Assembly: GCA_964416845.1 (NCBI GenBank)
Contig: CAYQFV010000002.1
Coordinates: 4,525 to 68,524 of the forward strand
Reading direction: 5' to 3'
Source of the DNA: an uncultured Phycisphaeraceae bacterium
Lineage (GTDB): Bacteria; Planctomycetota; Phycisphaerae; UBA1845
DNA length: 64,000 nt
The position numbers and the translations under genes were made by a program. Shown here one piece after another: positions 1 through 64,000 of the stretch; the stretch's first letter is position 1; every line of letters starts with the position of its first letter. The notes below the pieces were generated by a model. It had not been told where the DNA came from and did not search any database. It was given only the letters and a program-made list of their open reading frames with translations.

Positions 1-381
1 GGCGCGGCCGAGCGTGATGCTCGTACCAGCCGTCGACACGATCTCGCCCATCACAACGTTGCGGTCAACGTACTCTTGGGCTGCTTGGCGTGCCTTCAAG
101 GCAGGCGTCGCCACCTCGGACAGACGTCCTGCAGCAGCCATAGCCGCCGCGTCCGCGGTTCGCTGAAGGTCGGCCCGAACATTCCACACATAACCCATGT
201 CAACGGTCAATGCGGTGAATCCGAGCAACACCGTCAAAGTCAGCATGACCTGAACGGCCACCACTGCGGGTCGTCTTGGCACTCGATGGTGCACTTCGCC
301 AATGCAGCCGGTCTCCTGTGCGCGCGAACTTATTCGTCGTCCGCTACGTGGCATACCCGTCTGCCAGTTTTTCGTTTCCAT
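1..381 (-). CDS. TadG-like Flp-pilus assembly protein, N-terminal part (C-terminus lies beyond position 1)
   Basis: Absent from the ORF track because it runs off the window. A reverse-strand ATG at 381 opens a frame that stays open to position 1 (127 codons): METKNWQTGMPRSGRR...VVAVQVMLTLTVLLGFTALTVDMGYVWNVRADLQRTADAAAMAAAGRL. A TM helix followed by VDxG...LQxxADAAAxAAA is the TadE/G-like N-terminal signature. It lies directly downstream of cpaB on the same strand. Confidence 0.6.
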   Translation of the reverse strand, partial: METKNWQTGMPRSGRRISSRAQETGCIGEVHHRVPRRPAVVAVQVMLTLTVLLGFTALTVDMGYVWNVRADLQRTADAAAMAAAGRLSEVATPALKARQAAQEYVDRNVVMGEIVSTAGTSITLGRA

Positions 382-606
382 GAGATTCGCCTCAAAAAAA
401 GGTCCGGATGATGTCAACTTCCACGCACGATGAATGCAGCCGTTCCCTCTTCTTGAAACCATATGGCACTTCAGTCCCCGCAGCCTCAGTCAACCCGGCG
501 ATTCGGCCACACAGCGCCGAACCGCAGCCTACTTTCCTTTCACCAGAACGCCTGCGGCCTCCGTGCCGCGCCAAGCATTTGGAACTGTACACTTCGTCAA
601 CGCGCT

Positions 607-1584
607 TCAACCTCCCTCCCCGTGTGGTGGAGGCGGAACATTGTTCTCGTCAGGGTCGTTGCCAGCACGACGTTGTGCCCGTCGTGTCGCGCGACGCGAC
701 GGACGCGTTGCGGGGCTCTTCGCTCGCAAAGTCGAATCAGTGCTGGCGAAACTCGACGTCGACGTTTGGCCGGCCCCGTCGACGATCATCACAGTGTAGT
801 CAGGGCTGGCTGCGCGCGGCGCCCGCGTTGCGGGCGCGCTGACGTAGCTCGGCGTCTTCTTGGGTGTCGGCACTTTCTCACCGAGAAGTTCCCGATCGCT
901 CGCCTCGCCAGCGTCCGCCTCCAGAAAATCGTCAGGGCTTCGCATTGCAAGCGTCACCTTGCCATTCGTCTGGGCCAAGTGCAGCTTAGGCACGTCCGAA
1001 TTCTTCACGAGCAGAGTGACCGATTTGGACGCTCTGGCCTTGCCACCCGACTCGGTCGCACCTGCCAGCATCCTGCCGACAGCCACCACTTCAATGCGCT
1101 GAAGGATGATCCTGCTCACAGTTTCTTTTCGTAGTCCGCTCCGCATCACTGCGATCACGTCGACAAAACTGCCCGGTCGCAGTTGGTATCCGACTCCCGA
1201 AACCTCATTGATCTTGATCGAGACAGCGCGAAACCCTTTCGGAATCCGGACGGTCAAGCCGGGAGGCGTGCCCTTCGGCGCGAGCAGACTTTCGCGCAGT
1301 ATCGCCCCTCGCGGAATCATGGTCTGTGCCACGCGATTCAACACTTTTTCAGAGGACGAAAAAGCGTCCGAACCCATGAGAGGGGTTTTCGGTGTCTGTA
1401 TCGTGCGCAACATCGTCTCTTCGATTTCAGCCGTCGCCGGAATGTCGTCCACTGCGATGACCGCCGTAATCATCTGAACTCGTGCACTCGCCTTGGCATT
1501 TTGCACCGTGTCGACGCCGAGCTTGATCGCCAAGCCGCCCATCGTGACGCCCAATACCAGAGGAATCATCATTCCTTTTTTCAT
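607..1584 (-). CDS. cpaB: Flp pilus assembly protein CpaB/RcpC
   Basis: 325-aa ORF with an N-terminal TM segment (MIPLVLGVTMGGLAI), then a SAF-like region (VIAVDDIPATAEIEETML) and a beta-clip region (RAVSIKINEVSGVGYQLRPGSFVDVIAV). GAGGTGG lies upstream of the ATG. It sits in a Tad gene context. Confidence 0.8.
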   Translation of the reverse strand: MKKGMMIPLVLGVTMGGLAIKLGVDTVQNAKASARVQMITAVIAVDDIPATAEIEETMLRTIQTPKTPLMGSDAFSSSEKVLNRVAQTMIPRGAILRESLLAPKGTPPGLTVRIPKGFRAVSIKINEVSGVGYQLRPGSFVDVIAVMRSGLRKETVSRIILQRIEVVAVGRMLAGATESGGKARASKSVTLLVKNSDVPKLHLAQTNGKVTLAMRSPDDFLEADAGEASDRELLGEKVPTPKKTPSYVSAPATRAPRAASPDYTVMIVDGAGQTSTSSFASTDSTLRAKSPATRPSRRATRRAQRRAGNDPDENNVPPPPHGEGG

Positions 1585-1701
1585 CGTCCACCTCGCTGTC
1601 GTGTAGAGTCAATGCCAACACCGAATTCCCCGAAGAACGTTCGGCGCGCCACCACAATTGGGCTCGCGCGTTTGGCAAGCGAGCCTGTTGCCATCCGCCG
1701 C

Positions 1702-2157
1702 TTAGGGGGCGGGCGCAGGAATTCCTTCCTTGCGCATGGAACTGCGTCCTCCCAGGTCATAGCCGCCGGTAAGAATGAATCCCCCGGTGATCGTAGCCCG
1801 TTCGACCGGCATGGAAAGCTGAACCCACTGCACTTCATCAGCCAGAGGCGAAGTCTCCACAGTCCAGTCAACGTTCTCGACATACCCGGTCGGCGCCATC
1901 ACTGCCCGCACGCGGGCCAAGACGTCCGCTTCGGTCGCTGTGGTCAAGATGGCTACACGGACGCCTTCTCGGGCGGCGTTCGTCAGAGTTTGACGCACCA
2001 TGAAGACCCACCCGAAGTCAATAATGCCGAACAACAGCGCGAGCAGCAGCGGCAAGACTACTGCGAACTCGACAATCGCCGCACCGCGCCGCTTCTTCTT
2101 TGACTGCCGCCACAAGGTTCGTGTTATCCGTCTCATGCTACACCATCCAGAAGTCAA
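1702..2157 (-). CDS. TadE-like pilus assembly protein
   Basis: The motif RRGAAIVEFAVVLPLLLALLFGIIDFGWVF is the TadE/TadF N-terminal signature. An alternative start MRRITR at 2136 would remove the overlap with cpaA. Confidence 0.75.
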   Translation of the reverse strand: MTSGWCSMRRITRTLWRQSKKKRRGAAIVEFAVVLPLLLALLFGIIDFGWVFMVRQTLTNAAREGVRVAILTTATEADVLARVRAVMAPTGYVENVDWTVETSPLADEVQWVQLSMPVERATITGGFILTGGYDLGGRSSMRKEGIPAPAP

Positions 2158-2692
2158 ACACTTGACCGCTCAACACGATCAGTGATCCGATCGTCAAGGG
2201 AATGCCATACGGCAGCAATTGTGGATTCGGGCCCAATGACTTGGCGGCCCCAAAGTCAGAGAACAGCGTTTCGCGTGACCGGATCTTGATCAGAATCACA
2301 TTCATATTCGTCCAGGCTTCGAACAGTCGCTTACGCCACAGAATCATGGCAACGGCGATGATCCCGCCAATGCCCGCACCGACGGTGAACGACACAAGCG
2401 TCATCCACGGGCCAAACCAGACCCCGATCGCCGCCATCAACTTGACGTCGCCAGCGCCCATCCCACGCATCGCCCACGGAACGATCAGCACGCCGAAACC
2501 GACCAACATACCCCAAAAACCCGCGACAATTCCCGGCCAACCGAAGAAGAACCCCTGCGCGACGAAACCCGCCGCTGCGAGGGCACCGTTGAGCCAATTG
2601 GGAACTCTCTTCTGGGCGTAGTCAATCCACGATGCCAACAGCACTGCCGGTACCAACACGGCGCACGTCACCGCCCAATAGCCCGAAATCAT
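2138..2692 (-). CDS. cpaA: A24-family prepilin peptidase (CpaA/TadV type)
   Basis: 184-aa polytopic membrane ORF. It has the two Asp motifs expected for type IV prepilin peptidases (SWIDYAQKRVPN ... GMGAGDVKLMAAIG). It lies between flp and tadE. Confidence 0.8.
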   Translation of the reverse strand: MISGYWAVTCAVLVPAVLLASWIDYAQKRVPNWLNGALAAAGFVAQGFFFGWPGIVAGFWGMLVGFGVLIVPWAMRGMGAGDVKLMAAIGVWFGPWMTLVSFTVGAGIGGIIAVAMILWRKRLFEAWTNMNVILIKIRSRETLFSDFGAAKSLGPNPQLLPYGIPLTIGSLIVLSGQVFDFWMV

Positions 2693-2931
2693 CTCGTTTG
2701 CACTCCACTCTTGCTTGGAAGCCCAGGCCGCCGAACCCTAACTGGATATCACGCCAGCCTCTCTGACAACATCGTAATCCCCGTGGAAAAAAACGGGGTG
2801 GGTGTGCGCCCCATCGGACGCCACCCACCCGCCATACACCTTGGCAGACCCGTTCAACCTGGTGATTGCACGCACACGCAGGCCCTCCACCAGCGGAGTC
2901 AACGGGTGGCCCGTCCGGCATGACCCGAGAC

Positions 2932-3129
2932 CTACGGGCCGGCCGGCGCGGCAACGTTCGGCAATGCGGCTTCGACGTTGGTAAACGTCTCAGACACCTT
3001 GTCGCCTACCAACTGAATCGACCCGATCGCGGCGACAATAATCAACGCCAGCATCACGGCGTACTCGGTCGCCGTCGGGCCATCTTCGCTCCGCAGAAAC
3101 TCATTCGCACGATTCCAGAAGTTCTTCAT
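2932..3129 (-). CDS. flp: Flp-family type IVb pilin
   Basis: MKNFWNRANEFLRSEDG|PTATEYAVMLALIIVAAIGSI shows the Flp G/xxxxEY processing motif followed by a hydrophobic helix. GGGAG lies about 10 nt upstream of the ATG at 3129. The track ORF starts 8 codons earlier, at 3153. Confidence 0.8.
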   Translation of the reverse strand: MKNFWNRANEFLRSEDGPTATEYAVMLALIIVAAIGSIQLVGDKVSETFTNVEAALPNVAAPAGP

Positions 3130-3768
3130 TGTAATTGCTCCCTTCGCAGACACCCGTTGGAGCCACTTGCGTGGCTCCGCTGGAGATTCGATTTGCGCGC
3201 CGCATTCCTCCTGAATGGCAGCGCCACCCCCCTATCGACTCCAACCTCCGAGGGTCGCGAGCTTCAAACCGGCCACATCCTTTGCGCCGGAACAATGCAA
3301 CACTGGTGGTGATGGCGAAGACCTGCGCCGGTCACCGCGTCGCAGCACAGTGCCAAGATACTAACGTGGGAATGCCATCTTTCTCCCCCGACAGTCGCTT
3401 CGAGGTAGCCGGCAGTGGCCACCAAACACTGTCTACATTTGGAACATATGAAACAACTGCGGCGCGAGCAAATCGTTCGCAAGAATATTGTTGACTTCGA
3501 GTTATCGCCCCGTACAAACGCACTGGCATGCGTTCACTGATGCGCCGAGACACTCCTGTAACATTATACGCCGGCCCAAGCGCTCAAAGTCCGAATGCGC
3601 AGACTGGCTCCAGCGCCAAACTACTGCCGGACGGCAAGTGGAATCAAGATTCTGAACGAATCGACGATGGTGCGGACGAAGAACTATGGGACGTAGTGCG
3701 ACGGAGGTCACCGTGAACACGTCGACTGCCACGATCGGTCGAAAGGAAAATCCGAAGTGCGCGTCCGG

Positions 3769-4959
3769 TTACTTGGGCTTGGCGTTCGATAGTAGACCGG
3801 CGATCCGATCAAGCCCCGCCGAAAGCTGTTCCATACTTGAGGCGAAAGAAATGCGGACGTGATCGTCCATTCCGAACGCCGCACCCGGTACGACCGCCAC
3901 GTGGGCGTTGTCGAGCAACGTTTCGGCGAATTGGCCGCTCGACGAAACACCCAGTCTGTCGAACGCACCTCGGACGTTGGGGAAGACGTAGAACGCACCC
4001 GCCGGCGGAAGACAGTGAATGCCCGGCAGGTCGTTCAGGCGTTTGTGGACGTAGGCGCCGCGTTCGGCAAATGCGTCGCGCATCTGGTCAACACACGATT
4101 GGCTTTGGTCCAGCGCCGCTGCGTACGCGAGTTGGCAAAATGGCGGAACGCCACTCGTACCCTGCGACTGCAGCTTCGCGATTGCCCGCACGAGATCCAC
4201 AGGCCCCGCAACGAACCCTACCCGCCACCCCGTCATCGCGTAGGCCTTGGAGGCGCTGTTGAGCGTGACGGTTCGGCCATACGCGTCGTCACTCGCAGCG
4301 GCAAAGCTCAGGCATTCTCGGTCGTCAAACACCAGACGGTCGTAAATCTCGTCGCTTAGCACGGTAACATTCGTTCCCGCCACGACATCGGCGATGCCTC
4401 GAATCTGCTCGGGGCTGTAGAGATGCCCTCCGGGATTGCTCGGTGAGTTCATGACGAGCGCCCGCGTTCGATCCGTGATGGCCGCACGGATCTGGTCCGG
4501 CGGAACGCAGAATCCGGTGGACTCATCCCCGTGCACGAACACCGGCACGCCGCCGGCGAGTTTCACGATCTCCGGATAGCTGACCCAATAGGGTACTGGA
4601 ATGATGACCTCGTCACCGGGATCGAGAATCGCCTGCAAGACGAGACCGTACGCAAGCTTTCCACCGACCGTGATGATGATCTGATCTGCGGAGTATTCCA
4701 GACGGTTGTCGCGCTCGAGCTTTCGCCGCACCGCTTCCTTCAACTCAGATAACCCCGATGCCGGTTTGGAGTACCTGGTCTGACCCTCGCTAAGGGCCTG
4801 ACATGCCCGAGCGACGATGTGCTTCGGCGTTGGAAACTCCGGCTCACCCGCGCCAAAACTGATGATGTCGATGCCTTCCGATCTCAGCTTGGCTGCTTTG
4901 GCTGTGACGGCCAGCGTCGCGGACTCTGCCAACGATTGGACACGACTAGACAGTTTCAT
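3769..4959 (-). CDS. Pyridoxal-phosphate-dependent class I aminotransferase (aspartate aminotransferase-like)
   Basis: 396 aa. Motifs: FGAGEPEFPTP, NSPSNPGG, and the PLP-lysine block SASKAYAMTGWRVG. Confidence 0.85.
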   Translation of the reverse strand: MKLSSRVQSLAESATLAVTAKAAKLRSEGIDIISFGAGEPEFPTPKHIVARACQALSEGQTRYSKPASGLSELKEAVRRKLERDNRLEYSADQIIITVGGKLAYGLVLQAILDPGDEVIIPVPYWVSYPEIVKLAGGVPVFVHGDESTGFCVPPDQIRAAITDRTRALVMNSPSNPGGHLYSPEQIRGIADVVAGTNVTVLSDEIYDRLVFDDRECLSFAAASDDAYGRTVTLNSASKAYAMTGWRVGFVAGPVDLVRAIAKLQSQGTSGVPPFCQLAYAAALDQSQSCVDQMRDAFAERGAYVHKRLNDLPGIHCLPPAGAFYVFPNVRGAFDRLGVSSSGQFAETLLDNAHVAVVPGAAFGMDDHVRISFASSMEQLSAGLDRIAGLLSNAKPK

Positions 4960-5072
4960 AGCGCCTCCCCAAGAATCACGCGTAATGATGAACAGACCAT
5001 CGAAAAACGTCTACGCACCGGTACGTAGCCGATCGGATCAAAGACATGTTGAACCACCGATGGCGGTGGATG

Positions 5073-5588
5073 TTACTCGGCGAGAGCGGGCGCGGGAAGG
5101 GTGTCGATCGCAAACCCTCTGAATCGCGACACCACCACAACAACGCTTAACACGAGCAGTGTCACATTCTCCGCAAGTTTCTTGCAAATGTTGATCACTC
5201 CCGCGCCACAGCCGCAATCAAACTCGATGGCACAAAAAGCGATGCCGGTGTCGTGATACACACCCAGCGCCCGCACAAAAATCGCCGTCGTGAAGAACAC
5301 CATGAGGGTCAATATGATAGCGCCAGCGCCTCGAAGCCAGAATCCGACGATCAGCAACAGGCCGCAGACGATTTCCACCCAGGGCAAAACGATGGCGGAA
5401 CCGTTGAGGAAAATCGGCGGAGACTCCGGGAGCAGATGGTACTCGCGGATATTCTTGAGAAACTTAACGGGCTCGGCGATCTTCCCGATCGCAAGGTAAA
5501 CAAACACCCCGCCCACCACAAGCCGGGCGAGGAGCATGGGAACGCCGGTACCATCGATCCTGCGGAGCAAGGAAGGGTGTTGGTTCAT
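5073..5588 (-). CDS. DoxX/MauE-family membrane protein
   Basis: 171 aa with four predicted TM helices and a Cys cluster (FCAIEFDCGCGAG). Its start overlaps the rhodanese stop (ATGA at 5585-5588). Confidence 0.6.
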   Translation of the reverse strand: MNQHPSLLRRIDGTGVPMLLARLVVGGVFVYLAIGKIAEPVKFLKNIREYHLLPESPPIFLNGSAIVLPWVEIVCGLLLIVGFWLRGAGAIILTLMVFFTTAIFVRALGVYHDTGIAFCAIEFDCGCGAGVINICKKLAENVTLLVLSVVVVVSRFRGFAIDTLPAPALAE

Positions 5589-6217
5589 TGGTCGTCAGGC
5601 TCCAAGTCGCTCGCCTCTTCGAAACTCGAAGACGATTCTTGCATTTCAAGTTGTTGCGCACCCTCTTCCAGAGGCAGCTCCTCCGCGACCCATTCCTTCA
5701 TGCCACCTTCGAATACGGCCAGCTTGTCGAACTCGATGCCGCGCGATTCCAATTCCGTCGCGAGAAAAATGCTGTCCTCACAGTCACCACCGCCGCAATA
5801 GACAATGACCCGCTCGGCGGCTTCCAGATACGGCAGAACTGCACCGAAGTCCCTATCAACGTTGTAGTTGTCGATTTGGAACGCGCCCGGAATGTGGCCC
5901 TCGGCGAAATGTTCGTCGTTCCTAGCATCCACGATCACAATCTCACCGTTGAGAATCTCTTCGCCGTTAACAATCTCGATCATCTCGTCGACCGACACCG
6001 CGGCAAAGGGATTGTTGATCTCCGATTCCAAGGCATCCGGGGCTGACGTCGCACTCGCCGCCTCCTCGCCTCCGGTCGAGCCGACGGGAGCTTGGGCGAT
6101 CTTGAAATAGTTCCGGCCGACGCTGATCGACACATCCGGTCGGACCGCGTTGAAACCCATCCCCATCAACGCCCCGACGAGGAGAATAACCAAGACAGGC
6201 AGGACTACGGTTCGCAT
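5585..6217 (-). CDS. Rhodanese-domain protein, membrane-anchored
   Basis: N-terminal TM segment, then a rhodanese fold signature: IVIVDARNDEHFAEGHIPGAFQI ... VIVYCGGGDCEDS (active-site Cys loop) ... FEGGMKEW. Confidence 0.75.
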   Translation of the reverse strand: MRTVVLPVLVILLVGALMGMGFNAVRPDVSISVGRNYFKIAQAPVGSTGGEEAASATSAPDALESEINNPFAAVSVDEMIEIVNGEEILNGEIVIVDARNDEHFAEGHIPGAFQIDNYNVDRDFGAVLPYLEAAERVIVYCGGGDCEDSIFLATELESRGIEFDKLAVFEGGMKEWVAEELPLEEGAQQLEMQESSSSFEEASDLEPDDQ

Positions 6218-6615
6218 CTCGCTCCTCTCGAAAAGGGCAGCGGGTTCAACTATTGACGCTGCGGCGGCCGCACTCGCGATACCACTGAAAGCACACGCAA
6301 TTGTGTTGAATGCTCACCAGCGAGTCAACGTGGTCGGCCAAAGTTACACCCCGGTGACCGATTTGCCGCCGCGGTGGCCGCTCGCGGTACCCCGTTCGGC
6401 CCATCAGCACGTCGTCGCAATCGAGATTACTTGGACGTTGCGACCGGTTCGGTTATTCTGCGGCCTCGTGAAATCGCCGGCTGATCCCCACTGAGGGCGC
6501 ACGCAGACGAACAGACGATCGTCAGCAGGCCCGGAGGTCGCCCGGGCGTGCGTTTGGTGTGATCCGCACACGAGAAGAGTCGAGAAATGGCCTACCGTAG
6601 CTGGAGACTGCAGCT

Positions 6616-8628
6616 TTGAAACCACAGAACATTCGAAACATCGCGTTGATCGGGCATGGAAGCGCCGGAAAAACATCTCTCGCAGAGGCGTGCCTGCATC
6701 TCACCGGCGTCACAAGCCGGCTGGGCGTCATCGCCGACGGCACGTGTCTTCTTGACTTCACAGACGAAGAGAAAGAAAAACAATGTTCGCTCCAGGCGGC
6801 GATCTGCACCGTGACGCACGGCGACACCCAGATCAACATCATCGACACACCCGGCTCGCCCGATTTCTGCGGCCACGCGATCCCCGCGCTCGCTGCGATT
6901 GAGACGGCCGTCGTTGTCATCTCGGCGACATCCGGTATTGAGGTCAACACACGCAAGATGTTCGAACGCGCCGTCGCCCACGGCGTGGGGACCATCATCG
7001 CAGTCAACAAGATCGACGCTGACAACGTCAACCTGCCAGAGTTGGTGCAGCAGATTCAGGAATCGTTCGGCACGTCATGTCTGCCCGTCAACTTGCCCGC
7101 CGATGGTGGCAAGAGCGTCATCCGCCTTCTGGGCGGATCGGGCACGCCTGATTTCGACGACCTTGAGTCGGCACACACCGCCGTCGTCGAAGCGGTGGTG
7201 GGAGCCGATGATGAACTGATGGAACGCTACCTCGGCGGCGAGGTGTCTGACGAAGAAGTGCGGCGCTTCACGGCGTTGGCGGTCACTTCCGGCGAGATCA
7301 TTCCGATCGTGTTCACCGGGTCTCGCACCAACGTGGGCATCAAGGAATTCCTCGACGCGATTGTCTCCTACGCCGCCAGCCCGATCGACGGCAAGCGACG
7401 GCAATTGGTGGACGACGACACGACAACGGAGATCGAGCCGACCGAGGATGGCCCGTTCATCGGGCAAGCGTTCAAGGTGGCCAGCGACGAAAAAACCCAC
7501 ATCAAGTATTCCTTCGTACGCATCCACCGCGGCAAGCTTCGGTCCGACACAACGCTCCACACCGCATCCGAGAAGAAAGGACTCCGCCCCGGTCAAGTGT
7601 ACCGCATGATGGGGCCTGATCACCAAGATCTCGACGAAGCCGGTGCGGGTGACATCGTCGCGCTCGCCAAGCTCGATCTTCACATCGGCGACGTCCTGTT
7701 CTCCGAGACGGGCGGTACCATCGAGATGCCCAAGCTTCCTTCGCCCATGTTCTCTTTGGCGATCGAGGCTGAGGCACGCGGCGATGAGGACAAGGTATCC
7801 GCGGCGTTTCGGCGATACATGGACGAAGACCCTTGCTTCCTCACCGAGTACAACTCCAGCACGCACGAAACCGTCATTCGCGGAACCGGCGATCTGCACT
7901 TGCGAACGCTTCTCGCGCGTTTGGCGGCCCACCACAAGATCGAGGTCAATACGCATCCGCCCAAGATTCCCTACCGTGAGACCATCAGCGGCCACGCGCG
8001 TGACATCGAATACACGCACAAGAAACAATCCGGCGGCGCGGGGCAGTTCGGTCGCGTGGTTATCAACCTTGACCCGACCGAACGCGGCGAAGGGTACAAG
8101 TTCGTCGACAAGATCTTCGGAGGCTCCATCGACGCACCGTTCCGTTCGAGCGTGAACAAGGGAATACAAGCCCAACTCCAGCAGGGCGTCGTGGCTGGTT
8201 ACCCCATCGTCGATGTCCAAGTTGAACTGATCGACGGCAAGACTCACCCGGTCGATAGCAAAGACATTGCGTTTCAAATTGCCGGTCGAGGCGCGTTCAA
8301 AGAAGCGTTCATGAAGTCCAAACCGATTCTCCTCGAGCCGATCGTCTCCGTAGAGGTCACCGCGCCGGTGGACAATCTGGGAGACTTGCAGGGAGACTTC
8401 GCATCCCGCAGGGGCAGGGTAGAGGGGCAGGAAATGCTCCCCGGCAACATGGCCGTCTTGCGAGGCTTGGTTCCACTCGCAGAAATGTCCGACTTCCATT
8501 CGCGGTTGTCGAGTATTTCCGGCGGCCAGGGCAGCTACAGCATGGAGCTATCGCACTACGACCCAGTGCCCAGCAACGTGCAGCAACGGGTGATCGAGGC
8601 GGCCAGCAAGCCCCAAGAATCAGCTTGA
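6616..8628 (+). CDS. Elongation factor G family GTPase (EF-G paralogue)
   Basis: 670 aa with a TTG start. G1 IALIGHGSAGKTSL, G3 DTPGSPDF, G4 NKID, and domain IV/V blocks (YRETI..., KKQSGGAGQFG). The P-loop differs from the canonical AHIDAGKTT, which suggests a second-copy EF-G. Confidence 0.85.
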   Translation: MKPQNIRNIALIGHGSAGKTSLAEACLHLTGVTSRLGVIADGTCLLDFTDEEKEKQCSLQAAICTVTHGDTQINIIDTPGSPDFCGHAIPALAAIETAVVVISATSGIEVNTRKMFERAVAHGVGTIIAVNKIDADNVNLPELVQQIQESFGTSCLPVNLPADGGKSVIRLLGGSGTPDFDDLESAHTAVVEAVVGADDELMERYLGGEVSDEEVRRFTALAVTSGEIIPIVFTGSRTNVGIKEFLDAIVSYAASPIDGKRRQLVDDDTTTEIEPTEDGPFIGQAFKVASDEKTHIKYSFVRIHRGKLRSDTTLHTASEKKGLRPGQVYRMMGPDHQDLDEAGAGDIVALAKLDLHIGDVLFSETGGTIEMPKLPSPMFSLAIEAEARGDEDKVSAAFRRYMDEDPCFLTEYNSSTHETVIRGTGDLHLRTLLARLAAHHKIEVNTHPPKIPYRETISGHARDIEYTHKKQSGGAGQFGRVVINLDPTERGEGYKFVDKIFGGSIDAPFRSSVNKGIQAQLQQGVVAGYPIVDVQVELIDGKTHPVDSKDIAFQIAGRGAFKEAFMKSKPILLEPIVSVEVTAPVDNLGDLQGDFASRRGRVEGQEMLPGNMAVLRGLVPLAEMSDFHSRLSSISGGQGSYSMELSHYDPVPSNVQQRVIEAASKPQESA

Positions 8629-9004
8629 CGCATCGGTCCACCGAGGCATTGCTCACAATTGAGAGACTGGCGGCGCGGCAGCGTTCGCTCCCGCCAGCCG
8701 GCTAACTTGCACGCGCGCAATAGGTTAGTCCGCGCCCGCCGATCTCGAACAATCGGCCTTGGAGCATTCTTGCCGCAGCCTCGATCTTCAGTGTTGTCTT
8801 GCCCGTTTATCAGACCTACAAAGAAATAGCCACAGTGGTTGCACCGTTCTTTCGTATCGCGACACACGTTGGATGCGCGCACACTATTGAGCTTTTCCCC
8901 TCCGGAAAGCACCGGGTCCGCTCTTTGATGGGCAGCCCGGTGTTTTCTTTGCGCGCCGATGCAGCCGGATTTGAAAAACCCAATGGTGTGGTTACAAAGA
9001 TTAA

Positions 9005-9862
9005 CTACCGATGGCGATCGGATAGCAGAAGACTGATGAGCGCGAGTTGGATGAAGCTCGCCAAGGCGAAACGTGCCAACGCAGTGGTGATGTCGTCGCC
9101 GAGCATCGCGAACACACCCCAGGCAGCCACGAACACAGCCAGCATTTGCAGCAAAGTTCCGAACAGCCGCGCGAGCGAAAAATCATCTTGCAAGGTCGTG
9201 CGCTGCGCACGGTCCAGCAAGTCACGTATCTCCACCAGCAACGATCGATAGTCGTCCACCCGATCATCCGGGTTGGATTGCTCGGCGCGAGCCGCACTTT
9301 CGTCGCCATCTCTTTCCACGATGTCAACCGCCTCCGTGAGTGATGCCACCCGAGCGTCCGCCGGAACGTCCTGAGCTTGTTCGGATTCGCCGTTCAGGTC
9401 AATCAAAATCGTCCGACAACCAGCCGCTCGACCGGCTTGAACATCTCGCGCGGAGTCTCCGATCATCCACGATCGCGACAAATCGATGTCCATTTCCCCC
9501 GCAGCTTGAATCAACATTCCAGGCTCGGGCTTGCGAAGCTCGCTCTTCGTGCGGTATCGGTCCACCACCGCCGCCGAGCCTTCCAGAAATGGACAATAGT
9601 AGATTCCGTCCAGACGGGCGCCGCCCGCGGCCAGAAGAGATCGCAAACGGTCGTGAATGGAGGCCAGCGTCGTTTCATCGAACAGACCACGAGCGACACC
9701 CGACTGATTGCTGACCACGACGACTTTGAACCCCTGATGATTCAACCGAGTGACCGCGTCGATTGCGTCGGGCACGAGATGCACCTTGTCGGGATCGTCG
9801 ATGAAACCCGAGTCCATCACCAGCGTGTCGTCGCGATCGAGAAAAACAGCAGCATCGCCCAT
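9005..9862 (-). CDS. HAD-IIIA phosphatase (GmhB-like) with a hydrophobic C-terminal extension
   Basis: HAD motifs: VFLDRDDTL (motif I), VVVSNQSG (II), KPEPGM (III), IGDSARDVQAG (IV). About 100 extra C-terminal residues end in hydrophobic segments (LLQMLAVFVAAWGVFAML, FALASFIQLALISLLL). Confidence 0.7.
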   Translation of the reverse strand: MGDAAVFLDRDDTLVMDSGFIDDPDKVHLVPDAIDAVTRLNHQGFKVVVVSNQSGVARGLFDETTLASIHDRLRSLLAAGGARLDGIYYCPFLEGSAAVVDRYRTKSELRKPEPGMLIQAAGEMDIDLSRSWMIGDSARDVQAGRAAGCRTILIDLNGESEQAQDVPADARVASLTEAVDIVERDGDESAARAEQSNPDDRVDDYRSLLVEIRDLLDRAQRTTLQDDFSLARLFGTLLQMLAVFVAAWGVFAMLGDDITTALARFALASFIQLALISLLLSDRHR

Positions 9863-9874
9863 GAATCCGCTCGC

Positions 9875-10666
9875 TCACTTCGGCAAGTGTGACCATTCTC
9901 CACCACGAACAGCCGCCGCCAACCGGATGTTGTCACGCACGTGATCGCGATTGAGTCCGCCGATCAGCAGGCTGGTGACACCGGTGTTGGACAGAACAAA
10001 TCGAATCGCCTCGACAACGTTCAGCCGCCCGGACGCGAGTCCTTTCTTCACCATCACCGAGACGCCCCGCGCCGCGGCCGTTGCGATGACCGGCTCCAGT
10101 GATCGACACTCCAGATGGTACTCCACCATGATCGCATCGCACCAGGGCAATGCCGACTCGACTGCGTCAGCCGTGTAGCCGGAAAAACCGATCTTCCGTA
10201 CCAGCCCCTCGTCGCGAAGAGCGTGCAAGGTCGAGACAACATCCGTCGCCTCGAGAACCGTCTTCTCATCGTGGGTCGAATGGATGAAAACGAGATCGAG
10301 CACGTCGGTCCGCAGCCGCTCAAGACTGCGGTGCACGCTCCGACGAACGGCAGCCTCGGAAAAATCGTACGTCGATTTCCCATTGGCGAACCGTTCGCCA
10401 ACTTTGGTCGAAAGAATGAACTCGTCACGACGATGAGCAACCGCGCGCCCGATGCGATCCTCGCTCAACCCGTAGGCCGGCGCGGTGTCGATGTAGGTGA
10501 TACCGCAATCGAGGACATCGTTCAAAAGCACGTCGACGGCGTGTTGGTCGGGCAGGTCGTACCGTTCGGCATACTTGACGCCCTCGTTACGCCCGATCTT
10601 GAACGCGCCGAATCCGACCGGTGATACGCTCAGGCCACGGAGATCCACCGATTGTTTGTCTCCCAT
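9875..10666 (-). CDS. Aldo/keto reductase
   Basis: 263 aa. Motifs: GFGAFKIG, ITYIDTAPAYG, ILSTKVG and LDLVFIHS, consistent with an AKR fold. Confidence 0.8.
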   Translation of the reverse strand: MGDKQSVDLRGLSVSPVGFGAFKIGRNEGVKYAERYDLPDQHAVDVLLNDVLDCGITYIDTAPAYGLSEDRIGRAVAHRRDEFILSTKVGERFANGKSTYDFSEAAVRRSVHRSLERLRTDVLDLVFIHSTHDEKTVLEATDVVSTLHALRDEGLVRKIGFSGYTADAVESALPWCDAIMVEYHLECRSLEPVIATAAARGVSVMVKKGLASGRLNVVEAIRFVLSNTGVTSLLIGGLNRDHVRDNIRLAAAVRGGEWSHLPK

Positions 10667-11844
10667 GGCGGCAACGCAACCTCCGGCCGCTGCCAGTCTG
10701 ACGGAACAACACCATCACCCGCCGACGGTTGCGACGGCAAGCCAATCCGGTCGACGACCAGCTTAACCAGTTCGGGGGCCAAGACAAGCTTCGTCGGCCA
10801 CGCGACAATCACGTTGCCTTCCATGCACACAACCGGGCCGTTGGGTCGTGCGCCGCCGCCGGTGCGCCCTTCCGCTCGGTTGACTCGGTAAGTGCCCCAC
10901 TCGACGTCGCCCAAGTCGACGCCGGGCAGCAGGGCGGTCAATTCGTTCTTCGCGTGACGGATCAAATCCGTATCGTCCATGCCCACACCGATTTCGGAAA
11001 TCTGCCCACCCACTTGCCAGACGCGCCGCCCTTCGAAATCGGTCGCTGTTGTGATGGTTGCCCGCGTCTTGCCGCCGTCGACGCAGTGACCGAAGAGCTG
11101 CGGCAAATCGCCACGGACAACGACCATCTGCAACGGACGGCGCTGCATCGGCGATGCGGTCATCCCAACCAGTTCGCCGAGTCGTTCATTGCCCTCGCCG
11201 GCGGTGAAGACAATGTGATTGGGCCGAACCTCGAACACCGCGTCCCTAGGCACATCCACGAAACGCACGCAGGACACATGGCGGGGCGAATCGGTGACAA
11301 ACTCAACACCAGCGTCCCCGTCACTGAGCAACATTCGCGGACGGTGGCGACTCGCAAAAACGCGAACCAGCGATGCAGGGTCGATCACTTGTTCGTCGAT
11401 GCGAAACACCTCGCCGGGCGTGCCAGCCAGCACCGGCGGCAACGAGTCGCGGGGCACCTTTTCCACGACGGAACGCAGACCCGCGCGCGCGCCGACCATG
11501 CCGATCTTGGATTTAAGCGACGACGTTCGCCACAAGAAGCATGATTCGGATAGAACGCGAACCTCCGACAAATCAGGCTGGCGGTCCCCACGCAAACACG
11601 ACCGCCACAAACCCGGCATGTCGCGAATCGCCCGTGCCGACTCGGACATCACGCCGCTGAGTGTGTATTTCAATCCGCCGTGAATGATTCCTTGCGACGC
11701 AACGGTTTGTCCGGCCCCCAGCGCGTCTCGCTCGGCGAGCATCGCAGTGAAACCACGATGATGAAGCTCGTCCAGCAGCCACAGACCGGCGCATCCGCCG
11801 CCGAAGACAAGTACGTCAACATCGCGCTGGCTGACGGATGACAT
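10630..11844 (-). CDS. FAD-dependent oxidoreductase
   Basis: 404 aa. N-terminal dinucleotide-binding fold DVLVFGGGCAGLWLL...ERDALGAGQT; a later SQGIIHGGLKY block resembles the glycerol-3-phosphate oxidase/DAO family. The substrate cannot be assigned. Confidence 0.7.
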   Translation of the reverse strand: MSSVSQRDVDVLVFGGGCAGLWLLDELHHRGFTAMLAERDALGAGQTVASQGIIHGGLKYTLSGVMSESARAIRDMPGLWRSCLRGDRQPDLSEVRVLSESCFLWRTSSLKSKIGMVGARAGLRSVVEKVPRDSLPPVLAGTPGEVFRIDEQVIDPASLVRVFASRHRPRMLLSDGDAGVEFVTDSPRHVSCVRFVDVPRDAVFEVRPNHIVFTAGEGNERLGELVGMTASPMQRRPLQMVVVRGDLPQLFGHCVDGGKTRATITTATDFEGRRVWQVGGQISEIGVGMDDTDLIRHAKNELTALLPGVDLGDVEWGTYRVNRAEGRTGGGARPNGPVVCMEGNVIVAWPTKLVLAPELVKLVVDRIGLPSQPSAGDGVVPSDWQRPEVALPPWETNNRWISVA

Positions 11845-12932
11845 TACGATGCATTCACCTTCGCGTTGTCGCCGGACGAATGAACACCGCGACGCGCGAG
11901 GACCGCCTCCAATCGCGCATCGAGAACAGCGGTGGATTCGTCCGTAAAATCAATATCGATTCGTACGATACGTAGCGGGGCGATTCCTTCGAGATTCAAT
12001 CGGCGAAGCTTCACCGCATCTTTGTGGGTGGTCAACACAACGTCGCAATCCACGCGATCGCACACCGCGACGACACGCGCAATGTCAGATTGGTCATAAC
12101 GATGATGATCCGGCCACCAAATGGTCTCGACCACATCGATGCCCGTACTTCGCACTGTGTTGACCAGACTGAGCGGGTTTCCGATGCCGGCAAAAACCAC
12201 AGCCCGTCGAAACCGTTGGTCCGTTGTGACACCCGAAACGTCCGTCAGACCGACCGACCGATGGCGACAGACGATCACCGGCACGCCCCCGACGATTGAC
12301 TTCAACCGAGCAACCAGCCGATCCAATCCATCAGCGTCGACCTGCTCCGCATGCGTCACGACAATGACGTCCGCCCTTCCCAGACCCGCTACGGGCTCGC
12401 GAAGCAAACCACGCGGCAAGACCGATCCATAACCGAACGGATTGGTCGCGTCGACGAGCACGATGTCCAGATCGCGCGCGATCCGCCGGTGTTGGAATCC
12501 ATCGTCGAGCACAAGCACGTCCGCGCCGGCCCGCATCGCATCTCGACCCGCCCGAACACGGTCGGGATCAGCGACACAAATCACGTTCGGCAAGCATTCG
12601 GAAACCATTTGCAACTCGTCGTTCATGCCTCCCGCGTGCGAACCATAACCGCGTGCGATGACGGCTGGCCTTCTTCCACGCGCGATGCATCGCCTCGCTA
12701 CTTCGATTACCAGCGGCGTCTTGCCCGTGCCTCCAGTCGTGATGTTGCCGATGCTGATCACGCCGACCGGCAACTCGACCACCTCGCGCTCACCGCGATC
12801 GAATCGAGCGTTGCGACGATTGATCGCCACGGTATACGCACACGACAGCGCGGACAGGGTCGCTCGGACGGGCGCGCTCCAAATCCCCGTTCGCCCCGAG
12901 ATGATCTGCTTGTAAAGCGTTTCGGCACGCAT
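11844..12932 (-). CDS. lpxK: Tetraacyldisaccharide 4'-kinase
   Basis: 362 aa with the LpxK P-loop context: VISIGNITTGGTGKTPLVIEVA...AVIARGYG. Confidence 0.85.
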   Translation of the reverse strand: MRAETLYKQIISGRTGIWSAPVRATLSALSCAYTVAINRRNARFDRGEREVVELPVGVISIGNITTGGTGKTPLVIEVARRCIARGRRPAVIARGYGSHAGGMNDELQMVSECLPNVICVADPDRVRAGRDAMRAGADVLVLDDGFQHRRIARDLDIVLVDATNPFGYGSVLPRGLLREPVAGLGRADVIVVTHAEQVDADGLDRLVARLKSIVGGVPVIVCRHRSVGLTDVSGVTTDQRFRRAVVFAGIGNPLSLVNTVRSTGIDVVETIWWPDHHRYDQSDIARVVAVCDRVDCDVVLTTHKDAVKLRRLNLEGIAPLRIVRIDIDFTDESTAVLDARLEAVLARRGVHSSGDNAKVNAS

Positions 12933-12935
12933 CAG

Positions 12936-14156
12936 TTACCCAGCATAGGTCATGGCTGAACAACTTACGCAGATTTGGGCATCCTCGGTAAACGCCTGGT
13001 GATAACCGAGGAGCAATGGTTTGGCGGCCCGAAGCGCGCTGGCCAGCACAAACATGCACCCCGCGCTGCACACCCGCGTGGGGTTTTGCTCCGCCGCAAT
13101 CGTCCGAATGAATGCTTCCGGATCGGACGCTTCCAGGCAGGCGAGTGCTCGTCGATCACGCTCAGCCACCGAGGCCAAGAACGATGCGTCAAGCTCGAAC
13201 ATGTCTCCGAACTGCCGACCGACGTGGCTCAAATCCGCGCCAGCCACGACCAGGGTATCGCCGCCGTCCTCCTCGATCACCTCGCCCAACGCCCGCGCAA
13301 AATCTGCCAGATCAACTCCGTTTCCATCGTACGGCTTGGTTCCCGTCGGTCCGCACGGATCGGGGCAAAGAAACGGCACGATCGTCAGATCGGGCGATTC
13401 AAGCACGTGTTGCAGACACATCACTTGCATTTCCACCGAGTGCTCGCGCCCATGGTCGGACTCGTGCTCACAAAGATCCACACCACACCGCTGCGAAACG
13501 GAGTCCAAAAATCGGGTGTCTATCCCAGCGACACCAAGCGGCGTTTCGAATGGTTTGGTCGTGGAAACCACCGACGTTGACTGCCCGAAATGATTCGTTC
13601 CCAGTATTACGCAGCGGTCAGGCGGACGCATGCCATCGAGCACGCCATACGCTTTGGCATAACAAGGGCCGCCGCGCGGATAATCAAGATGCGGTGCAAC
13701 CAGCCCCACCACTCGGGCGGTCGGCCTTTCCACGCCGTCCCCGTTCGACAACATCTGCGACAGATAGGCTCGGACATCGTCCGGCGAGCCCAAAGAATCG
13801 CCATAAACGCTGCGTCGCACCTTCGCCGCCCGATAGTCAATCAGAATCTGATCCAAATGGGCGCGGAACGCAGGCCCGTCAAGCATCCAAGCAGATTCCA
13901 GCTTTTGGATAAGCTCAAAGAGCGTCTCTTCCTTGATCGGCTGACCGTAACGCGATTGAAACCGATCGAGAATCTCCGCAACCGTGTGCAGACCGTCGAA
14001 CATCGTGAGGATGAACAATGCGGGCTCGGACAGGGTCAAGGTGACATCGCACACGCCCGACGGATCCGCCAGCGCGAACAGCTTCTCGTCACCGCGGTCG
14101 AGAGGCACGGCCTCGAGCGGCCGGAGCTTCGGACGTTCTTGCAGCCTATCACTCAT
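12936..14156 (-). CDS. Memo-family protein (AmmeMemoRadiSam system protein B-like) with N-terminal PqqD/RRE-like domain
   Basis: Memo blocks: VAPHLDYPRGGPCYAKAYG, ILGTNHFG, EHSVEMQVMCLQH, VVAGADLSHVG, CSAGCMFV. The first ~105 aa (LSEPALFILTMFDGLHTVAEILDRFQSRYGQPIKEETLFELIQKLESAWML) follow the PqqD-like pattern. Confidence 0.75.
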   Translation of the reverse strand: MSDRLQERPKLRPLEAVPLDRGDEKLFALADPSGVCDVTLTLSEPALFILTMFDGLHTVAEILDRFQSRYGQPIKEETLFELIQKLESAWMLDGPAFRAHLDQILIDYRAAKVRRSVYGDSLGSPDDVRAYLSQMLSNGDGVERPTARVVGLVAPHLDYPRGGPCYAKAYGVLDGMRPPDRCVILGTNHFGQSTSVVSTTKPFETPLGVAGIDTRFLDSVSQRCGVDLCEHESDHGREHSVEMQVMCLQHVLESPDLTIVPFLCPDPCGPTGTKPYDGNGVDLADFARALGEVIEEDGGDTLVVAGADLSHVGRQFGDMFELDASFLASVAERDRRALACLEASDPEAFIRTIAAEQNPTRVCSAGCMFVLASALRAAKPLLLGYHQAFTEDAQICVSCSAMTYAG

Positions 14157-14255
14157 GAAACATCCACCTGCGTCTCAAGTCGCCGTGCAACGTGCCGACG
14201 TCTTCTAGCGTCGTCGATAAGTATAACCGCAGTGTGCTACCGCGATGGTCTTTCG

Positions 14256-14741
14256 TCACACGCGTTTCTTGCTCTCGGCGACGGCCATTCTATCACACTC
14301 CTCGTTTTCGGGATGCCCCGCATGGCCGGCGACGTACTCGTAGGTGACGTTGTGGCGGTCCGCCGCTTCCATCAACGCCTTCCACAACTCGACGTTTTTC
14401 ACCGGCTCCTTCTTGCGGCCACGACCACGCATCCAATCGTTGCGAATCCAGCCCGGCAGCCACTCGGTCATGCCTTTGATCACATATTGGCTGTCGCTAA
14501 CCACCGTGACGTTGGTCGATTCCTTCAACGCTCGAAGCCCCTCGATGACAGCCATCAATTCCATTCTGTTGTTGGTGGTCAGCGGGTCGCTGCCGGCGGC
14601 TTTTCTCGTCTTGCCGCTTGCGGTGTGTCGTAAAATATACGCCCAACCGCCAGGTCCGGGGTTTCCGCTGCACGCGCCATCGGTGAACAAGATCACGTTC
14701 GCTTCGCTCATGCCAAGCGTCATAACCGCCCGACAAGCCAT
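14256..14741 (-). CDS. rnhA: Ribonuclease HI
   Basis: FTDGACSGNPGPGGWAYIL ... TNNRMELMAVIEGL ... VVSDSQYV ... GHAGHPENEECDRMA, i.e. the DEDD catalytic blocks. An alternative start MSEANV at 14711 is possible. Confidence 0.9.
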   Translation of the reverse strand: MACRAVMTLGMSEANVILFTDGACSGNPGPGGWAYILRHTASGKTRKAAGSDPLTTNNRMELMAVIEGLRALKESTNVTVVSDSQYVIKGMTEWLPGWIRNDWMRGRGRKKEPVKNVELWKALMEAADRHNVTYEYVAGHAGHPENEECDRMAVAESKKRV

Positions 14742-14761
14742 GGGTCAAGTTGAGTCGACGG

Positions 14762-16708
14762 TCATTCACCGGCAGACTGCTCGTCCGCGTCGTCTGCCCA
14801 ACGGTGGGCCCGCTGCACCAACTCCTCCGGAAACCCTTCGCGCGCGAGGATTCGCAACGCGTTTCGCCGTTCCGCCGGACCGGGTCGGAGGCGATGGTCA
14901 AACACCGGACCGGCGGCATCAAGATCCTCGTCGAAATGGACGTTCACAGCCGACCGACCGTCGGCCAAATCAGTCAGTCGATGTTCGTGCGTCGCTACGA
15001 CGAACAAGCCTCCCGACGAAACGAAGTGGGATACCACAGCCAGGCTTGCTGCGATACGCTCCTTCGAATTCGTCCCACGGAATGGCTCATCGACAAGTCC
15101 CAAGACCGGCGCTTCGCCGTCGGACGTCTGAAGCATGCGACGAACCTGCCGTACCTCGGCGATGAAGTAACTTTCTTCCTTGGCAAGGCTGTCGCTCACG
15201 CGAAGGTCGCTCATCAACCGAACCGGCGACCATCGCATCGCGTCTGCCGCCGCAGTCGTTCCCAATTGGGCGAGAAAAACGTTGACACCGATCATGCGAA
15301 GGTACGTGCTCTTGCCAGCCATATTCGACCCTGTGACAATGACGACCCGAAGTGGAGATACCAGCCGCACATCGTTCGCCACGACCTTCTCCGGCGACAC
15401 CAAAGGGTGCACCCCGCCAGTGATCAATAGCGTCGTGTCGTCCGAAATCTCAGGGTAGCACCAAACCGGTTGCTCCCAAGCGAAGCACGCCAAACTCGTG
15501 AGCGCATCCAACTCCGCAATGGCAGCGAGCGCCTCCACGATCGTGTCGCGATGGCGATCGACGCACGTCAGAATCGCGTCGGCCACGTGAAGGTCATAGA
15601 GCACCAGCGCATTGAGTGTGGCGTGCACCGCGCCGCCCGTATTGGTCCATTCAAGACGCCACCGCAACCGCGACAACACCCGTCGGTCGGCTGCCTGAGC
15701 AAATCGCTCGCGAAGCAAGGCCAACGGACTGTCCGCCGGCAAGAGCTCAGCCGACCGTTGACAGATCGAGCGAATTCCGCCGACCATGGTGGAAAGGTCG
15801 CGCCAAGGCCTCAAACTCGCCGACAGCGTGCGTCGCATCTGCGCGTACAACGTCGTGTTGAAAAGCGCGACCAGCAGCAACCCGCCCAACCACCCGGGCA
15901 CGCCGCGCATCGCATAGACCGAAGCGACCAACATGAACACCCCGCTGATCGCCGACCAGTGACGCAAGAGTCGAACCCGACCGGGGTTGGCCAATGGCGT
16001 CGATAGGCGAACCGCCGACACCAGAGCATCAAGCCACTGATCCTTGTTCCGTGCGACCGCCGTGGCAGCCATCAAACGCAATCGAATGGTTGGGTTCTCA
16101 TCAAGCCAGCGAACGCAACCGCTGCGGGCGCTCAGATTCAGCCGGGACAAGCAGAGGTTTTCGCACATGTCACGCAAACGGCGCGCCCCCAGCGCCGTCG
16201 AAGTGCGGTTCAGCAGACCGAAAAGGCCGATCGGATCGCCATACAGATCGAGATCGGCACACTCTTGAGCACTAAGCCGCCACGTTCGGCCGTCATCGAA
16301 CACTGGCGAAAGCGCTGCACCCTCCAACGCCGAATCTGTCGGACGCGACAACGATCGAATCACCACGACGTTCCCGCCGTGGCGCTGCGTGGTCTCGCCA
16401 GCAACTTCGACGAGCCGATCCAGAAATGTTCTGCGACCCTTAGCTGCCGTGTGTCGCATGACCGACACCGCAAACGCTGCAACCAACACACCGGTCACCA
16501 CCGCCGTCGCCGCGGACCAACCCCCGACGAAATACCAGGCTAAGCTCGCCGACAGAAAAGTCACCATCCTCCCCCACGACCATAACAACTCCGTGCGTTT
16601 CGCGCTGACAAGTTGGTCGTCGATCGTGGCTTGGAACTCCGATAGCAGCCGAGCATCCGCATCGACGCGGTCGACGTTCCGGTTTCCTGAAGAATGATCG
16701 TCGGGCAT
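14762..16708 (-). CDS. MutS-related ATPase with N-terminal transmembrane region (no mismatch-binding domain evident)
   Basis: 648 aa. The C-terminal MutS domain V has Walker A GSNMAGKSTYLR, Walker B LVDEPFRGTN and VATHEH. The N-terminal ~300 aa contain several hydrophobic helices instead of MutS domains I and II. Confidence 0.75.
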   Translation of the reverse strand: MPDDHSSGNRNVDRVDADARLLSEFQATIDDQLVSAKRTELLWSWGRMVTFLSASLAWYFVGGWSAATAVVTGVLVAAFAVSVMRHTAAKGRRTFLDRLVEVAGETTQRHGGNVVVIRSLSRPTDSALEGAALSPVFDDGRTWRLSAQECADLDLYGDPIGLFGLLNRTSTALGARRLRDMCENLCLSRLNLSARSGCVRWLDENPTIRLRLMAATAVARNKDQWLDALVSAVRLSTPLANPGRVRLLRHWSAISGVFMLVASVYAMRGVPGWLGGLLLVALFNTTLYAQMRRTLSASLRPWRDLSTMVGGIRSICQRSAELLPADSPLALLRERFAQAADRRVLSRLRWRLEWTNTGGAVHATLNALVLYDLHVADAILTCVDRHRDTIVEALAAIAELDALTSLACFAWEQPVWCYPEISDDTTLLITGGVHPLVSPEKVVANDVRLVSPLRVVIVTGSNMAGKSTYLRMIGVNVFLAQLGTTAAADAMRWSPVRLMSDLRVSDSLAKEESYFIAEVRQVRRMLQTSDGEAPVLGLVDEPFRGTNSKERIAASLAVVSHFVSSGGLFVVATHEHRLTDLADGRSAVNVHFDEDLDAAGPVFDHRLRPGPAERRNALRILAREGFPEELVQRAHRWADDADEQSAGE

Positions 16709-16900
16709 GTCAGCCTCTTTTCAACCGTGAACGATGCGTCTCGTGTCGATAGACGGGGGTCGTATCACGCAACGCGAACGGCGGCCCGACCGCTCGTCCG
16801 ACGCTCGCCAAAGTTAAGCAAGAAGCGACGCAGTGTGAGCAACCCAATGCGAGCATCCGCGTTCAATCGGCCGAAGGTCGCGCGCCGCTCGTGCTGAGAG

Positions 16901-17545
16901 CTAAAGATTCTCGATGAATACGGATTTACGCCGCGCAGTCCGCATCTGCGTGCGGAGCAGTTCCGACACGCGATCGGGATCGGCGACCCCGCGGATTTCA
17001 ATCGCCGCGTCGGTGAAATCCGTCGACAGAATGTCGATGCTTCCCAGACCGAAGAAGCGATCGACAAGCAGTTTCCTGACGCGCAAATCGTCGACGCGAA
17101 TCAACTCAATCTGGTCGATCGTCTGCCGGACGATTCCTCGCTCAACGAACAACCGCTCGCTCGTCAGACGGTAACGCGTACCCAACACTCTGATGGCTAC
17201 CTTGGCAGCGACGATGCCCAACACGACCAGGGCGATCGGGATGGCAATTTTCAAGTACTGCGGCCCCCACACCGCGACCAACACCAGCCCCACGAAGGTC
17301 GGACCGGCCAACAAAACGATCTTTCCGCCATCGTGCTTCCAATCGGTGCGACCGACCCACAAAGTCTTTTCTGACTTGGGGGTCGGCCTTTCCTGCTGTT
17401 GCGCCCCAGCGTCATCAGCCGGATCAGCGGTTGGAGACGTCGACTCGTTGCGCTCCGCATAGGAGTCGTCGCCTGATTCCGGTACGACGAACGGGTTTTC
17501 CGGTTCGCTGCTCACGTGCCGAATCCTCCAGCAAGTCGCGTACAC
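16901..17545 (-). CDS. Membrane protein with bacterial PH (bPH_2/YdbT-like) domain
   Basis: Two TM helices (KIVLLAGPTFVGLVLVAVW, IAIPIALVVLGIVAAKV) are followed by YRLTSERLFVERGIVRQTIDQIELIRVDDL. The acidic, Pro-rich N-terminus makes the exact start uncertain. Confidence 0.6.
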   Translation of the reverse strand: MYATCWRIRHVSSEPENPFVVPESGDDSYAERNESTSPTADPADDAGAQQQERPTPKSEKTLWVGRTDWKHDGGKIVLLAGPTFVGLVLVAVWGPQYLKIAIPIALVVLGIVAAKVAIRVLGTRYRLTSERLFVERGIVRQTIDQIELIRVDDLRVRKLLVDRFFGLGSIDILSTDFTDAAIEIRGVADPDRVSELLRTQMRTARRKSVFIENL

Positions 17546-17761
17546 AAAAGCCGATCGTTAATGATACCACTCACCCACGCGCCGGTCACCACGCTATTTT
17601 CCTCCTTGACAAGTCGCGGTCGTCGTCACGAAGATGTCTTGCTCCAAAGAACAGCGCCCGTGCGGGCAGGCGCGTTGGAGTCTGGGCTTGGCGAACGGTG
17701 CTCCGTCGCCGCGCTCCACAGCCAACGCGACCCAAAGACCTCTAATTCGCTGGAATCAACC

Positions 17762-18133
17762 ATGACCGAACACCAAGGCGACACCGCTTCCGAATCAGGC
17801 GAACCACAAGACCAGAACCGTCCCGATCGCCGCGCTGAAGGGCGTCGATCGGGCGATCGGCGACAATCCGACCGGAGGATGGGGCTCGACCGCCGCCGCG
17901 GACCGGGACGCCGCCGCGGTGAAGTTCGCAAGGCCGCCGAAGAAGGCGAAATGAGCGGCGAACTCCTCGAGTTCGTCATGGCCATCGACGAATACAAGAG
18001 AATCAACGAGCGACCGTTCCCCGCGTGGTCGGAAATCTTCGAGATCATCCAATACCTCGGCTATCGCCGTGTTGCAGAACGCGCCGAACACATCAACGCC
18101 CCCACAACCCCACCTCAAAAAACCGACGAATAG
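17762..18133 (+). CDS. Hypothetical protein with Arg-rich (DRR-repeat) N-terminus
   Basis: The ATG at 17762 is in frame within the 17516-18133 track ORF. Sequence: MTEHQGD...PDRRAEGRRSGDRRQSDRRMGLDRRRGPGRRRG, then a compact domain LLEFVMAIDEYKRINERPFPAWSEIFEIIQYLGYRRV. I recognise no family. Confidence 0.4.
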   Translation: MTEHQGDTASESGEPQDQNRPDRRAEGRRSGDRRQSDRRMGLDRRRGPGRRRGEVRKAAEEGEMSGELLEFVMAIDEYKRINERPFPAWSEIFEIIQYLGYRRVAERAEHINAPTTPPQKTDE

Positions 18134-18515
18134 GACTGCACCCACCGTCCACGACGACGCGAACGTCTGACGGCCCCGCACTGACCTGCTCGCGAAAGAG
18201 CGCTGCGTCAGGGGATGAGTCCGCAGCCGCCAACTCCATAGAAAACTGGAGTGTCATCAAGTGTCATCCGAAAGCGATGACAGAATACGACACCGCATCA
18301 TCTTCGCTGAAGCAAATCTGCCGGAAAAGACGTTGAGGTCGCAACGGGAGATGGCTCGGGACGGCCACTCTCGCCGGAGCGCATCGCAACACCGGGTCGA
18401 CGCGCGCTCGGCAGCCAAGAACAACCGACAAGACAGGGCGTCTCGCAGACAGGCGCAGCAGGCAGGGCAGGCGGACGACTACGTGTCGCCGCTGGAACAA
18501 TGGAGAATCAAGATC

Positions 18516-18947
18516 ATGACATCATCCGTTCGACTCGTCGTACGCGGGATACCGGTCAGTTTCAGATCGAAGCGAGACGTCGTAACGCGTTGGCGAAACA
18601 AGGTCGCGGCGGCCGCAATAGCACGCGTTCCGCAGCTTACCGATTCCGGAGAACTGAAGGTCAGCATCACGCATTTCTACCGCTCGCCGCCACGCTACGA
18701 TGCCGACAACATGTCCAAACCGATCTGCGACGCGTTATCGCACATCGTTTACGAGGACGATCGTCAAATCGTTGAGTGCAGTTGCCGGCGCGTGCCGCTG
18801 TCACGGCCGGTCAACCTTTGGGGCATGCCCAGAGAACTCGTAATCGCCCTGTGCGAAGCCGACGACTTCGTCTACATCGTCATCGAATGGGTCAAGACCA
18901 TGTCCTGGTCGCCATTCCGCGAGCGATTCGCACGCCTGTGGGCCTGA
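18516..18947 (+). CDS. rusA: RusA-family crossover junction endodeoxyribonuclease (Holliday junction resolvase)
   Basis: ATG at 18516, preceded by GGAGAA. The catalytic pattern YDADNMSKPICDALSHIVYEDDRQIV matches the RusA D-x-D-N..K...DAL......DD-x-Q-[IV] signature. The track ORF starts at 18261, but its N-terminal extension is low-complexity. Confidence 0.65.
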   Translation: MTSSVRLVVRGIPVSFRSKRDVVTRWRNKVAAAAIARVPQLTDSGELKVSITHFYRSPPRYDADNMSKPICDALSHIVYEDDRQIVECSCRRVPLSRPVNLWGMPRELVIALCEADDFVYIVIEWVKTMSWSPFRERFARLWA

Positions 18948-18985
18948 ACGATTATCAAGCCTTGCACCCACCGCGAAACCAGTCG

Positions 18986-27750: not shown

Positions 27751-28998
27751 GTGAAGTTTCAAATCGACAACGAATACGATCAACTCGAAGCCGTCCTCGT
27801 GCACCGACCGGGGCTTGAAATTGAACGCCTGTCTCACGAGAACATGGGCCGATTCCTTTTCGAGGACATTCCCTACCTGCGACGCATGCAGGACGAACAC
27901 GACGCGTTCACCGAACGCATTCGCGAGCGTGGCGTCACGGTCGTGTACATCGAAGACCTGCTTCGCGACGTGCTCCGCGACGAACCTACGCGAGCGAATT
28001 TGATCGACCGGATCTGTCGCGCGGAAATGGTCCCTGCCATCGCAGAAGATCTGGTTCACCTGACATCCTGGGATATTGACGGTCTGACCGAGCTGCTGTT
28101 CGCCGGACTGACGGCCGAAGAATACCACGCAGCCACCGGGCACCGAGGCTCGGCGAAGACCGACGACGAGACGTTTCTGCTCGCCCCGATCCCCAACGCC
28201 TACTTCACCCGGGACCCAGCCGTCATCGTCCGCGACGCTGCCATCTCATGCAAGATGCACTATTCACAGCGCATCAGAGAAACCTACCTCATGCGAGCGG
28301 TCCTGGAGCATCACCCCGAATTCCGCGACAACGCCATCACGTATGGGGGCACGGATGAACCCACCGAAGACCGTCCGTACACGATCGAAGGGGGCGATGT
28401 CATCGTCCTGTCACCAGACGCCGTGCTGATCGGCGACAGCGAGCGCACGCGATCGGAAACCATCGAACTGCTGGCTGCCAAGTGTTTTCGATTCGGCCAC
28501 GTCCAGCGTGTGTACGAGATTCCCATCCCCGCGGAGCGGGCGTTCATGCACCTCGACACCGTGTTGACGATCATCGATCACGGCGTAGTACTTTGGTACC
28601 AGGAAGTCATGGAGCCGATACGCTACATCCACCGCTACGAGCCTTCCGATGATCCGCAGCACGATGGCGTCCGACGGATGCCCGATTCCCGATCCTTGCC
28701 GGAACTACTCCGCGACGAGTTCGATGGCGAGTTGACGCTAATTCCGACCGCAGGCGGGTCGGAGCACTTCGCGTCGCGCGAACAGCGTGCCGACGGAACC
28801 AACGCGCTTGCACTCGCACCGAAGGTCGTCATGACCTACGAACGCAACGAGCGCACCAACGCCGCGCTGGAAGCCCATGGCGTGATGTGCATCGGCGTGG
28901 ACGATTCCGAACTCGTTCGCGGTCTTGGCGGCCCGCGGTGCATGACCATGCCTTTGCGCCGACGAACGCTGTTGCCGTCGAAAGAAGCCACGACATAG
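27751..28998 (+). CDS. arcA: Arginine deiminase
   Basis: 415 aa with a GTG start. NEYDQLEAVLVHRPG, FLFEDIPYL, the FTRDP block (AYFTRDPAVIV), EGGDVIVL, HLDTVLT, and the C-terminal GGPRCMTMPL with the catalytic Cys. Confidence 0.9.
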   Translation: MKFQIDNEYDQLEAVLVHRPGLEIERLSHENMGRFLFEDIPYLRRMQDEHDAFTERIRERGVTVVYIEDLLRDVLRDEPTRANLIDRICRAEMVPAIAEDLVHLTSWDIDGLTELLFAGLTAEEYHAATGHRGSAKTDDETFLLAPIPNAYFTRDPAVIVRDAAISCKMHYSQRIRETYLMRAVLEHHPEFRDNAITYGGTDEPTEDRPYTIEGGDVIVLSPDAVLIGDSERTRSETIELLAAKCFRFGHVQRVYEIPIPAERAFMHLDTVLTIIDHGVVLWYQEVMEPIRYIHRYEPSDDPQHDGVRRMPDSRSLPELLRDEFDGELTLIPTAGGSEHFASREQRADGTNALALAPKVVMTYERNERTNAALEAHGVMCIGVDDSELVRGLGGPRCMTMPLRRRTLLPSKEATT

Positions 28999-29166
28999 GT
29001 ACACCCGCAGACCACAGACCCGAAACGTCCGAAAACATCGTGAACGAAGCGGGCACGCCTCGCCACGACAGTCTCCGTCGTTGACCTGCGGTGACTATTC
29101 TGGGATCATGGTTGTGATATCTACGGGAAGCAGAGGGGTTTGGGCACGCACCAGGGAGTAGTATCA

Positions 29167-29727
29167 ATGATAAAAGCCGGTGATCTTCGCAAGGGCAAGA
29201 CCATCATCTATGAAGATCAAATCTGCACGGTGCACCACGCCCAGCACGTCGCCAAGGGCAACAAGCGGAGCTACATGCAGACGAAGTTGAAGAATCTGGT
29301 CACGGGCGTGATTCAAGAGGTGCGGTTCCCCGTGGACGACCGCATCAAAGTGCCGTTCATGGAGTCGAGGAAATACGAATTCCTCTATCAGGACGGCAGC
29401 GGGTACGTCTTGATGGACTCGGAAACCTACGATCAAGTCACCGTTGCGGAAGACCTGTTCGGAGACGCCATCAGATTCCTCAAGCCCAACGAAGAAGTCA
29501 CCGCGCTCGTCAGCGACGGCCGAATGTTGGGAATCGAACTTCCCAACGTCGTCGAATTAGAAGTGACCGACGCACCTCCTGTGGTCAAGGGAGCCACCGT
29601 CACCAATCAGCCCAAAGAGGCAGTGCTCGAGACCGGCGCCCGCGTTCGCGTGCCTGGGTTCATCGACACCGGCGAGCGCGTCAGGATCGACACCCGCAGT
29701 GGCGACTACCTCGACCGCGCCAAGTAG
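29167..29727 (+). CDS. efp: Elongation factor P
   Basis: MIKAGDLRKGKTIIYEDQICTVHHAQHVAKGNKRSYMQTKLKNLVTG ... VELEVTDAPPVVKGATVTNQPKEAVLETGARVRVPGFIDTGERVRIDTRSGDYLDRAK. AGGGAG lies upstream of the ATG at 29167. Confidence 0.9.
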   Translation: MIKAGDLRKGKTIIYEDQICTVHHAQHVAKGNKRSYMQTKLKNLVTGVIQEVRFPVDDRIKVPFMESRKYEFLYQDGSGYVLMDSETYDQVTVAEDLFGDAIRFLKPNEEVTALVSDGRMLGIELPNVVELEVTDAPPVVKGATVTNQPKEAVLETGARVRVPGFIDTGERVRIDTRSGDYLDRAK

Positions 29728-29871
29728 GCAAGCTTCCGACAAGCACGTCACCCGTATGGCCTATCGCCACGCAACTCCTCCGTATCTTAACAACGCATCA
29801 CCACGACTTGGGCGTCCCGATCGACACGCCGGTCAGGAGTCGCATCGCTTCGCCAGCCACTCGCAATTCAA

Positions 29872-29892
29872 AGTGCCATAGCGTGGCACTCC
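29872..29892. repeat. Short hairpin AGTGCCA-N5-TGGCACTCC (copy 1)
   Basis: AGTGCCATAGCGTGGCACTCC has a 7-bp stem and a 5-nt loop. The same stem and 3' CC recur at 30371-30391. Confidence 0.6.
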
Positions 29893-30370
29893 ATCTGATG
29901 CCGTCATCGTCTTCGTTAACGATTGACGACGATTCGCGTCAACAATGCGCGAAAGACTCCGTCGACGCGCGCGATCAACAAGTTTTTTCAAATATTTTTT
30001 TTCGACCGACTCGATCAGCGCGCGTTCGTTTCGATGTCGGATTCACGCTGCCCCCGTCCGATGCCCACACCGGCGCGGCGGTAGCAATGCAACGGGTACA
30101 GGGTTTCACCAACACGCAGGCCGACGCGACACGGAGATGATCTCGCCAGTACGTCAGAACCGATCCACGGAACCGGTGTCGCGTTAACCGTTCGACTCGC
30201 GACAGCCCGAACCAATTCGTGGAAGCTCGTCACATTCGACGCGCCGCATCGTAACGTGGCCCTTTGCTGCCCGTAGGCATGCTAGAGGACATGTTGATAT
30301 CGCATGCCGACCGGAACTGTGCGATGGATGTTCGCTGCCGGCGCGAGACCAAGTCATCAATCAAGCGGAG

Positions 30371-30391
30371 AGTGCCACCCTATGGCACTCC
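30371..30391. repeat. Short hairpin AGTGCCA-N5-TGGCACTCC (copy 2)
   Basis: AGTGCCACCCTATGGCACTCC has the same stem as 29872-29892 in the same orientation, 499 nt downstream. Confidence 0.6.
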
Positions 30392-30564
30392 TGGAAAAAC
30401 TGCTGCTGAATCACAACGACAAGCCCGCCGACATCGAGTGTCATCTCGCCGCCGCGCATGTCCTGTACGAATGGGCACGACGTTGACAGCGCGACAGTGA
30501 ACGTCGTCGCGTCGCGTGCGCTGCGCAAGACGAACGGAATTGCGCTGCGAATCGAAAAAAGATT

Positions 30565-30592
30565 TTGACACGTCTTTCCCGACCGTTACCAT
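30565..30592 (+). promoter_or_regulatory. Candidate sigma-70-type promoter of the Lys-rich protein gene
   Basis: TTGACA (30565-30570), a 16-nt spacer, then TACCAT (30587-30592). It is followed by the strong SD AAAGGAGGTGA (30602-30612) and the ATG at 30619. Confidence 0.4.
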
Positions 30593-30618
30593 TCCGAACA
30601 GAAAGGAGGTGATAATCC

Positions 30619-30813
30619 ATGGCCAAGAAACGTAAAGCCGCCAAGAAGGCAAAGAAGAAAACTGCCAAGAAGGCGAAGAAGAAAGCCGTCAAGAAGGTAA
30701 AGAAGAAAGCCGTCAAGAAGGCAAAGAAGAAGACCGTCAAGAAGGCAAAGAAGAAAGCTGCCAAGAAGGCGAAGAAGAAAACCGCCAAAAAAGCCAAGAA
30801 GAAAAAACGCTAG
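30619..30813 (+). CDS. Histone H1-like Lys/Ala-repeat basic protein (putative nucleoid-associated)
   Basis: 64 aa: MAKKRKA + 7 x [AV]KK[AV]KKK[TAK] + R. It has a near-consensus SD and a candidate promoter. The composition parallels Hc1/Hc2, AlgP and BpH-type bacterial H1-like proteins. Confidence 0.7.
   Translation: MAKKRKAAKKAKKKTAKKAKKKAVKKVKKKAVKKAKKKTVKKAKKKAAKKAKKKTAKKAKKKKR
30640..30807 (+). repeat. Tandem 24-nt coding repeat (7 units)
   Basis: GCCAAGAAGGCAAAGAAGAAAACT-type units repeat head to tail and encode the octad AKKAKKKT and its variants. The periodicity is visible directly in the sequence. Confidence 0.9.
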
Positions 30814-31139
30814 CCCGAGCCAATAATGGCAAGGGCGACGGCGGCGATGCGATCCAAACATCGACTCACGCCACGGCAGTCGATGTGAATCGCACTAACC
30901 GATCGTCTTCTGTAAGACGATAACTCGCGGAATGGGGGGTGTCCTTCGCCACGGCGGCACCTCCCATTCCGCTTTATACCGACACGCCCGACCATCCCCG
31001 TACAACCGCCGATGCGCCGACCAGCATGCTTGAGGGAAACCGCCGCTTGTATCGCGGGCGTTCATCGCGTCGAATCAGAGTGGTCAAGCCACAGCAACGA
31101 ACGGAGGAACGTTGCGTACGTGGGGACAGGTCTGGAGGG

Positions 31140-32324
31140 TCATTTCGGTTTGCACAGTTTGCACGCCCGACGGCGAGCTTGCCGGGCTTGAAGCGCTGTC
31201 GAAAACGTCACGAGATTGTCTTCGTTGATTTTTCGAGCAAACGGGCAGTTTGGCTTGTGAAAGATGTTGGACCGTCGACTGCCGACGTACGCCACATCGC
31301 CAAGGAACGCCGCAGATCGGGATGACGTCAGGTCGTCATCCGATCGGGAACGGATCGCTTCGATGGTCGGCTCCCCCGCGGCTTGCCATGCACCACCGAT
31401 CAGGTTGGCTGCAAACACTGCGCACGATTCCAATCGTCGTACACAGATTTCTCCGCAGCGATCACCCATCGCCTTGTAGTAGTCAGCCTCATGTTCGGCA
31501 AACGACCGGCGATCACGAATCTTCAGCGCGGCGATGACCTGTCGGTCCGCGACTGCCATGTTGTCCAGCACTGCGTAGGCGTCTTCGATCCGACTGAAGG
31601 TCCGAGCCACCGGATCTCGCACCGGCTGATATCTGGACGTGTCGACCGCGATCGAGTTGGAGAACTCGGGAGCAAAATGTGCAAAGAGTCCAACACCCAC
31701 GCGCAGACGCACGGACGCATACGCGATCGTCGGGTGAACGCCCCGCGACGTCCCGAACGTAAGATTCCCAACACTCGCACCGCCGTTGTCACGGGACAAT
31801 CGAAATGGGTTGACCACATCGCCCGCAAAATGCGCAAGGTGCCCAGATCGTTCGATCACGTCACCCACGTCTCCGTGCTCAAACGCTTCCACGCAGAGTT
31901 GGAAGCATTCCTCAATCGCCCACGGCAACACGCCCGCAGGATTGTGACCGTGTCGCCGATACAATCTACCCGCACCCGCGCGATCCCTCGGAAAAGCTCG
32001 CAAGGCCTCAATACGATCCGATTGCGTGGGTGTCGCCGCCTCCAAATCGCCGGCGAAAAAATGCCACCCGTTTCGCCCGCGGCCGAACTTTTCATGAGGC
32101 CAATCGATGCCCGGCTGGAGGATCCGATCAAGAAACTCCGCGCTGTGTTTGCGGAACAGCGGCGCGATATCCGCCGGCAAGACGTCCAAGGATTTGATGC
32201 CGATGATCCGGTGCGCGGCATACGGTTGTTCGGCGGCGCTCGGCGCGGCCAACAACCACACCCCGAGCAGAAAGGCCGTCATGGGTGTTATCGTGGATCG
32301 CTGCATCGTCAATTCCGCCTGCAC
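31140..32324 (-). CDS. Hypothetical exported protein with C-terminal Cys/His zinc-ribbon-like (Ada/sunset-type) motif
   Basis: Signal-like N-terminus (MTAFLLGVWLLAAPSAAEQ). His-rich central region. C-terminus YVGSRRSNIFHKPNCPFARKINEDNLVTFSTALQARQARRRACKLCKPK. The main domain cannot be assigned to a family. Confidence 0.5.
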   Translation of the reverse strand: MQAELTMQRSTITPMTAFLLGVWLLAAPSAAEQPYAAHRIIGIKSLDVLPADIAPLFRKHSAEFLDRILQPGIDWPHEKFGRGRNGWHFFAGDLEAATPTQSDRIEALRAFPRDRAGAGRLYRRHGHNPAGVLPWAIEECFQLCVEAFEHGDVGDVIERSGHLAHFAGDVVNPFRLSRDNGGASVGNLTFGTSRGVHPTIAYASVRLRVGVGLFAHFAPEFSNSIAVDTSRYQPVRDPVARTFSRIEDAYAVLDNMAVADRQVIAALKIRDRRSFAEHEADYYKAMGDRCGEICVRRLESCAVFAANLIGGAWQAAGEPTIEAIRSRSDDDLTSSRSAAFLGDVAYVGSRRSNIFHKPNCPFARKINEDNLVTFSTALQARQARRRACKLCKPK

Positions 32325-32427
32325 CGCGCGCTGCGGCAGACCTCATCCATCGGAAAGACAGCAGTAACGCAAGACACCTTCGGAAGGCGGCTGGTCAAGA
32401 CGCGAACGACGCGGTGCGCTGCGGCGT

Positions 32428-33030
32428 TCAGCCGTTGGTGGGGGGATCGCCGGCTTCATTCCGGCGGACCGCCTCTGCCACGATCGCGTCGAGGATTCTG
32501 CGCGCCAATGCGGGGTCCGACCCGTCGTCAAGCCATCCGCTGTCTGATTCGCTGATTGGAGCCCCGGTGCGAGCCGCCGGAAGCGAGTCCCTGAAGAAAT
32601 GGTATGCCGCCGCCGAGCTGTTGAACTGCCGGTCGGGTGAACTGAACCGTTCTTTCTTGACGACGACCGAAACTGCTCGCTGGGCTGCTCCCGGGCTGGG
32701 GTCGACCGTCACGACGACGCGCCGGCGAATCAACCGCAGAGTTGCCTCCCAGAAGTCGTATCGCGTTGCGACGTCGTGTCGCCAAAACTCGAAAAAATGC
32801 TGACTTGTTACCGGAAAAGTAGTCAATCGGCCCGTGCGACGATTAACGCGGTCGAGCGGAAGGCGCTGTGCCCGAAGTACATCCTGGGCAGCGTCCCAAA
32901 CTTGCGGAAAACCCGCGGCGGTCGTTGTTTGGACCGGTTCGTTGGCCTTCCCAGTGTCGCGTCCCGCGTAGCGGCAACCGCAAACACACAATGACACGAT
33001 CAGTGGCAGGAACAATCGAGTGGCACCCAT
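32428..33030 (-). CDS. Hypothetical lipoprotein
   Basis: The ATG at 33030 gives MGATRLFLPLIVSLCVCGC with a lipobox-like LCVCGC. The upstream part of the track ORF (to 33258) lacks any signal. No family recognised. Confidence 0.45.
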   Translation of the reverse strand: MGATRLFLPLIVSLCVCGCRYAGRDTGKANEPVQTTTAAGFPQVWDAAQDVLRAQRLPLDRVNRRTGRLTTFPVTSQHFFEFWRHDVATRYDFWEATLRLIRRRVVVTVDPSPGAAQRAVSVVVKKERFSSPDRQFNSSAAAYHFFRDSLPAARTGAPISESDSGWLDDGSDPALARRILDAIVAEAVRRNEAGDPPTNG

Positions 33031-33309
33031 CTCTCCGGCGATCATAATCCGCCCGTTGCAGGGGTCAAGGCGACTGATTGTTGCATCCGCTGCGGAGACA
33101 CAACCCCCGGATTGCATCCTACTGTCGGCCGTCGCTGACGCGGAGCGATCGGTTTTCGAGACCGGGCACGATTCTAACGCAGGCTGTCGGGGCGAAGTTG
33201 TCGATGATTGCAATACGGCAACAACATGGTACAAAGACCGCACCATCGCTTCGGTCACTATCGGGGCTTTGGAATCACGGCGGAATCACTCGGGAGCAAC
33301 CATCCTGTC

Positions 33310-35505
33310 ATGCATTTCGGTCTCACGTTGCTGCTCACGATTGGGTTGATGCCGATCATTCAATCGGATCAGGCAGCCCTTCTCACATCGCAGCAGCAGC
33401 AAGAACTCGATCGTATTCTCCACGTCATCAACAGCGAGCAGAACGATGCTCAAACGCGCCGTTTCGGCGCGGAGAGCCTCCTCAAGTCAGAACTGCCGAC
33501 CCGCATCGAATCCACCGTGACGCTCCTGTCCAATTCCGTCGCTCCCGGAACACCGATGGCTGTCTGCGAGGCGATCGCCGCCATTGCCCGCCGTCAGCCG
33601 GAGCTGGTCGACGAACGCCTTGTACAACCACTGCTCGACTTGCTCGGCAATCAAGATGCCAAGCTATCCGCCGCCGCCGCGACGGCGCTCGCCGAATTTC
33701 GAGACCACGACGTTGCGGCCAAGCTCGGCGCTATCGCTTCGGACCAGCAGAAACCCATCGAAACACGACTTGCCGCCATTGACGCTCTTGCGCTCAACAT
33801 CGTGAGCCCATCGGCGGTCAGCCAGCTCATTGTCCTGACAACCGCCACCGATCAACGAATCGTGGAGCGCGTTCTGGAAGCTCTGCGGCCGGCATCACGA
33901 TTGGACTTTGGCAACGATGTCGAAGCTTGGCGGAACTGGTGGCGACAAAAAAGCGCGCTGAGCGAAGAGCGATGGCTTCGCGATCGTCTTGAGTTAGGCA
34001 TCGAACGCTTTGACGCGCTTCGCGAAAAATATCGCGCTCTTCAAACGTCCACGGAGGCAAGACAGCGGCTCGTCGCTCAGCGATTCAACGCCCTGTTGCG
34101 CACGATCTATCGGCTGACACCGCAGCAAGCGCAGAAGGAAGCCAAGCTCGCACAGTGGTTGTCCGATCCGGTTGCCGAGTATCGTCTTTGCGCGCTGGGT
34201 TTGATTCGAGAGCAGATTACCGAGGGTAATGCCCCCGCGCCACCCATTCGAGAGGCCGTGAAGAACGCTTTCACAGACGCGTCCGCCCGCGTTCGAATTG
34301 ACGCACTCGAAATCATCGGGAACCTCAAGGATCCGAACGACACGGCTGCCGTACTGAAACTGCTTCCCGGTGAGCGCGATGCAACCGTTCGCGAGACCAT
34401 CCTTCGCGTCTTGGGCAGGCTGGAAAACCCCGCAGCGTTGCCGGCCCTCGTTGAAGAGTTGGCAGACCCAACGACCGCTCCGGCGTGCGTTCGGCAGGCT
34501 GCTCAGTCCCTCGGAGCAATCGGCGCGCAGGGTAGGGTCGAGCCGGAGCGCATCGCGCCCGCCGTCGAACCCTTAAAAAAACGCTTTGAATCCGCCCCGG
34601 ACGGTGATCTCCGATTGAAAGAAGCCTTACTTGCGGCGATGGCGTCCATCGGCGACCCGGCCTTCACGTCCGATTTCGTGGACAACCTGTCGGTCGACGC
34701 ACCCGAACTGGTGCTGGCGGCCATTCGCGGCATCAAGACAGTCGGCGCCCGCGACCATCTCGACCGGCTCATCGCCCACCTGACGCACGTCGACCCACGC
34801 GTCCGCCAGCGGTCTGCTGAGGCGGTCGGCGTGCTCGGCGACCAAGCTGCCCTTGACGCTTTGTTCAATCGACTCAGCCCCAACGTGGAAAGCAATGAGG
34901 GCGTCCGCGACGCTGCGTGGGACGGTTTCCGCGCAATCCTCGCGCGCAGCCCCGCCGACGTTCGCCTTCAGTGGGCAAACCGTCTTTCGGAACTTCACGA
35001 TCGACAGGTCGCATTGCTCAATGAGCTCATCGACGCCTGGACGGCTGACGGGTCTGCCGCCCCCGAACTGGTACAGGCTCGCGAGCGCCTCGTCGACATT
35101 TACCTCGCCGACGGCAATTATGCGGACTGCATCAACCAGCTTCAGCAACTGCGTAAACAGTTCGTGAGTCAAGACGACCCGCGTGCCCAACTCGTCGAGC
35201 TCCAACTGGTGCGGGCCACTCTCGAGGCCGGGCGTCACGACCGAATCGTCGAACTCGTTCGCGACGTGGCCGCGGGTGAAGACGCGCAAGCACGCGCCAA
35301 GATTGCCGACACGATCGTCGGATACCTCGACGCTGCCATCGCCCGCGACCCGAATACGCAACTCTCCGCGCTGGTTGACCGGCTCGAAACACTTCCACCT
35401 GCACTGCTGACCGACGACTGGTCGGCGAGGCTGGCAGTCTTTCGCAAGCGAATCGCCGACGCACAAAACGCCACGACACCAGCCGGCGAACACCACACTC
35501 CCTAA
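33310..35505 (+). CDS. HEAT-repeat protein
   Basis: The ATG at 33310 gives a signal-like MHFGLTLLLTIGLMPII. Repeated HEAT/PBS-lyase units are present, e.g. ARVRIDALEIIGNLKDPNDTAAVLKLL, ATVRETILRVLGRLENPAALPALVEEL and DPRVRQRSAEAVGVLGDQAALDALFNRL. Confidence 0.7.
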   Translation: MHFGLTLLLTIGLMPIIQSDQAALLTSQQQQELDRILHVINSEQNDAQTRRFGAESLLKSELPTRIESTVTLLSNSVAPGTPMAVCEAIAAIARRQPELVDERLVQPLLDLLGNQDAKLSAAAATALAEFRDHDVAAKLGAIASDQQKPIETRLAAIDALALNIVSPSAVSQLIVLTTATDQRIVERVLEALRPASRLDFGNDVEAWRNWWRQKSALSEERWLRDRLELGIERFDALREKYRALQTSTEARQRLVAQRFNALLRTIYRLTPQQAQKEAKLAQWLSDPVAEYRLCALGLIREQITEGNAPAPPIREAVKNAFTDASARVRIDALEIIGNLKDPNDTAAVLKLLPGERDATVRETILRVLGRLENPAALPALVEELADPTTAPACVRQAAQSLGAIGAQGRVEPERIAPAVEPLKKRFESAPDGDLRLKEALLAAMASIGDPAFTSDFVDNLSVDAPELVLAAIRGIKTVGARDHLDRLIAHLTHVDPRVRQRSAEAVGVLGDQAALDALFNRLSPNVESNEGVRDAAWDGFRAILARSPADVRLQWANRLSELHDRQVALLNELIDAWTADGSAAPELVQARERLVDIYLADGNYADCINQLQQLRKQFVSQDDPRAQLVELQLVRATLEAGRHDRIVELVRDVAAGEDAQARAKIADTIVGYLDAAIARDPNTQLSALVDRLETLPPALLTDDWSARLAVFRKRIADAQNATTPAGEHHTP

Positions 35506-35906
35506 CCTTCCAGCACGCTTTTTGTTTCGGACGTCGTTCGCCCAGCACCTGCTGCGCATCGGGAACGTGTCGCGCCCGCCCCGATGCTGCGACCGATTGT
35601 GACAACCCCCACGCATGCACACCGTCCAGTAGTTATGTTTGGTCCGACAAGTATCGTCGTCCGACGTCCGCGCTCAGATTGAGAACGCCCATAGATGCAC
35701 GCCCCACGACCACGTCCACCGTCCACGCCCTAACGGTCGCCACGACGGCGCCCATCGGAACGGTTGGCACGATTACAACGTCTAGATCGCGCCGATAAGC
35801 ACGCCAACTCCTTGCCGCGACGTTCGTTAAGTGCCTTGCGGCATCCGACGATAGTCGACAGGGCATTGAAACCGACGACCAGTCACCGACAAACGGGAAA
35901 CGTTTG

Positions 35907-37496
35907 ATGACGGCAAAAATCCTGCTGGTGGACGCCGAGCCAGCCGTACGCTCAACGATGGTCACAGCGCTCGAAGAGCAAGGCCACTGGTGCGCCGAAT
36001 GCGAGGGTGGCGCCCAAGCGTACGTTCGTTTGCGACGTGAGGCGTTCGACTTGGTTGTCTCCGACGTCCGTGTTCCCGAAATTGGCGGACTCGAATTGCT
36101 GGACATGGTGTCGTCCATGCGGAGACGTCCCGCGGTGATCCTCACGTCGGAGCACGCCAGCTCGGAATGCGTTCGTCGAGCGTTCAGGCGGGGCGCGTTC
36201 GATGTTTTGCCCAAACCGCTCGACCCCGCCGAACTGCGCCAGTCCATTGAAGACGCGTTGCTTCGATCCAACCATCCGACATCCGCGCCAAGCCCGACCA
36301 AGCGGTCCCCATCGACGCGTGCGTCGCAGCCGCGTGCCGCCACCGGGCTGCTGACGAGACGGGCCTTCGCCGAATCGCTGGCGCGAATGAGGAGCAAGTG
36401 TCGCCATTTGAATCAACGCGCCAGCCTTGTCGTCGTCGCGCTTGACGTCTCGAAATTGGAGTCGGGCTGCCTTACCGACGACGCGCTCCGAGCGATGGAA
36501 CTCGCGCTCAACGAAACGATCCACTCGGTCGGACAGGCTGTCCGGTACGACGCCGATCGCTTCATGTTTGTGCTCGACGACGCTCACACCGGCCGAACGA
36601 CGGACCACTGCGATCAACTCCGGAACTCCTTCGCCCGCCTTTGCAGTCAATCGTCGAGCACGAATCACCGGGCGTGCATGAGTTTCGGCATCGCCGTGTC
36701 ACAGGCGGGGTTTGTGGAATCCGAGGAAGATCTTGTCGACCGCGCGCTCCTTGCAGCCGCGGAGGCGAAGAGTCGCGGCAGCGGCCGGGCTGTTTGTTGG
36801 TCTGACCTTCCGATCACCGCGCCTTCCCAGCGACAGCTCGATCGCGCATCGGTTGATGACATCACCGTTTGGATCACCAAAGCTCGCCAGCAACTCAAAC
36901 GAAGCTGTGTCGAGTCGGCGCTCGCGCTCGTCGCCGCTGTGGAGACGAAAGAGCCGCTTGCCCGCGGGCACGCACGAGCAGTCAGTCATTACTGTGAGAT
37001 GATTGCCCGACGAATGGACCTAAGCCCGTTGCAGGTCGAATCTATCAAGATCGCAGCCTTGCTCCACGATATCGGCAAGATCGGCGTACCGGACAGCATC
37101 TTGCAGAAACCCGGCCCGCTGACCGCGGGGGAATTCGAACTGATAAAGAAACATCCGGAAACCGCGATGCAAATCTTGGAGAACAGCACGTCGATCCAGG
37201 ACGAACTGCCCTACATTCTGCACCATCACGAACGGTTCGACGGCGGCGGATATCCCCATGGCCTCGCCGGCAACGACATCCCGCTGCCCGCACGCATTCT
37301 GTGCGTCGGCGATTCGATCGCAGCGATGATGTCAGCCCGAAGCTACAAATCCGAGTACTCGCTCGACCGAACGCGATCCGAGCTTGTCCAGTGCAGTGGA
37401 ACGCAGTTTGATCCGGTTGCGGTCCGGGCGGCCATCGAGTGGCTCGAAACCGATCCCGATGCCCTGCAATTCGACCCCACGACCCCTCTGATTTAA
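35907..37496 (+). CDS. Response regulator with degenerate GGDEF-like middle domain and HD-GYP phosphodiesterase domain
   Basis: REC domain: KILLVDAEP...DLVVSDVRVPEIGGLELL...KP. Middle domain: TGLLTRRAFAESL...LVVVALDV, with no intact GGDEF. HD-GYP domain: HARAVSHYC...AALLHDIGKIGVPDSIL...HHERFDGGGYPHGL. Confidence 0.85.
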   Translation: MTAKILLVDAEPAVRSTMVTALEEQGHWCAECEGGAQAYVRLRREAFDLVVSDVRVPEIGGLELLDMVSSMRRRPAVILTSEHASSECVRRAFRRGAFDVLPKPLDPAELRQSIEDALLRSNHPTSAPSPTKRSPSTRASQPRAATGLLTRRAFAESLARMRSKCRHLNQRASLVVVALDVSKLESGCLTDDALRAMELALNETIHSVGQAVRYDADRFMFVLDDAHTGRTTDHCDQLRNSFARLCSQSSSTNHRACMSFGIAVSQAGFVESEEDLVDRALLAAAEAKSRGSGRAVCWSDLPITAPSQRQLDRASVDDITVWITKARQQLKRSCVESALALVAAVETKEPLARGHARAVSHYCEMIARRMDLSPLQVESIKIAALLHDIGKIGVPDSILQKPGPLTAGEFELIKKHPETAMQILENSTSIQDELPYILHHHERFDGGGYPHGLAGNDIPLPARILCVGDSIAAMMSARSYKSEYSLDRTRSELVQCSGTQFDPVAVRAAIEWLETDPDALQFDPTTPLI

Positions 37497-38476
37497 TCGC
37501 GGCTCGTCTCGCCGGCGAGGTGAAGCGCCCTCCAGCGGGCCAGCAACGCCGCCGACGTGCCGACCGAAATGTACGTCACCGGGAGAATGCGCAAATAGTT
37601 GCTCGATGGGACCGACACAAGTCCATCGACCAGAACGGTCGGAAAGGACATGCACAGTGCGATCGTGTACGCCGCCAGACACACGACCGGCACGGATAAG
37701 CATGACCACCACGTCGAGGTCGTCGGAAAAAACGCCTGTGCCCGACCAACGCCGACGTAGAAAGCAACGGCAACAGCAAACACCGCCTGACCGTGACTGA
37801 TGGCCCGCGCGCCCGCCCCGGTGCAGACCACGCTGATCAATACCAATCCCAACGCGGTCGCGGTCGCCAGATGCTTTAACCCTGCCCGCCAGGCGCGGCG
37901 CTCATCGGCACCGATTCTCCGAAACAACACTCCGCCGATGCCCGGCAGCAAAGGACCAGCCATCAACAACCCCGTCTTCCCGGAACCAGCCTGACACGGA
38001 TTCGCATCGGTCGGTTCAGTTCGCCCGCCTGCGAGCCATCGCACCACGACCGCCGAAACCACCATCGCAACCAGGACCGCCACGAACCAGAACAACCCGT
38101 CGACCATCAGCCACACACACAACGAGCGACTCTGGCCACGATCCATTAGGAGGGATGTCATGTTGTCCCCGCGCAGCGAAACGATCGCCATGCCGATTCC
38201 CACAGCGAACGCGCCGATATCGGGATACGCTCGCCCGGCGATCGCCGTCGCCAACGCCGACGCAACGGCTGCCAACGCCATCACCTGCATCATCATCAGC
38301 GCCGGATTCCTGTTCGTCAGAACGCTGACCGCACCGTACGGGTCGCCCGAACGAAACACCATCGCGCCCACCGACACGAGAATGCCGGCGGACACCATCC
38401 ACGCAACGTGAAACCGCAACCGTTCTTGACCTGGTAGATCCACCGCAGAACTCATCATCATGTTCGCCGTCGCCAT
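37493..38476 (-). CDS. Hypothetical polytopic membrane protein
   Basis: 327 aa with at least 8 hydrophobic segments and no recognisable motif. It is convergent with, and overlaps by 4 nt, the HD-GYP gene. Confidence 0.45.
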   Translation of the reverse strand: MATANMMMSSAVDLPGQERLRFHVAWMVSAGILVSVGAMVFRSGDPYGAVSVLTNRNPALMMMQVMALAAVASALATAIAGRAYPDIGAFAVGIGMAIVSLRGDNMTSLLMDRGQSRSLCVWLMVDGLFWFVAVLVAMVVSAVVVRWLAGGRTEPTDANPCQAGSGKTGLLMAGPLLPGIGGVLFRRIGADERRAWRAGLKHLATATALGLVLISVVCTGAGARAISHGQAVFAVAVAFYVGVGRAQAFFPTTSTWWSCLSVPVVCLAAYTIALCMSFPTVLVDGLVSVPSSNYLRILPVTYISVGTSAALLARWRALHLAGETSRD

Positions 38477-38558
38477 ACATCACCCCACACACAACACTGT
38501 TACACGCCGACGAACCCACCAACCGCACCGCCCTGCACGATGGAATTACAAGGCGAAG

Positions 38559-39479
38559 TCAGTGACGTCCACCTTGCGACCCACCGACTTCGTGCTTGCG
38601 CAGAATCTCATCAATCCGTGTCCGCACCACCGGACCAACCCGACACAACGGAAGACGAAACTCCTCCGACAGCAAGCCTTGCATCGCCATGGCTGTCTTG
38701 ATCGGCACCGGGTTCGACCCGCACGATCCAAGCTCCGTCGCCAGCGTGCAAATCCGATGGTGCAATCTCCGCGCAGCAACCGGATCGCGATCCACAGTGT
38801 CGACCAACGCTTTCATGCGCTTGGGAACAAGGTTGGACAATACGCTGATCACGCCGATCGCACCCATCGCCATCAAAGGCAGTGTCAACCGGTCGTCACC
38901 GCAGATCACACCGATATCGCTGCGCGAAAGGAGCTCGTCGATACGATCCACGCCACCGCTCGCATCTTTCAACGCCACCACGTGCTTGTATCGATCGCGC
39001 AAACGCATCACGGTTTCGTTTGCAAGATCAACGCCGCATCGCGCGGGCACGTTGTACAACACGATGGGCAGGTTGACGGCTTGGGCGACGGCGGAGTAGT
39101 GCTCAAACAACCCCGCCTGCTCGGGACGATTGTAATACGGGGTCACGACCAACACGCCGTCCGCCCCGACGGCAGCAGCATGCCGGGCCAACTCGACCGC
39201 TGTTCGGGTGCAGTTCGACCCTGCACCCGCCAGCACCTTACACCGACCGGCGACACGTTTGACCACCGTCTCAACAATTCGGCCATGCTCCGACTGCGAA
39301 AGCGTCGCGCTTTCTCCGGTCGTTCCACACGGCACGACACCATCGACGCCGCTCTCGACTTGGCGCTCGACGAGCCGATCAAGCGCAGGCCAATCGATTT
39401 CACCATCCAGAAACGGAGTCACCAGCGCCGTGTGAACGCCCGAGAATCGCTCCGAAACTCGTTCCGCTGGCATGATCAC
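38559..39479 (-). CDS. dapA: 4-hydroxy-tetrahydrodipicolinate synthase
   Basis: TALVTPF, VPCGTTGESATLS, VVTPYYNRP, LYNVP, and the Schiff-base lysine block VALKDASG. Confidence 0.9.
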   Translation of the reverse strand: MIMPAERVSERFSGVHTALVTPFLDGEIDWPALDRLVERQVESGVDGVVPCGTTGESATLSQSEHGRIVETVVKRVAGRCKVLAGAGSNCTRTAVELARHAAAVGADGVLVVTPYYNRPEQAGLFEHYSAVAQAVNLPIVLYNVPARCGVDLANETVMRLRDRYKHVVALKDASGGVDRIDELLSRSDIGVICGDDRLTLPLMAMGAIGVISVLSNLVPKRMKALVDTVDRDPVAARRLHHRICTLATELGSCGSNPVPIKTAMAMQGLLSEEFRLPLCRVGPVVRTRIDEILRKHEVGGSQGGRH

Positions 39480-40729
39480 GGCTGGGCTTCCTTGCTTGCC
39501 ACCAACCGCAAGTCAATCGTGACGTCCATCGCTCTGGGCGTGCGTGCGATGATCGCCACCGCGCCGTCGTGATATTGAACGCGCGACAACAGTTGCGTCT
39601 CGAACGACTCACGAAGCTCCGGTTCGGGCGGATGATCCGCAAGCTCGCGCCGAAAACGCATGATCGCCGAAAACGCCCGATTCTTCGTTTCGATCCGGTC
39701 GGCCAGCGCGACCACCGCTTCCGCCATCGCCACCGGCCGGGCTTCCGCCAGATTGTAACCGCTCCGCAGCACGTCCGCCGGAACGACCGTGGGCTTTCGC
39801 CGAGCCCCCGGCGATGAAATGCTCAACGCGCCACCCGGGAAATGATCCACCGTCAGCATCATCCGGCAGTACGTCGCGACCGCGAACGACTCGCGAAACG
39901 CAGCCTGCCTCTTGCCGGTGAACAACGGCAGTGCAAACCCGCGCAACGTCAACCGCAACATCGTGTCGCCGATGCCGTTTACTTCGACCGTTCCCACGCT
40001 GGACGACGCCGAACGCGCTGACCAGTCGACCTTGATCCGAACGTCGATCGGTTCCAGCTGAAAGGCATCCATCACCAGTTTCGCCGCAACGGACTGCGAC
40101 AGCGGCGACGGCGTTAGCCCGTCGCGCTTGGTCAGGTCAGTCGGGTGGCCTTCGTCTTGTAACTTGACCAGCGAGGCGTACCAGTCGAGCACGTCCGCGC
40201 CGTTCTCCTTCGCCGCAGCCACAATCGCCTCGGCAATCTTGGCGATCGCTTGATCGTACTGCGTGACCATGAAGATGTTCTTCTTGCTCACCGTTGGAAG
40301 CGGCGGCGTGAGGACGAACGCTCTCGCACCCAAGTCGCGACATTTCTTCAACATCGTCGCCATGTTCGCAGCAGCCATCGATGCTCGTGCGGGACTCTCA
40401 CCCTTCAAATCGCCATCGCCCAACCCGCAACAGATCACAACCGTTGTCGGACGAAGCGGTGCGACCAGCTCGTCAAAACGGGCAGCAGCCTCGCCCGTCT
40501 TGGCCAGATTCGGGCCAGGCAGCGCGACCTGCCAGAACTTCGCTCTCGATTCGGGATACTTCGCGCGGACGAAATTCTCAACCATCGTGCCGAACCCGTC
40601 GGGATACACGAGCGAATCGCCGTAGAAGACGATGCGCTCCTCGCCGACGATGTTTAGTTGGGCGACGGACGCCCGTGCAGTCAACAGCACAGCCGCCGAC
40701 ATGATCGCGAGCCTCGCGATGTTTGTCAT
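39476..40729 (-). CDS. SGNH/GDSL-family hydrolase-like exported protein
   Basis: Signal peptide MTNIARLAIMSAAVLLTARASVA. Block I is IVFYGDSL, followed later by VVICCGLGDG. It has a long uncharacterised C-terminal half. Start and stop overlap neighbouring genes by 4 nt, which suggests an operon. Confidence 0.6.
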   Translation of the reverse strand: MTNIARLAIMSAAVLLTARASVAQLNIVGEERIVFYGDSLVYPDGFGTMVENFVRAKYPESRAKFWQVALPGPNLAKTGEAAARFDELVAPLRPTTVVICCGLGDGDLKGESPARASMAAANMATMLKKCRDLGARAFVLTPPLPTVSKKNIFMVTQYDQAIAKIAEAIVAAAKENGADVLDWYASLVKLQDEGHPTDLTKRDGLTPSPLSQSVAAKLVMDAFQLEPIDVRIKVDWSARSASSSVGTVEVNGIGDTMLRLTLRGFALPLFTGKRQAAFRESFAVATYCRMMLTVDHFPGGALSISSPGARRKPTVVPADVLRSGYNLAEARPVAMAEAVVALADRIETKNRAFSAIMRFRRELADHPPEPELRESFETQLLSRVQYHDGAVAIIARTPRAMDVTIDLRLVASKEAQP

Positions 40730-41466
40730 GATGTTGTTCCTCGAGATGCGTGTAGATCCAGAAGCGCCTTCATGGAGCGAACCGCCTCGCGCATCCCCAC
40801 AAAAACCGCCCGCGACACGATCGAATGTCCAATGTTGAATTCACAAAACCCGTCCATCGCTGCCACGCGGGACACGTTGCGGTAGGTCAGCCCGTGGCCG
40901 CCATGAACCACCAATCCGTCGCGCCTGCCCGTGTCAACGGCGCTGGCAAGGGACTCCAACGCTGTTGCAATCTCCGCGTCGTTGCGAGCATTCGCATATC
41001 CCCCGGTCCACAACTCGATCGCGTCGAAACCTGCTTCGGCACACGCGTGGATCTGATCAGCCGCCGGCTCGATGAACGCGCTCACACTGCTGCCACAATC
41101 GTGCAGGCGCTTGACGACGTCGGCCACGCGCTCTCCCAAACCGACCACGTCCAACCCCCCCTCGGTGGTCAGTTCCTCCCGGCGCTCGGGAACCAACGAC
41201 GCTTGCGCCGGCGATAGCGAGCATGCGATCGCGACGATCTCCGTCGCGATCGACATTTCCATATTCAACTTCACCGACACCGTTTCACGGAGCAAACGCG
41301 CATCGGTGTCGTTGATGTGACGGCGATCCTCGCGAAGATGGAAGGTAATTCCGTCCGCCCCGCCCAATTCCGCCTCGACAGCCGCCCAAACCGGGCTTGG
41401 CTCATCCGTCCCTCGAGCCTGCCGGACAGTGGCTACGTGGTCAATGTTGACGCCCAATCGAACCAT
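40726..41466 (-). CDS. pdxJ: Pyridoxine 5'-phosphate synthase
   Basis: MVRLGVNIDHVATVRQARG, ITFHLREDRRHI and IELWTGGYA are PdxJ signature blocks. Confidence 0.9.
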   Translation of the reverse strand: MVRLGVNIDHVATVRQARGTDEPSPVWAAVEAELGGADGITFHLREDRRHINDTDARLLRETVSVKLNMEMSIATEIVAIACSLSPAQASLVPERREELTTEGGLDVVGLGERVADVVKRLHDCGSSVSAFIEPAADQIHACAEAGFDAIELWTGGYANARNDAEIATALESLASAVDTGRRDGLVVHGGHGLTYRNVSRVAAMDGFCEFNIGHSIVSRAVFVGMREAVRSMKALLDLHASRGTTS

Positions 41467-41541
41467 GCACCGCCTCCGCTCCCTGACCGAACAGGCATTA
41501 TAGATGCGCGAGTCGGGCTGTAAATGAAATCGGGAGGCCGG

Positions 41542-41868
41542 TCAGCAATCCGGTTCGGTGGTCACCGAGAGGCTGAACGTTGCGAATTGTTCACAATACA
41601 GCTCCGCCCGCTCCCGATGCGTCACCAGAAGAAGCGCAACATCGGTATCGTGAGCCTCAAGCATGATCTCGATCGCTTCTTCAACCGAAAGCGGTGTCAA
41701 GCGGAAGATAACGTCGACGACATGGAGCATGTCGTTCTCGTCGTCGTTGTGCAGGAGAACACGATACGGAGGCAAAATTCCAGGGCGAGGGACAGCCTTG
41801 ACCGGCGCAACCGCGACGCCCTCTCCTTCCGACGCTGACCCTTGATGTGCAGGATTCTCAAGCACCAT
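41542..41868 (-). CDS. clpS: ATP-dependent Clp protease adaptor ClpS
   Basis: The ATG at 41868 gives MVLENP.... The core YRVLLHNDDENDMLHVVDVIFRL...EAIEIMLEAHDTDVALL matches ClpS. Confidence 0.85.
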   Translation of the reverse strand: MVLENPAHQGSASEGEGVAVAPVKAVPRPGILPPYRVLLHNDDENDMLHVVDVIFRLTPLSVEEAIEIMLEAHDTDVALLLVTHRERAELYCEQFATFSLSVTTEPDC

Positions 41869-42022
41869 CGTCACCTCAACCCGTAGCATACCCGGCCACC
41901 CCGAGAAGCGCCAAGGCCTTTTTTTGACCGACAAACAGCCTCTCCCAGGCAATCCGCGGGTGAGCGATTCACGCCTCGGGAGGCCAATTCCGCCGCCCCC
42001 CCAAAAAAACCGATTTTATCGC

Positions 42023-42054
42023 TTGACCTTCAAGCTAACTCTAAGGTGTAGAAT
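42023..42054 (+). promoter_or_regulatory. MerR-type metal-responsive promoter/operator (long spacer with dyad)
   Basis: TTGACC (42023-42028), a 20-nt spacer, then TAGAAT (42049-42054). The imperfect dyad ACCTTCAAG ... CTCTAAGGT spans the spacer and overlaps the -35. This is the architecture of CueR/ZntR/CadR/MerR-controlled promoters. The first in-frame ATG (42064) is 10 nt after the -10, which implies a very short leader. Confidence 0.6.
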
Positions 42055-42063
42055 GTGAGTGAG

Positions 42064-42498
42064 ATGACAATGAAGACACGAACAGCCCAGTTGATGACGA
42101 TCGGCGAGGTGGCCCGTATGGCGAGTGTGGCGACGCCCACGCTGCGGTACTACGAGCAGGAGGGTCTCCTTTCTCCGACCACGCGGAGCCGAGCAGGCTA
42201 CCGTCTTTACAATGCCGAAGCGGTCGAACAGTTGCGGTTCATCCGCTCCGCACAGGCAGTGGGATTCACCCTCGACGACATCCGCACGCTCGCCCGGCTC
42301 GAAGGAGAGAGTGGCAAGACTTGCAAAGCGGAAGTAAGGCGGCTGCTGGGGCAACGGCTTGCGGAAGTCAACGACAAGATGAAGGATTTGAAACGCGTTC
42401 AGCAGGCATTGGGGCAAGCCCTGGACCGTTGTCAACGCTCGAATGGCGAGTGCAAGGTACTGAAGGAAATCCGCCCCACAAGACAAAGAAGGAGATGA
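42064..42498 (+). CDS. MerR-family metal-sensing transcriptional regulator (CadR/PbrR/ZntR-like)
   Basis: HTH MTIGEVARMASVATPTLRYYEQEGLL...GYRLY, then a coiled-coil dimerisation helix. There is a Cys at the helix start (GKTCKAEV) and a C-terminal C-x6-C (DRCQRSNGECKV). The start could be 42055 (GTG), 42064, 42070 or 42094. Confidence 0.85.
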   Translation: MTMKTRTAQLMTIGEVARMASVATPTLRYYEQEGLLSPTTRSRAGYRLYNAEAVEQLRFIRSAQAVGFTLDDIRTLARLEGESGKTCKAEVRRLLGQRLAEVNDKMKDLKRVQQALGQALDRCQRSNGECKVLKEIRPTRQRRR

Positions 42499-42833
42499 TG
42501 ATGGTGACAAGACGATGGACGCTGTCCGCCCTGGCGGTGGCGATGCTTGGTGTCGCTGCGCTTGGAGCGGTGAGACTGGCCGCCGCCGACTCGGGGCGAG
42601 CGGACTGCCCTGGCAAGATCGTCTGCCCACAAACGGGCAAGCTCATCTGCCGGGACAAGTGTCAGATGATTGACCAGAATCGCCCGGACTGCCCCGGTCG
42701 AGTCGTGTGCCCGCTCACGGGAAAGCTTGTGTGCAAGGATCGGTGCCCTCTCGGCGACACGGCGACGAAGAAAGGCGACGCGAAAAACGCAGATGCGAAG
42801 GACAAGCCGGCGTGCTGTCGGAAAGGCAAATGA
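42495..42833 (+). CDS. Small exported protein with duplicated four-Cys repeat (putative periplasmic metal-binding; unknown family)
   Basis: The start ATGATGATG overlaps the regulator's TGA. Signal: MMMVTRRWTLSALAVAMLGVAALGAVRLAAA|DSG, with a Tat-like RR. Two 28-aa-spaced repeats follow: DCPGKIVCPQTGKLICRDKC and DCPGRVVCPLTGKLVCKDRC. The tail is Lys-rich and ends ACCRKGK. Confidence 0.65.
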   Translation: MMMVTRRWTLSALAVAMLGVAALGAVRLAAADSGRADCPGKIVCPQTGKLICRDKCQMIDQNRPDCPGRVVCPLTGKLVCKDRCPLGDTATKKGDAKNADAKDKPACCRKGK

Positions 42834-43309
42834 CGGCTGACTGTTCCAAGGACGACCTCATTGCGGAAAGCGCGCCGCAAAGGGGCCGTCCGGGTTGGCT
42901 GCAAACGCTGATCGCCATCCCGGCGGCGGTGCTGCCACTATTGCCGAGTTTTTCGTGCCCGGTATGCGTCGCAGCCTACGCGGGCTTGCTCTCGTCGCTG
43001 GGTTTGGGCTTCCTTCTCACCGATCGCGTGCAGAGGCCCATGATCGTTGCGTTCCTGGTTGTTTCGGTGGCCAGCGTGGCCTGGACTGCGAGGCAATATA
43101 AGCGGACCGGACCGTTGGTACTTGTCCTTGTTGGCTCCGCCGGGATCGTCGCGGGACGCCTCGTGTGGAGCGTAGCACCAGCGCTGTACGCTGGCGCGCT
43201 CTGCCTTGTGACGGGCACCGTTTGGAACCTGATACTGAAGCGGCCGCGGACGAAACTTGTCACGCTGACCGTCGCGGATACCGCGCACACGAGGGGCCCG
43301 AGTTCATGA
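42830..43309 (+). CDS. MerC-like heavy-metal transport membrane protein
   Basis: The ATG at 42830 overlaps the previous TGA (ATGA). There are four hydrophobic helices. The first carries SCPVCVAAYAGLLSSLGLGFL, which is comparable to the MerC CxxC helix ending ...IGLGFL. Confidence 0.55.
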   Translation: MTADCSKDDLIAESAPQRGRPGWLQTLIAIPAAVLPLLPSFSCPVCVAAYAGLLSSLGLGFLLTDRVQRPMIVAFLVVSVASVAWTARQYKRTGPLVLVLVGSAGIVAGRLVWSVAPALYAGALCLVTGTVWNLILKRPRTKLVTLTVADTAHTRGPSS

Positions 43310-43389
43310 AGGCCCGACAAGTGTCCCTTGCGGCATCCAGCACGTTCTTGTTCCGTCCGGTCCGCTTGTAAGCGCCAAGCTCGGACTCG

Positions 43390-46245
43390 TCACCCGCCGA
43401 TGTCGGCGCTTAGGATGCGCACGATGTCGGCGCGACTCATTGTGCCGGCTCCGGGGTGGGAATTCTCCTTCAACTCGTTGCCTTGCTCGTCGATGAAGCG
43501 GTCCAACTGCTGTACGTCGACGAATACCCTGGTCGCGCCGCTGGCCCCCACGGTCGTCAGCAACGTCGGTTGAACCGGATCGGTCACGTCGATGACTTGC
43601 AGCCCGACGACACTGTTGGCCACTAGAGCGTAGTCGTCGACTCCCGGCGGTGCCATCTGGCTGGCGACGTCGACATCATTCGCGCTGCCACCGAGGTCCG
43701 AGATCGCAGCAACTTGGACGACGTTGTCAGGCTCGGTGATATCGTAGACGCGTAGGCCATTCGTCCCGGCGACGACATAAAGGTAGTCGTGCTCGCGCGA
43801 AGGCGTCGAACCGGCCGCCTCGAGGAAGTGGGTGTAGGTGTCCAAACCGGACGCTCCGGAAAGCTCAAGCCCACCGACCAGCTTCGGCGACGAGAATTCC
43901 GGCAGGAGATCAACAATACGCACGCCGAAATCCGGATCAGCCACATACGCCCTCGCGGCAAACGCCGGCCCCTTTTGATGATGGGCGTAAAGCGCTACGT
44001 CCGCTGCGTTCATGCCTGCCAGCGTGCCGGCGATGCGCGGTTCGTTGTGGTCCGAGATGTCGACGACCACCAACCCCGCGTCGCCCGCCGCGACGAACAG
44101 ATGGATGCCCCATGGAACAGCTCGGACAGCCGTGGGGATCGACACCGATGCGACCAACTCCGCCGACGTGGGATTGGCATTGTCATAGATGTTGACGCCT
44201 TCACCGGCGATCACGACGTAGAGATATCGTGCGGCGAAGCTGACGTCGATGGCGTTGATATTGTTGACTACCGTGGCAGCGGCGGTCGGCATGCCGTCTG
44301 TCATGTCAAAGATCGACAATCCGTCGCTACCGGACGCAACGTAGAGATAGTCTGCCTTTCCAGAGACCACGTTCGCACGAGAAGCCACCGCTCGCGGCGA
44401 CCCGGCGGCAAGCGTGGCGAGCAATACCGGGTTCGCAGGATCGGTATTGCGGTCGAACACGCGGATGCCATCGCTTGCCACTACGTAAGCGTCGTCGCGC
44501 GCGAGTGAATAGTTCCCCGAACCAAGCCCCAACGACGGCGGCGATCGGTGACACTCAACGCAGGTGCGCACCTCGTCACGCCCGCGGATCGTGTGCGGCT
44601 GGACCGGCTGGAGCGCCAGGCCGGACAATCCGTTGACCGTTTCGGGCATGACGAAATCGAGCTTCTTGCTGCCGTCGGCAGCGGTCACGTCTGCAATGGG
44701 TTGGCAGCCGACGATGTACGGCGAGACCTTCCCTTGGGCGTTCATGCCCATCGCGAAGTGCTTCAGGGACACGAACACCTTGTTTCCTGTGCTTGCTTTC
44801 CCCAACTCCTCCTCTCGCGTGATCAGATTGAGACCTGTGAGAGTTTCGTCGCGTTGAAAATGACAACCGAAGCAGTTGGGCATCCATGAAGCGTGGCACG
44901 CGTAACACTCCAGACCACCCTGCACCTTGAGATGGTTCTCGTTCATGGCTGCTGCTGCTTTGGCGTTGTATCGATTGGACTCGGGATTGACGACGTCCAT
45001 CACCTGAGGCACGACATGGGCCGCCCCGTTGACTTTGGACGTCAGGATGACGTCGCCGTCGCCGGTTCGCTCGACATTGCCAAGCGAGTTGCCATCTCGA
45101 TCGGTCAGCGTACCCGGCGCATCGGGGAGCCCGTGGCAGGTGCGACATTCGACCTTGGTCGCCTGATCCATGTGCCCATAGATGTTGCCGTCGCCCATCA
45201 CGCCGGCCTGCGTGTGGCAATCGATGCACGCCATGTTTCGTTCGCCATGAAGATCTTGTGGGTTCGTCTCGGCATCCGCGTAGTGATAGTTGCCGTTGAA
45301 CTTGACATCGGTCGTGCCCGCCACATCGGGTCCGGAGGGCAGTCGCGGTGGCATTTGAGACCGGCCTGAGAAGCTAAGACCAATGCGGGCACCGCGATGA
45401 TGGCAGTGGGCACACTGTGTTGAAGGGATCACGCGTGTGATCTGATGGATAACCGGGTGCCCCTGCTCGGTGTGATCGATGGACGTGTCCGCACTGCCTG
45501 ATCGACCGTCGTTGTCGTACACCATGTGACAGGCGGCGCAGCCGTCAGCGCGATAGGTCCCATCTGCCCCCTCAGCCCCACGATATCCCTTGCCCCGCGA
45601 CCAGAGATGGCAGCGGGCGCAAACTTGGCCTGGGACCGCGCGGTAGTGCGTGGCGAACTCGGCTTGGTCGAGCGATGGGTCGTACTTGATCAGGTCGATC
45701 AACTCGTCGACGGCGCCCGCTTCGGTCGGCACGTCGCCATCCTCATCGCGCACGGCAAAGTTTCCGTACACCGGCGTCTTGCTGTCCGTGACACCGTTTT
45801 GGTACAGACCGCCCGCGTAATGACCGGCCCCGGTGGCCATCAGGCCCTTGAGTATCCAGTCCACGTGTGGAACGTGACACTTGCCGCACGTCTCGCGCAC
45901 GACACGAAGGTTCGACGGGTTGACGAATTGCTGATACGGCAGGTCGTAGTCGAGCGGCGGCGTGGTCTTGTCCATGATGACCGGCAGCGTCGGCTGAACA
46001 TGGGCGCTCGCCATTTCCGCCGACGAAAAGTCTCCGCCGTGACAATCAGTGCAGTCGATCGACGCGTTGGCGTGAATGTCTTCGATCTTGTCATGACACT
46101 CGAGGCAACCAGGGTTGCTCTTCGTGAACGTCTTCGGGGGTGTCGTCGGCTCGAACGAACAACCAGCCACCACCATCACAAAACCTGTCATCGCCACAAT
46201 GCGAACGAACGAAACCATGGTCGACCTGCAGCCTGCGGTGTTCAT
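43390..46245 (-). CDS. Undecaheme c-type cytochrome lipoprotein fused to LVIVD-repeat beta-propeller-like domain
   Basis: 951 aa. Lipobox VMVVAGCS. Eleven CxxCH motifs: CLECH, CTDCH, CGKCH, CARCH, CAACH, CAHCH, CIDCH, CRTCH, CYACH, CFGCH, CVECH. The C-terminal ~370 aa contain about six repeats of the YLYVAxGxxGLxIxDxxxP type (e.g. DYLYVASGSDGLSIFDMTD, HLFVAAGDAGLVVVDISDHNEP, DYLYVVAGTNGLRVYDITEPDN). Confidence 0.8.
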   Translation of the reverse strand: MNTAGCRSTMVSFVRIVAMTGFVMVVAGCSFEPTTPPKTFTKSNPGCLECHDKIEDIHANASIDCTDCHGGDFSSAEMASAHVQPTLPVIMDKTTPPLDYDLPYQQFVNPSNLRVVRETCGKCHVPHVDWILKGLMATGAGHYAGGLYQNGVTDSKTPVYGNFAVRDEDGDVPTEAGAVDELIDLIKYDPSLDQAEFATHYRAVPGQVCARCHLWSRGKGYRGAEGADGTYRADGCAACHMVYDNDGRSGSADTSIDHTEQGHPVIHQITRVIPSTQCAHCHHRGARIGLSFSGRSQMPPRLPSGPDVAGTTDVKFNGNYHYADAETNPQDLHGERNMACIDCHTQAGVMGDGNIYGHMDQATKVECRTCHGLPDAPGTLTDRDGNSLGNVERTGDGDVILTSKVNGAAHVVPQVMDVVNPESNRYNAKAAAAMNENHLKVQGGLECYACHASWMPNCFGCHFQRDETLTGLNLITREEELGKASTGNKVFVSLKHFAMGMNAQGKVSPYIVGCQPIADVTAADGSKKLDFVMPETVNGLSGLALQPVQPHTIRGRDEVRTCVECHRSPPSLGLGSGNYSLARDDAYVVASDGIRVFDRNTDPANPVLLATLAAGSPRAVASRANVVSGKADYLYVASGSDGLSIFDMTDGMPTAAATVVNNINAIDVSFAARYLYVVIAGEGVNIYDNANPTSAELVASVSIPTAVRAVPWGIHLFVAAGDAGLVVVDISDHNEPRIAGTLAGMNAADVALYAHHQKGPAFAARAYVADPDFGVRIVDLLPEFSSPKLVGGLELSGASGLDTYTHFLEAAGSTPSREHDYLYVVAGTNGLRVYDITEPDNVVQVAAISDLGGSANDVDVASQMAPPGVDDYALVANSVVGLQVIDVTDPVQPTLLTTVGASGATRVFVDVQQLDRFIDEQGNELKENSHPGAGTMSRADIVRILSADIGG

Positions 46246-46315
46246 GTATTCTCAACCTCTATTGACGGTCGCCAGCGTGATCGATCACGCGACTCGCGGG
46301 CACCGGACGGGTCAT

Positions 46316-46334
46316 GCAAGGCAACTTGCCTTGC
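46316..46334. promoter_or_regulatory. Perfect 9-1-9 palindrome upstream of the cytochrome gene (candidate operator)
   Basis: GCAAGGCAA-C-TTGCCTTGC lies about 70-90 nt upstream of the cytochrome start on the minus strand. No cognate regulator is identified. Confidence 0.25.
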
Positions 46335-46936
46335 TGATACAAGGATCATTCTTCTCGATGCGGTTGCCGAAATCGGCGTTGCCCCTCGACGTCCGCACAC
46401 GTCGCCCGGGGGCACGAGAAACCGCTTCGCGGAATCGGTCCCTGCGATGCCGCCTCACCGAAACCCCAGAATTCGCACCGAGGGTTGGGACTCGTCCGTC
46501 GAATGCGACCGCCGCCAGTTTAATCGGCCGACATCGCGAGTCAAACTTAAATGTAGTTAATTATTGTAAGAAGATTCACCAGGGCCGTCAGACACGCATG
46601 TCGCAATCGTCACGATAAAACGACTCCGGCCCGAAAATCGCAAGCGTCGCGAGCGATGAACCACCAATGCATCGCACGTCTCGCCAACCCAACGGGCGAG
46701 ACACTCCAACTCTTTCTCGGCTGACCGCCAAACCGCACGCGATTCCGCTGGGTTTGAAGAATTGAATGCCCGCCGCCCACCACTTCGCGAGATCGCCCAC
46801 TCGATGAATCGCCCCGGATCTCGCCGAGGGGAATGACCGACTTGTCGATCGTCACACACCGCGTGTAAATATGCACCATCGCCCTCACTGCCGGCCGAAT
46901 TCATACGGTGACAGCGGAACGTCTGGTTATTATAGG

Positions 46937-46965
46937 ATTGCACTGTGAGCCATTTTACGGTATCT
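46937..46965 (+). promoter_or_regulatory. Candidate sigma-70-type promoter of the M43 protease gene
   Basis: TTGCAC (46937-46942), a 17-nt spacer, then TATCTT (46960-46965), about 100 nt upstream of the ATG at 47069. Pattern match only. Confidence 0.25.
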
Positions 46966-47068
46966 TGAGTGGTCTCGGCGGCTGTCATCGGGCGGGAGGT
47001 GGTCGCCGTTCGGCTTGGTCTGATCAACACTGCTTCAAACAGAGAATACGAAATACGGAGTGCTGAGC

Positions 47069-48709
47069 ATGCAGGGAAGAATCGCTTCGAGACCGGCGCG
47101 CCGGTTGTGGTTGGCGGTCGTGCTGATGTGGGTCGTCCCCGTCGGAGCGCAGGACCAGCAGTCTGCACCGAACCAACAAGCATCGGGCGATGACCGAAGC
47201 GTCATCGTCGTGGACGGTCGAGCATTCTCCACCTGGCAAGAGTACGTGTCATCGGACCTATTCCGTCGCAACGGGTTGCGTTGCGGCACGAGGCCTAGCT
47301 ACAACGCGGTTGCCGCTCGCAGTGCCGGACCAAGCGACTGCACGTTCTTCCTGACCAATCCTGCTCCCGCCTACGATCCGTCGGTCGGCAAGTTTCGCAT
47401 TCCCGTGGTGGTGCATGTCATCCGCCGCGACGATGGATTCGGCGACGTTAGCGAGGCAATGGTCCAAAGCCAAATCGACATCCTCAACGAGGATTTCCTG
47501 GCACTGACCGGCACGAACGGTCAGAATGGCACCAACGTCGAGATCGAGTTTTTTCTGGCCACGACCGACCCGTCGGGCAGCCCGACCAATGGCATTACCT
47601 ACAGCAACAACACGACGTGGTACAATGACGGTGGCGCCTATTGGAACAGTCTCGCCTGGGACACTAGCCAGTATCTCAACATATACACCAACAGTGCAAG
47701 CGGTGCACTCGGCTACGTTCCCGATTTGCCCCAAGGCGGAATCGCCGGCTCCAACAGCGACCGCGTCGTCATTCTGTGGTCGACATTTGGCAGGAACGCA
47801 CCGTTCGCGCCGTTCGACCAAGGGCGCACGCTCACACACGAGGTCGGCCACTACTTCGGTTTGGAACACACGTTCGCCGGCGCGTGCGCATCGGTAGCAA
47901 GTTGCAACACGAATGGCGATTTGATTTGCGATACCAACCCCGAGTCGTCTCCGAACTTCGGATGCTCGAACTCTCAATCGTGCGGCGTACCGAAGCCCAT
48001 CGAGAACTACATGGACTACTCGGACGATTTGTGCATGGAACAATTCACAGCTGAACAGGCCCGGCGAATGCGATGCTCGTTGGAGTTCTACAGGCCTGCG
48101 CTGTTCCAAATGATCCCAGCCACCTGTGGCGACGGTGTCGTCGGCCCGGACGAAACGTGCGACACCGGGATCGCCGCCGGTCAACCCGGAGCCTGCCCAA
48201 CGGTATGCAACAGCACGGGGTGCACGGTTGGAACATTGCTGGAACCGGGCACGTGTCTGGCGAGTTGCGACTTCTCTCCCATCACGCAGCCGATCAGTGG
48301 CGACGGCTGCTGCCCGCCCGGCGCGAACGCAGCCAACGACAACGACTGTGTGGCGGCGTGCGGCAACAACGTGTGCGAACCCGGCGAACTTGGGATTTGC
48401 GTTGATTGTGATTGCACGGTTGATGCGCAATGCGATGATTCCTTCGTATGCACGACAGATCAATGCGTCAGCGGCCAATGCTCTTACACAGCCAGCTTGT
48501 TCGGCGATGTCGATTTGAATGCAACCGTAAACCTCTTCGATCTGTTCTGTGCGCTGGACGGATTCGGCGGCACTTTCTCGGGCAACTGCACGTTCGAAAG
48601 CGTCGACATCGAACCCTGCGCAGGCAACAACACGATCAACATTCTTGACCTCTTCGCAATTCTGGACGCCTTCAACGGAGTCAACGCCTGCTGCGCCCCA
48701 TCGCCGTAG
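47069..48709 (+). CDS. Secreted M43-family (pappalysin/ulilysin-like) zinc metalloprotease with Cys-rich and dockerin-like C-terminal regions
   Basis: The ATG at 47069 is preceded by ACGGAG. Signal RRLWLAVVLMWVVPVGA|QDQ. Metzincin motif HEVGHYFGLEHTF. Cys-rich repeats (CGDGVVGPDETCD...). The C-terminal duplicated segment DVDLNATVNLFDLFCALDGF / NNTINILDLFAILDAFNG is dockerin/EF-hand-like. Confidence 0.8.
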   Translation: MQGRIASRPARRLWLAVVLMWVVPVGAQDQQSAPNQQASGDDRSVIVVDGRAFSTWQEYVSSDLFRRNGLRCGTRPSYNAVAARSAGPSDCTFFLTNPAPAYDPSVGKFRIPVVVHVIRRDDGFGDVSEAMVQSQIDILNEDFLALTGTNGQNGTNVEIEFFLATTDPSGSPTNGITYSNNTTWYNDGGAYWNSLAWDTSQYLNIYTNSASGALGYVPDLPQGGIAGSNSDRVVILWSTFGRNAPFAPFDQGRTLTHEVGHYFGLEHTFAGACASVASCNTNGDLICDTNPESSPNFGCSNSQSCGVPKPIENYMDYSDDLCMEQFTAEQARRMRCSLEFYRPALFQMIPATCGDGVVGPDETCDTGIAAGQPGACPTVCNSTGCTVGTLLEPGTCLASCDFSPITQPISGDGCCPPGANAANDNDCVAACGNNVCEPGELGICVDCDCTVDAQCDDSFVCTTDQCVSGQCSYTASLFGDVDLNATVNLFDLFCALDGFGGTFSGNCTFESVDIEPCAGNNTINILDLFAILDAFNGVNACCAPSP

Positions 48710-48759
48710 CAGGCTGGGGACGATGTTCAACCGTTGCGATCCGAGACGGCTGCGGGGTG

Positions 48760-49581
48760 TTATGAAACCGTCTGACAGCACGGACAGTAATGCGTGGTTC
48801 GCGAGGCGACGACGATGCGAACGATGGTCGTCTTGCAGCGCGGGCAGGGCTTGCCCTCTCGTTGATACACACGATGTTGGCGCTGAAAGCTGCCCGATTG
48901 ACCATCGGGTGTGCGGTAGTCCATCAGGGTGGATCCGCGGGCTTTGATGGCGGCACACAATACGCTCTGAATGCTGCGCAGCAGTTTGGCAGACTGTTCG
49001 CGCGTCAGGTCACCTGCGCGGCTGCACGGGTGAATGCGTGCGCGGTGGAGCGATTCGTCGCAATAGATGTTGCCCAACCCGGCGATCACACGCTGATCGA
49101 GAAGAAGGGCTTTGATCTGGCGGTTTCTTTCCAAGATGCGTCGGAAGCGTCGCAGGTTGATCTCGAGCGGTTCCTCACCGAGTGGGGCGAGAGCTTTGCT
49201 CTGATCGCCTTCGGTGCCATTCAGCAACCAGACTCCGCCAAAACGTCGCGGGTCACAAAAGCGCAGCTCGTGGGTTGCATCGCCAAACGCGATACGCAGA
49301 TGGGTGTGAGCAGCCAGCGGAGCGCGGGTCGGGTTGATCGTGATGCGTCCTGTCATGCCAAGCGCAAACACAACGGTGATGTCGCCCTCAAGGTTGAGCA
49401 GAACGCGTTTCCCGCGTCGGGTGACACTCTCCACACGGCGTTGCCGAAGGTAGCGACCGAGCAGGTCGGGATCACTCTTGAAGATGTCCCGGCGACACAG
49501 TCGGGGCGATCGGAGAATTTCACCACCAAGCGCGGCGTGCAGCGCACGGGCGATCGTTTCTGCTTCGGGTAATTCCGGCAT
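48760..49581 (-). CDS. mutM: Formamidopyrimidine-DNA glycosylase
   Basis: The ATG at 49581 gives MPELPEAETIARAL, with the catalytic Pro2 and Glu3. There is a C-terminal zinc finger CPRCKTTIVRIVVASRTTHYCPCCQ. The track ORF's 48-codon extension runs into a repeat element. Confidence 0.9.
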   Translation of the reverse strand: MPELPEAETIARALHAALGGEILRSPRLCRRDIFKSDPDLLGRYLRQRRVESVTRRGKRVLLNLEGDITVVFALGMTGRITINPTRAPLAAHTHLRIAFGDATHELRFCDPRRFGGVWLLNGTEGDQSKALAPLGEEPLEINLRRFRRILERNRQIKALLLDQRVIAGLGNIYCDESLHRARIHPCSRAGDLTREQSAKLLRSIQSVLCAAIKARGSTLMDYRTPDGQSGSFQRQHRVYQREGKPCPRCKTTIVRIVVASRTTHYCPCCQTVS

Positions 49582-49658
49582 GACCGTCATGCTAGCCCGG
49601 TTCCGCTCCGCCGGCGAGATAGCGAATCGAGTCCGCGACAATATTGGTGGGGCCGTTT

Positions 49659-49852
49659 CGTCCCGAAGGGACGCTGTGACAATAGCCCAGCGATTCATCG
49701 CTGGGAGAAAGTGGTTCGGTTGCAATGCGGAGTCCCGGAGGGACGATTGAAGAGAAGTCGATGTTCAACCGTCCCTCTGGGACTCTGTTTGGGTGAGGCT
49801 TGGCAATCCCAGCGATGAATCGCTGGGCTATTCTCGATCGCCCCGCTGGGGC
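49659..49852. repeat. Composite palindromic repeat cluster (family C)
   Basis: Hairpin CGTCCC-GAA-GGGACG lies at 49659-49673. A perfect 24-bp inverted repeat ATAGCCCAGCGATTCATCGCTGGG (49682-49705) / CCCAGCGATGAATCGCTGGGCTAT (49808-49831) flanks a 16-bp-arm hairpin (49730-49745 / 49770-49785, one mismatch). A further hairpin GCCCC-GCT-GGGGC lies at 49840-49852. Confidence 0.85.
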
Positions 49853-50031
49853 TGCGACTGCTGCATGCCGTACCCGGGGGGCCGCCATCAAAGAACAAAC
49901 CTCCGCCGAATGTGTCACGCACGCCGGCGAATCGGCGAATCTACCGCGGTGGACAGCGTTTGTGAGCCCGCCGACCAAGCGGTACACTAAACGGAATCGA
50001 GAACGCCCAATCATCAGCCCGGAGCAACAAC

Positions 50032-52083
50032 GTGGGACTGTTCAAGCTCAAAAGCCCGTTCCAGCCACGCGGAGACCAACCCGCCGCCATCGACCGCCTG
50101 TCCGAAGGGCTGGCTGAAGGCCGGAAGTACCAGTGCCTGATGGGAGTCACCGGGTCGGGAAAAACGTTCACGGTCGCCCACACCATCGCGCGGCAGGATC
50201 GTCCGGTGCTGGTCATATCGCACAACAAAACGCTGGCCGCCCAACTCTACGAGGAGTTTCGCGAGCTGTTCCCTGACAACGCTGTGGGCTATTTCGTCAG
50301 CTACTACGACTACTACCAACCCGAAGCGTACATCGCCGCCCGCGACATCTACATCGAAAAGGACGCGTCGCGGAACGACGATCTCGATCGGCTTCGCCTG
50401 GCAACGACCAGTCATCTGGTCTCACGGCGCGACGTTGTCATCGTGGCAAGCGTGTCGTGCATCTTCGGGCTGGGATCGCCGGAGGATTACAAATCCAGCA
50501 CGGTCGTGATCAACGTTGGCGATACGGTCGATCGCGACGAGATGCTCAAACGCTTCGTGGATTTGCAGTATTCGCGCAACGATGTCGAGCTGACCCGGAG
50601 CAAGTTTCGCGTCCGCGGTGACGTCGTCGAGATTCAGCCGGCGTATGAGGAGTTCGGCTATCGCATCGAAATGTTCGGGGACGAAATCGAAAAGATCGAC
50701 ATGATCAACCCGCTGACCGGCGAAACGCTCGTCAGCGAACAACGCTTGTTTCTATACCCAGCCGTTCACTATGTGATGCCCGAAGAACGGATTCAAGCAG
50801 CCACCGAATCGATCCTCGCAGAACTTGAAGAACGCGTGATGCAATTGCGCCGACACGGCAAACTGCTCGAAGCCCAACGGCTGACCGCGCGTACCAAGTA
50901 CGACGTGGAAATGCTGCGGGAGGTGGGTTACTGCTCGGGAATCGAGAACTACTCCCGCCATCTGAACGGGTCTGCCCCAGGCAGTCGGCCGTTCACTCTG
51001 TTGGACTACTTCGGTGACGAATTCGTCCTCGTGCTGGACGAGTCCCATGCGACAGTTCCGCAGGTCCGCGCCATGTACGCGGGCGATCGCAGTCGCAAGG
51101 AAGTGCTCGTGGAGCACGGATTCAGGCTGCCGTCGTGTCTGGACAACAGGCCGTTGAAGTTTGAAGAGTTCGAGGCGATGTGGGACCATGTGATTTTCAT
51201 GTCCGCCACACCAGCGCCGTACGAATTGCAGTGTTGCAAGGGCGAAGTGGTCGAGCAGGTCGTTCGACCGACAGGCTTGGTAGACCCGGAGATTCACGTT
51301 CTGCCCGCGCGTGGGCAAGTGCCGGATCTGCTGCAGCGTGTCATCGAACGATCGGCGGCAGGCGAACGTGTTCTGGTGACCACGCTGACGAAGCGATTGG
51401 CCGAAGATTTGTCGCGATACATTCAGGAGGAGGGGCTGCGCTGCAAGTATTTGCACAGCGAAATCGACACGCTTGATCGGGTGGTCATTTTGAACGAATT
51501 GCGGTCGGGAGAGTTCGACGTGCTGGTCGGGGTCAATCTGTTGCGAGAAGGGTTGGACCTTCCCGAAGTGTCACTGGTGTGCATTCTGGACGCCGACAAG
51601 GAAGGTTTCTTGCGCAGCGAAACGTCGCTGATCCAAACGATGGGACGGGCCGCGCGGCACGTGAACGCACAGGTTATCATGTACGCGGACAAAGAGACGC
51701 CCAGCATGAAACGGGCGATCGACGAGACGCGTCGCCGAAGAAAGCTGCAGATGGCGTACAACGAGGAACATGGCATCACGCCGACGACGATTCAAAAATC
51801 CATCAAGACGGCGCTAGCGAGCGAGTTGAGCGGACGCGACACGGCGATGAAGGCGATTCGAGCATCGGAAGAAGAGTACGATCGTGACGAATTGATCGCC
51901 AAGATCGAAAAGGAGATGCTGGCAGCCGCCGACGAACTCGATTTCGAACGGGCGGCTGAACTGCATCGCAAGATCAAGCAGCTTCAGGGCGGACCTGAGC
52001 TTGTGTCCGCCTCGGACGTAGAGATGGGCAAGTCCACCCCGCACAAGCGGTCCAAACGATCGCGACCGAAGCGTCCGCGATGA
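50032..52083 (+). CDS. uvrB: Excinuclease ABC subunit B
   Basis: 683 aa with a GTG start. PRGDQPAAI, Walker A GVTGSGKTFT, DESH box VLDESHATVPQ, helicase motifs, and the C-terminal UVR domain ELDFERAAELHRKIKQL. Confidence 0.95.
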   Translation: MGLFKLKSPFQPRGDQPAAIDRLSEGLAEGRKYQCLMGVTGSGKTFTVAHTIARQDRPVLVISHNKTLAAQLYEEFRELFPDNAVGYFVSYYDYYQPEAYIAARDIYIEKDASRNDDLDRLRLATTSHLVSRRDVVIVASVSCIFGLGSPEDYKSSTVVINVGDTVDRDEMLKRFVDLQYSRNDVELTRSKFRVRGDVVEIQPAYEEFGYRIEMFGDEIEKIDMINPLTGETLVSEQRLFLYPAVHYVMPEERIQAATESILAELEERVMQLRRHGKLLEAQRLTARTKYDVEMLREVGYCSGIENYSRHLNGSAPGSRPFTLLDYFGDEFVLVLDESHATVPQVRAMYAGDRSRKEVLVEHGFRLPSCLDNRPLKFEEFEAMWDHVIFMSATPAPYELQCCKGEVVEQVVRPTGLVDPEIHVLPARGQVPDLLQRVIERSAAGERVLVTTLTKRLAEDLSRYIQEEGLRCKYLHSEIDTLDRVVILNELRSGEFDVLVGVNLLREGLDLPEVSLVCILDADKEGFLRSETSLIQTMGRAARHVNAQVIMYADKETPSMKRAIDETRRRRKLQMAYNEEHGITPTTIQKSIKTALASELSGRDTAMKAIRASEEEYDRDELIAKIEKEMLAAADELDFERAAELHRKIKQLQGGPELVSASDVEMGKSTPHKRSKRSRPKRPR

Positions 52084-52123
52084 CGTGAATTGTGGTTAAT
52101 GTATGGTGATCGACTAGACGACC

Positions 52124-53059
52124 ATGGATCAAGCTGCGGAAAACGACATTCGAAGGTGGGCGAAGCGTCTGGCAGAACTCGCCAAGGAAGAGGATCTGGG
52201 ATCCGGTGACGTTACCAGCCAACTGTGCAAGATGCACGGTGACGGTGCCTTCGATCTGGTCGCGCGGGAGGAGGGCGTTCTCGCCGGCTGCCTCATCGCC
52301 AACGACATCCTGCAAGTCTATGATCAGGGTCTGGAACTTCATTGGTCAACGGGCATTGCCGACGGTTCGAAAATCGGGTCGACTGGAGCAATCCTCGGGC
52401 GGGTCTCGGGGAATCGTTCGACACTGCTGGCGGCGGAGCGCGTGCTGCTCAATTTTCTCGGTCGCCTTTGCGGTGTCGCCACGTACACTCGGCGCTTCGT
52501 AGACGCGGTGGCTGATACGGGCGTGAAGATCCTGGACACGCGAAAGACCACGCCCGGCTGGCGGGTGCTGGAGAAATACGCGGTCCGGTGTGGTGGCGGC
52601 TACAATCATCGCATGGGGCTGTACGACGCCGTCCTGATGAAAGACAACCACCTGGCCGGTGTGTCGGCCGATCGGCTGGCAGCCTGCGTTTTCGACGCGC
52701 TCAACGGGCTCGCCGATCTCGATCATCGCCCCTCGTTTGTGGAGGTGGAGGCTGACTCGTTGGAACAGGTGGAAGCATTGCTGAAGGTGATCGGTATTGA
52801 CGTGATTCTGTTGGACAATTTCTCGCCCGACGAACTGGAGGCAGCCGTCGCGCTGCGCGACTCGATGGGGGCGACAGGCTCGATCGCACTCGAAGCGTCG
52901 GGCGGCATCAGTCTGACCACGGTTCGGGCTGTGGCGGACACCGGCGTCGATAGAATTTCCGTCGGCGCGATCACGCATTCAGCCACCGTGATGGACTTGG
53001 CGTTTGACGCCTGCGAAGGGTCCGCGGCGAATCCAAACCCGTCATCCCCAAACCACTAG
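52124..53059 (+). CDS. nadC: Nicotinate-nucleotide pyrophosphorylase (carboxylating)
   Basis: AERVLLNFLGRLCGVATYT, ILDTRKTTPGWR, KYAVRCGGGYNHRMGLYDAVLMKDNH, LLDNFSP and ALEASGGIS are QAPRTase blocks. Confidence 0.9.
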   Translation: MDQAAENDIRRWAKRLAELAKEEDLGSGDVTSQLCKMHGDGAFDLVAREEGVLAGCLIANDILQVYDQGLELHWSTGIADGSKIGSTGAILGRVSGNRSTLLAAERVLLNFLGRLCGVATYTRRFVDAVADTGVKILDTRKTTPGWRVLEKYAVRCGGGYNHRMGLYDAVLMKDNHLAGVSADRLAACVFDALNGLADLDHRPSFVEVEADSLEQVEALLKVIGIDVILLDNFSPDELEAAVALRDSMGATGSIALEASGGISLTTVRAVADTGVDRISVGAITHSATVMDLAFDACEGSAANPNPSSPNH

Positions 53060-53074
53060 CGAGCGGTTGTACCC

Positions 53075-54088
53075 ATGGCGACCATTCTGGGCATCGAAAC
53101 ATCGTGCGACGAGACAGCCGCCGCCGTAGTGACGGACGGTCAAATCGTACGGAGCAACATCGTCGCGTCACAGGTGGACCGACATCGTCGATACGGCGGC
53201 GTCGTGCCGGAAATCGCCTCACGGGCTCACATCGAATGCATCGACGCCGTCATCAAAGAAGCGATGTCCGACGCAGGATGCAATCACGAAGACTTGGATG
53301 CCATCGCGGTAACGTCTCGCCCGGGGCTAGCCGGATCACTACTGATCGGCGTGACCGCAGCCAAAACGTTGAGCTGGGCCTGGGGCAAGCCGCTGGTCGC
53401 GGTGAACCACGTCCTCGCCCACGCGTGCAGCCCGGCCATCGGTGTTCGTCCGATTCCCTGGCCGGCCGTGGGGCTGGTCGTTTCGGGCGGGCACACGTCG
53501 TTGTATCGCATCGACGGGTTCGACGCGATCGAGCTGCTCGGTCAGACCACCGACGACGCAGCAGGCGAGGCGTTCGACAAAGTCGCATCGATTCTGGGCT
53601 TGCCCTATCCCGGAGGCCCCGAGATCGAGCGGTCGGGCTCGCAGGGCAATCCGCAGGCCGTCGCGTTTCCACGGTCCATGCTCGGGCGAAAATCACTGGA
53701 CTTCTCCTTTTCGGGCATCAAGACAGCCGTCTTGTACGCAGTGAACGGCCGGGGGAAGACATCGGGCGGTCTGGAGAAACTGAACGCCGCCCAAAAGGCC
53801 GATCTGGCAGCAAGTTTCCAGGAAGCGGTCGTCGATGTGTTGGTCACCAAGACCATGCGCGCTTTGGATCAGACGGGTCTGTCGACGGTAGCCCTAAGCG
53901 GCGGTGTGGCGGCCAACGGGCGTCTGCGTGAAGGGTTATCCGTGGCATGTGCGAATCGTGGCGCTACGCTCCATGCAGCCAGCCGCTCGTATTGTACGGA
54001 CAATGCGGTGATGATCGCAGCGATGGGTGAACACCTTTTCGCCCGAGGAGAATTGGCGTCGTTGGCGCTCGACGCGTCGCCCCGCTGA
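53075..54088 (+). CDS. tsaD: tRNA N6-adenosine threonylcarbamoyltransferase
   Basis: ILGIETSCDETAAAVV, ASRAHIE, VNHVLAH, GGHTSLY, DDAAGEAFDKVA and LSGGVAANGRLR. Confidence 0.9.
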   Translation: MATILGIETSCDETAAAVVTDGQIVRSNIVASQVDRHRRYGGVVPEIASRAHIECIDAVIKEAMSDAGCNHEDLDAIAVTSRPGLAGSLLIGVTAAKTLSWAWGKPLVAVNHVLAHACSPAIGVRPIPWPAVGLVVSGGHTSLYRIDGFDAIELLGQTTDDAAGEAFDKVASILGLPYPGGPEIERSGSQGNPQAVAFPRSMLGRKSLDFSFSGIKTAVLYAVNGRGKTSGGLEKLNAAQKADLAASFQEAVVDVLVTKTMRALDQTGLSTVALSGGVAANGRLREGLSVACANRGATLHAASRSYCTDNAVMIAAMGEHLFARGELASLALDASPR

Positions 54089-54130
54089 TCGCCATCGGGA
54101 TGACGCCGGTTCCGTTCTTGGAAGGTATGG

Positions 54131-54892
54131 TTGATGGACGAGCAATCGCTCCGAACGATGCTGGAGGCGCTCCAGACCGGCTCCTTGGCCGTGAACGATG
54201 CGATGGAGCGGTTGCGGGGACTGCCATTTGAAGACCTTTCGTTCGCCAAGATCGACCACCACCGCGCTATTCGTTGCGGATTTCCGGAAGTCGTCTACTG
54301 CGAGGGCAAAACGGTCGAGCAGGTTGTCGCCATCGTCGAACGACTCAAAGCCGGCGGCGGCAATGTATTGGCGACCCGCATCTCGCCGGAACAATCCGAC
54401 GCTGTCCTGAAGCGTTGTCCCGAGGCGGAGTATCATACAACCGCCCGAGCAATCACCATCCGTCAGCATCCGCCCGTTTTGAGTCATGGAACCGTCGCGT
54501 TGCTGTCGGCTGGCACGAGTGACGGACCCGTCGCCGAAGAAGCTCGGGTGACGGCTGAAATCATGGACCAACGGGTCGAGTCCTTTTACGACGTCGGCGT
54601 GGCAGGGATTCATCGTCTGCTCGCCCATCGTGAATCGCTTCAACAGGCAAGCGTGTGCATCGTCGTGGCGGGCATGGAGGGTGCTCTTGCGAGCGTCGTC
54701 GGCGGATTGGTCGCCTGCCCCGTCATCGCCGTGCCGACCAGCATTGGCTATGGCGCGAGTTTCGGCGGAGTGGCTGCCTTGCTCGCCATGCTCAATAGCT
54801 GCGCTTCGGGCGTCGTGGTCGTCAACATTGACAACGGTTTTTCCGCGGGCTACACAGCCGCATTGATCAACCGCCTCGCCGACAAGGAGTGA
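54131..54892 (+). CDS. larB: Nickel-pincer cofactor biosynthesis protein LarB (AIR-carboxylase-like)
   Basis: IDHHRAIRCGFPEVVYCEGKT, then the PurE-like domain VALLSAGTSDGPVAEEA...VVAGMEGALASVVGGL...VIAVPTSIGYG. Confidence 0.8.
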   Translation: MMDEQSLRTMLEALQTGSLAVNDAMERLRGLPFEDLSFAKIDHHRAIRCGFPEVVYCEGKTVEQVVAIVERLKAGGGNVLATRISPEQSDAVLKRCPEAEYHTTARAITIRQHPPVLSHGTVALLSAGTSDGPVAEEARVTAEIMDQRVESFYDVGVAGIHRLLAHRESLQQASVCIVVAGMEGALASVVGGLVACPVIAVPTSIGYGASFGGVAALLAMLNSCASGVVVVNIDNGFSAGYTAALINRLADKE

Positions 54893-54927
54893 TGTTTCGA
54901 CCGCCATACGCGCGAACGCAGTGGGCA

Positions 54928-55029
54928 GGGTGGCCCACGTCCTCAGACGTGGGAAAAGCGATGAGCGCGTGCGAGAAATGTCGGCATATGATCATCGTGT
55001 CCCCCACGGCTAAAGCCATGGGCCACCCA
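54928..55029. repeat. Palindromic intergenic element (family D)
   Basis: The 10-bp inverted repeat GGGTGGCCCA (54928-54937) / TGGGCCACCC (55020-55029) encloses hairpin CCCACGTC-CTCA-GACGTGGG (54934-54953) and CCCACGGCTAAAGCCATGGG (about 55003-55022). Confidence 0.6.
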
Positions 55030-55060
55030 TCCGTCAGATCGTCAATAACGGAGCGTTAAA

Positions 55061-55915
55061 TTGACACCCATCAAAGGCATCCCACCATTTCCCGATCGCG
55101 CCGACGACGTGCACAAAGGCAATGTCGGCCGAGTTGTAATCGTCGGTGGGCGATTCGACGATGTGGGCATGGTCGGGGCGCCCGCGTTGGCGGCCAACGC
55201 TGCCTTGAGAACGGGCGCAGGGCTGGTGCAGATTCTGACGACCAAGGAAGCCCAGCTTCCAGTCAGCATCTTGGCGCCCTGTGCCACGACCCGCGTCTTG
55301 CCAAGCGGCGACGGCAGTCTATTAATTGATGCGGTCCGCGCGTTCGCCGCAGATGTCGTCGCGATTGGCCCGGGGCTAACGCCGCACGTCACAGGTGCCG
55401 ATGTCCTGCGTCTGGCCAATTCGTTCACTGGGGGCGTGGTGATCGACGCGGACGGGTTGAATGCGTTGGCTCGACTTGGAACGTGGTCAATGTCGCGAAA
55501 AGGTCAAGTCGTCATCACGCCCCATCCCGGCGAAATGCGACGATTGCTGCGGGGACTGGGACAAGACGACAATCTGGCAGCGAGGTCCGCGTCCGCGAAG
55601 TTGGTGGCTGACGCGACCGGAACCATCGTTGTTCTGAAGGGCGCTGGCACGGTCGTCAGCGACGGCGAGCGGGAGTATGTCAATGCGACGGGCCACAGTG
55701 GCATGGCTACGGGCGGTTCGGGCGATGTGTTGACGGGAATGATTGCGGCGTTGATGGGGCAGGGAATGAACGCCTTCGACGCATCGGTGCTCGGTGTGTA
55801 TCTTCATGGCAGGGCGGGCGAACACGCCGGAATGCAAACGGGCATGGTTTCGATGACCGCGACCGACCTTCTCGACGGCATCGGGCGGTCGATCGACGCG
55901 CACCGGGCGACTTAA
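55061..55915 (+). CDS. nnrD: ADP-dependent NAD(P)H-hydrate dehydratase
   Basis: TTG start. HKGNVGRVVIVGG, ITPHPGEMRRL, VLKGAGTVV and GMATGGSGDVLTGMIAALMGQG are YjeF C-terminal domain blocks. No epimerase domain is present. Confidence 0.85.
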   Translation: MTPIKGIPPFPDRADDVHKGNVGRVVIVGGRFDDVGMVGAPALAANAALRTGAGLVQILTTKEAQLPVSILAPCATTRVLPSGDGSLLIDAVRAFAADVVAIGPGLTPHVTGADVLRLANSFTGGVVIDADGLNALARLGTWSMSRKGQVVITPHPGEMRRLLRGLGQDDNLAARSASAKLVADATGTIVVLKGAGTVVSDGEREYVNATGHSGMATGGSGDVLTGMIAALMGQGMNAFDASVLGVYLHGRAGEHAGMQTGMVSMTATDLLDGIGRSIDAHRAT

Positions 55916-56040
55916 TGTCGGGACAACGGGCAGGACGAGACCCGTTTCCGTCTGGCGATCTCCCCGGGTTTGGTCGGATGATTTGAGAGTTGATGTAGAA
56001 GAGTTGCGTTCGTGGCGCGCGGATTTGAGGAGGATCAAGC

Positions 56041-56763
56041 ATGTTGACCAGAACAATGTGGTGGGCGGCGATGGTGGTTGTCGCGACTGCCGCGTCGGCG
56101 ACGGCCCAGGAAACGATTGAATCGGTGGAGAAAAAGATCCTGAAAATGCTGGAACACAATAGGACGATGGTTGCCCACGTGGTGTCCACCATCGAAGAGT
56201 CCAGCGAGGATTTCAACATCAAAACGACCAAACGTGGATCGTACGAGTGCGTGAAGAGCGGACAAACGACTCGGTTTCGTCAGGAGTCGTTGATCACCGG
56301 CGTCGAATCAGTCGCCGGAGACAAGACCGAGTTCGAGCAAACGGAGCTGATCGTCTGCGACGGACAAAACGTCTACACACTCGTGGATAACATGGGGCAC
56401 AAGTCGGCGGTGCGCGTCAAGGCTGACCGCTCCAGAACCGGCGGAATCGACAAAGCCCTCTTCGCCCGTTGGCATCGGGCTTACAACATGACGCTGCTCC
56501 CCGACGACAAGGTGGACGGGCAGGCGACGTACGTAATCGAAGCAAAACCCAAACTGGACGATGCGGTCTTGCCAGCCAGAACGCTGTACTTCTTTCGGAA
56601 AGACAACGGCATCATGGTCAAACGCATCCAGGAAAACAGCGATGGCAAAATCACGGAATCAACCACCTACAGCGACGTTCGCGTCAATGAGGAGATCGAT
56701 CCCAGCCGCTTCGTGTTCAAAGCGCCCGAGGGCGTCCGGGTCAAAGACCGCCTGAACCCTTGA
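56041..56763 (+). CDS. LolA-like outer-membrane lipoprotein-sorting family protein
   Basis: Signal MLTRTMWWAAMVVVATAASATA|QE. The length and pattern (...DGQATYVIEAKPK...YFFRKDNGIMVK...FVFKAPEGV) are typical of LolA-fold periplasmic proteins. This is a motif-level call. Confidence 0.55.
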   Translation: MLTRTMWWAAMVVVATAASATAQETIESVEKKILKMLEHNRTMVAHVVSTIEESSEDFNIKTTKRGSYECVKSGQTTRFRQESLITGVESVAGDKTEFEQTELIVCDGQNVYTLVDNMGHKSAVRVKADRSRTGGIDKALFARWHRAYNMTLLPDDKVDGQATYVIEAKPKLDDAVLPARTLYFFRKDNGIMVKRIQENSDGKITESTTYSDVRVNEEIDPSRFVFKAPEGVRVKDRLNP

Positions 56764-56813
56764 GCGTCCGGCGGGGGCACGACGTCGCGACCCGTCGGCG
56801 AGAAGCATTGAGG

Positions 56814-58037
56814 TTAGCGAGACTGTCGCTGAGCGACGGCCTGCGGTTGTGGAGCGGCAGCAGCGACCGACCGTAAGAATCGCGTGATGTCGGTGGGACG
56901 AACCCGCGATTTACTGCGCAGCTTCGTGATGAACTCTTCCACAAGTTTGTTGTACTGCATGTTGCGAAAATGTTCGACGAGCCTCGGCTGCATCGATTCA
57001 AAGTCCGGCGTTTCGCCGGGATCGATCTGAGCAACCCGAACGATGAAAAAAGCGTCGGGGGTTTCGACGATGTCGCCCAACGAACCAACGGACTCGAGCG
57101 AGTAGAGCATTTCGACTGCCGGCTCCAATCGTTCGCGAACGCTGCCGCGGGTCACCCATCCCCAACTTCCGCCGCTTGCTGCGCGCAACCCGTTGGAATA
57201 CTGCCGGGCGACCTCGCCGAAATCCGCGCCCGCAACCAATGCATCGTACGCTTCAGAGACGATTCGCCGGGCTTTGTCCTGCGCATCGGCGAGTTGCAGC
57301 GCAGACGGCGATCGCTGCCCACGCGGAAGCTGGGCGGCGACGCTGATCTCAATGAGCTGCATCTTGCGTCGTTCAGGCTTGGCAAGTGAATCGCGCTGGC
57401 TTTCATAGATGTGCCAAAGCTGGACGCGGGTCGGGTCGGCGATCTTGGGCCTGATTTTTAGTTGTAACCAGCGATTGATGACCAATTCACGCCGGACCAA
57501 TTCTCGGTTTTTTTCCGGTGTGATCCCGTGCGCCGCCAGCGATTGCTCGTACTTGATCCGCCTACCGGCAAACTCCGTATTGATTTGATCGCGTATTCGT
57601 TGTTCGACGAACTTTCCCAAACCTTCAGATTCCGCGTCGGAGAGGTCCTTGGACGCCTCCTGATAAATCAAGCGATCGCGAGCGAGCAATTGGACACGGT
57701 ATTGGATCGCTTCAACGAGATAGTTGCGATAGCGGGCGGGCGGCATGGACTTCGCGTGTTGCTCGAGATCGTCGCGAATCGGGTCCAAAATGTCCGCGAC
57801 GGTGATCGTGTCGCCGTTGACGGACATCTCGTCGACCGGCCCGCTGGAGCTATCGTCTGCGCTCGGCACGGGAGCAGTCGAGCCCTGCTGCTCTGATTCG
57901 CTCGTTTCGGGGGCGGTGTCTCCGGCGTCGATGGCGCGCCGAAACATCGGGTTCATGCGCATCGCGCTGCAACCGGCCGACAACAGAAGAGCAGAGGCCA
58001 ACGCAAACGCGACGGCTCGACGATTACGATCATTCAC
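56814..58037 (-). CDS. Peptidyl-prolyl cis-trans isomerase, SurA/PpiD-like lipoprotein
   Basis: The preferred GTG start at 58037 gives VNDRNRRAVAFALASALLLSAGCS (lipobox). It has a SurA-N-like helical region and a parvulin domain (QLIEISV..., GGSWGWVTRGS). The track ORF extends to 58202. Confidence 0.7.
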   Translation of the reverse strand: MNDRNRRAVAFALASALLLSAGCSAMRMNPMFRRAIDAGDTAPETSESEQQGSTAPVPSADDSSSGPVDEMSVNGDTITVADILDPIRDDLEQHAKSMPPARYRNYLVEAIQYRVQLLARDRLIYQEASKDLSDAESEGLGKFVEQRIRDQINTEFAGRRIKYEQSLAAHGITPEKNRELVRRELVINRWLQLKIRPKIADPTRVQLWHIYESQRDSLAKPERRKMQLIEISVAAQLPRGQRSPSALQLADAQDKARRIVSEAYDALVAGADFGEVARQYSNGLRAASGGSWGWVTRGSVRERLEPAVEMLYSLESVGSLGDIVETPDAFFIVRVAQIDPGETPDFESMQPRLVEHFRNMQYNKLVEEFITKLRSKSRVRPTDITRFLRSVAAAAPQPQAVAQRQSR

Positions 58038-58235
58038 GTTCGTGCATCTCCCAGAGAGGGCGATCGCCGTCAAGCCTGAGCGTATCAACAATGGCCGCCA
58101 TATCCAAGGGGCTCCCAGCAGGCTTCCTTGTCGATCGTCGCGAGCGTTTGACCGGAGACAATTGGCTTGGCGATGGCGGCGCGGTCCTGCGATGTCACCC
58201 AAGATGATCCCGCGTCGCGGCGAGCCGCGTGAACT

Positions 58236-59735
58236 CTATTCCTGCTTCGAAATGTCATACTTCTTGACGCGATATCGGAGATTGTCCCGGCTGATACCCA
58301 ACTGGCGGGCGGCTTGAGATTGATTCCAATTACTGTCGCGCAGCGCTTTGACGATCATCGCCCGCTCGAAACCCCAAAGCGTTTCCTCGCGTTGGGGCGC
58401 AACGTCATCGGCGCTCCCCCCGGAAATCTCCACCGGCAGGTCGCAGATTTGAATCGTCTGGCCGTCACACATGAGCACCGCCCGTTCCATGATGTTCTGC
58501 AGCTCGCGAACGTTTCCAGGCCAAGCGTAGCGGGTCAACATTGCGGAGGTAGCGGGCGAAACCGCCGGCGGTCTCATCCCGCTACGACCCGCTGCACGAG
58601 CGACGAAGTACTCCGCCAGACGGGGAATGTCGTCGATGCGCTCACGCAACGCCGGCAACGTGACGGGAAAAACGTTCAGCCGATAGAACAAGTCTTCGCG
58701 AAACTCGCCCTTGGCAATTTGGGCTTTGAGATTACGGTGGGTGGCTGCCACGACCCGCACGTCGCATTTGATCGTCGTCCCACCGCCCACGCGCTCGAAC
58801 GCCTGCTCTTGGAGCACGCGAAGGAGCTTCACTTGGGTGGCAGGCGAGATTTCGCCAATTTCATCGAGAAAGATCGTGCCGCCGTCAGCCAGTTCGAACC
58901 GTCCGGCTTGTTGCGACACGGCTCCGGTGAACGCCCCTCGCTCATGGCCGAAGATCTCGCTTTCCAGGAGCGTCTCGGTGAGCGCGGCACAGTGTACGAT
59001 GACGAACGGCTTGTCGAAGCGTGACGAATTGTTGTGGATGTACTTGGCGAACAGTTCTTTCCCCGTGCCGGTCTCCCCAAGCAACAAGACCGATACCGAG
59101 CTGCCGGTGACCCGATCGCACAACGCCCGCACCGCTTTGATCGCTTCGGACTCGCCGATGATCTGATCGGCTTTGAGAACCTGCTCGCACAGGAATTGAT
59201 GGTGTTGATTGAGTCGTTCGTGCGTTTGTGCGTTTCGCGCGGCGATGGCTGCCAAATTGGCAAACACCTTCAACAGTTCAAGATCGCCGTCGTTGAACTC
59301 ACCTTCGATTCGATTGAGCACTTCCACCACGCCGATCACCTCGCGATTGGCGATCATCGGGGCGGCGGCCAGCGTTCGCGTCTTGAAATTGCTGATCTCG
59401 TCGATCCCGTGATAAAAACCCCGGTCGGTTGCGACGTCGTCAACGATTTCCGCCTTGCCCGTGGCGGCGACTCGCCCGGCGATTCCCAGATCGGCGTCGA
59501 ATTCCCGACCGAGGACCAAGTGGCTTCGCTCTCCGGTGGCGGACACGAAGACGAGCTTCGCCCTCGGCTTGTCGTGGATGAGCACGCTGCCTGCTTCCGC
59601 GCCCATGACTTTCGCGGCTGATTCCGCGATGTTGTCGAGCACCGTCTTCAAGTCGAGCGTGCTGTTGATGAACGCCGACGCTTCGGCAAGCAGGGTCAGT
59701 GATTCGCGCGACAGTGATTTGGCTAGTTTGTTCAC
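58236..59735 (-). CDS. Sigma-54-dependent transcriptional activator with N-terminal GAF domain
   Basis: GAF region, then the AAA+ domain LLLGETGTGKELFA, the GAFTGA loop (ERGAFTGA), LFLDEIGE and RVVAATHRNL, and a C-terminal Fis-type HTH (QSQAARQLGISRDNLRYRVKKY). Confidence 0.9.
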   Translation of the reverse strand: MNKLAKSLSRESLTLLAEASAFINSTLDLKTVLDNIAESAAKVMGAEAGSVLIHDKPRAKLVFVSATGERSHLVLGREFDADLGIAGRVAATGKAEIVDDVATDRGFYHGIDEISNFKTRTLAAAPMIANREVIGVVEVLNRIEGEFNDGDLELLKVFANLAAIAARNAQTHERLNQHHQFLCEQVLKADQIIGESEAIKAVRALCDRVTGSSVSVLLLGETGTGKELFAKYIHNNSSRFDKPFVIVHCAALTETLLESEIFGHERGAFTGAVSQQAGRFELADGGTIFLDEIGEISPATQVKLLRVLQEQAFERVGGGTTIKCDVRVVAATHRNLKAQIAKGEFREDLFYRLNVFPVTLPALRERIDDIPRLAEYFVARAAGRSGMRPPAVSPATSAMLTRYAWPGNVRELQNIMERAVLMCDGQTIQICDLPVEISGGSADDVAPQREETLWGFERAMIVKALRDSNWNQSQAARQLGISRDNLRYRVKKYDISKQE

Positions 59736-59766
59736 TTGGCCTCACGCTCCTTGCGCTACCGCAACT

Positions 59767-60414
59767 CTACGGAAGGATTTCGATCTCGTCGCCGATCCTC
59801 AACACGTCAAACAGTTCCACGATGTGCTCGTCACGCAGAGCGATACAACCGGACGTTCGGGCTGCCCGGTCAGCGGCCCCGTGCAAGCCAATCCCGCCCC
59901 CCAACGCCGTTTTCCAGGACGGGCACCGACCCGTCGCATCAGCCCGACGGATGGCAGCCGCCTCTCCGGGCGTGATCAAACCGTCACGAAGTCCTCGATC
60001 CGCCGCCTCCGAATCCGGGTAGCTGATACCCAAAAAACGACGGTTGGGGCTTTTGTTGTTCTTGGTGCATATCCGAAATCGCCCCTCCGGCGTGCGGCCA
60101 TCACCGGCGCGGCTTTTCGGACCGCTCGGAAACGGCCCGAGACGAATCGGATACGTACGAACCAAGTCGGCCCCATCAAACAAGTACAACTTGAGTTTTG
60201 ATTTCACGACGACAACGCGAGGGCCGTCGAGCACCCGCATCGATGATCTTGCCGCCCCGTCACATAAGAGGCTATCAGCCCACGATCCGGCGACTTGCGT
60301 CGAAAGAACGATTAGCATGCAGGACAGAACAAGCGTCTTGCAAAATGCCCGATGGCAAAACCCGGTGGTGTGCGATAATGGCGGCTGGGCATGCTGTCTT
60401 GAATCGGCCATCAT
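59767..60414 (-). CDS. L,D-transpeptidase (YkuD domain)
   Basis: Catalytic block GIGLHGAADRAARTSGCIALRDEHI. The start is placed at the ATGATG (60414/60411), so the gene does not overlap the divergent sigma-factor gene. The track start (TTG at 60495) is less likely. Confidence 0.8.
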   Translation of the reverse strand: MMADSRQHAQPPLSHTTGFCHRAFCKTLVLSCMLIVLSTQVAGSWADSLLCDGAARSSMRVLDGPRVVVVKSKLKLYLFDGADLVRTYPIRLGPFPSGPKSRAGDGRTPEGRFRICTKNNKSPNRRFLGISYPDSEAADRGLRDGLITPGEAAAIRRADATGRCPSWKTALGGGIGLHGAADRAARTSGCIALRDEHIVELFDVLRIGDEIEILP

Positions 60415-60473
60415 TGGATTCTCAACTGGCGGCAAGATTGACGAACTCGACCTCAATTGTGACGTAAGGATAC

Positions 60474-61094
60474 ATGAGAGCGGCACGAACGCCAACCGAT
60501 GAGCAACTGCTCGCCAAGCACCTAGAAGGCGAGCCGCACGTGTTCGAGTTGCTCGTTCGGCGGCATAGCGAGGAGCTGTACCGCTTCGTGCTTCGCTTCA
60601 CGAATAGTTCGGCCGGCGCGGATGACGTCGTGCAGGATGCTTTTTTGCAGGCGTACGTGTCGGCCGACCGGTTTGATCCCACAAGGCGGTTCAAGCCGTG
60701 GTTGTACACGATCGCAGCGAACAAAGCCCGCGATTGGCTACGTAGCCGCGCTCGCCGTTCAGAAGTGCCGTTGGATGCCGAAATTGGTGGCGACCAAGGT
60801 GGACAAAAGTATCTCGAATTGTTCAGTTCCGACGGCGACGACTTATCCGCCCAATTGGACGAAGCGGAACAGCGACGGTTCGTGCGCCGAATCGTCGAAG
60901 ACATGCCCCAAACGTTGCGGGAGGTGCTCATCTTAGCGTACTACCACCGATTCCCTTACAAGGAAATCGCCGACATCCTGGGCATTCCCGTCGGAACGGT
61001 CAAGAGTCGGCTTCACTCAGCCGTGGGGCATTTCGGGCAGGCGTATCGCGCTGCCGCCAACGCTGCGGTGGGTCGTGGTTCGGACGAGGGATAG
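60474..61094 (+). CDS. ECF-type RNA polymerase sigma-70 family factor
   Basis: Region 2: YRFVLRFTNSSAGADDVVQDAFLQAY...FKPWLYTIAANKARDWLR. Region 4: LREVLILAYYHRFPYKEIADILGIPVGTVKSRLH. Confidence 0.85.
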   Translation: MRAARTPTDEQLLAKHLEGEPHVFELLVRRHSEELYRFVLRFTNSSAGADDVVQDAFLQAYVSADRFDPTRRFKPWLYTIAANKARDWLRSRARRSEVPLDAEIGGDQGGQKYLELFSSDGDDLSAQLDEAEQRRFVRRIVEDMPQTLREVLILAYYHRFPYKEIADILGIPVGTVKSRLHSAVGHFGQAYRAAANAAVGRGSDEG

Positions 61095-61225
61095 CATTGT
61101 TTGGGGACCCGGGGTGAACGAGGAATGACTCGTGCAACAACCGACTGGACGAATGGGCACGGCAGTGATGGCGACACGGTGTTGCCCATGCACTCCAGCA
61201 GAATGACCTTTGAGACGGGATCGAC

Positions 61226-62221
61226 ATGAGCGATCGCAGGATCCATCTAGACGACTGGTTGCTCGACGATCAGCTTGGTCAACTCTCCTCCGCGGAGCGT
61301 GAAGAGCTTGCCGAGGCAATCCGCAACGACCCGGACCTGGCAGCCAGGCAGCGTCGCATTCGGCGTGTACTAGAGCCGCTCGACGGCTGGGCGACGTCCC
61401 CGCCGCCGATCAACCTTGCCAACAGAATCGTGGCGCAAATCGCCGCCCACGAATCAAACCGAACGGCCGGAGTACGCAGCCCCCGCCCTAGCAAACCGAT
61501 CGGAAGGTGGTCGCGGGGCGCGCCGTTCTCGCTACGAGAAGCGCTCGCAGTGGCAGCGGTCATCGCCTTCTTCGGCCTGATCGTCATCCCGAGCATGTCC
61601 AACCTGCGCGCCAAATCCCTGATAACAACTTGCCGAAACAACCTGGCAGGCATCGGCCGGGCGGTCTCCCTGTATGCGGCGGCCAACGACGACTCGCTGC
61701 CACAGGTGCAAATGGTGTCGGGCGGGCGGTGGCTTCGTCATGCTGAAACGAGCGGCCCGTTCTCGCCCAACAGTCGCAGTCCCTATCTGCTGTTGCGTTT
61801 TCGCTACGCTGAGAGTCCCAAGCTGTTTGTCTGCCCTTCATGTCGAAAATCCGAGCCGATGAAGGTGGCCAACGCGGGCGACCTGCCTGGTTTCCCTGAT
61901 CCGCGCAATTGCAGCTACGATTCCATCAACGTCGGCGGGCCGACGCCCCGTTATGGCAGTCTTCCCCATCGGCCGTACATGGCGGACGCAAATCCGCTGT
62001 TCGTCGACGGTCGATTTCACCGGATCGATCCGGGATCAAATTCACCCAACCACGGAAGGTCGCGTGGCCAAAACGTACTCGCAATCGATGGCAGTGCAGA
62101 TTGGTACCGCTCGCCCACCTTTGGTCGCACTCGCGACAACATCTGGCAAGCCGGTACGGTTCGCATCTACCGCGGCGCGGAAGTGCAAACTTCGATCGCC
62201 GACACGTTTCTCGTTCCCTAG
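61226..62221 (+). CDS. Anti-sigma-like N-terminal domain fused to degenerate prepilin/DUF1559-like (pseudopilin-type) domain
   Basis: Residues 1-~60 are helical and resemble an anti-sigma head (LSSAEREELAEAIRNDPDLAARQRRIRRVLEPL). Around residue 105 the prepilin-like segment is PFSLREALAVAAVIAFFGLIVIPSMSNLRAKSLITTCRNNLAGIGRAVSLY. The C-terminal NHGRSRGQNVLAIDGSADWY resembles the H-x-G-x-NVLFxDGSV end of planctomycete DUF1559 proteins. Confidence 0.55.
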   Translation: MSDRRIHLDDWLLDDQLGQLSSAEREELAEAIRNDPDLAARQRRIRRVLEPLDGWATSPPPINLANRIVAQIAAHESNRTAGVRSPRPSKPIGRWSRGAPFSLREALAVAAVIAFFGLIVIPSMSNLRAKSLITTCRNNLAGIGRAVSLYAAANDDSLPQVQMVSGGRWLRHAETSGPFSPNSRSPYLLLRFRYAESPKLFVCPSCRKSEPMKVANAGDLPGFPDPRNCSYDSINVGGPTPRYGSLPHRPYMADANPLFVDGRFHRIDPGSNSPNHGRSRGQNVLAIDGSADWYRSPTFGRTRDNIWQAGTVRIYRGAEVQTSIADTFLVP

Positions 62222-62289
62222 CGTGCCGTCGCCGGCGTAGGCGGCGCTCACGCAGCAGCGCGTGCACTCCATCAGGAGCGTTCAGACAC

Positions 62290-64000: not shown

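Follow-up and report, generated by a model that had tools for sequence, protein, structure and literature searches.

Results

Organisation of the operon

Three tightly coupled genes lie downstream of one promoter in the window, that is, in the whole 64-kb stretch of DNA analysed here. They encode a MerR-family regulator (gene 1, 42064..42498), a 112-aa exported Cys-repeat protein (gene 2, 42495..42833) and a membrane protein that belongs to the MerC family at the Pfam level (gene 3, 42830..43309), and all three are on the forward strand, as are the promoter elements and the features within the genes. The ATGA overlaps that join them, at 42495-42498 and 42830-42833, had been pointed out in a preliminary description of this DNA, and both can be read literally in the sequence. 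A third ATGA overlap, at 43306-43309, lies at the 3' end of gene 3 and opens a 21-codon open reading frame. No intrinsic terminator was found 3' of gene 3; the sole terminator-like match was located inside that gene, and shuffled sequences gave more such matches than the real one. The flanks contain the housekeeping genes for PdxJ, ClpS, DHDPS and UvrB, and the convergent neighbour, described earlier as an undecaheme cytochrome gene, does encode 11 CxxCH motifs. Across 69 genome loci, no synteny with the flanks of the window (ClpS, PdxJ, cytochrome) was seen; the cytochrome neighbour is shared by L070 only.

We also searched the window for other genes of metal resistance. By tblastn, no MerA, MerT or HMA homologues were found in the whole 64 kb, where the best E value for MerA was 0.57 with a TIGR02053-positive MerA as the query, and DF-domain homologues were likewise not found in the window. 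Neither the operon nor the scanned flanking genes contained a P-type ATPase, CDF or other efflux gene. The earlier statements that MerA, MerT and P-type ATPases are missing nearby, and that this is not a standard mer, cad or pbr operon, therefore stand: the MerA of a canonical mer operon is absent from the 64-kb window, and there is no Cd/Pb efflux ATPase in the operon or the scanned flanks.

Promoter and operator

The -35 hexamer TTGACC (42023..42028) could be read directly, and is followed after 20 nt by the -10 hexamer TAGAAT (42049..42054). The 20-bp spacer holds a MerR-type operator, the 9-4-9 dyad ACCTTCAAG-CTAA-CTCTAAGGT (42026..42047), whose arms include ACCTT at 42026-30 and AAGGT at 42043-47 and are symmetric at 7 of 9 positions. 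The preliminary reading of this region as TTGACC-N20-TAGAAT with an ACCTT...AAGGT dyad was thus correct over 42023-42054. Target promoters of metal-responsive MerR-family regulators have a 19-20 bp spacer containing a palindrome, and the firmicute MerR box is a 9-4-9 element in a 20-bp spacer (PMC1526738); the promoter examined here, with its 20-bp spacer and 9-4-9 dyad, has the same properties. The combined pattern TTGACCTT-N12-AAGGTGTANNNT occurred once in the 64-kb window, even with 2 mismatches allowed, and was not found in any of 100 shuffles.

In the orthologous loci, TTGACC was kept in more than 20 cases, with TAnnnT at the fixed 20-nt distance, and the fixed 20-bp spacer together with the operator was conserved upstream of merR in more than 20 loci. 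The family operator consensus was ACCTTAcA-N6-TgTAAGGT, and 19 of 69 loci had the exact operator pattern. Note that in the group of loci whose regulators have a Cx8C loop (see below), the promoter/operator is located directly 5' of the Cys-repeat gene.

The MerR-family regulator

Gene 1 (144 aa) encodes a heavy-metal sensor of the MerR family, which matched Pfam MerR_1, MerR-DNA-bind and MerR with 73.5, 58.6 and 56.0 bits, respectively, all above the gathering scores, in agreement with a winged-helix DNA-binding domain at the N terminus and a dimerisation helix after it. The listed start of its reading frame, GTG 42055, is unlikely to be used because it overlaps the -10 box. A start at ATG 42064, 9 nt downstream of the -10 box, would give a nearly leaderless mRNA; ATG 42070 and ATG 42094 are alternative starts. 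The Cys codons at 42322, 42430 and 42451 correspond to C87, C123 and C130 counted from ATG 42064, or to residues 77, 113 and 120 counted from the internal Met. These residues aligned with C77/C112/C119 of CadR residue for residue, with C82/C117/C126 of Tn501 MerR through a 2-residue gap, and also with the ligands of PbrR, indicating that the three Cys fall on the metal ligands of CadR, PbrR and MerR, as the preliminary description had supposed. One of the three is placed where the dimerisation helix begins and the other two in the C-terminal loop, and they were kept in most orthologues. The loop spacing is C-x6-C in the window regulator, whereas it is C-x8-C in MerR proper (C117/C126 of Tn501); the C-x8-C form was found in a sister group of orthologues, including those of the MerA-operon loci L054 and L065.

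Among solved structures, the best match of gene 1 was CadR (77 bits versus 69 for MerR). The NCBIfam models of ZntR, CueR, MerR and CadR each gave approximately 95-110 bits, all below their cut-offs, with the top score for ZntR (109.5 bits); the MerR equivalog TIGR02051 scored 98.1 bits against a cut-off of 150.85, and the CadR/PbrR equivalog TIGR02047 scored 94.9 bits against 151.45. In a distance tree, the Planctomycetota regulators formed one clade in 89 of 100 bootstraps, to which regulators of operons that encode a true MerA (L054) also belong. Tn501 MerR fell on the side of these regulators in 93 of 100 bootstraps, apart from CadR, PbrR, ZntR and CueR, in a tree that contained only five reference regulators, CueR and ZntR among them. 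The earlier designation of the gene product as a CadR/PbrR-like sensor consequently holds for the Cx6C spacing, but not for its position in the distance tree, in which its neighbours are the Planctomycetota regulators and Tn501 MerR.

The Cys-repeat protein and its family

Gene 2 begins with three tandem ATGs at 42495, 42498 and 42501, the first of which gives the length of 112 aa. Since the GGAG Shine-Dalgarno sequence ends at 42494, ATG 42498 or 42501 is the likelier start, and the coupling to gene 1 is tight whichever ATG is used. Residues 1-31 (42495..42587) form a predicted signal peptide or N-terminal anchor, with TRRW, a hydrophobic core and AAA followed by D; the single hydrophobic segment spans residues 12-30, and a putative cleavage site was placed from the AxA motif. 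Throughout the family, the N terminus has basic residues and then a hydrophobic stretch. The remainder of the protein contains two Cys repeats, R35-Q57 (RADCPGKIVCPQTGKLICRDKCQ, 42597..42665) and R63-P85 (RPDCPGRVVCPLTGKLVCKDRCP, 42681..42749), and a C-terminal vicinal pair, C107-C108 (42813..42818).

We found 267 homologues of this protein (approximately 173 clusters at 50% identity), which are almost confined to Planctomycetota and have 1-3 copies of a repeat unit with the consensus R-x-D-C-P-G-K-I-V-C-P-x-T-G-E-L-V-C-K-D-R-C-P. The conserved non-Cys residues of the unit were each kept in at least 92% of the repeats, and the ten Cys of gene 2 were invariant or nearly so. In the tail, 228 of 260 family proteins (88%) had the CC pair, where C107 was invariant and C108 was kept in at least 90%. 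One natural fusion, P0151, joins a family member to an HMA domain, and three others (P0219, P0239 and P0240) join members to thioredoxin-like, HMA and DF domains. Selenocysteine variants of the Cys-repeat protein were not found. Internal stops in members of the family were TAG, and the merR of L044 has TAA, so that these copies are likely pseudogenes.

The novelty claimed earlier for the middle gene was supported, as gene 2 had no Pfam, NCBIfam or PDB match, a profile search of the PDB gave nothing even at E values up to 10, and no description of the family was found in the literature searched. The HMA (ferredoxin-like) domain was not matched by Pfam in gene 2 or in any of 90 family members. 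Because gene 2 has neither such a match nor a GMxCxxC motif, it is at most a functional analogue of MerP. Pfam matches to EGF-like, DSL and Trm112p domains among the 90 members were all sub-threshold (the EGF-like ones in 76 members, with 17 bits against a gathering score of 27), and were rejected as compositional or knuckle-like noise. By eye only, the motif CPxTG...CxDxC is similar to the CPxxG...C-x3-C of YHS/TRASH domains; no Pfam match to YHS/TRASH was obtained among the 90 members, even at E values up to 1. AlphaFold gave no confident fold, with a mean pLDDT of 55.5 from a 26-sequence alignment and 54.5 from a 90-sequence alignment, and only two beta-hairpins per protein recurred in the predicted models.

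The MerC-family protein and the remnant of a fourth gene

Gene 3 encodes a protein of 159 aa that reached 39.3 bits with Pfam MerC (PF03203; gathering score, 27.6), covering positions 5-107 of the 108 in the profile. Its hydropathy is consistent with four membrane segments, the first of which carries the CxxC motif C43-P-V-C46 (42956-42967). CPVC and LGLGFL aligned with C22-A-A-C25 and IGLGFL of Tn21 MerC, the sequence of which was confirmed with an annotated merC from a plasmid, so both the Pfam score and the motifs bear out the MerC likeness suggested earlier. The CxxC pair in the first transmembrane helix is essential in Tn21 MerC. With the NCBIfam MerC equivalogs, gene 3 reached 19.7 bits (NF010318; cut-off, 170) and 19.0 bits (NF033784; cut-off, 140).

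The 21-codon reading frame after gene 3 (MKARQVSLAASS..., 43306..43371, forward strand) is the remnant of a fourth operon gene: its first approximately 11 codons aligned with the start of the gene at 1738-2100 of L070, and approximately 390 nt of the fourth gene are missing from the window compared with L070. The fourth gene of relatives codes for a lipoprotein HMA (seleno)protein and is complete in L070, L005, L006, L007 and L052; among the relatives with the trio, an HMA match was missing only in L001 and L003 (tblastn, E cut-off 1e-3). As judged from these alignments, the three-gene form in the window is a reduced, deletion derivative of a four-gene operon. All three remaining genes are under purifying selection, with dN/dS values against L070, the closest relative, of 0.25, 0.11 and 0.21 for genes 1, 2 and 3, respectively.

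Gene partners in other genomes

In 53 of 64 informative loci, the Cys-repeat gene immediately followed that of a MerR homologue and lay behind the same operator, which is conserved. All three genes together were seen in the closest relatives, approximately 9 loci plus L070. Conservation as a unit, on which the preliminary interpretation depended, is therefore clear for the first two genes and extends to the third in these relatives. In approximately 31 loci (about half), a gene for MerC or MerT-HMA lies directly 3' of the Cys-repeat gene, and in approximately 32 loci the gene that follows does not encode a Mer transporter. In some relatives, such as L013, MerC has an N-terminal thioredoxin-like DF domain. 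MerA and MerT-HMA are both encoded downstream in two loci, L054 and L065, and the MerA of L054 reached 552 bits with TIGR02053 (cut-off, 454). In most related loci, MerA was absent within 4 kb. Pseudogenised copies were also present elsewhere, with an in-frame TAG in L025 and the TAA in merR of L044. As for the position of a periplasmic shuttle, which had been assigned to the middle gene, both the gene order and the domain fusions to HMA support this assignment.

Discussion

A probable mercury-type operon without mercuric reductase

The linkage to MerR, the Mer partner genes, the HMA fusions and the grouping of the regulator together suggest a mercury-type sensing and uptake/sequestration operon without MerA. 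We consider it probable that the locus is a chromosomal operon for the sensing and handling of a mercury-type, i.e., soft divalent, metal that lacks mercuric reductase; we prefer this to a metal-agnostic wording because the partner genes elsewhere are those for MerT-HMA, MerC and MerA. What we infer is which metal is handled, that the repeats bind it, in which direction it is transported and what becomes of it in the cytoplasm. The Cys-repeat protein itself is likely a periplasmic thiol ligand and, as its gene occurs beside MerR in dozens of related genomes, it probably represents a periplasmic partner of mercury-transport systems that had not been named before. More tentatively, the largely planctomycetal family, whose gene always comes first among the structural genes behind a dedicated operator of the MerR type, may be a new periplasmic family that binds soft metals (Hg); combined with MerC or MerT-HMA and an HMA lipoprotein that contains Sec, it would constitute a reductase-independent pathway of mercury capture and uptake, a proposal to which we give slightly less than even credence.

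In the mechanism that we propose from the arrangement of the sequence, a dimer of the MerR-family protein on the 9-4-9 dyad in the over-long 20-bp spacer would keep the promoter off. Hg(II) or a similar thiophilic divalent ion would be held by Cys87 from one subunit together with Cys123/Cys130 from its partner, and the metal-bound regulator would then untwist the spacer, allowing transcription of a nearly leaderless polycistronic mRNA. As this mRNA includes the regulator's own gene, positive autoregulation would be expected. The product of gene 2, exported via its N-terminal signal sequence, would capture the metal in the periplasm with its two 4-Cys repeats and C-terminal Cys-Cys pair, and the four-helix MerC-family protein, with CPVC in helix 1, would accept the metal and move it across the inner membrane. 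The ancestral operon presumably also encoded the HMA-domain lipoprotein, often with selenocysteine in the binding motif, which would have been lost in the window. In the cytoplasm, the metal may be reduced by a MerA encoded elsewhere in the genome or be sequestered. Import of Hg(II) without reduction is normally harmful, which counts against this reading. A MerP/MerT-mediated bioaccumulation mechanism was reportedly described by Zhang et al. in 2020.

Alternative explanations

Several of the results count against the mercury reading: MerA is absent from the 64-kb window and from within 4 kb in most related loci, the regulator has a Cx6C loop, has CadR as its best structural match and scores below every NCBIfam equivalog cut-off, the MerC-family protein falls far short of the NCBIfam MerC equivalog cut-offs and has no C-terminal Cys pair like that of Tn21 MerC, and approximately 32 loci lack a Mer transporter after the Cys-repeat gene. 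The regulator data would fit a module for Cd(II), Zn(II) or Pb(II), in which a CadR/ZntR-type sensor controls a Cys-repeat protein that buffers Cd, Zn or Pb in the periplasm. The Cys positions identical to those of CadR (77, 112-113 and 119-120), the Cx6C spacing and the CadR structural match all agree with this, as does the highest NCBIfam score for ZntR (109.5 bits), and the ZntR geometry likewise has a 22-bp palindrome within a spacer of 20 bp (PMC1526738). However, the operon and its flanks contain no P-type ATPase, CDF or other efflux gene, the recurrent partners (MerC, MerT-HMA and MerA) all belong to mercury families, the regulator is separated from CadR, PbrR and ZntR in 93 of 100 bootstraps, and the CadR and ZntR equivalog cut-offs were not reached. 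Moreover, an importer makes little sense for resistance to Cd or Pb. We therefore regard a Cd/Zn/Pb module as unlikely.

The four Cys of each repeat could also form structural disulfides in the periplasm. In that case, the Cys-repeat protein would be no metal carrier but a periplasmic or envelope protein that is rich in disulfides and is made in response to metal stress, such as a structural protein or a thiol/disulfide buffer of the sacrificial kind, with the repeats as small disulfide-knotted modules. The predicted extracytoplasmic location, the loci without a transporter after the Cys-repeat gene and the strong conservation of non-Cys residues (R, D, P, G, T, G, D and P), suggestive of a rigid fold, are compatible with this, and EGF-like matches occurred in 76 of the 90 members, although all were below the gathering score. 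Because the vicinal CC tail is kept in 88% of members, some members are fused to HMA metal-binding domains, and the gene is invariably the first structural gene behind a MerR-type operator, we find such a protein somewhat less probable still than the Cd/Zn/Pb module. Decay is the least credible of the explanations. The window copy would then be a remnant of a larger mer operon that has lost its function, as might be expected from the deletion that cut the HMA lipoprotein gene to a 21-codon stub, from the lack of MerA in the window and from the pseudogenised copies in other genomes. On the other hand, none of the three reading frames is disrupted, promoter, operator and coupling signals are all preserved, the dN/dS values are 0.11-0.25, and the trio occurs in several relatives, of which only L001 and L003 may also lack the HMA gene; loss of function is thus very improbable.

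Comparison with known systems

Each gene product can be set beside a known counterpart. CadR of Pseudomonas putida (PDB 6JGV) has the same three Cys with the same positions and Cx6C spacing, but gene 1 is only 37% identical to it and lies on the opposite side of the 93/100 tree split; here there is no divergent cadA ATPase, and the operator is of the ACCTT...AAGGT type. Tn21 MerC, an organomercurial/Hg(II) transporter, shares with gene 3 the Pfam MerC family, four hydrophobic segments and the aligned helix-1 CxxC and (L/I)GLGFL, whereas the identity is only 24% and the C-terminal Cys pair of Tn21 MerC is missing in gene 3. MerP is the periplasmic Hg(II)-binding protein, with an HMA fold, of the Tn21/Tn501 mer operons. 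By analogy, MerP and the gene 2 product would both be small exported proteins encoded beside a membrane transporter under MerR control, with Cys ligands that could pass Hg(II) to the CxxC or CC of transporter helix 1. Unlike MerP, gene 2 has no HMA fold or GMTCxxC motif, and in place of a single CxxC it has a CC tail and two repeats with four Cys each. Furthermore, since the Cys-repeat gene coexists with an HMA domain in many relatives, the protein is an additional component and not simply a replacement of MerP. In these relatives, the HMA domain takes the form of a MerT-HMA fusion, the HMA lipoprotein or a fusion as in P0151.

At the level of the whole operon, the firmicute mer operon of Bacillus RC607 (PMC1526738) is similar in that merR is the first gene of its own operon and is followed by genes for Mer-family transporters, and in that both promoters have a 20-bp spacer and a 9-4-9 palindrome with ACC...GGT ends. 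The two differ in the operator sequence (ACCTTAcA...TgTAAGGT here, ACCGTGTAC...GTACAGGGT in firmicute mer; PMC1526738), in the Cx6C instead of Cx8C loop of the regulator, in the unrelated Cys-repeat gene between merR and the transporter gene, and in the absence of merA and merB from the operon described here. Compared with merA, merR/merT modules occur much more widely in deep-sea sediment genomes and are transcribed at higher levels (PMC12484752). These MerA-less merR/merT(P) modules of marine genomes likewise combine a regulator and a transporter without a reductase; the Cys-repeat gene, the selenoprotein HMA lipoprotein and the present operator are not described in those reports.

If the proposal is correct, a reductase-independent pathway could account for the large excess of mer transport genes over merA in genomes from marine sediments, and would provide a handle on reductase-free mercury handling in Planctomycetota. 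Members of this phylum are abundant in sediments and include Hg methylators. The regulators (MerR) and transporters (MerC/MerT) are well known from textbooks; the Cys-repeat protein, if it binds Hg(II), would add a new component to the mer repertoire and a new small Cys-rich fold for metal binding. The conserved pair of operator and regulator, which occurs in Cx6C and Cx8C variants, is also a candidate source of parts for metal biosensors.

Promoter, gene layout and gene starts

Direct reading of positions 41700-43700 placed a −35 box, TTGACC (42023-42028), and a −10 box, TAGAAT (42049-42054), on the plus strand exactly 20 nt apart, with a 22-bp operator dyad of 9-4-9 form, ACCTTCAAG-CTAA-CTCTAAGGT, at 42026-42047 within the spacer. 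The dyad is symmetric at 7 of 9 positions. The promoter proposed in the preliminary description, TTGACC-N20-TAGAAT with an ACCTT...AAGGT dyad, was confirmed by this reading and is of a known kind. The pattern TTGACCTT-N12-AAGGTGTANNNT occurred once in the 64-kb window with two mismatches tolerated, and did not occur in 100 shuffles. Note that a standard sigma-70 scan did not report the promoter at 42023-42054, as expected of a MerR-type site, since the scan admits only spacers of 16-18 nt.

The ORF list and the sequence placed three genes on the plus strand, encoding a MerR-family regulator (gene 1, 42064-42498), an exported Cys-repeat protein (gene 2, 42495-42833) and a MerC-family membrane protein (gene 3, 42830-43309), coupled by ATGA stop/start overlaps at 42495-42498 and 42830-42833. 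Genes, promoter and overlaps were as previously described, whereas the start details of genes 2 and 1 differed. Specifically, gene 2 has three ATGs in tandem and a GGAG Shine-Dalgarno sequence ending at 42494, so that its start is more likely 42498 or 42501. The first ATG of gene 1 is just 9 nt past the −10 box, and the operon mRNA is therefore probably nearly leaderless, ATG 42094 being the other possible start. The operon converges on the undecaheme cytochrome gene noted earlier (minus strand, 43390-46245), whose 951-aa product has 11 CxxCH haem motifs and ends in LVIVD repeats.

The regulator and the MerC-family protein

Gene 1 matched Pfam MerR_1, MerR-DNA-bind and MerR. Its NCBIfam scores for ZntR (109.5 bits), CueR (98.8), MerR (98.1) and CadR/PbrR (94.9) were all below the equivalog cut-offs and nearly equal, which puts it outside every curated specificity group; by sequence, it is a predicted heavy-metal sensor of the MerR family that belongs to none of these groups. 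From CueR and ZntR structures it is established that sensors of +2 ions are marked by a Cys opening the dimerisation helix, in place of the Ser of CueR. In a structure-sequence comparison, all three Cys of the regulator fell on ligand Cys of characterised sensors: C87, C123 and C130 aligned without gaps with C77, C112 and C119 of CadR (6JGV), both proteins having the Cx6C loop, and with the three ligand Cys of Tn501 MerR (5CRL) and PbrR691 (5GPE) across a two-residue gap, because the latter two carry Cx8C. Some 50-odd orthologues from related loci formed two groups, Cx6C (including the window) and Cx8C. In a neighbour-joining tree on BLOSUM distances (100 bootstraps), built with a small reference set whose CueR and ZntR sequences were entered by hand, the Planctomycetota regulators formed one clade (89/100), and Tn501 MerR grouped with them, split from CadR, PbrR, ZntR and CueR (93/100). 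Although the loop of gene 1 is CadR-like, the tree gives moderate support for its membership in a lineage of mercury type.

The third gene, previously called MerC-like, exceeded the Pfam MerC gathering score (39.3 versus 27.6 bits) and was far under the NCBIfam MerC equivalog cut-offs. In pairwise alignment with Tn21 MerC (the Tn21 sequence used was 100% identical to an annotated plasmid merC), C43-P-V-C46 of gene 3 fell on C22-A-A-C25 and LGLGFL on IGLGFL, whereas the Cys pair at the C-terminus of Tn21 MerC has no counterpart in gene 3. Hydropathy was compatible with four membrane segments. The regulator and the transporter each add a new member to a known family.

An unannotated family of Cys-repeat proteins

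Gene 2 had no match in Pfam, NCBIfam or PDB. A word-indexed search returned 267 homologues, all hypothetical and none with a Pfam domain, and those with a named source came from Planctomycetota or Phycisphaerae; a profile search against 1.84 billion cluster representatives returned only 173 clusters at E up to 0.001. The proteins share a basic and hydrophobic N-terminal signal and one to three repeats of the unit R-x-D-C-P-G-K-I-V-C-P-x-T-G-E-L-V-C-K-D-R-C-P, and they end in CC after a variable linker. Among 260 proteins, 125 had one repeat, 132 two and 3 three, and the terminal CC was present in 228. Eight residues besides the Cys (R, D, P, G, T, G, D, P) were each retained in at least 92% of repeats, which disfavours a loose metallothionein and argues for a defined small fold. 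AlphaFold models were of low confidence (pLDDT 55.5 and 54.5), with a beta-hairpin recurring in each repeat. Taken together, the sequences indicate a real, conserved family; neither the family nor its fixed pairing with a dedicated MerR operator was annotated in the libraries queried or described in the literature searched.

Some members are fused to other domains: P0151 joins a Cys repeat to a heavy-metal-binding (HMA) domain, and P0219, P0239 and P0240 are long exported proteins in which a Cys repeat is accompanied by a thioredoxin-like domain (STCPAC) and by HMA and DF-family domains. In-frame stops in the Cys-repeat gene of locus L025 (TAG, 4094-4096) and in merR of L044 (TAA) suggest pseudogenes or assembly errors.

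Conserved neighbourhood and operator

The gene was surveyed in 69 genome loci carrying a gene 2 relative, all from MAGs and nearly all from Planctomycetota, with neighbours identified by tblastn. Of the 64 loci with upstream room, 53 had a MerR homologue immediately before the gene in the same orientation, and five further loci had one nearby in another arrangement; in the closest relatives MerC followed directly downstream, so the trio recurs as a unit there. The conserved core is accordingly MerR plus the Cys-repeat gene, usually accompanied by genes for mercury-family transport and in some cases by one for reduction. About 20 loci had a downstream gene for a MerT-family membrane domain that continues into an HMA domain at the C-terminus, often with a DF-family or zf_CopZ domain at the N-terminus. 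L054 and L065 have the order merR, Cys-repeat, merA, merT-HMA, and the L054 reductase passed the MerA equivalog cut-off (552 versus 454 bits). A gene of another kind followed in about 32 loci, e.g., Phenol_MetA_deg outer-membrane beta-barrels, a triple-YHS protein or a PEGA-domain protein. Three-part transporter fusions, in which MerT-HMA or MerC begins with zf_CopZ or with a thioredoxin-like 'DF family (seleno)protein' domain (YFEGCPNH...), were seen in L013 and, directly after the Cys-repeat gene, in L010, L020, L021, L029, L042-L044 and L049.

In the Cx6C group, a TTGACC-TT...AAGGTG-TAnnnT box with the spacer fixed at 20 nt preceded merR in more than 20 loci, and its inner arms varied with symmetry kept (L052, ACCTTCAAC-TTAG-GTTGAAGGT; L014, ACCTTACAT-GTAG-GTGTAAGGT). 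Loci of the Cx8C group had a box of this type (ACCTTG...CAAGG) between merR and the Cys-repeat gene, often with the merR stop codon inside the −35 box. Ahead of merR they had another palindrome of different sequence (approximate consensus AACATTGAAC-N4-GTTCAA), which suggests that there are two operators or that the regulator is controlled separately. The distance from this palindrome to merR was about 30-60 nt in L054, L065, L021, L029, L043, L012, L039, L040 and L067. The exact 20-base operator pattern was found in 19 of 69 loci, on the operon strand every time; judged from these sequences, the operator is conserved and is predicted to define the regulon. Its geometry equals that of firmicute MerR sites, where a 9-4-9 palindrome occupies a 20-bp spacer and merR heads the operon (Permina et al., PMC1526738), and its outer ACCTT/AAGGT bases resemble CueR sites.

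A fourth gene in relatives

The closest relative, JGI metagenome contig L070 (gene 2 product 91% identical), has the three genes, the convergent undecaheme/LVIVD gene (953 aa) and a fourth gene (1738-2100). The latter was called as two ORFs but is one; it encodes a lipoprotein signal and an HMA domain, and an in-frame TGA occupies the second position of its metal motif (GLSCPF-TGA-VHN). In L005 (4788-5144), L006 (4788-5183) and L007 (2370-2726) a homologue comes after merC, and in L052 (4255-4599) after the Cys-repeat gene; these have CxxU or UxxU, and L040 has CxxC. Every TGA form retains a hairpin, AGCGCUC-GGUC-GAGCGC, about 19 nt downstream, with a compensatory change in L007, whereas the Cys form lacks it. 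These features are consistent with a bacterial SECIS element and with the 'UxxU metal-binding (seleno)protein' family of NCBIfam, and the relatives' fourth gene is likely a selenoprotein gene with a SECIS element. The window keeps only a 21-codon remnant (43306-43371), which retains the start in its ATGA overlap and homology over about 11 codons; some 390 nt are absent.

Proposed function

In the best-supported model, a mercury-type (soft divalent metal) sensor would govern its own operon via classic MerR spacer untwisting, the exported Cys-repeat protein would act as a periplasmic trap for the metal, and the MerC-family protein would take the metal inward. We infer the metal from the partner families (MerC, MerT-HMA, MerA), the grouping of the regulator with a mercury-type lineage in the tree, and the abundance of CC, CxxC, CxxU and UxxU motifs in the proteins; CC and CU motifs have been argued to be typical of heavy-metal contact sites (Haft preprint, 10.1101/2022.07.06.499078). 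A rival reading, suggested by the CadR-like Cx6C loop of gene 1, is a Cd/Zn/Pb system. The main weakness of the mercury-type model is the missing reductase: none is present in the 64-kb window, and the preliminary description had likewise noted no MerA nearby. In deep-sea sediment genomes, however, merR/merT modules that lack a reductase have been reported to be common and to be transcribed (PMC12484752).

A further rival takes the Cys-repeat protein as a disulfide-rich protein that carries no metal. The window copy might also be regarded as a decaying remnant, but dN/dS values against L070 of 0.25, 0.11 and 0.21 for genes 1, 2 and 3, respectively, indicate purifying selection; the module is reduced rather than dead.

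In L005 (6511-8159) and L006 (6316-8302), close relatives of the window operon, an additional module of merR and merT-HMA lies about 2.5 kb past the first; the window lacks such an additional module. In addition, a secreted three-YHS protein and Phenol_MetA_deg outer-membrane beta-barrels recur as neighbours of the MerR and Cys-repeat pair (L019:4442-5116; downstream in L005, L006, L007, L040, L052, L067, L002, L004 and L023), and the barrels could provide an outer-membrane entry route.

Follow-up and report, generated by a model that had tools for sequence, protein, structure and literature searches.

A proposed soft-metal-binding, Cys-rich exported protein encoded between merR-like and merC-like genes in an uncultured Phycisphaeraceae bacterium

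In a 64,000-nucleotide stretch of DNA from an uncultured Phycisphaeraceae bacterium (hereafter, the window), a small Cys-rich protein is encoded by the middle gene of a merR-like/Cys-rich/merC-like operon. Based on the comparative analysis of this gene, its homologues, and their neighborhoods, the protein is proposed, with somewhat better than even confidence, to be metal-induced, Sec-exported, thiolate-rich, and soft-metal-binding. The analysis shows a genuine, conserved gene that evolves under purifying selection, has linkage to a sensor and to transporters, and encodes a product with the features of an exported protein. Because members of its family stand directly behind a MerR-type regulator in about 50 of about 60 loci, a function as a new kind of periplasmic binder of toxic soft metals, such as mercury or cadmium, is proposed. 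We infer metal binding from this context, as we do the ligands, the hand-off to a transporter, and the identity of the metal. The original prediction of an exported thiol-rich protein in metal handling agrees with all of the comparative tests of this core idea, among them synteny, the MerA of one related locus (L059), and fusions to HMA domains.

The Cys-rich gene, its product, and its family

The gene (42495–42833, forward strand), which is supported by homologues and by dN/dS, encodes 112 amino acids when read from the first of three successive ATG codons (42495, 42498, and 42501) to the TGA codon at 42831–42833. The first ATG and the merR stop codon form an ATGA overlap (42495–42498), although translation may in fact begin at 42498 or 42501. 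JGI/IMG contains a 111-aa form of the protein, and NCBI a 110-aa member that falls in its 90% cluster; both entries lack a name. Residues 1–31 (42495–42587, forward strand) form a signal peptide, assigned by inspection, with MMMVTRR as the n-region, WTLSALAVAMLGVAALGAV as the h-region, and RLAAA as the c-region. The N-terminus reads MMMVTRRWTLSALAVAMLGVAALGAVRLAAA followed by DSG..., with the predicted cut between the two, before D32. The mature protein contains 12% Cys and lacks His, Phe, Tyr, and Trp altogether. Eight of the ten Cys residues fall in two Cys4 units, unit 1 (42597–42680, forward strand; RADCPGKIVCPQTGKLICRDKCQMIDQN; C38, C44, C52, and C56) and unit 2 (42681–42764, forward strand; RPDCPGRVVCPLTGKLVCKDRCPLGDTA; C66, C72, C80, and C84), which share the consensus R-x-DCPGKIVCPxTGxLxCxDxC with Cys spacings of C-x5-C, C-x7-C, and C-x3-C. 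The remaining two, C107 and C108, lie in a low-complexity Lys/Asp/Ala tail (42765–42830, forward strand) that ends in a conserved P-x-C-C motif (CC codons, 42813–42818), the C-terminus being ...DKPACCRKGK. The sequence confirmed the predicted ORF, here 112 aa long, with a signal peptide, two Cys4 units, a terminal CC pair, and ten Cys residues, and the predicted unit spacing of 28 aa (84 nt) proved exact. The units had also been called near-identical; the repeat is real, but the wording was slightly generous, since 14 of 20 residues are identical in the DCPG...C core, where the other six differences are all conservative, and 16 of 28 residues and 50 of 84 nucleotides are the same over the whole units. 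From this level of identity, the duplication is judged to be old.

A database search and a check of the conservation of the ORF had been suggested, and both gave positive results. Among 1.84 billion representatives, 267 homologues forming 172 clusters were found, nearly all from uncultured Planctomycetota/Phycisphaerae and every one from a metagenome-assembled genome. All ten Cys residues are invariant in an alignment of 36 sequences, and dN/dS between the window gene and close homologues is 0.11–0.26; the recurrence of this architecture in 267 homologues with invariant Cys is far beyond chance. Sequence and profile searches of Pfam, NCBIfam, and PDB with the window protein gave no match above threshold, in line with the statement that the repeat was not recognized, and the family itself is unnamed. 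No known non-metal domain, which would have spoken against the original prediction, was matched; the sole Pfam signal, to an EGF-like domain, stayed below threshold (E = 0.0054; 17 bits, cut-off 27). Full-text literature searches gave no description of the family, and a tblastn search of 72,556 plasmids gave no match.

Family members possess one, two, or three units. The CC pair is present in 190 of the 210 N-terminally complete members and the CC tail is missing in about 10% of members, while the length and sequence of the tail vary. Minimal members consist of a signal peptide and a single unit with no CC tail, and their existence suggests that the unit itself is functional. Fusions also occur: in P0148, an HMA domain accompanies the signal peptide and two units, and in P0218 and P0234, one unit and CC are combined with an HMA domain, a Thioredoxin_3 (thioredoxin-like) domain, and a segment in which CxxC was recognized by inspection. 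Selenocysteine variants were considered for the interrupted copies at L034 and L072 and were rejected upon inspection; the L034 stop is not at a Cys position, and this, together with a Cys-to-Ser change, makes the L034 copy a likely pseudogene or sequencing error.

With regard to export, the AAA/D cleavage-like site noted in the original prediction has a counterpart in the family, an A-x-A-type site being conserved across the alignment. The Tat-like twin arginine that it had also claimed did not hold up. T-R-R-W-T-L is present in the window protein, yet RR occurs in 68 of the 210 N-terminally complete members and the strict [ST]RRx(hydrophobic)(hydrophobic) motif in 13, nine relatives carry an SPase II lipobox (L-x-G/A-C) instead, and many members start with MKK or have no basic pair; Tat export was therefore rejected. 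The positive n-region, the hydrophobic h-region (typically about 15–20 residues), and the small −3/−1 residues of a Sec (SPase I) signal peptide are recognizable by inspection of the window protein and the alignment, and from these counts the protein is probably exported by Sec rather than Tat.

Structure prediction, which had likewise been suggested, yielded only low-confidence β-hairpins. In two AlphaFold runs (36 and 100 sequences; pLDDT ~56), unit 1 is modeled as a β-hairpin (E41–43 and E50–52, pLDDT about 65–72), unit 2 as a second β-hairpin (E69–71 and E78–80), and the tail as disordered (pLDDT < 50). A Foldseek search of PDB with this low-confidence model gave no match.

Regulator, promoter, and gene neighborhoods

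Upstream of the Cys-rich gene lies a MerR-type promoter/operator (42023–42054, forward strand), in which a −35 element TTGACC (42023–42028) and a −10 element TAGAAT (42049–42054) are separated by a 20-nt spacer containing the imperfect dyad ACCTTCAAG-N4-CTCTAAGGT (42026–42047). A standard promoter scan with a 16–18-nt spacer detected nothing here, as expected from the over-long MerR-type spacer. More than 30 related loci have the motif TTGACCTTACA-N6-TGTAAGGTGTAnAAT conserved ahead of their merR homologue, again with 20-nt spacing, and across these loci the promoter pattern is TTGACC-20 nt-TAnAAT with a dyad. The MerR-family regulator (42070–42498, forward strand) comprises 142 aa from the ATG at 42070, with other in-frame starts at GTG 42055 and ATG 42064, and the 142-aa form is present in NCBI without a name. 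It matches Pfam MerR_1 (1.6e-20) and MerR-DNA-bind (1e-15), as well as the MerR profile, and its best relatives in PDB are CadR (6jgv, 1.5e-20), MerR (5crl), and PbrR (5gpe). The Cys triad C90, C126, and C133 (numbered from 42055; C-x35-C-x6-C) aligns to C77, C112, and C119 of CadR in the alignment to 6jgv. One position is reportedly occupied by Cys in divalent-metal MerR sensors and by Ser in CueR; the window regulator has Cys at this position. The three-Cys pattern, with CadR as the best solved relative, bears out the predicted divalent-metal MerR sensor. All matches to the NCBIfam models ZntR, CueR, MerR, and CadR fall under cut-off; therefore, the metal of the regulator is not assigned. 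The loops of the MerR proteins linked to the family fall into three classes (CadR-like, MerR/PbrR-like, and CueR-like), such that metal specificity is not fixed by regulator class.

The downstream gene (42830–43309, forward strand) encodes a 159-aa MerC-family membrane protein (Pfam MerC PF03203, 1e-09; 39.3 bits against a cut-off of 27.6), and its ATG overlaps the stop codon of the Cys-rich gene (ATGA, 42830–42833). Its scores against the NCBIfam MerC equivalogs (19–20 bits) are far under the cut-offs of 140–170, which indicates a distant member; the first hydrophobic segment contains S-C-P-V-C (CxxC). Both neighbors are Pfam-confirmed, and the Cys-rich gene indeed lies between a MerR sensor and a MerC-like permease, as had been proposed. 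This junction also bears on a reading in which the mature protein has no role. In CutF-CutO, a small exported ORF with a Cys motif lies upstream of a metal-homeostasis gene, and the hallmarks of the CutF-like family are a C-terminal proline-rich stalling motif and a stem-loop that masks the downstream ribosome-binding site (PMC9973294). The window ORF, a small Sec-type ORF with Cys motifs directly upstream of and overlapping such a gene, could similarly serve as a nascent-chain sensor, with metal slowing co-translational export and controlling translation of the overlapping merC-like gene. However, the fold of the junction (42770–42880; z = −0.69 against shuffles) includes no stem-loop above controls, and on this ground the switch was rejected as a candidate; moreover, the C-terminus (...KPACCRKGK) has no proline-rich stalling motif, many loci have no MerC/MerT-type partner downstream (see below), and the conserved one to three units, lipoprotein members, and HMA fusions imply a stable mature protein. 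We regard such a switch as very unlikely and return to a mature protein that acts in the periplasm.

In 49 of 62 loci, the gene immediately upstream, on the same strand, belongs to the MerR family. Downstream, 31 of 61 loci encode a membrane protein of the MerC type (10 loci) or of the MerT/MerP-fusion-like type (21 loci), so that the family occupies a MerP-like slot. The MerC/MerT-type partner is missing downstream in the other 30, and in roughly half of all loci a 3-kb range contains no transporter. A CC pair is found in TM1 of the MerT-like partners, partner transporters contain cytoplasmic zf_CopZ and HMA domains, with many having an HMA domain of their own, and the L005-type partners have an N-terminal DF/thioredoxin-like domain. 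The wider neighborhoods are metal-resistance islands with CzcB-like and RND pumps, OEP, and P1B ATPases, and some loci repeatedly show a DsbD-C-like thioredoxin gene nearby. Beyond the cassette, the flanking genes of the window are common to no related locus; GC content is flat across the cassette. A disulfide-knotted secreted peptide (toxin, signal, or structural) placed among metal genes by coincidence would agree with the sub-threshold EGF-like match and with a small, Cys-rich, exported product. Against this, synteny with MerR persists in 49 of 62 loci despite otherwise unrelated flanks, the genes show translational coupling, and HMA fusions exist, which makes a knotted peptide highly improbable.

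At L059, the gene order is merR, family gene, merA, and merTP, and the MerA exceeds the TIGR02053 cut-off (551.6 bits against 454.45) and ends in ...KLSCCAT; among 74 related loci, L059 is the only one with a MerA passing TIGR02053. L034 and L041 contain MerA-like PRK06370 oxidoreductases without the C-terminal CC. Within the 64-kb window, no MerA active-site motif was found, and in this respect it does not contain a canonical mer operon. The HgcA cap-helix motif of mercury methylation was found neither in the window nor in any locus.

Proposed function

A possible mechanism is as follows. A cytoplasmic MerR-family sensor, its three Cys forming a divalent-metal site like that of CadR, MerR, and PbrR, would sit on the dyad in the over-long 20-bp spacer and, upon binding of a thiophilic metal, activate the operon. 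The small Cys-rich protein would then be exported and its signal peptide cut after AAA. In the periplasm, the 28-residue Cys4 hairpins and the vicinal Cys-Cys of the flexible tail could trap the metal through thiolate ligands. If the locus also encodes a MerC or MerT/MerP-type protein, as the window does, ligand exchange may transfer the metal to the CxxC or CC pair of the transporter, located in its first transmembrane helix, and the metal would leave the periplasm; where no partner is encoded, as in about half of the loci, the protein may act as a periplasmic buffer or sponge. The metals for the subgroup of the window are most likely Hg(II) or Cd(II)/Pb(II), whereas the CueR-like sensors and CopA-like pumps of related subgroups suggest Cu(I). 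The periplasm is oxidizing, and the eight Cys of the units could pair up as four disulfides and simply stiffen a scaffold, which would argue against a binder.

A role of the same Cys residues in thiol-disulfide chemistry was also weighed. The protein could be a periplasmic redox protein, the Cys4 units of which cycle between dithiol and disulfide and mend or protect periplasmic thiols under metal or oxidant stress, with reducing power supplied by the MerC/MerT-like membrane protein or thioredoxin-like partners. The P0218 and P0234 fusions with a CxxC-bearing segment and a Thioredoxin_3 domain, the recurring DsbD-C-like gene, and the DF/thioredoxin-like domain of the L005-type partners are consistent with such a role. 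However, the known chemistry of the MerC, MerT, and HMA partner families is metal ligand exchange and not electron transfer, the Cys triads of the regulators are metal sites, and both the fusions to HMA domains and the locus with MerA speak for metal. The C-x5-C, C-x7-C, and C-x3-C spacings also differ from the CxxC of thiol oxidoreductases, and a redox role is therefore considered unlikely.

The direction of metal flow raises a further alternative. Since MerA is missing from the window and from all but one locus, Hg(II)/Cd(II) import via MerC would have no obvious detoxifying end-point. The protein might instead be an uptake chaperone that passes a scarce essential metal (Cu or Zn) to MerC/MerT-type importers for use in the cytoplasm, an idea favored by MerC and MerT being importers, by the near-general lack of MerA, and by partners with cytoplasmic zf_CopZ and HMA domains. 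Metal-sensing MerR-family regulators, however, turn genes on under metal excess, the neighbors are efflux systems (RND/CzcB-like pumps and P1B ATPases), and MerA is present at one locus; these observations render essential-metal uptake improbable.

Building on the proposed soft-metal binder, a broader reading is offered tentatively and at less than even confidence. The 28-residue R-x-DCPGKIVCPxTGxLxCxDxCP unit may be a new minimal Cys4 metal-binding fold, and the family an exported "periplasmic metallothionein", a generic soft-metal trap recruited by CadR-, MerR-, or CueR-like sensors. To our knowledge, no dedicated class of exported "periplasmic metallothionein" is known. Periplasmic handling of thiophilic metals is known mainly from the HMA-fold MerP and from the Met/His-rich CusF, SilE, and PcoE. 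Should metal binding by the family hold true, these would be joined by a non-homologous solution that is built from repeats and relies purely on thiolates, and by a very small (28-residue) candidate module of possible use in biosensing or bioremediation. If the unit is a new fold of this kind, Planctomycetota could gain MerA-independent tolerance to Hg, Cd, or Cu through sequestration in their enlarged periplasm. MerA is rare in Planctomycetota, with one entry in a survey (PMC8261052), and the family bears on how these bacteria deal with mercury and cadmium in habitats such as hydrothermal sites, the subsurface, and sediments. A further question is what MerC/MerT importers do where the reductase is missing. 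The cassette is compact (~1.3 kb, comprising promoter/operator, sensor, binder, and importer) and is directly testable in E. coli.

Comparison with known systems

The Cys-rich protein is best read as filling the slot of MerP, to which it is not homologous but would be analogous, and as either feeding MerC/MerT importers or serving as a sponge. Like the family, MerP is small and exported, and its gene lies beside those of MerT/MerC importers in an operon under MerR control. Its presumed capture of metal by Cys thiolates and hand-off to the Cys pair in the first helix of the transporter are what is proposed for the family, and the L059 gene, between merR and merA, occupies the promoter-proximal slot that merT/merP hold in the canonical mer operon. 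However, MerP has the HMA profile, GMTCxxC, and a ferredoxin-like fold, whereas the family has one to three Cys4 hairpin units and a CC tail, and the family loci usually lack the MerA of the canonical operon. The window protein gave no match to HMA (PF00403) even at E ≤ 1, a six-frame regex scan of the window detected no GM[TSHDM]CxxC, and the low-confidence AlphaFold models (pLDDT ~56) contain only hairpins and a disordered tail and no β-α-β-β-α-β fold. MerP/HMA identity was accordingly rejected, as the original prediction had maintained.

The operons of CadR, MerR, and PbrR are the closest parallel for the regulator. The Cys triad and C-x6-C loop match CadR, and the window promoter shares the over-long spacer and internal dyad of MerR-type activation. 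In contrast to known CadR, ZntR, and PbrR regulons, which drive efflux ATPases, the window genes encode an exported Cys-rich protein and an importer-type MerC, and the operon starts with merR itself, which is co-transcribed and overlaps the next gene at ATGA.

Small Cys-rich buffers of soft metals include SmtA/BmtA, MymT, and Csp1. The first three reside in the cytoplasm under the control of regulators of the ArsR/SmtB type or others, while Csp1, a four-helix bundle that contains 13 Cys and is exported by Tat, acts as a thiolate store. The lack of aromatic residues and His in metallothioneins is mirrored in the mature window protein. A bacterial metallothionein of the SmtA/BmtA type (Cys9His2) was nonetheless rejected because no profile matched and because the window protein carries a signal peptide, lacks His, and differs in its Cys pattern. 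Csp1 is exported like the window protein, but it uses Tat and is helical, whereas the window protein has a Sec-type signal and predicted β-hairpins. The family also differs from all of these proteins in its regular repeat and has no sequence match to any of them.

Kinship with TRASH/YHS domains was suggested by a real motif echo, in that CPVTG...C(C)KDC of YHS proteins near some loci resembles CP[LV]TG...C-x-D-x-C of the family, both ending in C-x3-C. The TRASH/YHS pattern is C-x19-22-C-x3-C, whereas that of the family, C-x7-C-x3-C, is ~15 residues shorter and has an extra N-terminal Cys. Comparison by hhalign with neighboring YHS segments, a weak test given the 4-sequence template profile, was not significant (probability 0.9% global; 24.5% local over 9 columns), and with no Pfam YHS match this kinship was set aside as not supported. 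The CC pair has counterparts in MerA and MerT. MerA uses a C-terminal vicinal Cys pair on a flexible tail to fetch Hg(II), and a Cys-Cys near the end of a flexible tail is also found in the family; in MerA this tail belongs to an enzyme, whereas in the family it is carried by a small exported protein.

The Cys-rich gene and its product

The ORF at 42495–42833 was reproduced from the sequence in the frame and coordinates originally described; it opens with three consecutive ATGs (42495, 42498, and 42501) and closes with TGA at 42831–42833. The stop codon of the merR-like gene (42070–42498) overlaps the first ATG as ATGA (42495–42498), and the stop codon of the Cys-rich ORF overlaps the ATG of the merC-like gene (42830–43309) in the same way (42830–42833); therefore, the three genes, all on the + strand, are packed for translational coupling. 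A nascent-chain translational sensor such as CutF (PMC9973294) would also couple a small exported product to a downstream gene; however, no stem-loop was found at the junction with the merC-like gene (z = -0.69) and no stalling motif is present, and the repeats, lipoprotein forms, and fusions of the family are features of a stable mature protein, all of which argue against such a sensor.

The 112-aa product has the sequence features of an exported protein. A predicted signal peptide (residues 1–31), composed of MMMVTRR, a 19-residue hydrophobic core, and RLAAA before D32, is followed by two 28-residue units, RADCPGKIVCPQTGKLICRDKCQMIDQN and RPDCPGRVVCPLTGKLVCKDRCPLGDTA, and by a Lys/Asp/Ala-rich tail, the protein ending in PACCRKGK. 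The total of ten Cys residues agrees with the original count, and the mature protein contains neither His nor aromatic residues. The original prediction of a duplicated Cys4 unit holds, but the two units are not near-identical, since 16 of their 28 residues and 50 of their 84 nucleotides match; the duplication is therefore old and not recent. In unit 1, residues 56–58 (42660–42668) are C-Q-M, the corresponding residues being C-P-T or C-P-x in more than 90% of relatives, and the Pro following the fourth Cys is nearly invariant in relatives other than the window protein and its closest relative, P0001. C-Q-M is a lineage-specific substitution common to these two proteins.

AlphaFold models based on 36 full-length and 100 mature-region sequences gave pLDDT values of 55.8 and 55.6, respectively. 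In both models, each unit is predicted to form a β-hairpin (KIV/KLI and RVV/KLV) with a pLDDT of approximately 65–72, and the tail is disordered; a Foldseek search of the model against the PDB gave no match. The low model confidence is compatible with metal- or disulfide-dependent folding, and in itself proves nothing.

Conservation, variant members, and export

Sequence searches of Pfam, NCBIfam, and the PDB with the Cys-rich protein gave no significant match, consistent with the repeat having been unrecognized at first sight, and a 100-sequence family profile likewise found no match in the PDB. From 5.8 billion proteins, word-indexed searching retrieved 267 homologues, all annotated as "hypothetical" without a Pfam domain; when 1.84 billion cluster representatives were searched exhaustively with an HMMER profile, only 172 matched at E ≤ 1e-3, nearly all of 50–130 aa. 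All ten Cys residues are invariant in a 36-sequence alignment, as are R35, P39, G40, K41, P45, T47, D54, R63, D65, G68, G76, and D82, and the dN/dS ratio against close homologues is 0.11–0.26, with dS saturated or near-saturated. Conservation, on which the original prediction had been made to depend, is evident from these homologues, and the gene is under purifying selection. The 67 loci obtained by scanning one genome per species belong almost entirely to uncultured Planctomycetota or Phycisphaerae, with one exception each labeled Vicinamibacteraceae, Acidobacteria, Armatimonadota, and Fervidibacter. No PLSDB plasmid carries a family gene, and full-text literature searching found no description of the family.

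Among 210 N-terminally complete members, one unit is present in 95, two in 113, and three in 2, and the tail of 190 contains a CC pair. Minimal members possess one unit and lack the CC tail, which suggests that function resides in the unit. Fervidibacter-type minimal members at two related loci (L073, 4213–4413; L074, 7875–8078) are 66–67 aa long, with one unit and no tail; their unit has C-R-C-C-C-P instead of C-x3-C, and the C-terminal region of their partner regulator is also atypical. Two further copies are degenerate: that of L034 (8001–8360) is interrupted by an in-frame stop ahead of unit 1 and shows a Cys-to-Ser change in unit 2, and that of L072 (7860–8180) has no recognizable start or signal peptide and a broken CC. 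A selenoprotein reading was rejected, the L034 stop not being at a Cys codon, and both copies are likely pseudogenes or assembly errors.

In several longer homologues, the unit is fused to other domains. P0148 comprises a signal peptide, two units, and an HMA domain, and P0218 and P0234 comprise a signal peptide, one unit with CC, a CxxC segment, an HMA domain, and a Thioredoxin_3 domain; the HMA and Thioredoxin_3 domains were assigned by Pfam, and the CxxC segment, which has no Pfam match, by inspection. A YHS-like segment was also seen by inspection in P0234, where Pfam reports none, and P0233, a longer exported protein with fused unit(s), has no Pfam match. These fusions tie the Cys4 unit to extracytoplasmic metal-binding domains. 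The thioredoxin-like fusions and neighbors lend some support to a rival reading, a thiol-disulfide redox role for the Cys-rich protein.

Tat-like export had been proposed from the twin arginine of the window protein. Of the 210 complete members, 68 have RR in the n-region and 13 fit a strict Tat-like motif, and many n-regions start with MKK or lack a basic pair, so that the twin arginine is not a family trait. Nine members carry a lipobox (e.g., L-T-G-C) in place of the AxA site and would still be located outside the cytoplasm. Because the twin arginine is unconserved and the lipobox forms would remain extracytoplasmic, the Cys-rich protein is read as a putative Sec substrate, which argues against a cytoplasm-loaded cofactor such as an Fe-S cluster.

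Regulator, promoter, and genomic context

The protein encoded upstream possesses a MerR HTH and a dimerization helix. It reaches no NCBIfam equivalog cut-off, the ZntR, CueR, MerR, and CadR models all scoring approximately 95–109 bits; its closest solved relatives are CadR (6jgv, 1.5e-20) and next MerR (5crl) and PbrR (5gpe), and its three Cys residues align with C77, C112, and C119 of CadR. Cys at position 77 is reportedly, from work of Changela et al. in 2003, characteristic of divalent-metal sensors, and Ser of CueR-type monovalent sensors. The partner regulators form three classes: a CadR-like class with Cys77 and C-x6-C, including that of the window; a MerR/PbrR-like class with Cys77 and C-x8-C, including that of the MerA locus; and a small CueR-like class with Ser, Ala, or Asn at 77 and a ...CC loop. 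In the third class, L070, L071, and (by family clustering) L067 adjoin a P1B ATPase, and that of L071, the only one scanned, is CopA-like. The family member of this subgroup (L070/L071, 5082–8156, and L067) is a one-unit lipoprotein, the ATPase is transcribed divergently, and the regulator residue aligned with CueR S77 is Ser or Asn, which suggests a Cu(I)-handling branch. The three classes indicate that the Cys-rich protein has been recruited by sensors of differing selectivity, which is more readily explained by a generic soft-metal binder than by one restricted to mercury.

Upstream of merR, a −35 element, TTGACC (42023–42028), and a −10 element, TAGAAT (42049–42054), were read from the sequence. 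The 20-nt spacer between them contains an imperfect dyad, ACCTTCAAG-N4-CTCTAAGGT, and the consensus TTGACCTTACA-N6-TGTAAGGTGTAnAAT recurs with identical spacing in more than 30 loci. A standard scan for promoters with 16–18-nt spacers found nothing upstream of merR, as would be given by an over-long MerR-type spacer. The −10 element lies only 9 and 15 nt before the candidate merR ATGs (42064 and 42070), which probably leaves the operon mRNA with little or no leader; in more distant homologues, a GGAGGTG Shine-Dalgarno occupies the corresponding position.

ORFs were called in 74 fetched loci and the window, 75 family genes were identified by profile HMM, and their neighbors were classified by BLAST, Pfam, and NCBIfam. 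The proposed setting between a MerR-type and a MerC-like gene recurs: of the 62 non-redundant loci whose upstream sequence was long enough, 49 encode a MerR-family protein immediately before the family gene and on its strand (in several others the regulator gene is close by and divergent), and a thiol-based metal transporter is encoded within 3 kb downstream in 31 of 61. The transporter is MerC in 10 loci, as in the window, and MerT-like with a C-terminal HMA domain in 21; the latter score below the cut-off of the NCBIfam MerTP fusion, which they resemble, and have an N-terminal zf_CopZ or DF/thioredoxin-like domain. At the remaining 30 loci, no MerC/MerT-type partner is encoded within 3 kb downstream, so the minimal conserved module is the sensor and the Cys-rich protein. 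This conserved synteny argues against an unrelated disulfide-rich peptide.

At L059 (7352–10490), from a seawater Planctomycetaceae MAG, merR, a one-unit family gene, merA, and merT-HMA occur together. The MerA, which ends in ...KLSCCAT, passes the TIGR02053 equivalog cut-off (551.6 vs 454.45) and is the sole true MerA among the 74 related loci, 67 of which came from the species-representative scan; the MerA motif is absent from the window and the other loci, and MerA-like PRK06370 oxidoreductases occur in two. Wider recurrent neighbors are CzcB-like and RND efflux components (12–14 loci), outer-membrane factors (8), P1B ATPases (5), and a MetA/phenol-degradation-type outer-membrane protein (5). 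The last, of approximately 290–310 aa, lies just downstream of the cassette (L009, 1813–2691; L011, 640–1557; L072, 8385–9320; L026, 2572–3423; L061, 8361–9161), has a weak Pfam Phenol_MetA_deg match and no NCBIfam match, and may be an outer-membrane channel of the same system. A role in metal acquisition is possible, but MerR-type activation and these efflux-gene neighborhoods speak against it.

None of these wider neighbors is present in the window. There, in a comparison of 38559–43309 with all loci, the cassette is flanked by the housekeeping genes dapA, a GDSL hydrolase gene, pdxJ, and clpS on its upstream side and by a multihaem cytochrome gene on its downstream side. These flanks are common to no related locus, and the GC content of the region is even; thus, the three-gene cassette behaves as a portable, self-contained module that moves from one genomic context to another, and its vicinity contains no obvious mobility genes. 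The downstream gene (43390–46245, − strand), convergent with the merC-like gene, encodes a large, probably extracytoplasmic, multihaem cytochrome of 951 aa, in which LVIVD β-propeller repeats accompany numerous CxxCH haem-binding motifs (Pfam Cytochrom_c3_2 and Cytochrome_C7).

Probable mechanism and comparison with known systems

The Cys-rich gene shares its transcript with the gene of a three-Cys MerR-type sensor, to which it is translationally coupled, and coupling to MerC or MerT importers is frequent. In the most likely mechanism, the metal-loaded sensor would switch the operon on, and the exported protein could take up metal through its Cys4 units and flexible CC tail. The metal may then be passed to a CxxC or CC pair in the first helix of the importer or, where no importer is encoded, be kept by the protein as a periplasmic buffer. 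By a rough estimate for the window's subgroup, Hg(II) is the leading candidate at somewhat below an even chance, Cd/Pb/Zn is a substantial second possibility, and Cu/Ag/Au and any other candidate are each improbable. The main weaknesses of this mechanism are that almost all loci have no reductase to account for the fate of the imported metal and that the unit Cys residues could be disulfide-bonded in the periplasm.

By every membership test, the family lies outside the HMA domain, as originally judged in setting it apart from MerP/HMA, and it equally falls outside metallothioneins, TRASH/YHS, and Tat substrates. Functionally, it may work like MerP inside a mer/cad-like cassette, and its flexible CC tail can be likened to the C-terminal CC of MerA, an enzyme with a single Planctomycetes entry in a mer-gene survey (PMC8261052). 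The CPVTG...CCKDC of YHS/TRASH proteins near some loci is echoed by CP[LV]TG...C-x-D-x-C of the family, a resemblance only, for which hhalign gave a probability of 0.9% globally and 24.5% locally over 9 columns. We rate the family, which is clean, compact, and amenable to testing, as a putative non-homologous periplasmic thiolate binder, its chemistry entirely inferred, in a MerR-controlled metal cassette.

What the first reader, a model, noticed from the sequence alone, without database searches (positions are those of the whole stretch)
43390..46245. Undecaheme cytochrome c lipoprotein fused to an LVIVD-repeat propeller-like domain
The N-terminal ~580 aa contain 11 CxxCH motifs behind a lipobox (VAGC). 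The C-terminal ~370 aa consist of about six repeats of the LVIVD type (YLYVAxGxxGLxIxDxxxP). In my knowledge these repeats occur in poorly characterised surface proteins and are not normally attached to multiheme domains. A surface or periplasmic electron conduit welded to a beta-propeller suggests substrate, mineral or partner docking coupled to electron transfer. The gene is monocistronic. Its 820-bp upstream region is shared divergently with a secreted M43 protease and contains a perfect 19-bp palindrome.
Basis: partly seen in the sequence, partly recalled or inferred. Interest (0 to 1): 0.55.

Follow-up and report, generated by a model that had tools for sequence, protein, structure and literature searches.

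The report
Surface undecaheme cytochrome with inserted propeller
This planctomycete gene encodes a lipid-anchored protein with eleven hemes and a seven-bladed propeller inserted near its end; it belongs to a widespread, unnamed family that in some marine bacteria sits where the outer-surface cytochrome MtrC normally sits, so it is probably a new kind of cell-surface electron-transfer protein.

Summary
A 951-aa ORF (43390-46245, minus strand) has a lipobox (Cys29), 11 CxxCH motifs and a confidently modelled LVIVD-type beta-propeller (pLDDT about 95). The propeller has seven blades, not six.

It is not an assembly artefact and it is not rare. The 120 best hits are 56-100% identical, nearly all over at least 93% of the length. 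76 loci in GTDB species genomes carry it, all from uncultured MAGs, mostly marine Phycisphaerae/Planctomycetota plus Acidobacteriota and Gammaproteobacteria.

- **Heme core:** a distant relative of Geobacter ExtM (189 bits against a cut-off of 800). No close solved structure was found.
- **Propeller:** an insertion, not a terminal fusion. The conserved 38-aa tail after it follows the last heme motif directly in 35 heme-only relatives.
- **Context:** in all four informative gammaproteobacterial loci the gene lies just upstream of mtrA-mtrB, with cymA-like and pdsA-like genes nearby. That is the MtrC position. In Planctomycetota it is almost always the only multiheme gene within 10 kb.
- **Anchors:** members have a lipobox or a dockerin/TSP3/IPTL-CTERM extension, rarely both.

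Best reading: a cell-surface terminal cytochrome for extracellular electron transfer, with the fast-evolving propeller as a docking module. No function has been tested and I found no published description. It is a new variant of a known kind.

The parts
43390..46245 (-). Whole gene: 951-aa undecaheme lipoprotein with inserted seven-bladed propeller (stop codon 43390-43392)
   Evidence: ORF. An identical protein (P0001) and full-length homologs at 56-92% identity are. The AF2 model of the whole chain has pLDDT 93.2 and pTM 0.90.
46159..46245 (-). Signal peptide with lipobox (VVAGC, lipidated Cys29 predicted)
   Evidence: Sequence. The lipobox Cys is conserved in close orthologs and in the gammaproteobacterial members. 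A lipobox rarely occurs together with a C-terminal anchor extension. No signal-peptide predictor was available, so this rests on the motif.
46111..46158 (-). Pro/Thr-rich 16-aa tether between the lipidated Cys and the first heme motif
   Evidence: Sequence SFEPTTPPKTFTKSNP. This N-terminal region has low conservation (aa 1-45: 17% column identity).
44515..46110 (-). ExtM-like heme core (aa 46-577): 11 CxxCH motifs, with a beta-rich subdomain at about aa 457-547
   Evidence: Motifs. NCBIfam ExtM E=1.4e-55, aa 41-577 against profile positions 16-512 of 599. 70% column identity within the family. 157 clusters at 50% identity have E<=1e-30. Secondary structure.
44860..44874 (-). Heme motif 10 (CFGCH, aa 458-462), the only heme motif lost in sister clades
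   Evidence: Replaced by FFGFH/FLGFH in P0124-P0132 and absent in P0134.
44704..44706 (-). Lone conserved Cys514, which co-varies with heme motif 10 (candidate axial ligand; hypothesis only)
   Evidence: Concordant in 12 of 12 sequences of A2. Over 236 sequences: with heme 10 present, 159 Cys, 9 Met and 38 other; with heme 10 absent, 7 Cys and 23 other.
43507..44514 (-). Seven-bladed LVIVD-type beta-propeller (aa 578-913), inserted into the core
   Evidence: Pfam LVIVD. 28 strands with pLDDT about 95. Seven YLYVAxGxxGLxVxD...P repeats. Foldseek hits are propellers only. It diverges faster than the heme core: 22-30% against 42-50% identity in sister clades.
43393..43506 (-). Conserved tail (aa 914-951; LDRFIDEQGxxLKENSHPGA...IVRIL, His930). 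It is the C-terminal segment of the ancestral ExtM-like core
   Evidence: 69% column identity. H930 is kept in 11 of 12 divergent members. The same motif follows the last heme motif within about 15-50 aa in 35 heme-only representatives. pLDDT above 90 in the second model.
46246..47059 (.). 814-bp intergenic region shared divergently with the M43 peptidase gene; presumed promoter and leader
   Evidence: Two weak sigma-70-like matches on the minus strand at 46591-46563 and 46544-46517. No Rfam family matched.
46316..46334 (.). Perfect 19-bp palindrome GCAAGGCAACTTGCCTTGC, 71-89 bp upstream of the ATG
   Evidence: Not conserved upstream of orthologs. The leader fold is unremarkable (z=-1.75).
46275..46290 (.). 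Perfect 16-bp palindrome GCGTGATCGATCACGC, 30-45 bp upstream of the ATG
   Evidence: Only 6 perfect palindromes of 16 bp or more occur in the whole 64-kb window, and two of them lie within 60 bp here. Not conserved in orthologs.

Best explanation
The gene encodes a cell-surface (outer-face) multiheme cytochrome that acts as the terminal module of an extracellular electron-transfer pathway. It is a functional analogue of MtrC/OmcA but not a homologue of them.

Proposed sequence of events, all inferred:
1. The protein is exported through Sec.
2. It receives 11 c-type hemes in the periplasm.
3. It is lipidated on Cys29 and displayed on the cell envelope.
4. Electrons move along the chain of mostly bis-His hemes, between an envelope conduit and an external partner. 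In Gammaproteobacteria the conduit is an MtrA-like decaheme inside an MtrB-like porin. The external partner could be a mineral, a polymer-bound or soluble redox species, or another cell or protein.

The seven-bladed propeller is inserted into a loop right after the last heme motif. Both of its ends are tied to the heme core, so it is mounted rigidly next to that heme. It most likely serves as a docking platform for the substrate, surface or partner, not as a catalytic centre.

The direction of electron flow (reduction or oxidation of the external partner) cannot be told from sequence. In Phycisphaerae the trans-outer-membrane partner is not encoded nearby and remains unknown.

Shown here: the architecture, its conservation, the insertion topology, the gene context and the anchor alternation. 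Inferred: localisation, heme ligation, electron flow and the docking role.
For: 1. Mtr context. In every gammaproteobacterial locus with usable flanks (L016/L003, L070, L039; L020 is cut inside mtrA) the gene sits immediately upstream of an MtrA-like and an MtrB-like gene, with cymA-like and diheme genes in the same cluster. The five genes are kept even though their order differs between L016 and L039.
2. The partners are bona fide. The decaheme passes the DmsE/MtrA-family cut-off (289 against 192 bits) and the porin passes the MtrB/PioB cut-off (424 against 240). NapC/CymA-like and PdsA-like proteins lie upstream. No OmcA/MtrC-family protein is in those clusters, and our protein does not match that model.
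3. Surface-protein behaviour. Lipobox with a short tail: 24 members. No lipobox with a 60-185-aa C-terminal extension: 67 members. Both: only 2 (Fisher p about 1e-10). The extensions are dockerin type I, TSP3 repeats and an IPTL-CTERM sorting signal, each above its Pfam cut-off. Two MAGs carry one paralog of each type. There is also a weak 'choice-of-anchor B' hit.
4. Heme chemistry fits a wire. Ten hemes and ten non-motif His residues are conserved across all same-architecture clades.
5. The propeller behaves like a binding module. In sister clades it falls to 22-30% identity while the heme core stays at 42-50%. Only Gly, Ala, Val and Asp scaffold positions stay invariant. H755, E818, H819 and D820 are not conserved.
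6. The insertion topology and pTM 0.90 indicate a rigid heme-core/propeller unit.
7. Precedent. Separate beta-propeller lipoproteins recur in extracellular electron-transfer cytochrome islands: D. ferrophilus DFE_0451/0452/0463 (PMC8322314) and the Tenderia UetH/UetI NHL proteins (bioRxiv 10.1101/2022.05.06.490989). An NHL-propeller/30-heme ORF lies next to the closest orthologs.
Against: - In this window and in the Planctomycetota and Acidobacteriota loci no MtrA-, MtrB-, CymA- or PdsA-like gene lies within 10 kb of the gene, nor anywhere in the 64-kb window. In nearly all of these loci it is also the only ORF with three or more CxxCH motifs; the exceptions are L004, L030 and L065. No other neighbour recurs. 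How electrons would cross the outer membrane in these organisms is therefore unexplained.
- Localisation rests on motifs only. A lipobox does not prove surface exposure, and lipoprotein sorting in Planctomycetota is poorly understood.
- The heme core's only named relative, ExtM, has no tested function. In Geobacter, ExtM was detected in periplasm and in both membranes (PMC5877670).
Heme-to-propeller distances and the position of conserved surface patches could not be measured.
Confidence: 0.55

Rival explanations
1. It is a redox enzyme, either periplasmic or surface-located. The propeller, or a special heme next to it, binds and converts a small soluble substrate such as a sulfur, selenium, nitrogen or iodine species. 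The other hemes wire that site to the respiratory chain. Known examples of this design are cd1 nitrite reductase, hydrazine synthase and the quinohemoprotein dehydrogenases.
For: - The gene stands alone in most genomes, as expected for a self-contained enzyme that uses generic periplasmic redox partners.
- Overall conservation is close to that of the housekeeping gene pdxJ.
- Within the close family many polar propeller residues are invariant: H755, R765, E818, H819, D820, D871.
- Lone Cys514 co-varies with heme 10. This could mean a His/Cys-ligated heme of the type that is catalytic in TsdA and SoxA (the comparison rests on my own knowledge).
- The named relatives come from a 'selenite/tellurite reduction operon'.
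- The Foldseek propeller hits include enzymes: a phosphotriesterase, a selenium-binding protein and NirS.
Against: - The candidate propeller site is not conserved in sister clades with the same architecture. Only scaffold residues remain.
- Heme 10 and Cys514 are dispensable in those clades.
- Ten conserved His for ten conserved hemes argues for bis-His electron-transfer hemes with no open coordination site.
- The MtrC-position context and the dockerin or IPTL-CTERM anchors fit a surface conduit better than a periplasmic enzyme.
- There is no sequence similarity to NirS, hydrazine synthase, HAO, NrfA or OTR beyond a 60-aa heme-pair motif (E about 1e-3).
Confidence: 0.2
2. It is mainly an adhesion or matrix protein. 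The propeller and the dockerin-type anchors attach cells to particles or to a cell-surface scaffold. The hemes act as an electron store (capacitor) or as a redox sensor or antioxidant, not as a respiratory conduit.
For: - LVIVD propellers and dockerin, TSP3 and IPTL-CTERM modules are typical of surface and adhesion proteins.
- LVIVD and NHL propeller proteins have been proposed to support attachment in electroactive bacteria.
- Many host lineages, such as Kangiellaceae and pelagic Phycisphaerae, are not known metal respirers (my own knowledge).
- No respiratory partner is encoded nearby in Planctomycetota.
Against: - The heme core is the most conserved part (70% against 58% for the propeller).
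- The gene is embedded in complete CymA-PdsA-MtrA-MtrB clusters where such clusters exist. This points to through-conduction as the selected function.
Confidence: 0.12
3. It is an artefact: a frameshift or mis-assembly has joined a cytochrome gene to a separate LVIVD-protein gene.
For: None found.
Against: - An identical protein occurs on independent NCBI and JGI records.
- All 120 best hits share the architecture, nearly all at 93% coverage or more.
- 76 loci in GTDB species genomes from several phyla carry it.
- The conserved tail after the propeller belongs to the heme-core family.
- AF2 models the chain as one compact unit with pTM 0.90.
Confidence: 0.01

Closest known systems
MtrC/OmcA-family outer-surface decaheme lipoproteins of the Shewanella MtrCAB conduit
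   Same: - It is a lipoprotein with 10-11 c-type hemes.
- In Gammaproteobacteria it is encoded immediately upstream of mtrA-mtrB, in a cluster with a CymA-like quinol dehydrogenase and a periplasmic diheme shuttle. This is the same gene position and the same presumed role as the extracellular terminal cytochrome.
   Different: - There is no detectable sequence relationship. The OmcA/MtrC model TIGR03507 is not matched, and only faint PF22113 hits appear in some relatives.
- The heme core is ExtM-like.
- It carries an inserted seven-bladed propeller, which MtrC lacks.
- Most family members occur in genomes with no adjacent MtrAB.
ExtM (GSU2935), the 12-heme cytochrome of the Geobacter extHIJKLMNOPQS cluster (NCBIfam NF040943)
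   Same: It is the only named family with a substantial match. E=1.4e-55 over aa 41-577 against profile positions 16-512 of 599. This is the same superfamily of heme cores of about 530 aa, most members of which are 600-770 aa proteins with no propeller hit.
   Different: - The score is 189 bits against an equivalog cut-off of 800, so it is not an ortholog.
- It has 11 hemes, not 12.
- It has the propeller insertion.
- Its gene context differs: there is no ExtI porin, ExtKL or bc-type ExtOPQ nearby.
- The C-terminal 87 positions of the ExtM profile are not matched, even after the propeller is deleted in silico.
- ExtM itself has no tested function (PMC5877670).
Beta-propeller (NHL-type) proteins encoded beside extracellular multiheme cytochromes: Tenderia UetH/UetI with undecaheme UetJ, and D. 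ferrophilus DFE_0451/0452/0463
   Same: An extracellular multiheme cytochrome is associated with a 6-7-bladed propeller, often a lipoprotein, in pathways for extracellular electron transfer. The number of hemes (11) equals that of UetJ.
   Different: - In those systems the propeller is a separate polypeptide of the NHL type. Here it is an LVIVD-type domain inserted into the cytochrome chain.
- Homology of the heme core to UetJ was not tested, because no UetJ sequence was available.
- The Tenderia LVIVD protein is a different, heme-less protein.
Heme-plus-propeller redox enzymes: cytochrome cd1 nitrite reductase NirS, hydrazine synthase, quinohemoprotein dehydrogenases
   Same: A c-type heme domain is joined to a beta-propeller in one chain. 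The NirS propeller appears among the Foldseek hits.
   Different: - Those propellers hold a cofactor or active site with strictly conserved ligands. Here no such conserved site survives across clades.
- There are 11 hemes here, against 1-2 in those enzymes.
- There is no sequence similarity.

Membership tests
Multiheme c-type cytochrome (general class) | Multiple CxxCH heme-attachment motifs in an exported protein, with conserved distal ligands | tested here: met
   11 CxxCH motifs behind a signal peptide. All motifs are conserved in the family. Ten non-motif His residues are conserved together with ten hemes across clades. Covalent heme attachment itself cannot be tested here.
LVIVD-repeat beta-propeller (Pfam PF08309) | Score above the Pfam gathering threshold and tandem repeats of about 42-48 aa that form four-stranded blades | tested here: met
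   48.9 bits against a cut-off of 20.2. Seven repeats and 28 strands with pLDDT about 95. Foldseek hits are propellers.
ExtM equivalog (NCBIfam NF040943) | Whole-protein score at or above the curated cut-off of 800 bits | tested here: not met
   188.7 bits. Other family members and heme-only relatives score 187-214 bits. It is a superfamily relative, not an ExtM ortholog.
ExtM equivalog (NCBIfam NF040943) | Location in an extHIJKLMNOPQS-type cluster (porin ExtI, ExtKL, ExtN, Rieske/cytochrome b ExtOPQ) | tested here: not met
   No other multiheme ORF occurs in the 64-kb window. The neighbours are an M43 peptidase, MerR/MerC, ClpS and PdxJ.
OmcA/MtrC-family decaheme cytochrome (TIGR03507) | Match to the family model | tested here: not met
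   The model is not among the NCBIfam hits at E<=1. Pfam Mtrc-MtrF_II-IV_dom is not hit in this protein.
OmcA/MtrC-family decaheme cytochrome (TIGR03507) | Lipoprotein encoded next to mtrA and mtrB (works-like criterion, not homology) | tested here: inconclusive
   Met for the gammaproteobacterial members. Not met in this window or in other Planctomycetota and Acidobacteriota loci.
Porin-cytochrome (Mtr-type) extracellular electron-transfer module | Co-encoded periplasmic decaheme and an outer-membrane beta-barrel that pass their family cut-offs | tested here: inconclusive
   The partners pass their cut-offs in L003 (289 against 192 bits; 424 against 240 bits). No partner lies within the 64-kb window. 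The rest of this genome could not be searched.
Choice-of-anchor B family (TIGR04312) | Score at or above 100 bits, and occurrence with alternative C-terminal sorting signals | tested here: not met
   Only 26.9 bits, over aa 823-889. The family does nevertheless alternate between anchors.
Bacterial lipoprotein | Lipobox [LVI][ASTVI][GAS]C at the end of a signal peptide; lipidation and localisation | tested here: inconclusive
   The motif VAGC is present and conserved in orthologs. No dedicated predictor was available, and lipidation and surface exposure need experiment.
Heme-propeller enzymes (cd1 NirS, hydrazine synthase) | Sequence or profile similarity, and conserved cofactor or active-site ligands in the propeller | tested here: not met
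   No PDB sequence or profile hit beyond a 60-aa heme-pair motif with E about 1e-3. The polar propeller residues are not conserved across clades.

The most novel reading that the evidence does not exclude
Marine Phycisphaerae, and Acidobacteriota that carry the same gene, use this stand-alone undecaheme-propeller protein in an extracellular or envelope redox process that does not depend on any known porin-cytochrome conduit. One possibility is a new route for electrons across the planctomycetal envelope. Another is a surface redox enzyme, in which the conditionally present heme 10 (possibly His/Cys-ligated through Cys514) or the propeller face next to the last heme acts on an external substrate such as sulfur, selenium or iodine species, dissolved organic matter or metal oxides. 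Either case would define a new functional class of surface cytochrome, and would give a widespread but physiologically obscure marine group an unsuspected respiratory or detoxifying capability.
Probability: 0.15. Interest if true: 0.8.

Novelty: new variant of a known kind. Interest (0 to 1): 0.62.

Why it matters
Extracellular electron transfer is understood mainly from a few model systems: Shewanella MtrCAB, the Geobacter Omc/Ext/Pcc systems, and Cyc2 and Mto in iron oxidisers.

This family would add a new terminal module with these properties:
- **Non-homologous replacement of MtrC.** It takes the MtrC position beside bona fide MtrAB in marine Gammaproteobacteria.
- **Domain insertion.** It shows that a propeller, usually a separate accessory lipoprotein in such gene islands, can be built into the cytochrome itself.
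- **Unexpected hosts.** It is common in uncultured marine Phycisphaerae and Acidobacteriota, groups not known for electron exchange with their surroundings.

It therefore offers a marker gene for unrecognised redox activity in oxygen-minimum zones, sediments, hydrothermal sites and crustal fluids. It also offers a compact scaffold (heme wire plus rigid binding platform) of possible interest for bioelectronics.

It gives a first contextual clue to the function of the large, untested ExtM-like cytochrome superfamily. The stand-alone occurrence in Planctomycetota raises a concrete and testable question: how do electrons reach a surface cytochrome when no porin-cytochrome partner is encoded nearby?

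Tried and rejected
- **Solved relatives.** Sequence (phmmer) and profile searches of the PDB found only a 60-aa heme-pair motif of octaheme nitrite reductases, with E about 1e-3 to 0.1. They do not identify the fold.
- **First AF2 run.** With 33 close homologs the heme domain had pLDDT below 50. Adding divergent heme-only relatives solved this.
- **Metal or catalytic site in the propeller (H755, H819, H930, E818, D820).** Rejected as a family-wide feature, because these residues are not conserved in sister clades. H930 lies in the tail, not the propeller, and is also conserved in heme-only relatives.
- **Conserved neighbours.** All-against-all clustering of ORFs from 77 loci found nothing shared by more than 12 loci. 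Three further annotated contigs gave only housekeeping neighbours.
- **Regulatory reading of the palindromes.** They are not conserved upstream of orthologs. No Rfam family matched and the leader fold is unremarkable.
- **In-silico propeller deletion.** It did not extend the ExtM alignment. Only the ExtN/ExtO-type alignments extended, from 33 to 40 bits. Geobacter ExtM itself therefore does not support the insertion model.
- **Literature.** Searches for LVIVD with multiheme or cytochrome, Phycisphaerae with extracellular electron transfer, Kangiella with MtrB, and MtrC alternatives found no description of this family.
- **Database names.** A cluster-member look-up returned no names.

Full report
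**Observation**

The ORF at 43390-46245 on the minus strand is intact and encodes 951 aa. It has exactly 11 CxxCH motifs between aa 47 and 566 and no variant motifs. 22 of its 25 cysteines lie in those motifs. In all six reading frames of the 64-kb window only two other ORFs contain even a single CxxCH. The N-terminus ends in a lipobox (VVAGC, Cys29). A lipobox Cys is kept at the same place in the closest orthologs although the surrounding residues vary.

Pfam recognises LVIVD repeats (48.9 bits against a cut-off of 20.2) and only weak generic cytochrome c3/c7 signals. The gene is monocistronic by geometry. A MerR, Cys-rich ORF and MerC set converges on its 3' end, and an M43 peptidase gene diverges from it across an 814-bp intergenic region. 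The perfect 19-bp palindrome is at 46316-46334. I also found a perfect 16-bp palindrome at 46275-46290.

**Not an artefact and not rare**

An identical protein is on record from NCBI and JGI assemblies. The 120 best database hits are 56-100% identical, nearly all over at least 93% of the length (one at 85%), and most carry the same Pfam signature.

A scan of one genome per GTDB species found 76 loci. All come from uncultured MAGs:
- mostly Planctomycetota/Phycisphaerae;
- also Acidobacteriota (Thermoanaerobaculia, Blastocatellia);
- Gammaproteobacteria (Kangiellaceae, Moraxellaceae, Chromatiales);
- one Limisphaerales and one Desulfurellales.

To judge by the MAG names alone, many appear to come from marine habitats. 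This is my reading of the isolate labels and was not checked.

The window itself comes from a Phycisphaerae-type planctomycete. All named homologs of the neighbouring pdxJ gene are from Phycisphaerae, Phycisphaerales or Planctomycetota MAGs, at 67-74% identity. The cytochrome is thus nearly as conserved as a housekeeping enzyme. No source gives the protein a name other than 'hypothetical' or a label for an accessory repeat.

**Anatomy**

A first AF2 run with 33 close homologs modelled only the C-terminal domain well. A second run used 75 sequences, including divergent heme-only relatives, and gave mean pLDDT 93.2 and pTM 0.90 for the whole chain. The parts are:
- **aa 46-577:** the heme core, which includes a beta-rich subdomain at about aa 457-547.
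- **aa 578-913:** 28 strands, which make seven four-stranded blades. Each blade starts with a YLYVAxGxxGLxVxD...P repeat of the LVIVD type. The count is therefore seven, not 'about six'.
- **aa 914-951:** a tail that is conserved separately (LDRFIDEQGxxLKENSHPGA...IVRIL).

Foldseek against the PDB returned only 7-8-bladed propellers: WD40 proteins, the BtuG surface lipoprotein, NirS, a phosphotriesterase and a selenium-binding protein. No multiheme structure appeared in the top 50. Sequence and profile searches of the PDB found nothing beyond a 60-aa heme-pair motif.

**The heme core is ExtM-like**

The only substantial named match is NCBIfam ExtM, the 12-heme cytochrome GSU2935 of the Geobacter extHIJKLMNOPQS cluster. 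The match has E=1.4e-55 and covers aa 41-577 against profile positions 16-512 of 599. The score is 189 bits against an equivalog cut-off of 800. ExtM itself has never been characterised (PMC5877670).

I searched the heme core alone against 1.84 billion cluster representatives. It found 1238 relatives at E<=1e-3, 624 at E<=1e-10 and 157 at E<=1e-30. Of the best 150:
- 126 give no propeller hit; most are 600-770 aa;
- 9-13 clusters have our exact layout;
- about 10 have a more distant heme module with an LVIVD-like propeller further downstream.

The fusion is therefore one recurrent subfamily inside a large, uncharacterised ExtM-like superfamily.

**The propeller is an insertion**

The tail motif follows the last heme motif and the 'LGLGSG' segment within about 15-50 residues in 35 heme-only representatives. 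One example is P0141...CSECHSSSKAVGLGSGYYNAQNNGVNVDIPVQMDQLIDENGKQLQTISHPGARPF.... In our protein the same two segments are separated by the 336-aa propeller. Both ends of the propeller are therefore tied to the heme core right after heme motif 11. This fits the high pTM.

Deleting the propeller in silico did not extend the ExtM alignment. It extended only the ExtN/ExtO-type alignments, from 33 to 40 bits. The support for the insertion model comes from the heme-only relatives, not from Geobacter ExtM.

**What is conserved**

Within the close family the column identities are 70% for the heme core, 58.5% for the propeller and 69% for the tail. In sister clades with the same architecture the heme core stays at 42-50% identity, while the propeller drops to 22-30%. 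In those clades only Gly, Ala, Val and Asp scaffold positions of the propeller remain invariant. H755, E818, H819 and D820, which are invariant in the close family, are not kept. This argues against a fixed catalytic or metal site and for a binding or scaffold module that adapts.

Ten hemes and ten non-motif histidines (58, 82, 142, 200, 263, 267, 333, 410, 438, 551) are conserved across these clades. That is consistent with bis-His electron-transfer hemes.

Heme motif 10 (CFGCH, aa 458) is lost in some clades, and the lone Cys514 is lost with it in 12 of 12 sequences. Over 236 aligned sequences the counts at position 514 are:
- heme 10 present: 159 Cys, 9 Met, 38 other;
- heme 10 absent: 7 Cys, 23 other.

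Cys514 may therefore be an axial ligand of heme 10. This is a hypothesis only. The counts are not phylogenetically independent, and His930 provides a spare conserved histidine.

**Context**

In this window and in the Planctomycetota and Acidobacteriota loci no MtrA-, MtrB-, CymA- or PdsA-like gene lies nearby. In nearly all of these loci the gene is also the only multiheme ORF within 10 kb. The exceptions are L004, L030 and L065. No neighbour recurs in more than 12 of 77 loci, and three further annotated contigs show only housekeeping genes.

The gammaproteobacterial loci differ. In L016/L003 (Kangiellaceae), L070 (Kangiella), L039, and L020 (which is cut off inside mtrA), the gene lies immediately upstream of an MtrA-like and an MtrB-like gene. 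CymA-like and diheme cytochrome genes sit in the same tight cluster, with gaps of 8-38 bp around the gene in L003. The same five genes are kept although their order differs in L039. The scores of the partners are:
- decaheme: 289 bits against the DmsE/MtrA-family cut-off of 192;
- porin: 424 bits against the MtrB/PioB cut-off of 240;
- the two upstream genes resemble NapC/CymA and the periplasmic diheme shuttle PdsA, both below their cut-offs.

No OmcA/MtrC-family protein is present in those clusters. Our family fills the MtrC position without being homologous to MtrC.

**Anchoring**

I classified 112 family members:

| N-terminus | C-terminus | Members |
|---|---|---|
| Lipobox | Short tail | 24 |
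| No lipobox | Extension of 60-185 aa | 67 |
| Lipobox | Extension | 2 |
| No lipobox | Short tail | 19 |

Fisher's test gives p about 1e-10, without correction for phylogeny. Some of the 19 in the last row are misses of my pattern.

The extensions are dockerin type I (P0077), and TSP3 repeats ending in an IPTL-CTERM sorting motif (P0024). Each scores above its Pfam cut-off. Two MAGs carry one paralog of each type. Alternation between anchors of this kind is typical of proteins displayed on or outside the cell envelope.

**Interpretation**

The best-supported explanation is a cell-surface terminal cytochrome for extracellular electron transfer. It would be a functional analogue of MtrC built from an ExtM-type heme core, with a rigidly inserted and fast-evolving propeller next to the last heme motif as the docking platform (confidence about 0.55). 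The direction of electron flow cannot be inferred.

The main weakness is that in Phycisphaerae, including this window, no outer-membrane conduit is encoded nearby. Localisation also rests on motifs only.

The main rival is a redox enzyme that uses the propeller or a special heme as its active site (about 0.2). It is weakened by the lack of a conserved site across clades and by the dispensability of heme 10 and Cys514. An adhesion or capacitor role (about 0.12) is weakened because the heme core is the most conserved part. The artefact explanation is refuted.

**Comparison with known systems and novelty**

Separate propeller lipoproteins are a recurring accessory in cytochrome islands for extracellular electron transfer. 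Examples are D. ferrophilus (PMC8322314) and the Tenderia uet cluster, whose UetJ is also an undecaheme. An NHL-propeller/30-heme ORF lies beside the closest orthologs of our gene.

I found no paper that describes an LVIVD-cytochrome fusion or this replacement of MtrC. The major Mtr survey (PMC8805035) and the Gallionellaceae cytochrome survey (PMC10734462) do not mention it.

I therefore rate it a new variant of a known kind. The principle is familiar: a surface multiheme cytochrome together with a propeller. The implementation is undescribed: a propeller inserted into an ExtM-like core, substituting for MtrC, and widespread in Phycisphaerae.

Noticed in passing
window 46275-46290 and 46316-46334: Two perfect palindromes (16 and 19 bp) lie within 60 bp of each other, 30-89 bp upstream of the start codon. 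Only six perfect palindromes of 16 bp or more occur in the whole 64-kb window. They are not conserved upstream of orthologs. They may be operator sites for a regulator specific to this locus.
   Followed up: partly
window 42055-43309 (+): A MerR-family regulator and a MerC-family membrane protein flank a small secreted Cys-rich ORF. The ORF lies within 42321-42833 and was called as 111 aa in L001. It has a duplicated DCPGxxVCPxTGKLxCxDxC motif and no Pfam match. It could be a novel periplasmic metal-binding partner of MerC.
   Followed up: partly
L004 13201-17424 = L082 13204-17424: About 350 bp downstream of the 74-75% identical ortholog in a Planctomycetota MAG (Dive96_bin2.90) lies an ORF of at least 1407 aa, cut by the contig end. 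It has N-terminal NHL repeats and a six-bladed propeller followed by 30 CxxCH motifs. This is a second propeller-multiheme fusion of a different type.
   Followed up: partly
L006 + L009 (MAG OFTM285); L008 + L010 (MAG S.6.sp2_bin.21): Two Phycisphaerae MAGs each carry two paralogs of the family. One is a lipobox type with a short tail. The other has an ordinary signal peptide and a C-terminal extension of 85 or 173 aa. This suggests distinct roles for cell-anchored and scaffold- or matrix-attached forms.
   Followed up: partly
L079 10031-12031: A Planctomycetota relative (46% identity over aa 100-600) has no propeller. The region after the last shared heme motif is replaced by six more heme motifs, giving 14 in all. 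It is followed by a 4-heme ORF. The loop after heme 11 therefore seems to be a hotspot for module exchange.
   Followed up: no
window 44704-44706 (Cys514) and 44860-44874 (heme motif 10): The lone cysteine co-varies with the only facultative heme motif of the family. Position 514 is Cys or Met in 168 of 206 sequences that have heme 10. This hints at an unusual axial ligation (His/Cys or His/Met) of that heme.
   Followed up: partly
window 47060-48709 (+): The divergent M43 peptidase has a signal peptide, a Cys-rich middle region and, by eye, two dockerin-like Ca-binding repeats at its C-terminus (DVDLNATVNLFDLF... and DIEPCAGNNTINILDLF...). Pfam did not report a dockerin at E<=0.001. If the repeats are real, this organism also uses dockerin-type display, although its cytochrome uses a lipid anchor.
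   Followed up: no
many long family members, e.g. P0104, P0108, P0116-P0118, P0073-P0078: A conserved N-terminal module of about 40-100 aa (consensus ...PHGxVRVDxxDGPVWIxQ...) precedes the first heme motif in many members that lack a lipobox. It is absent from the window protein and its function is unknown.
   Followed up: no
L081 15672-21258: In one JGI contig of 533 kb, a cluster of three T2SS-E/MshE-type ATPases and a T2SS-F protein lies about 2.6 kb downstream of the family member. This may be coincidence, but MtrC-type lipoproteins need type II secretion to reach the surface (my own knowledge).
   Followed up: no
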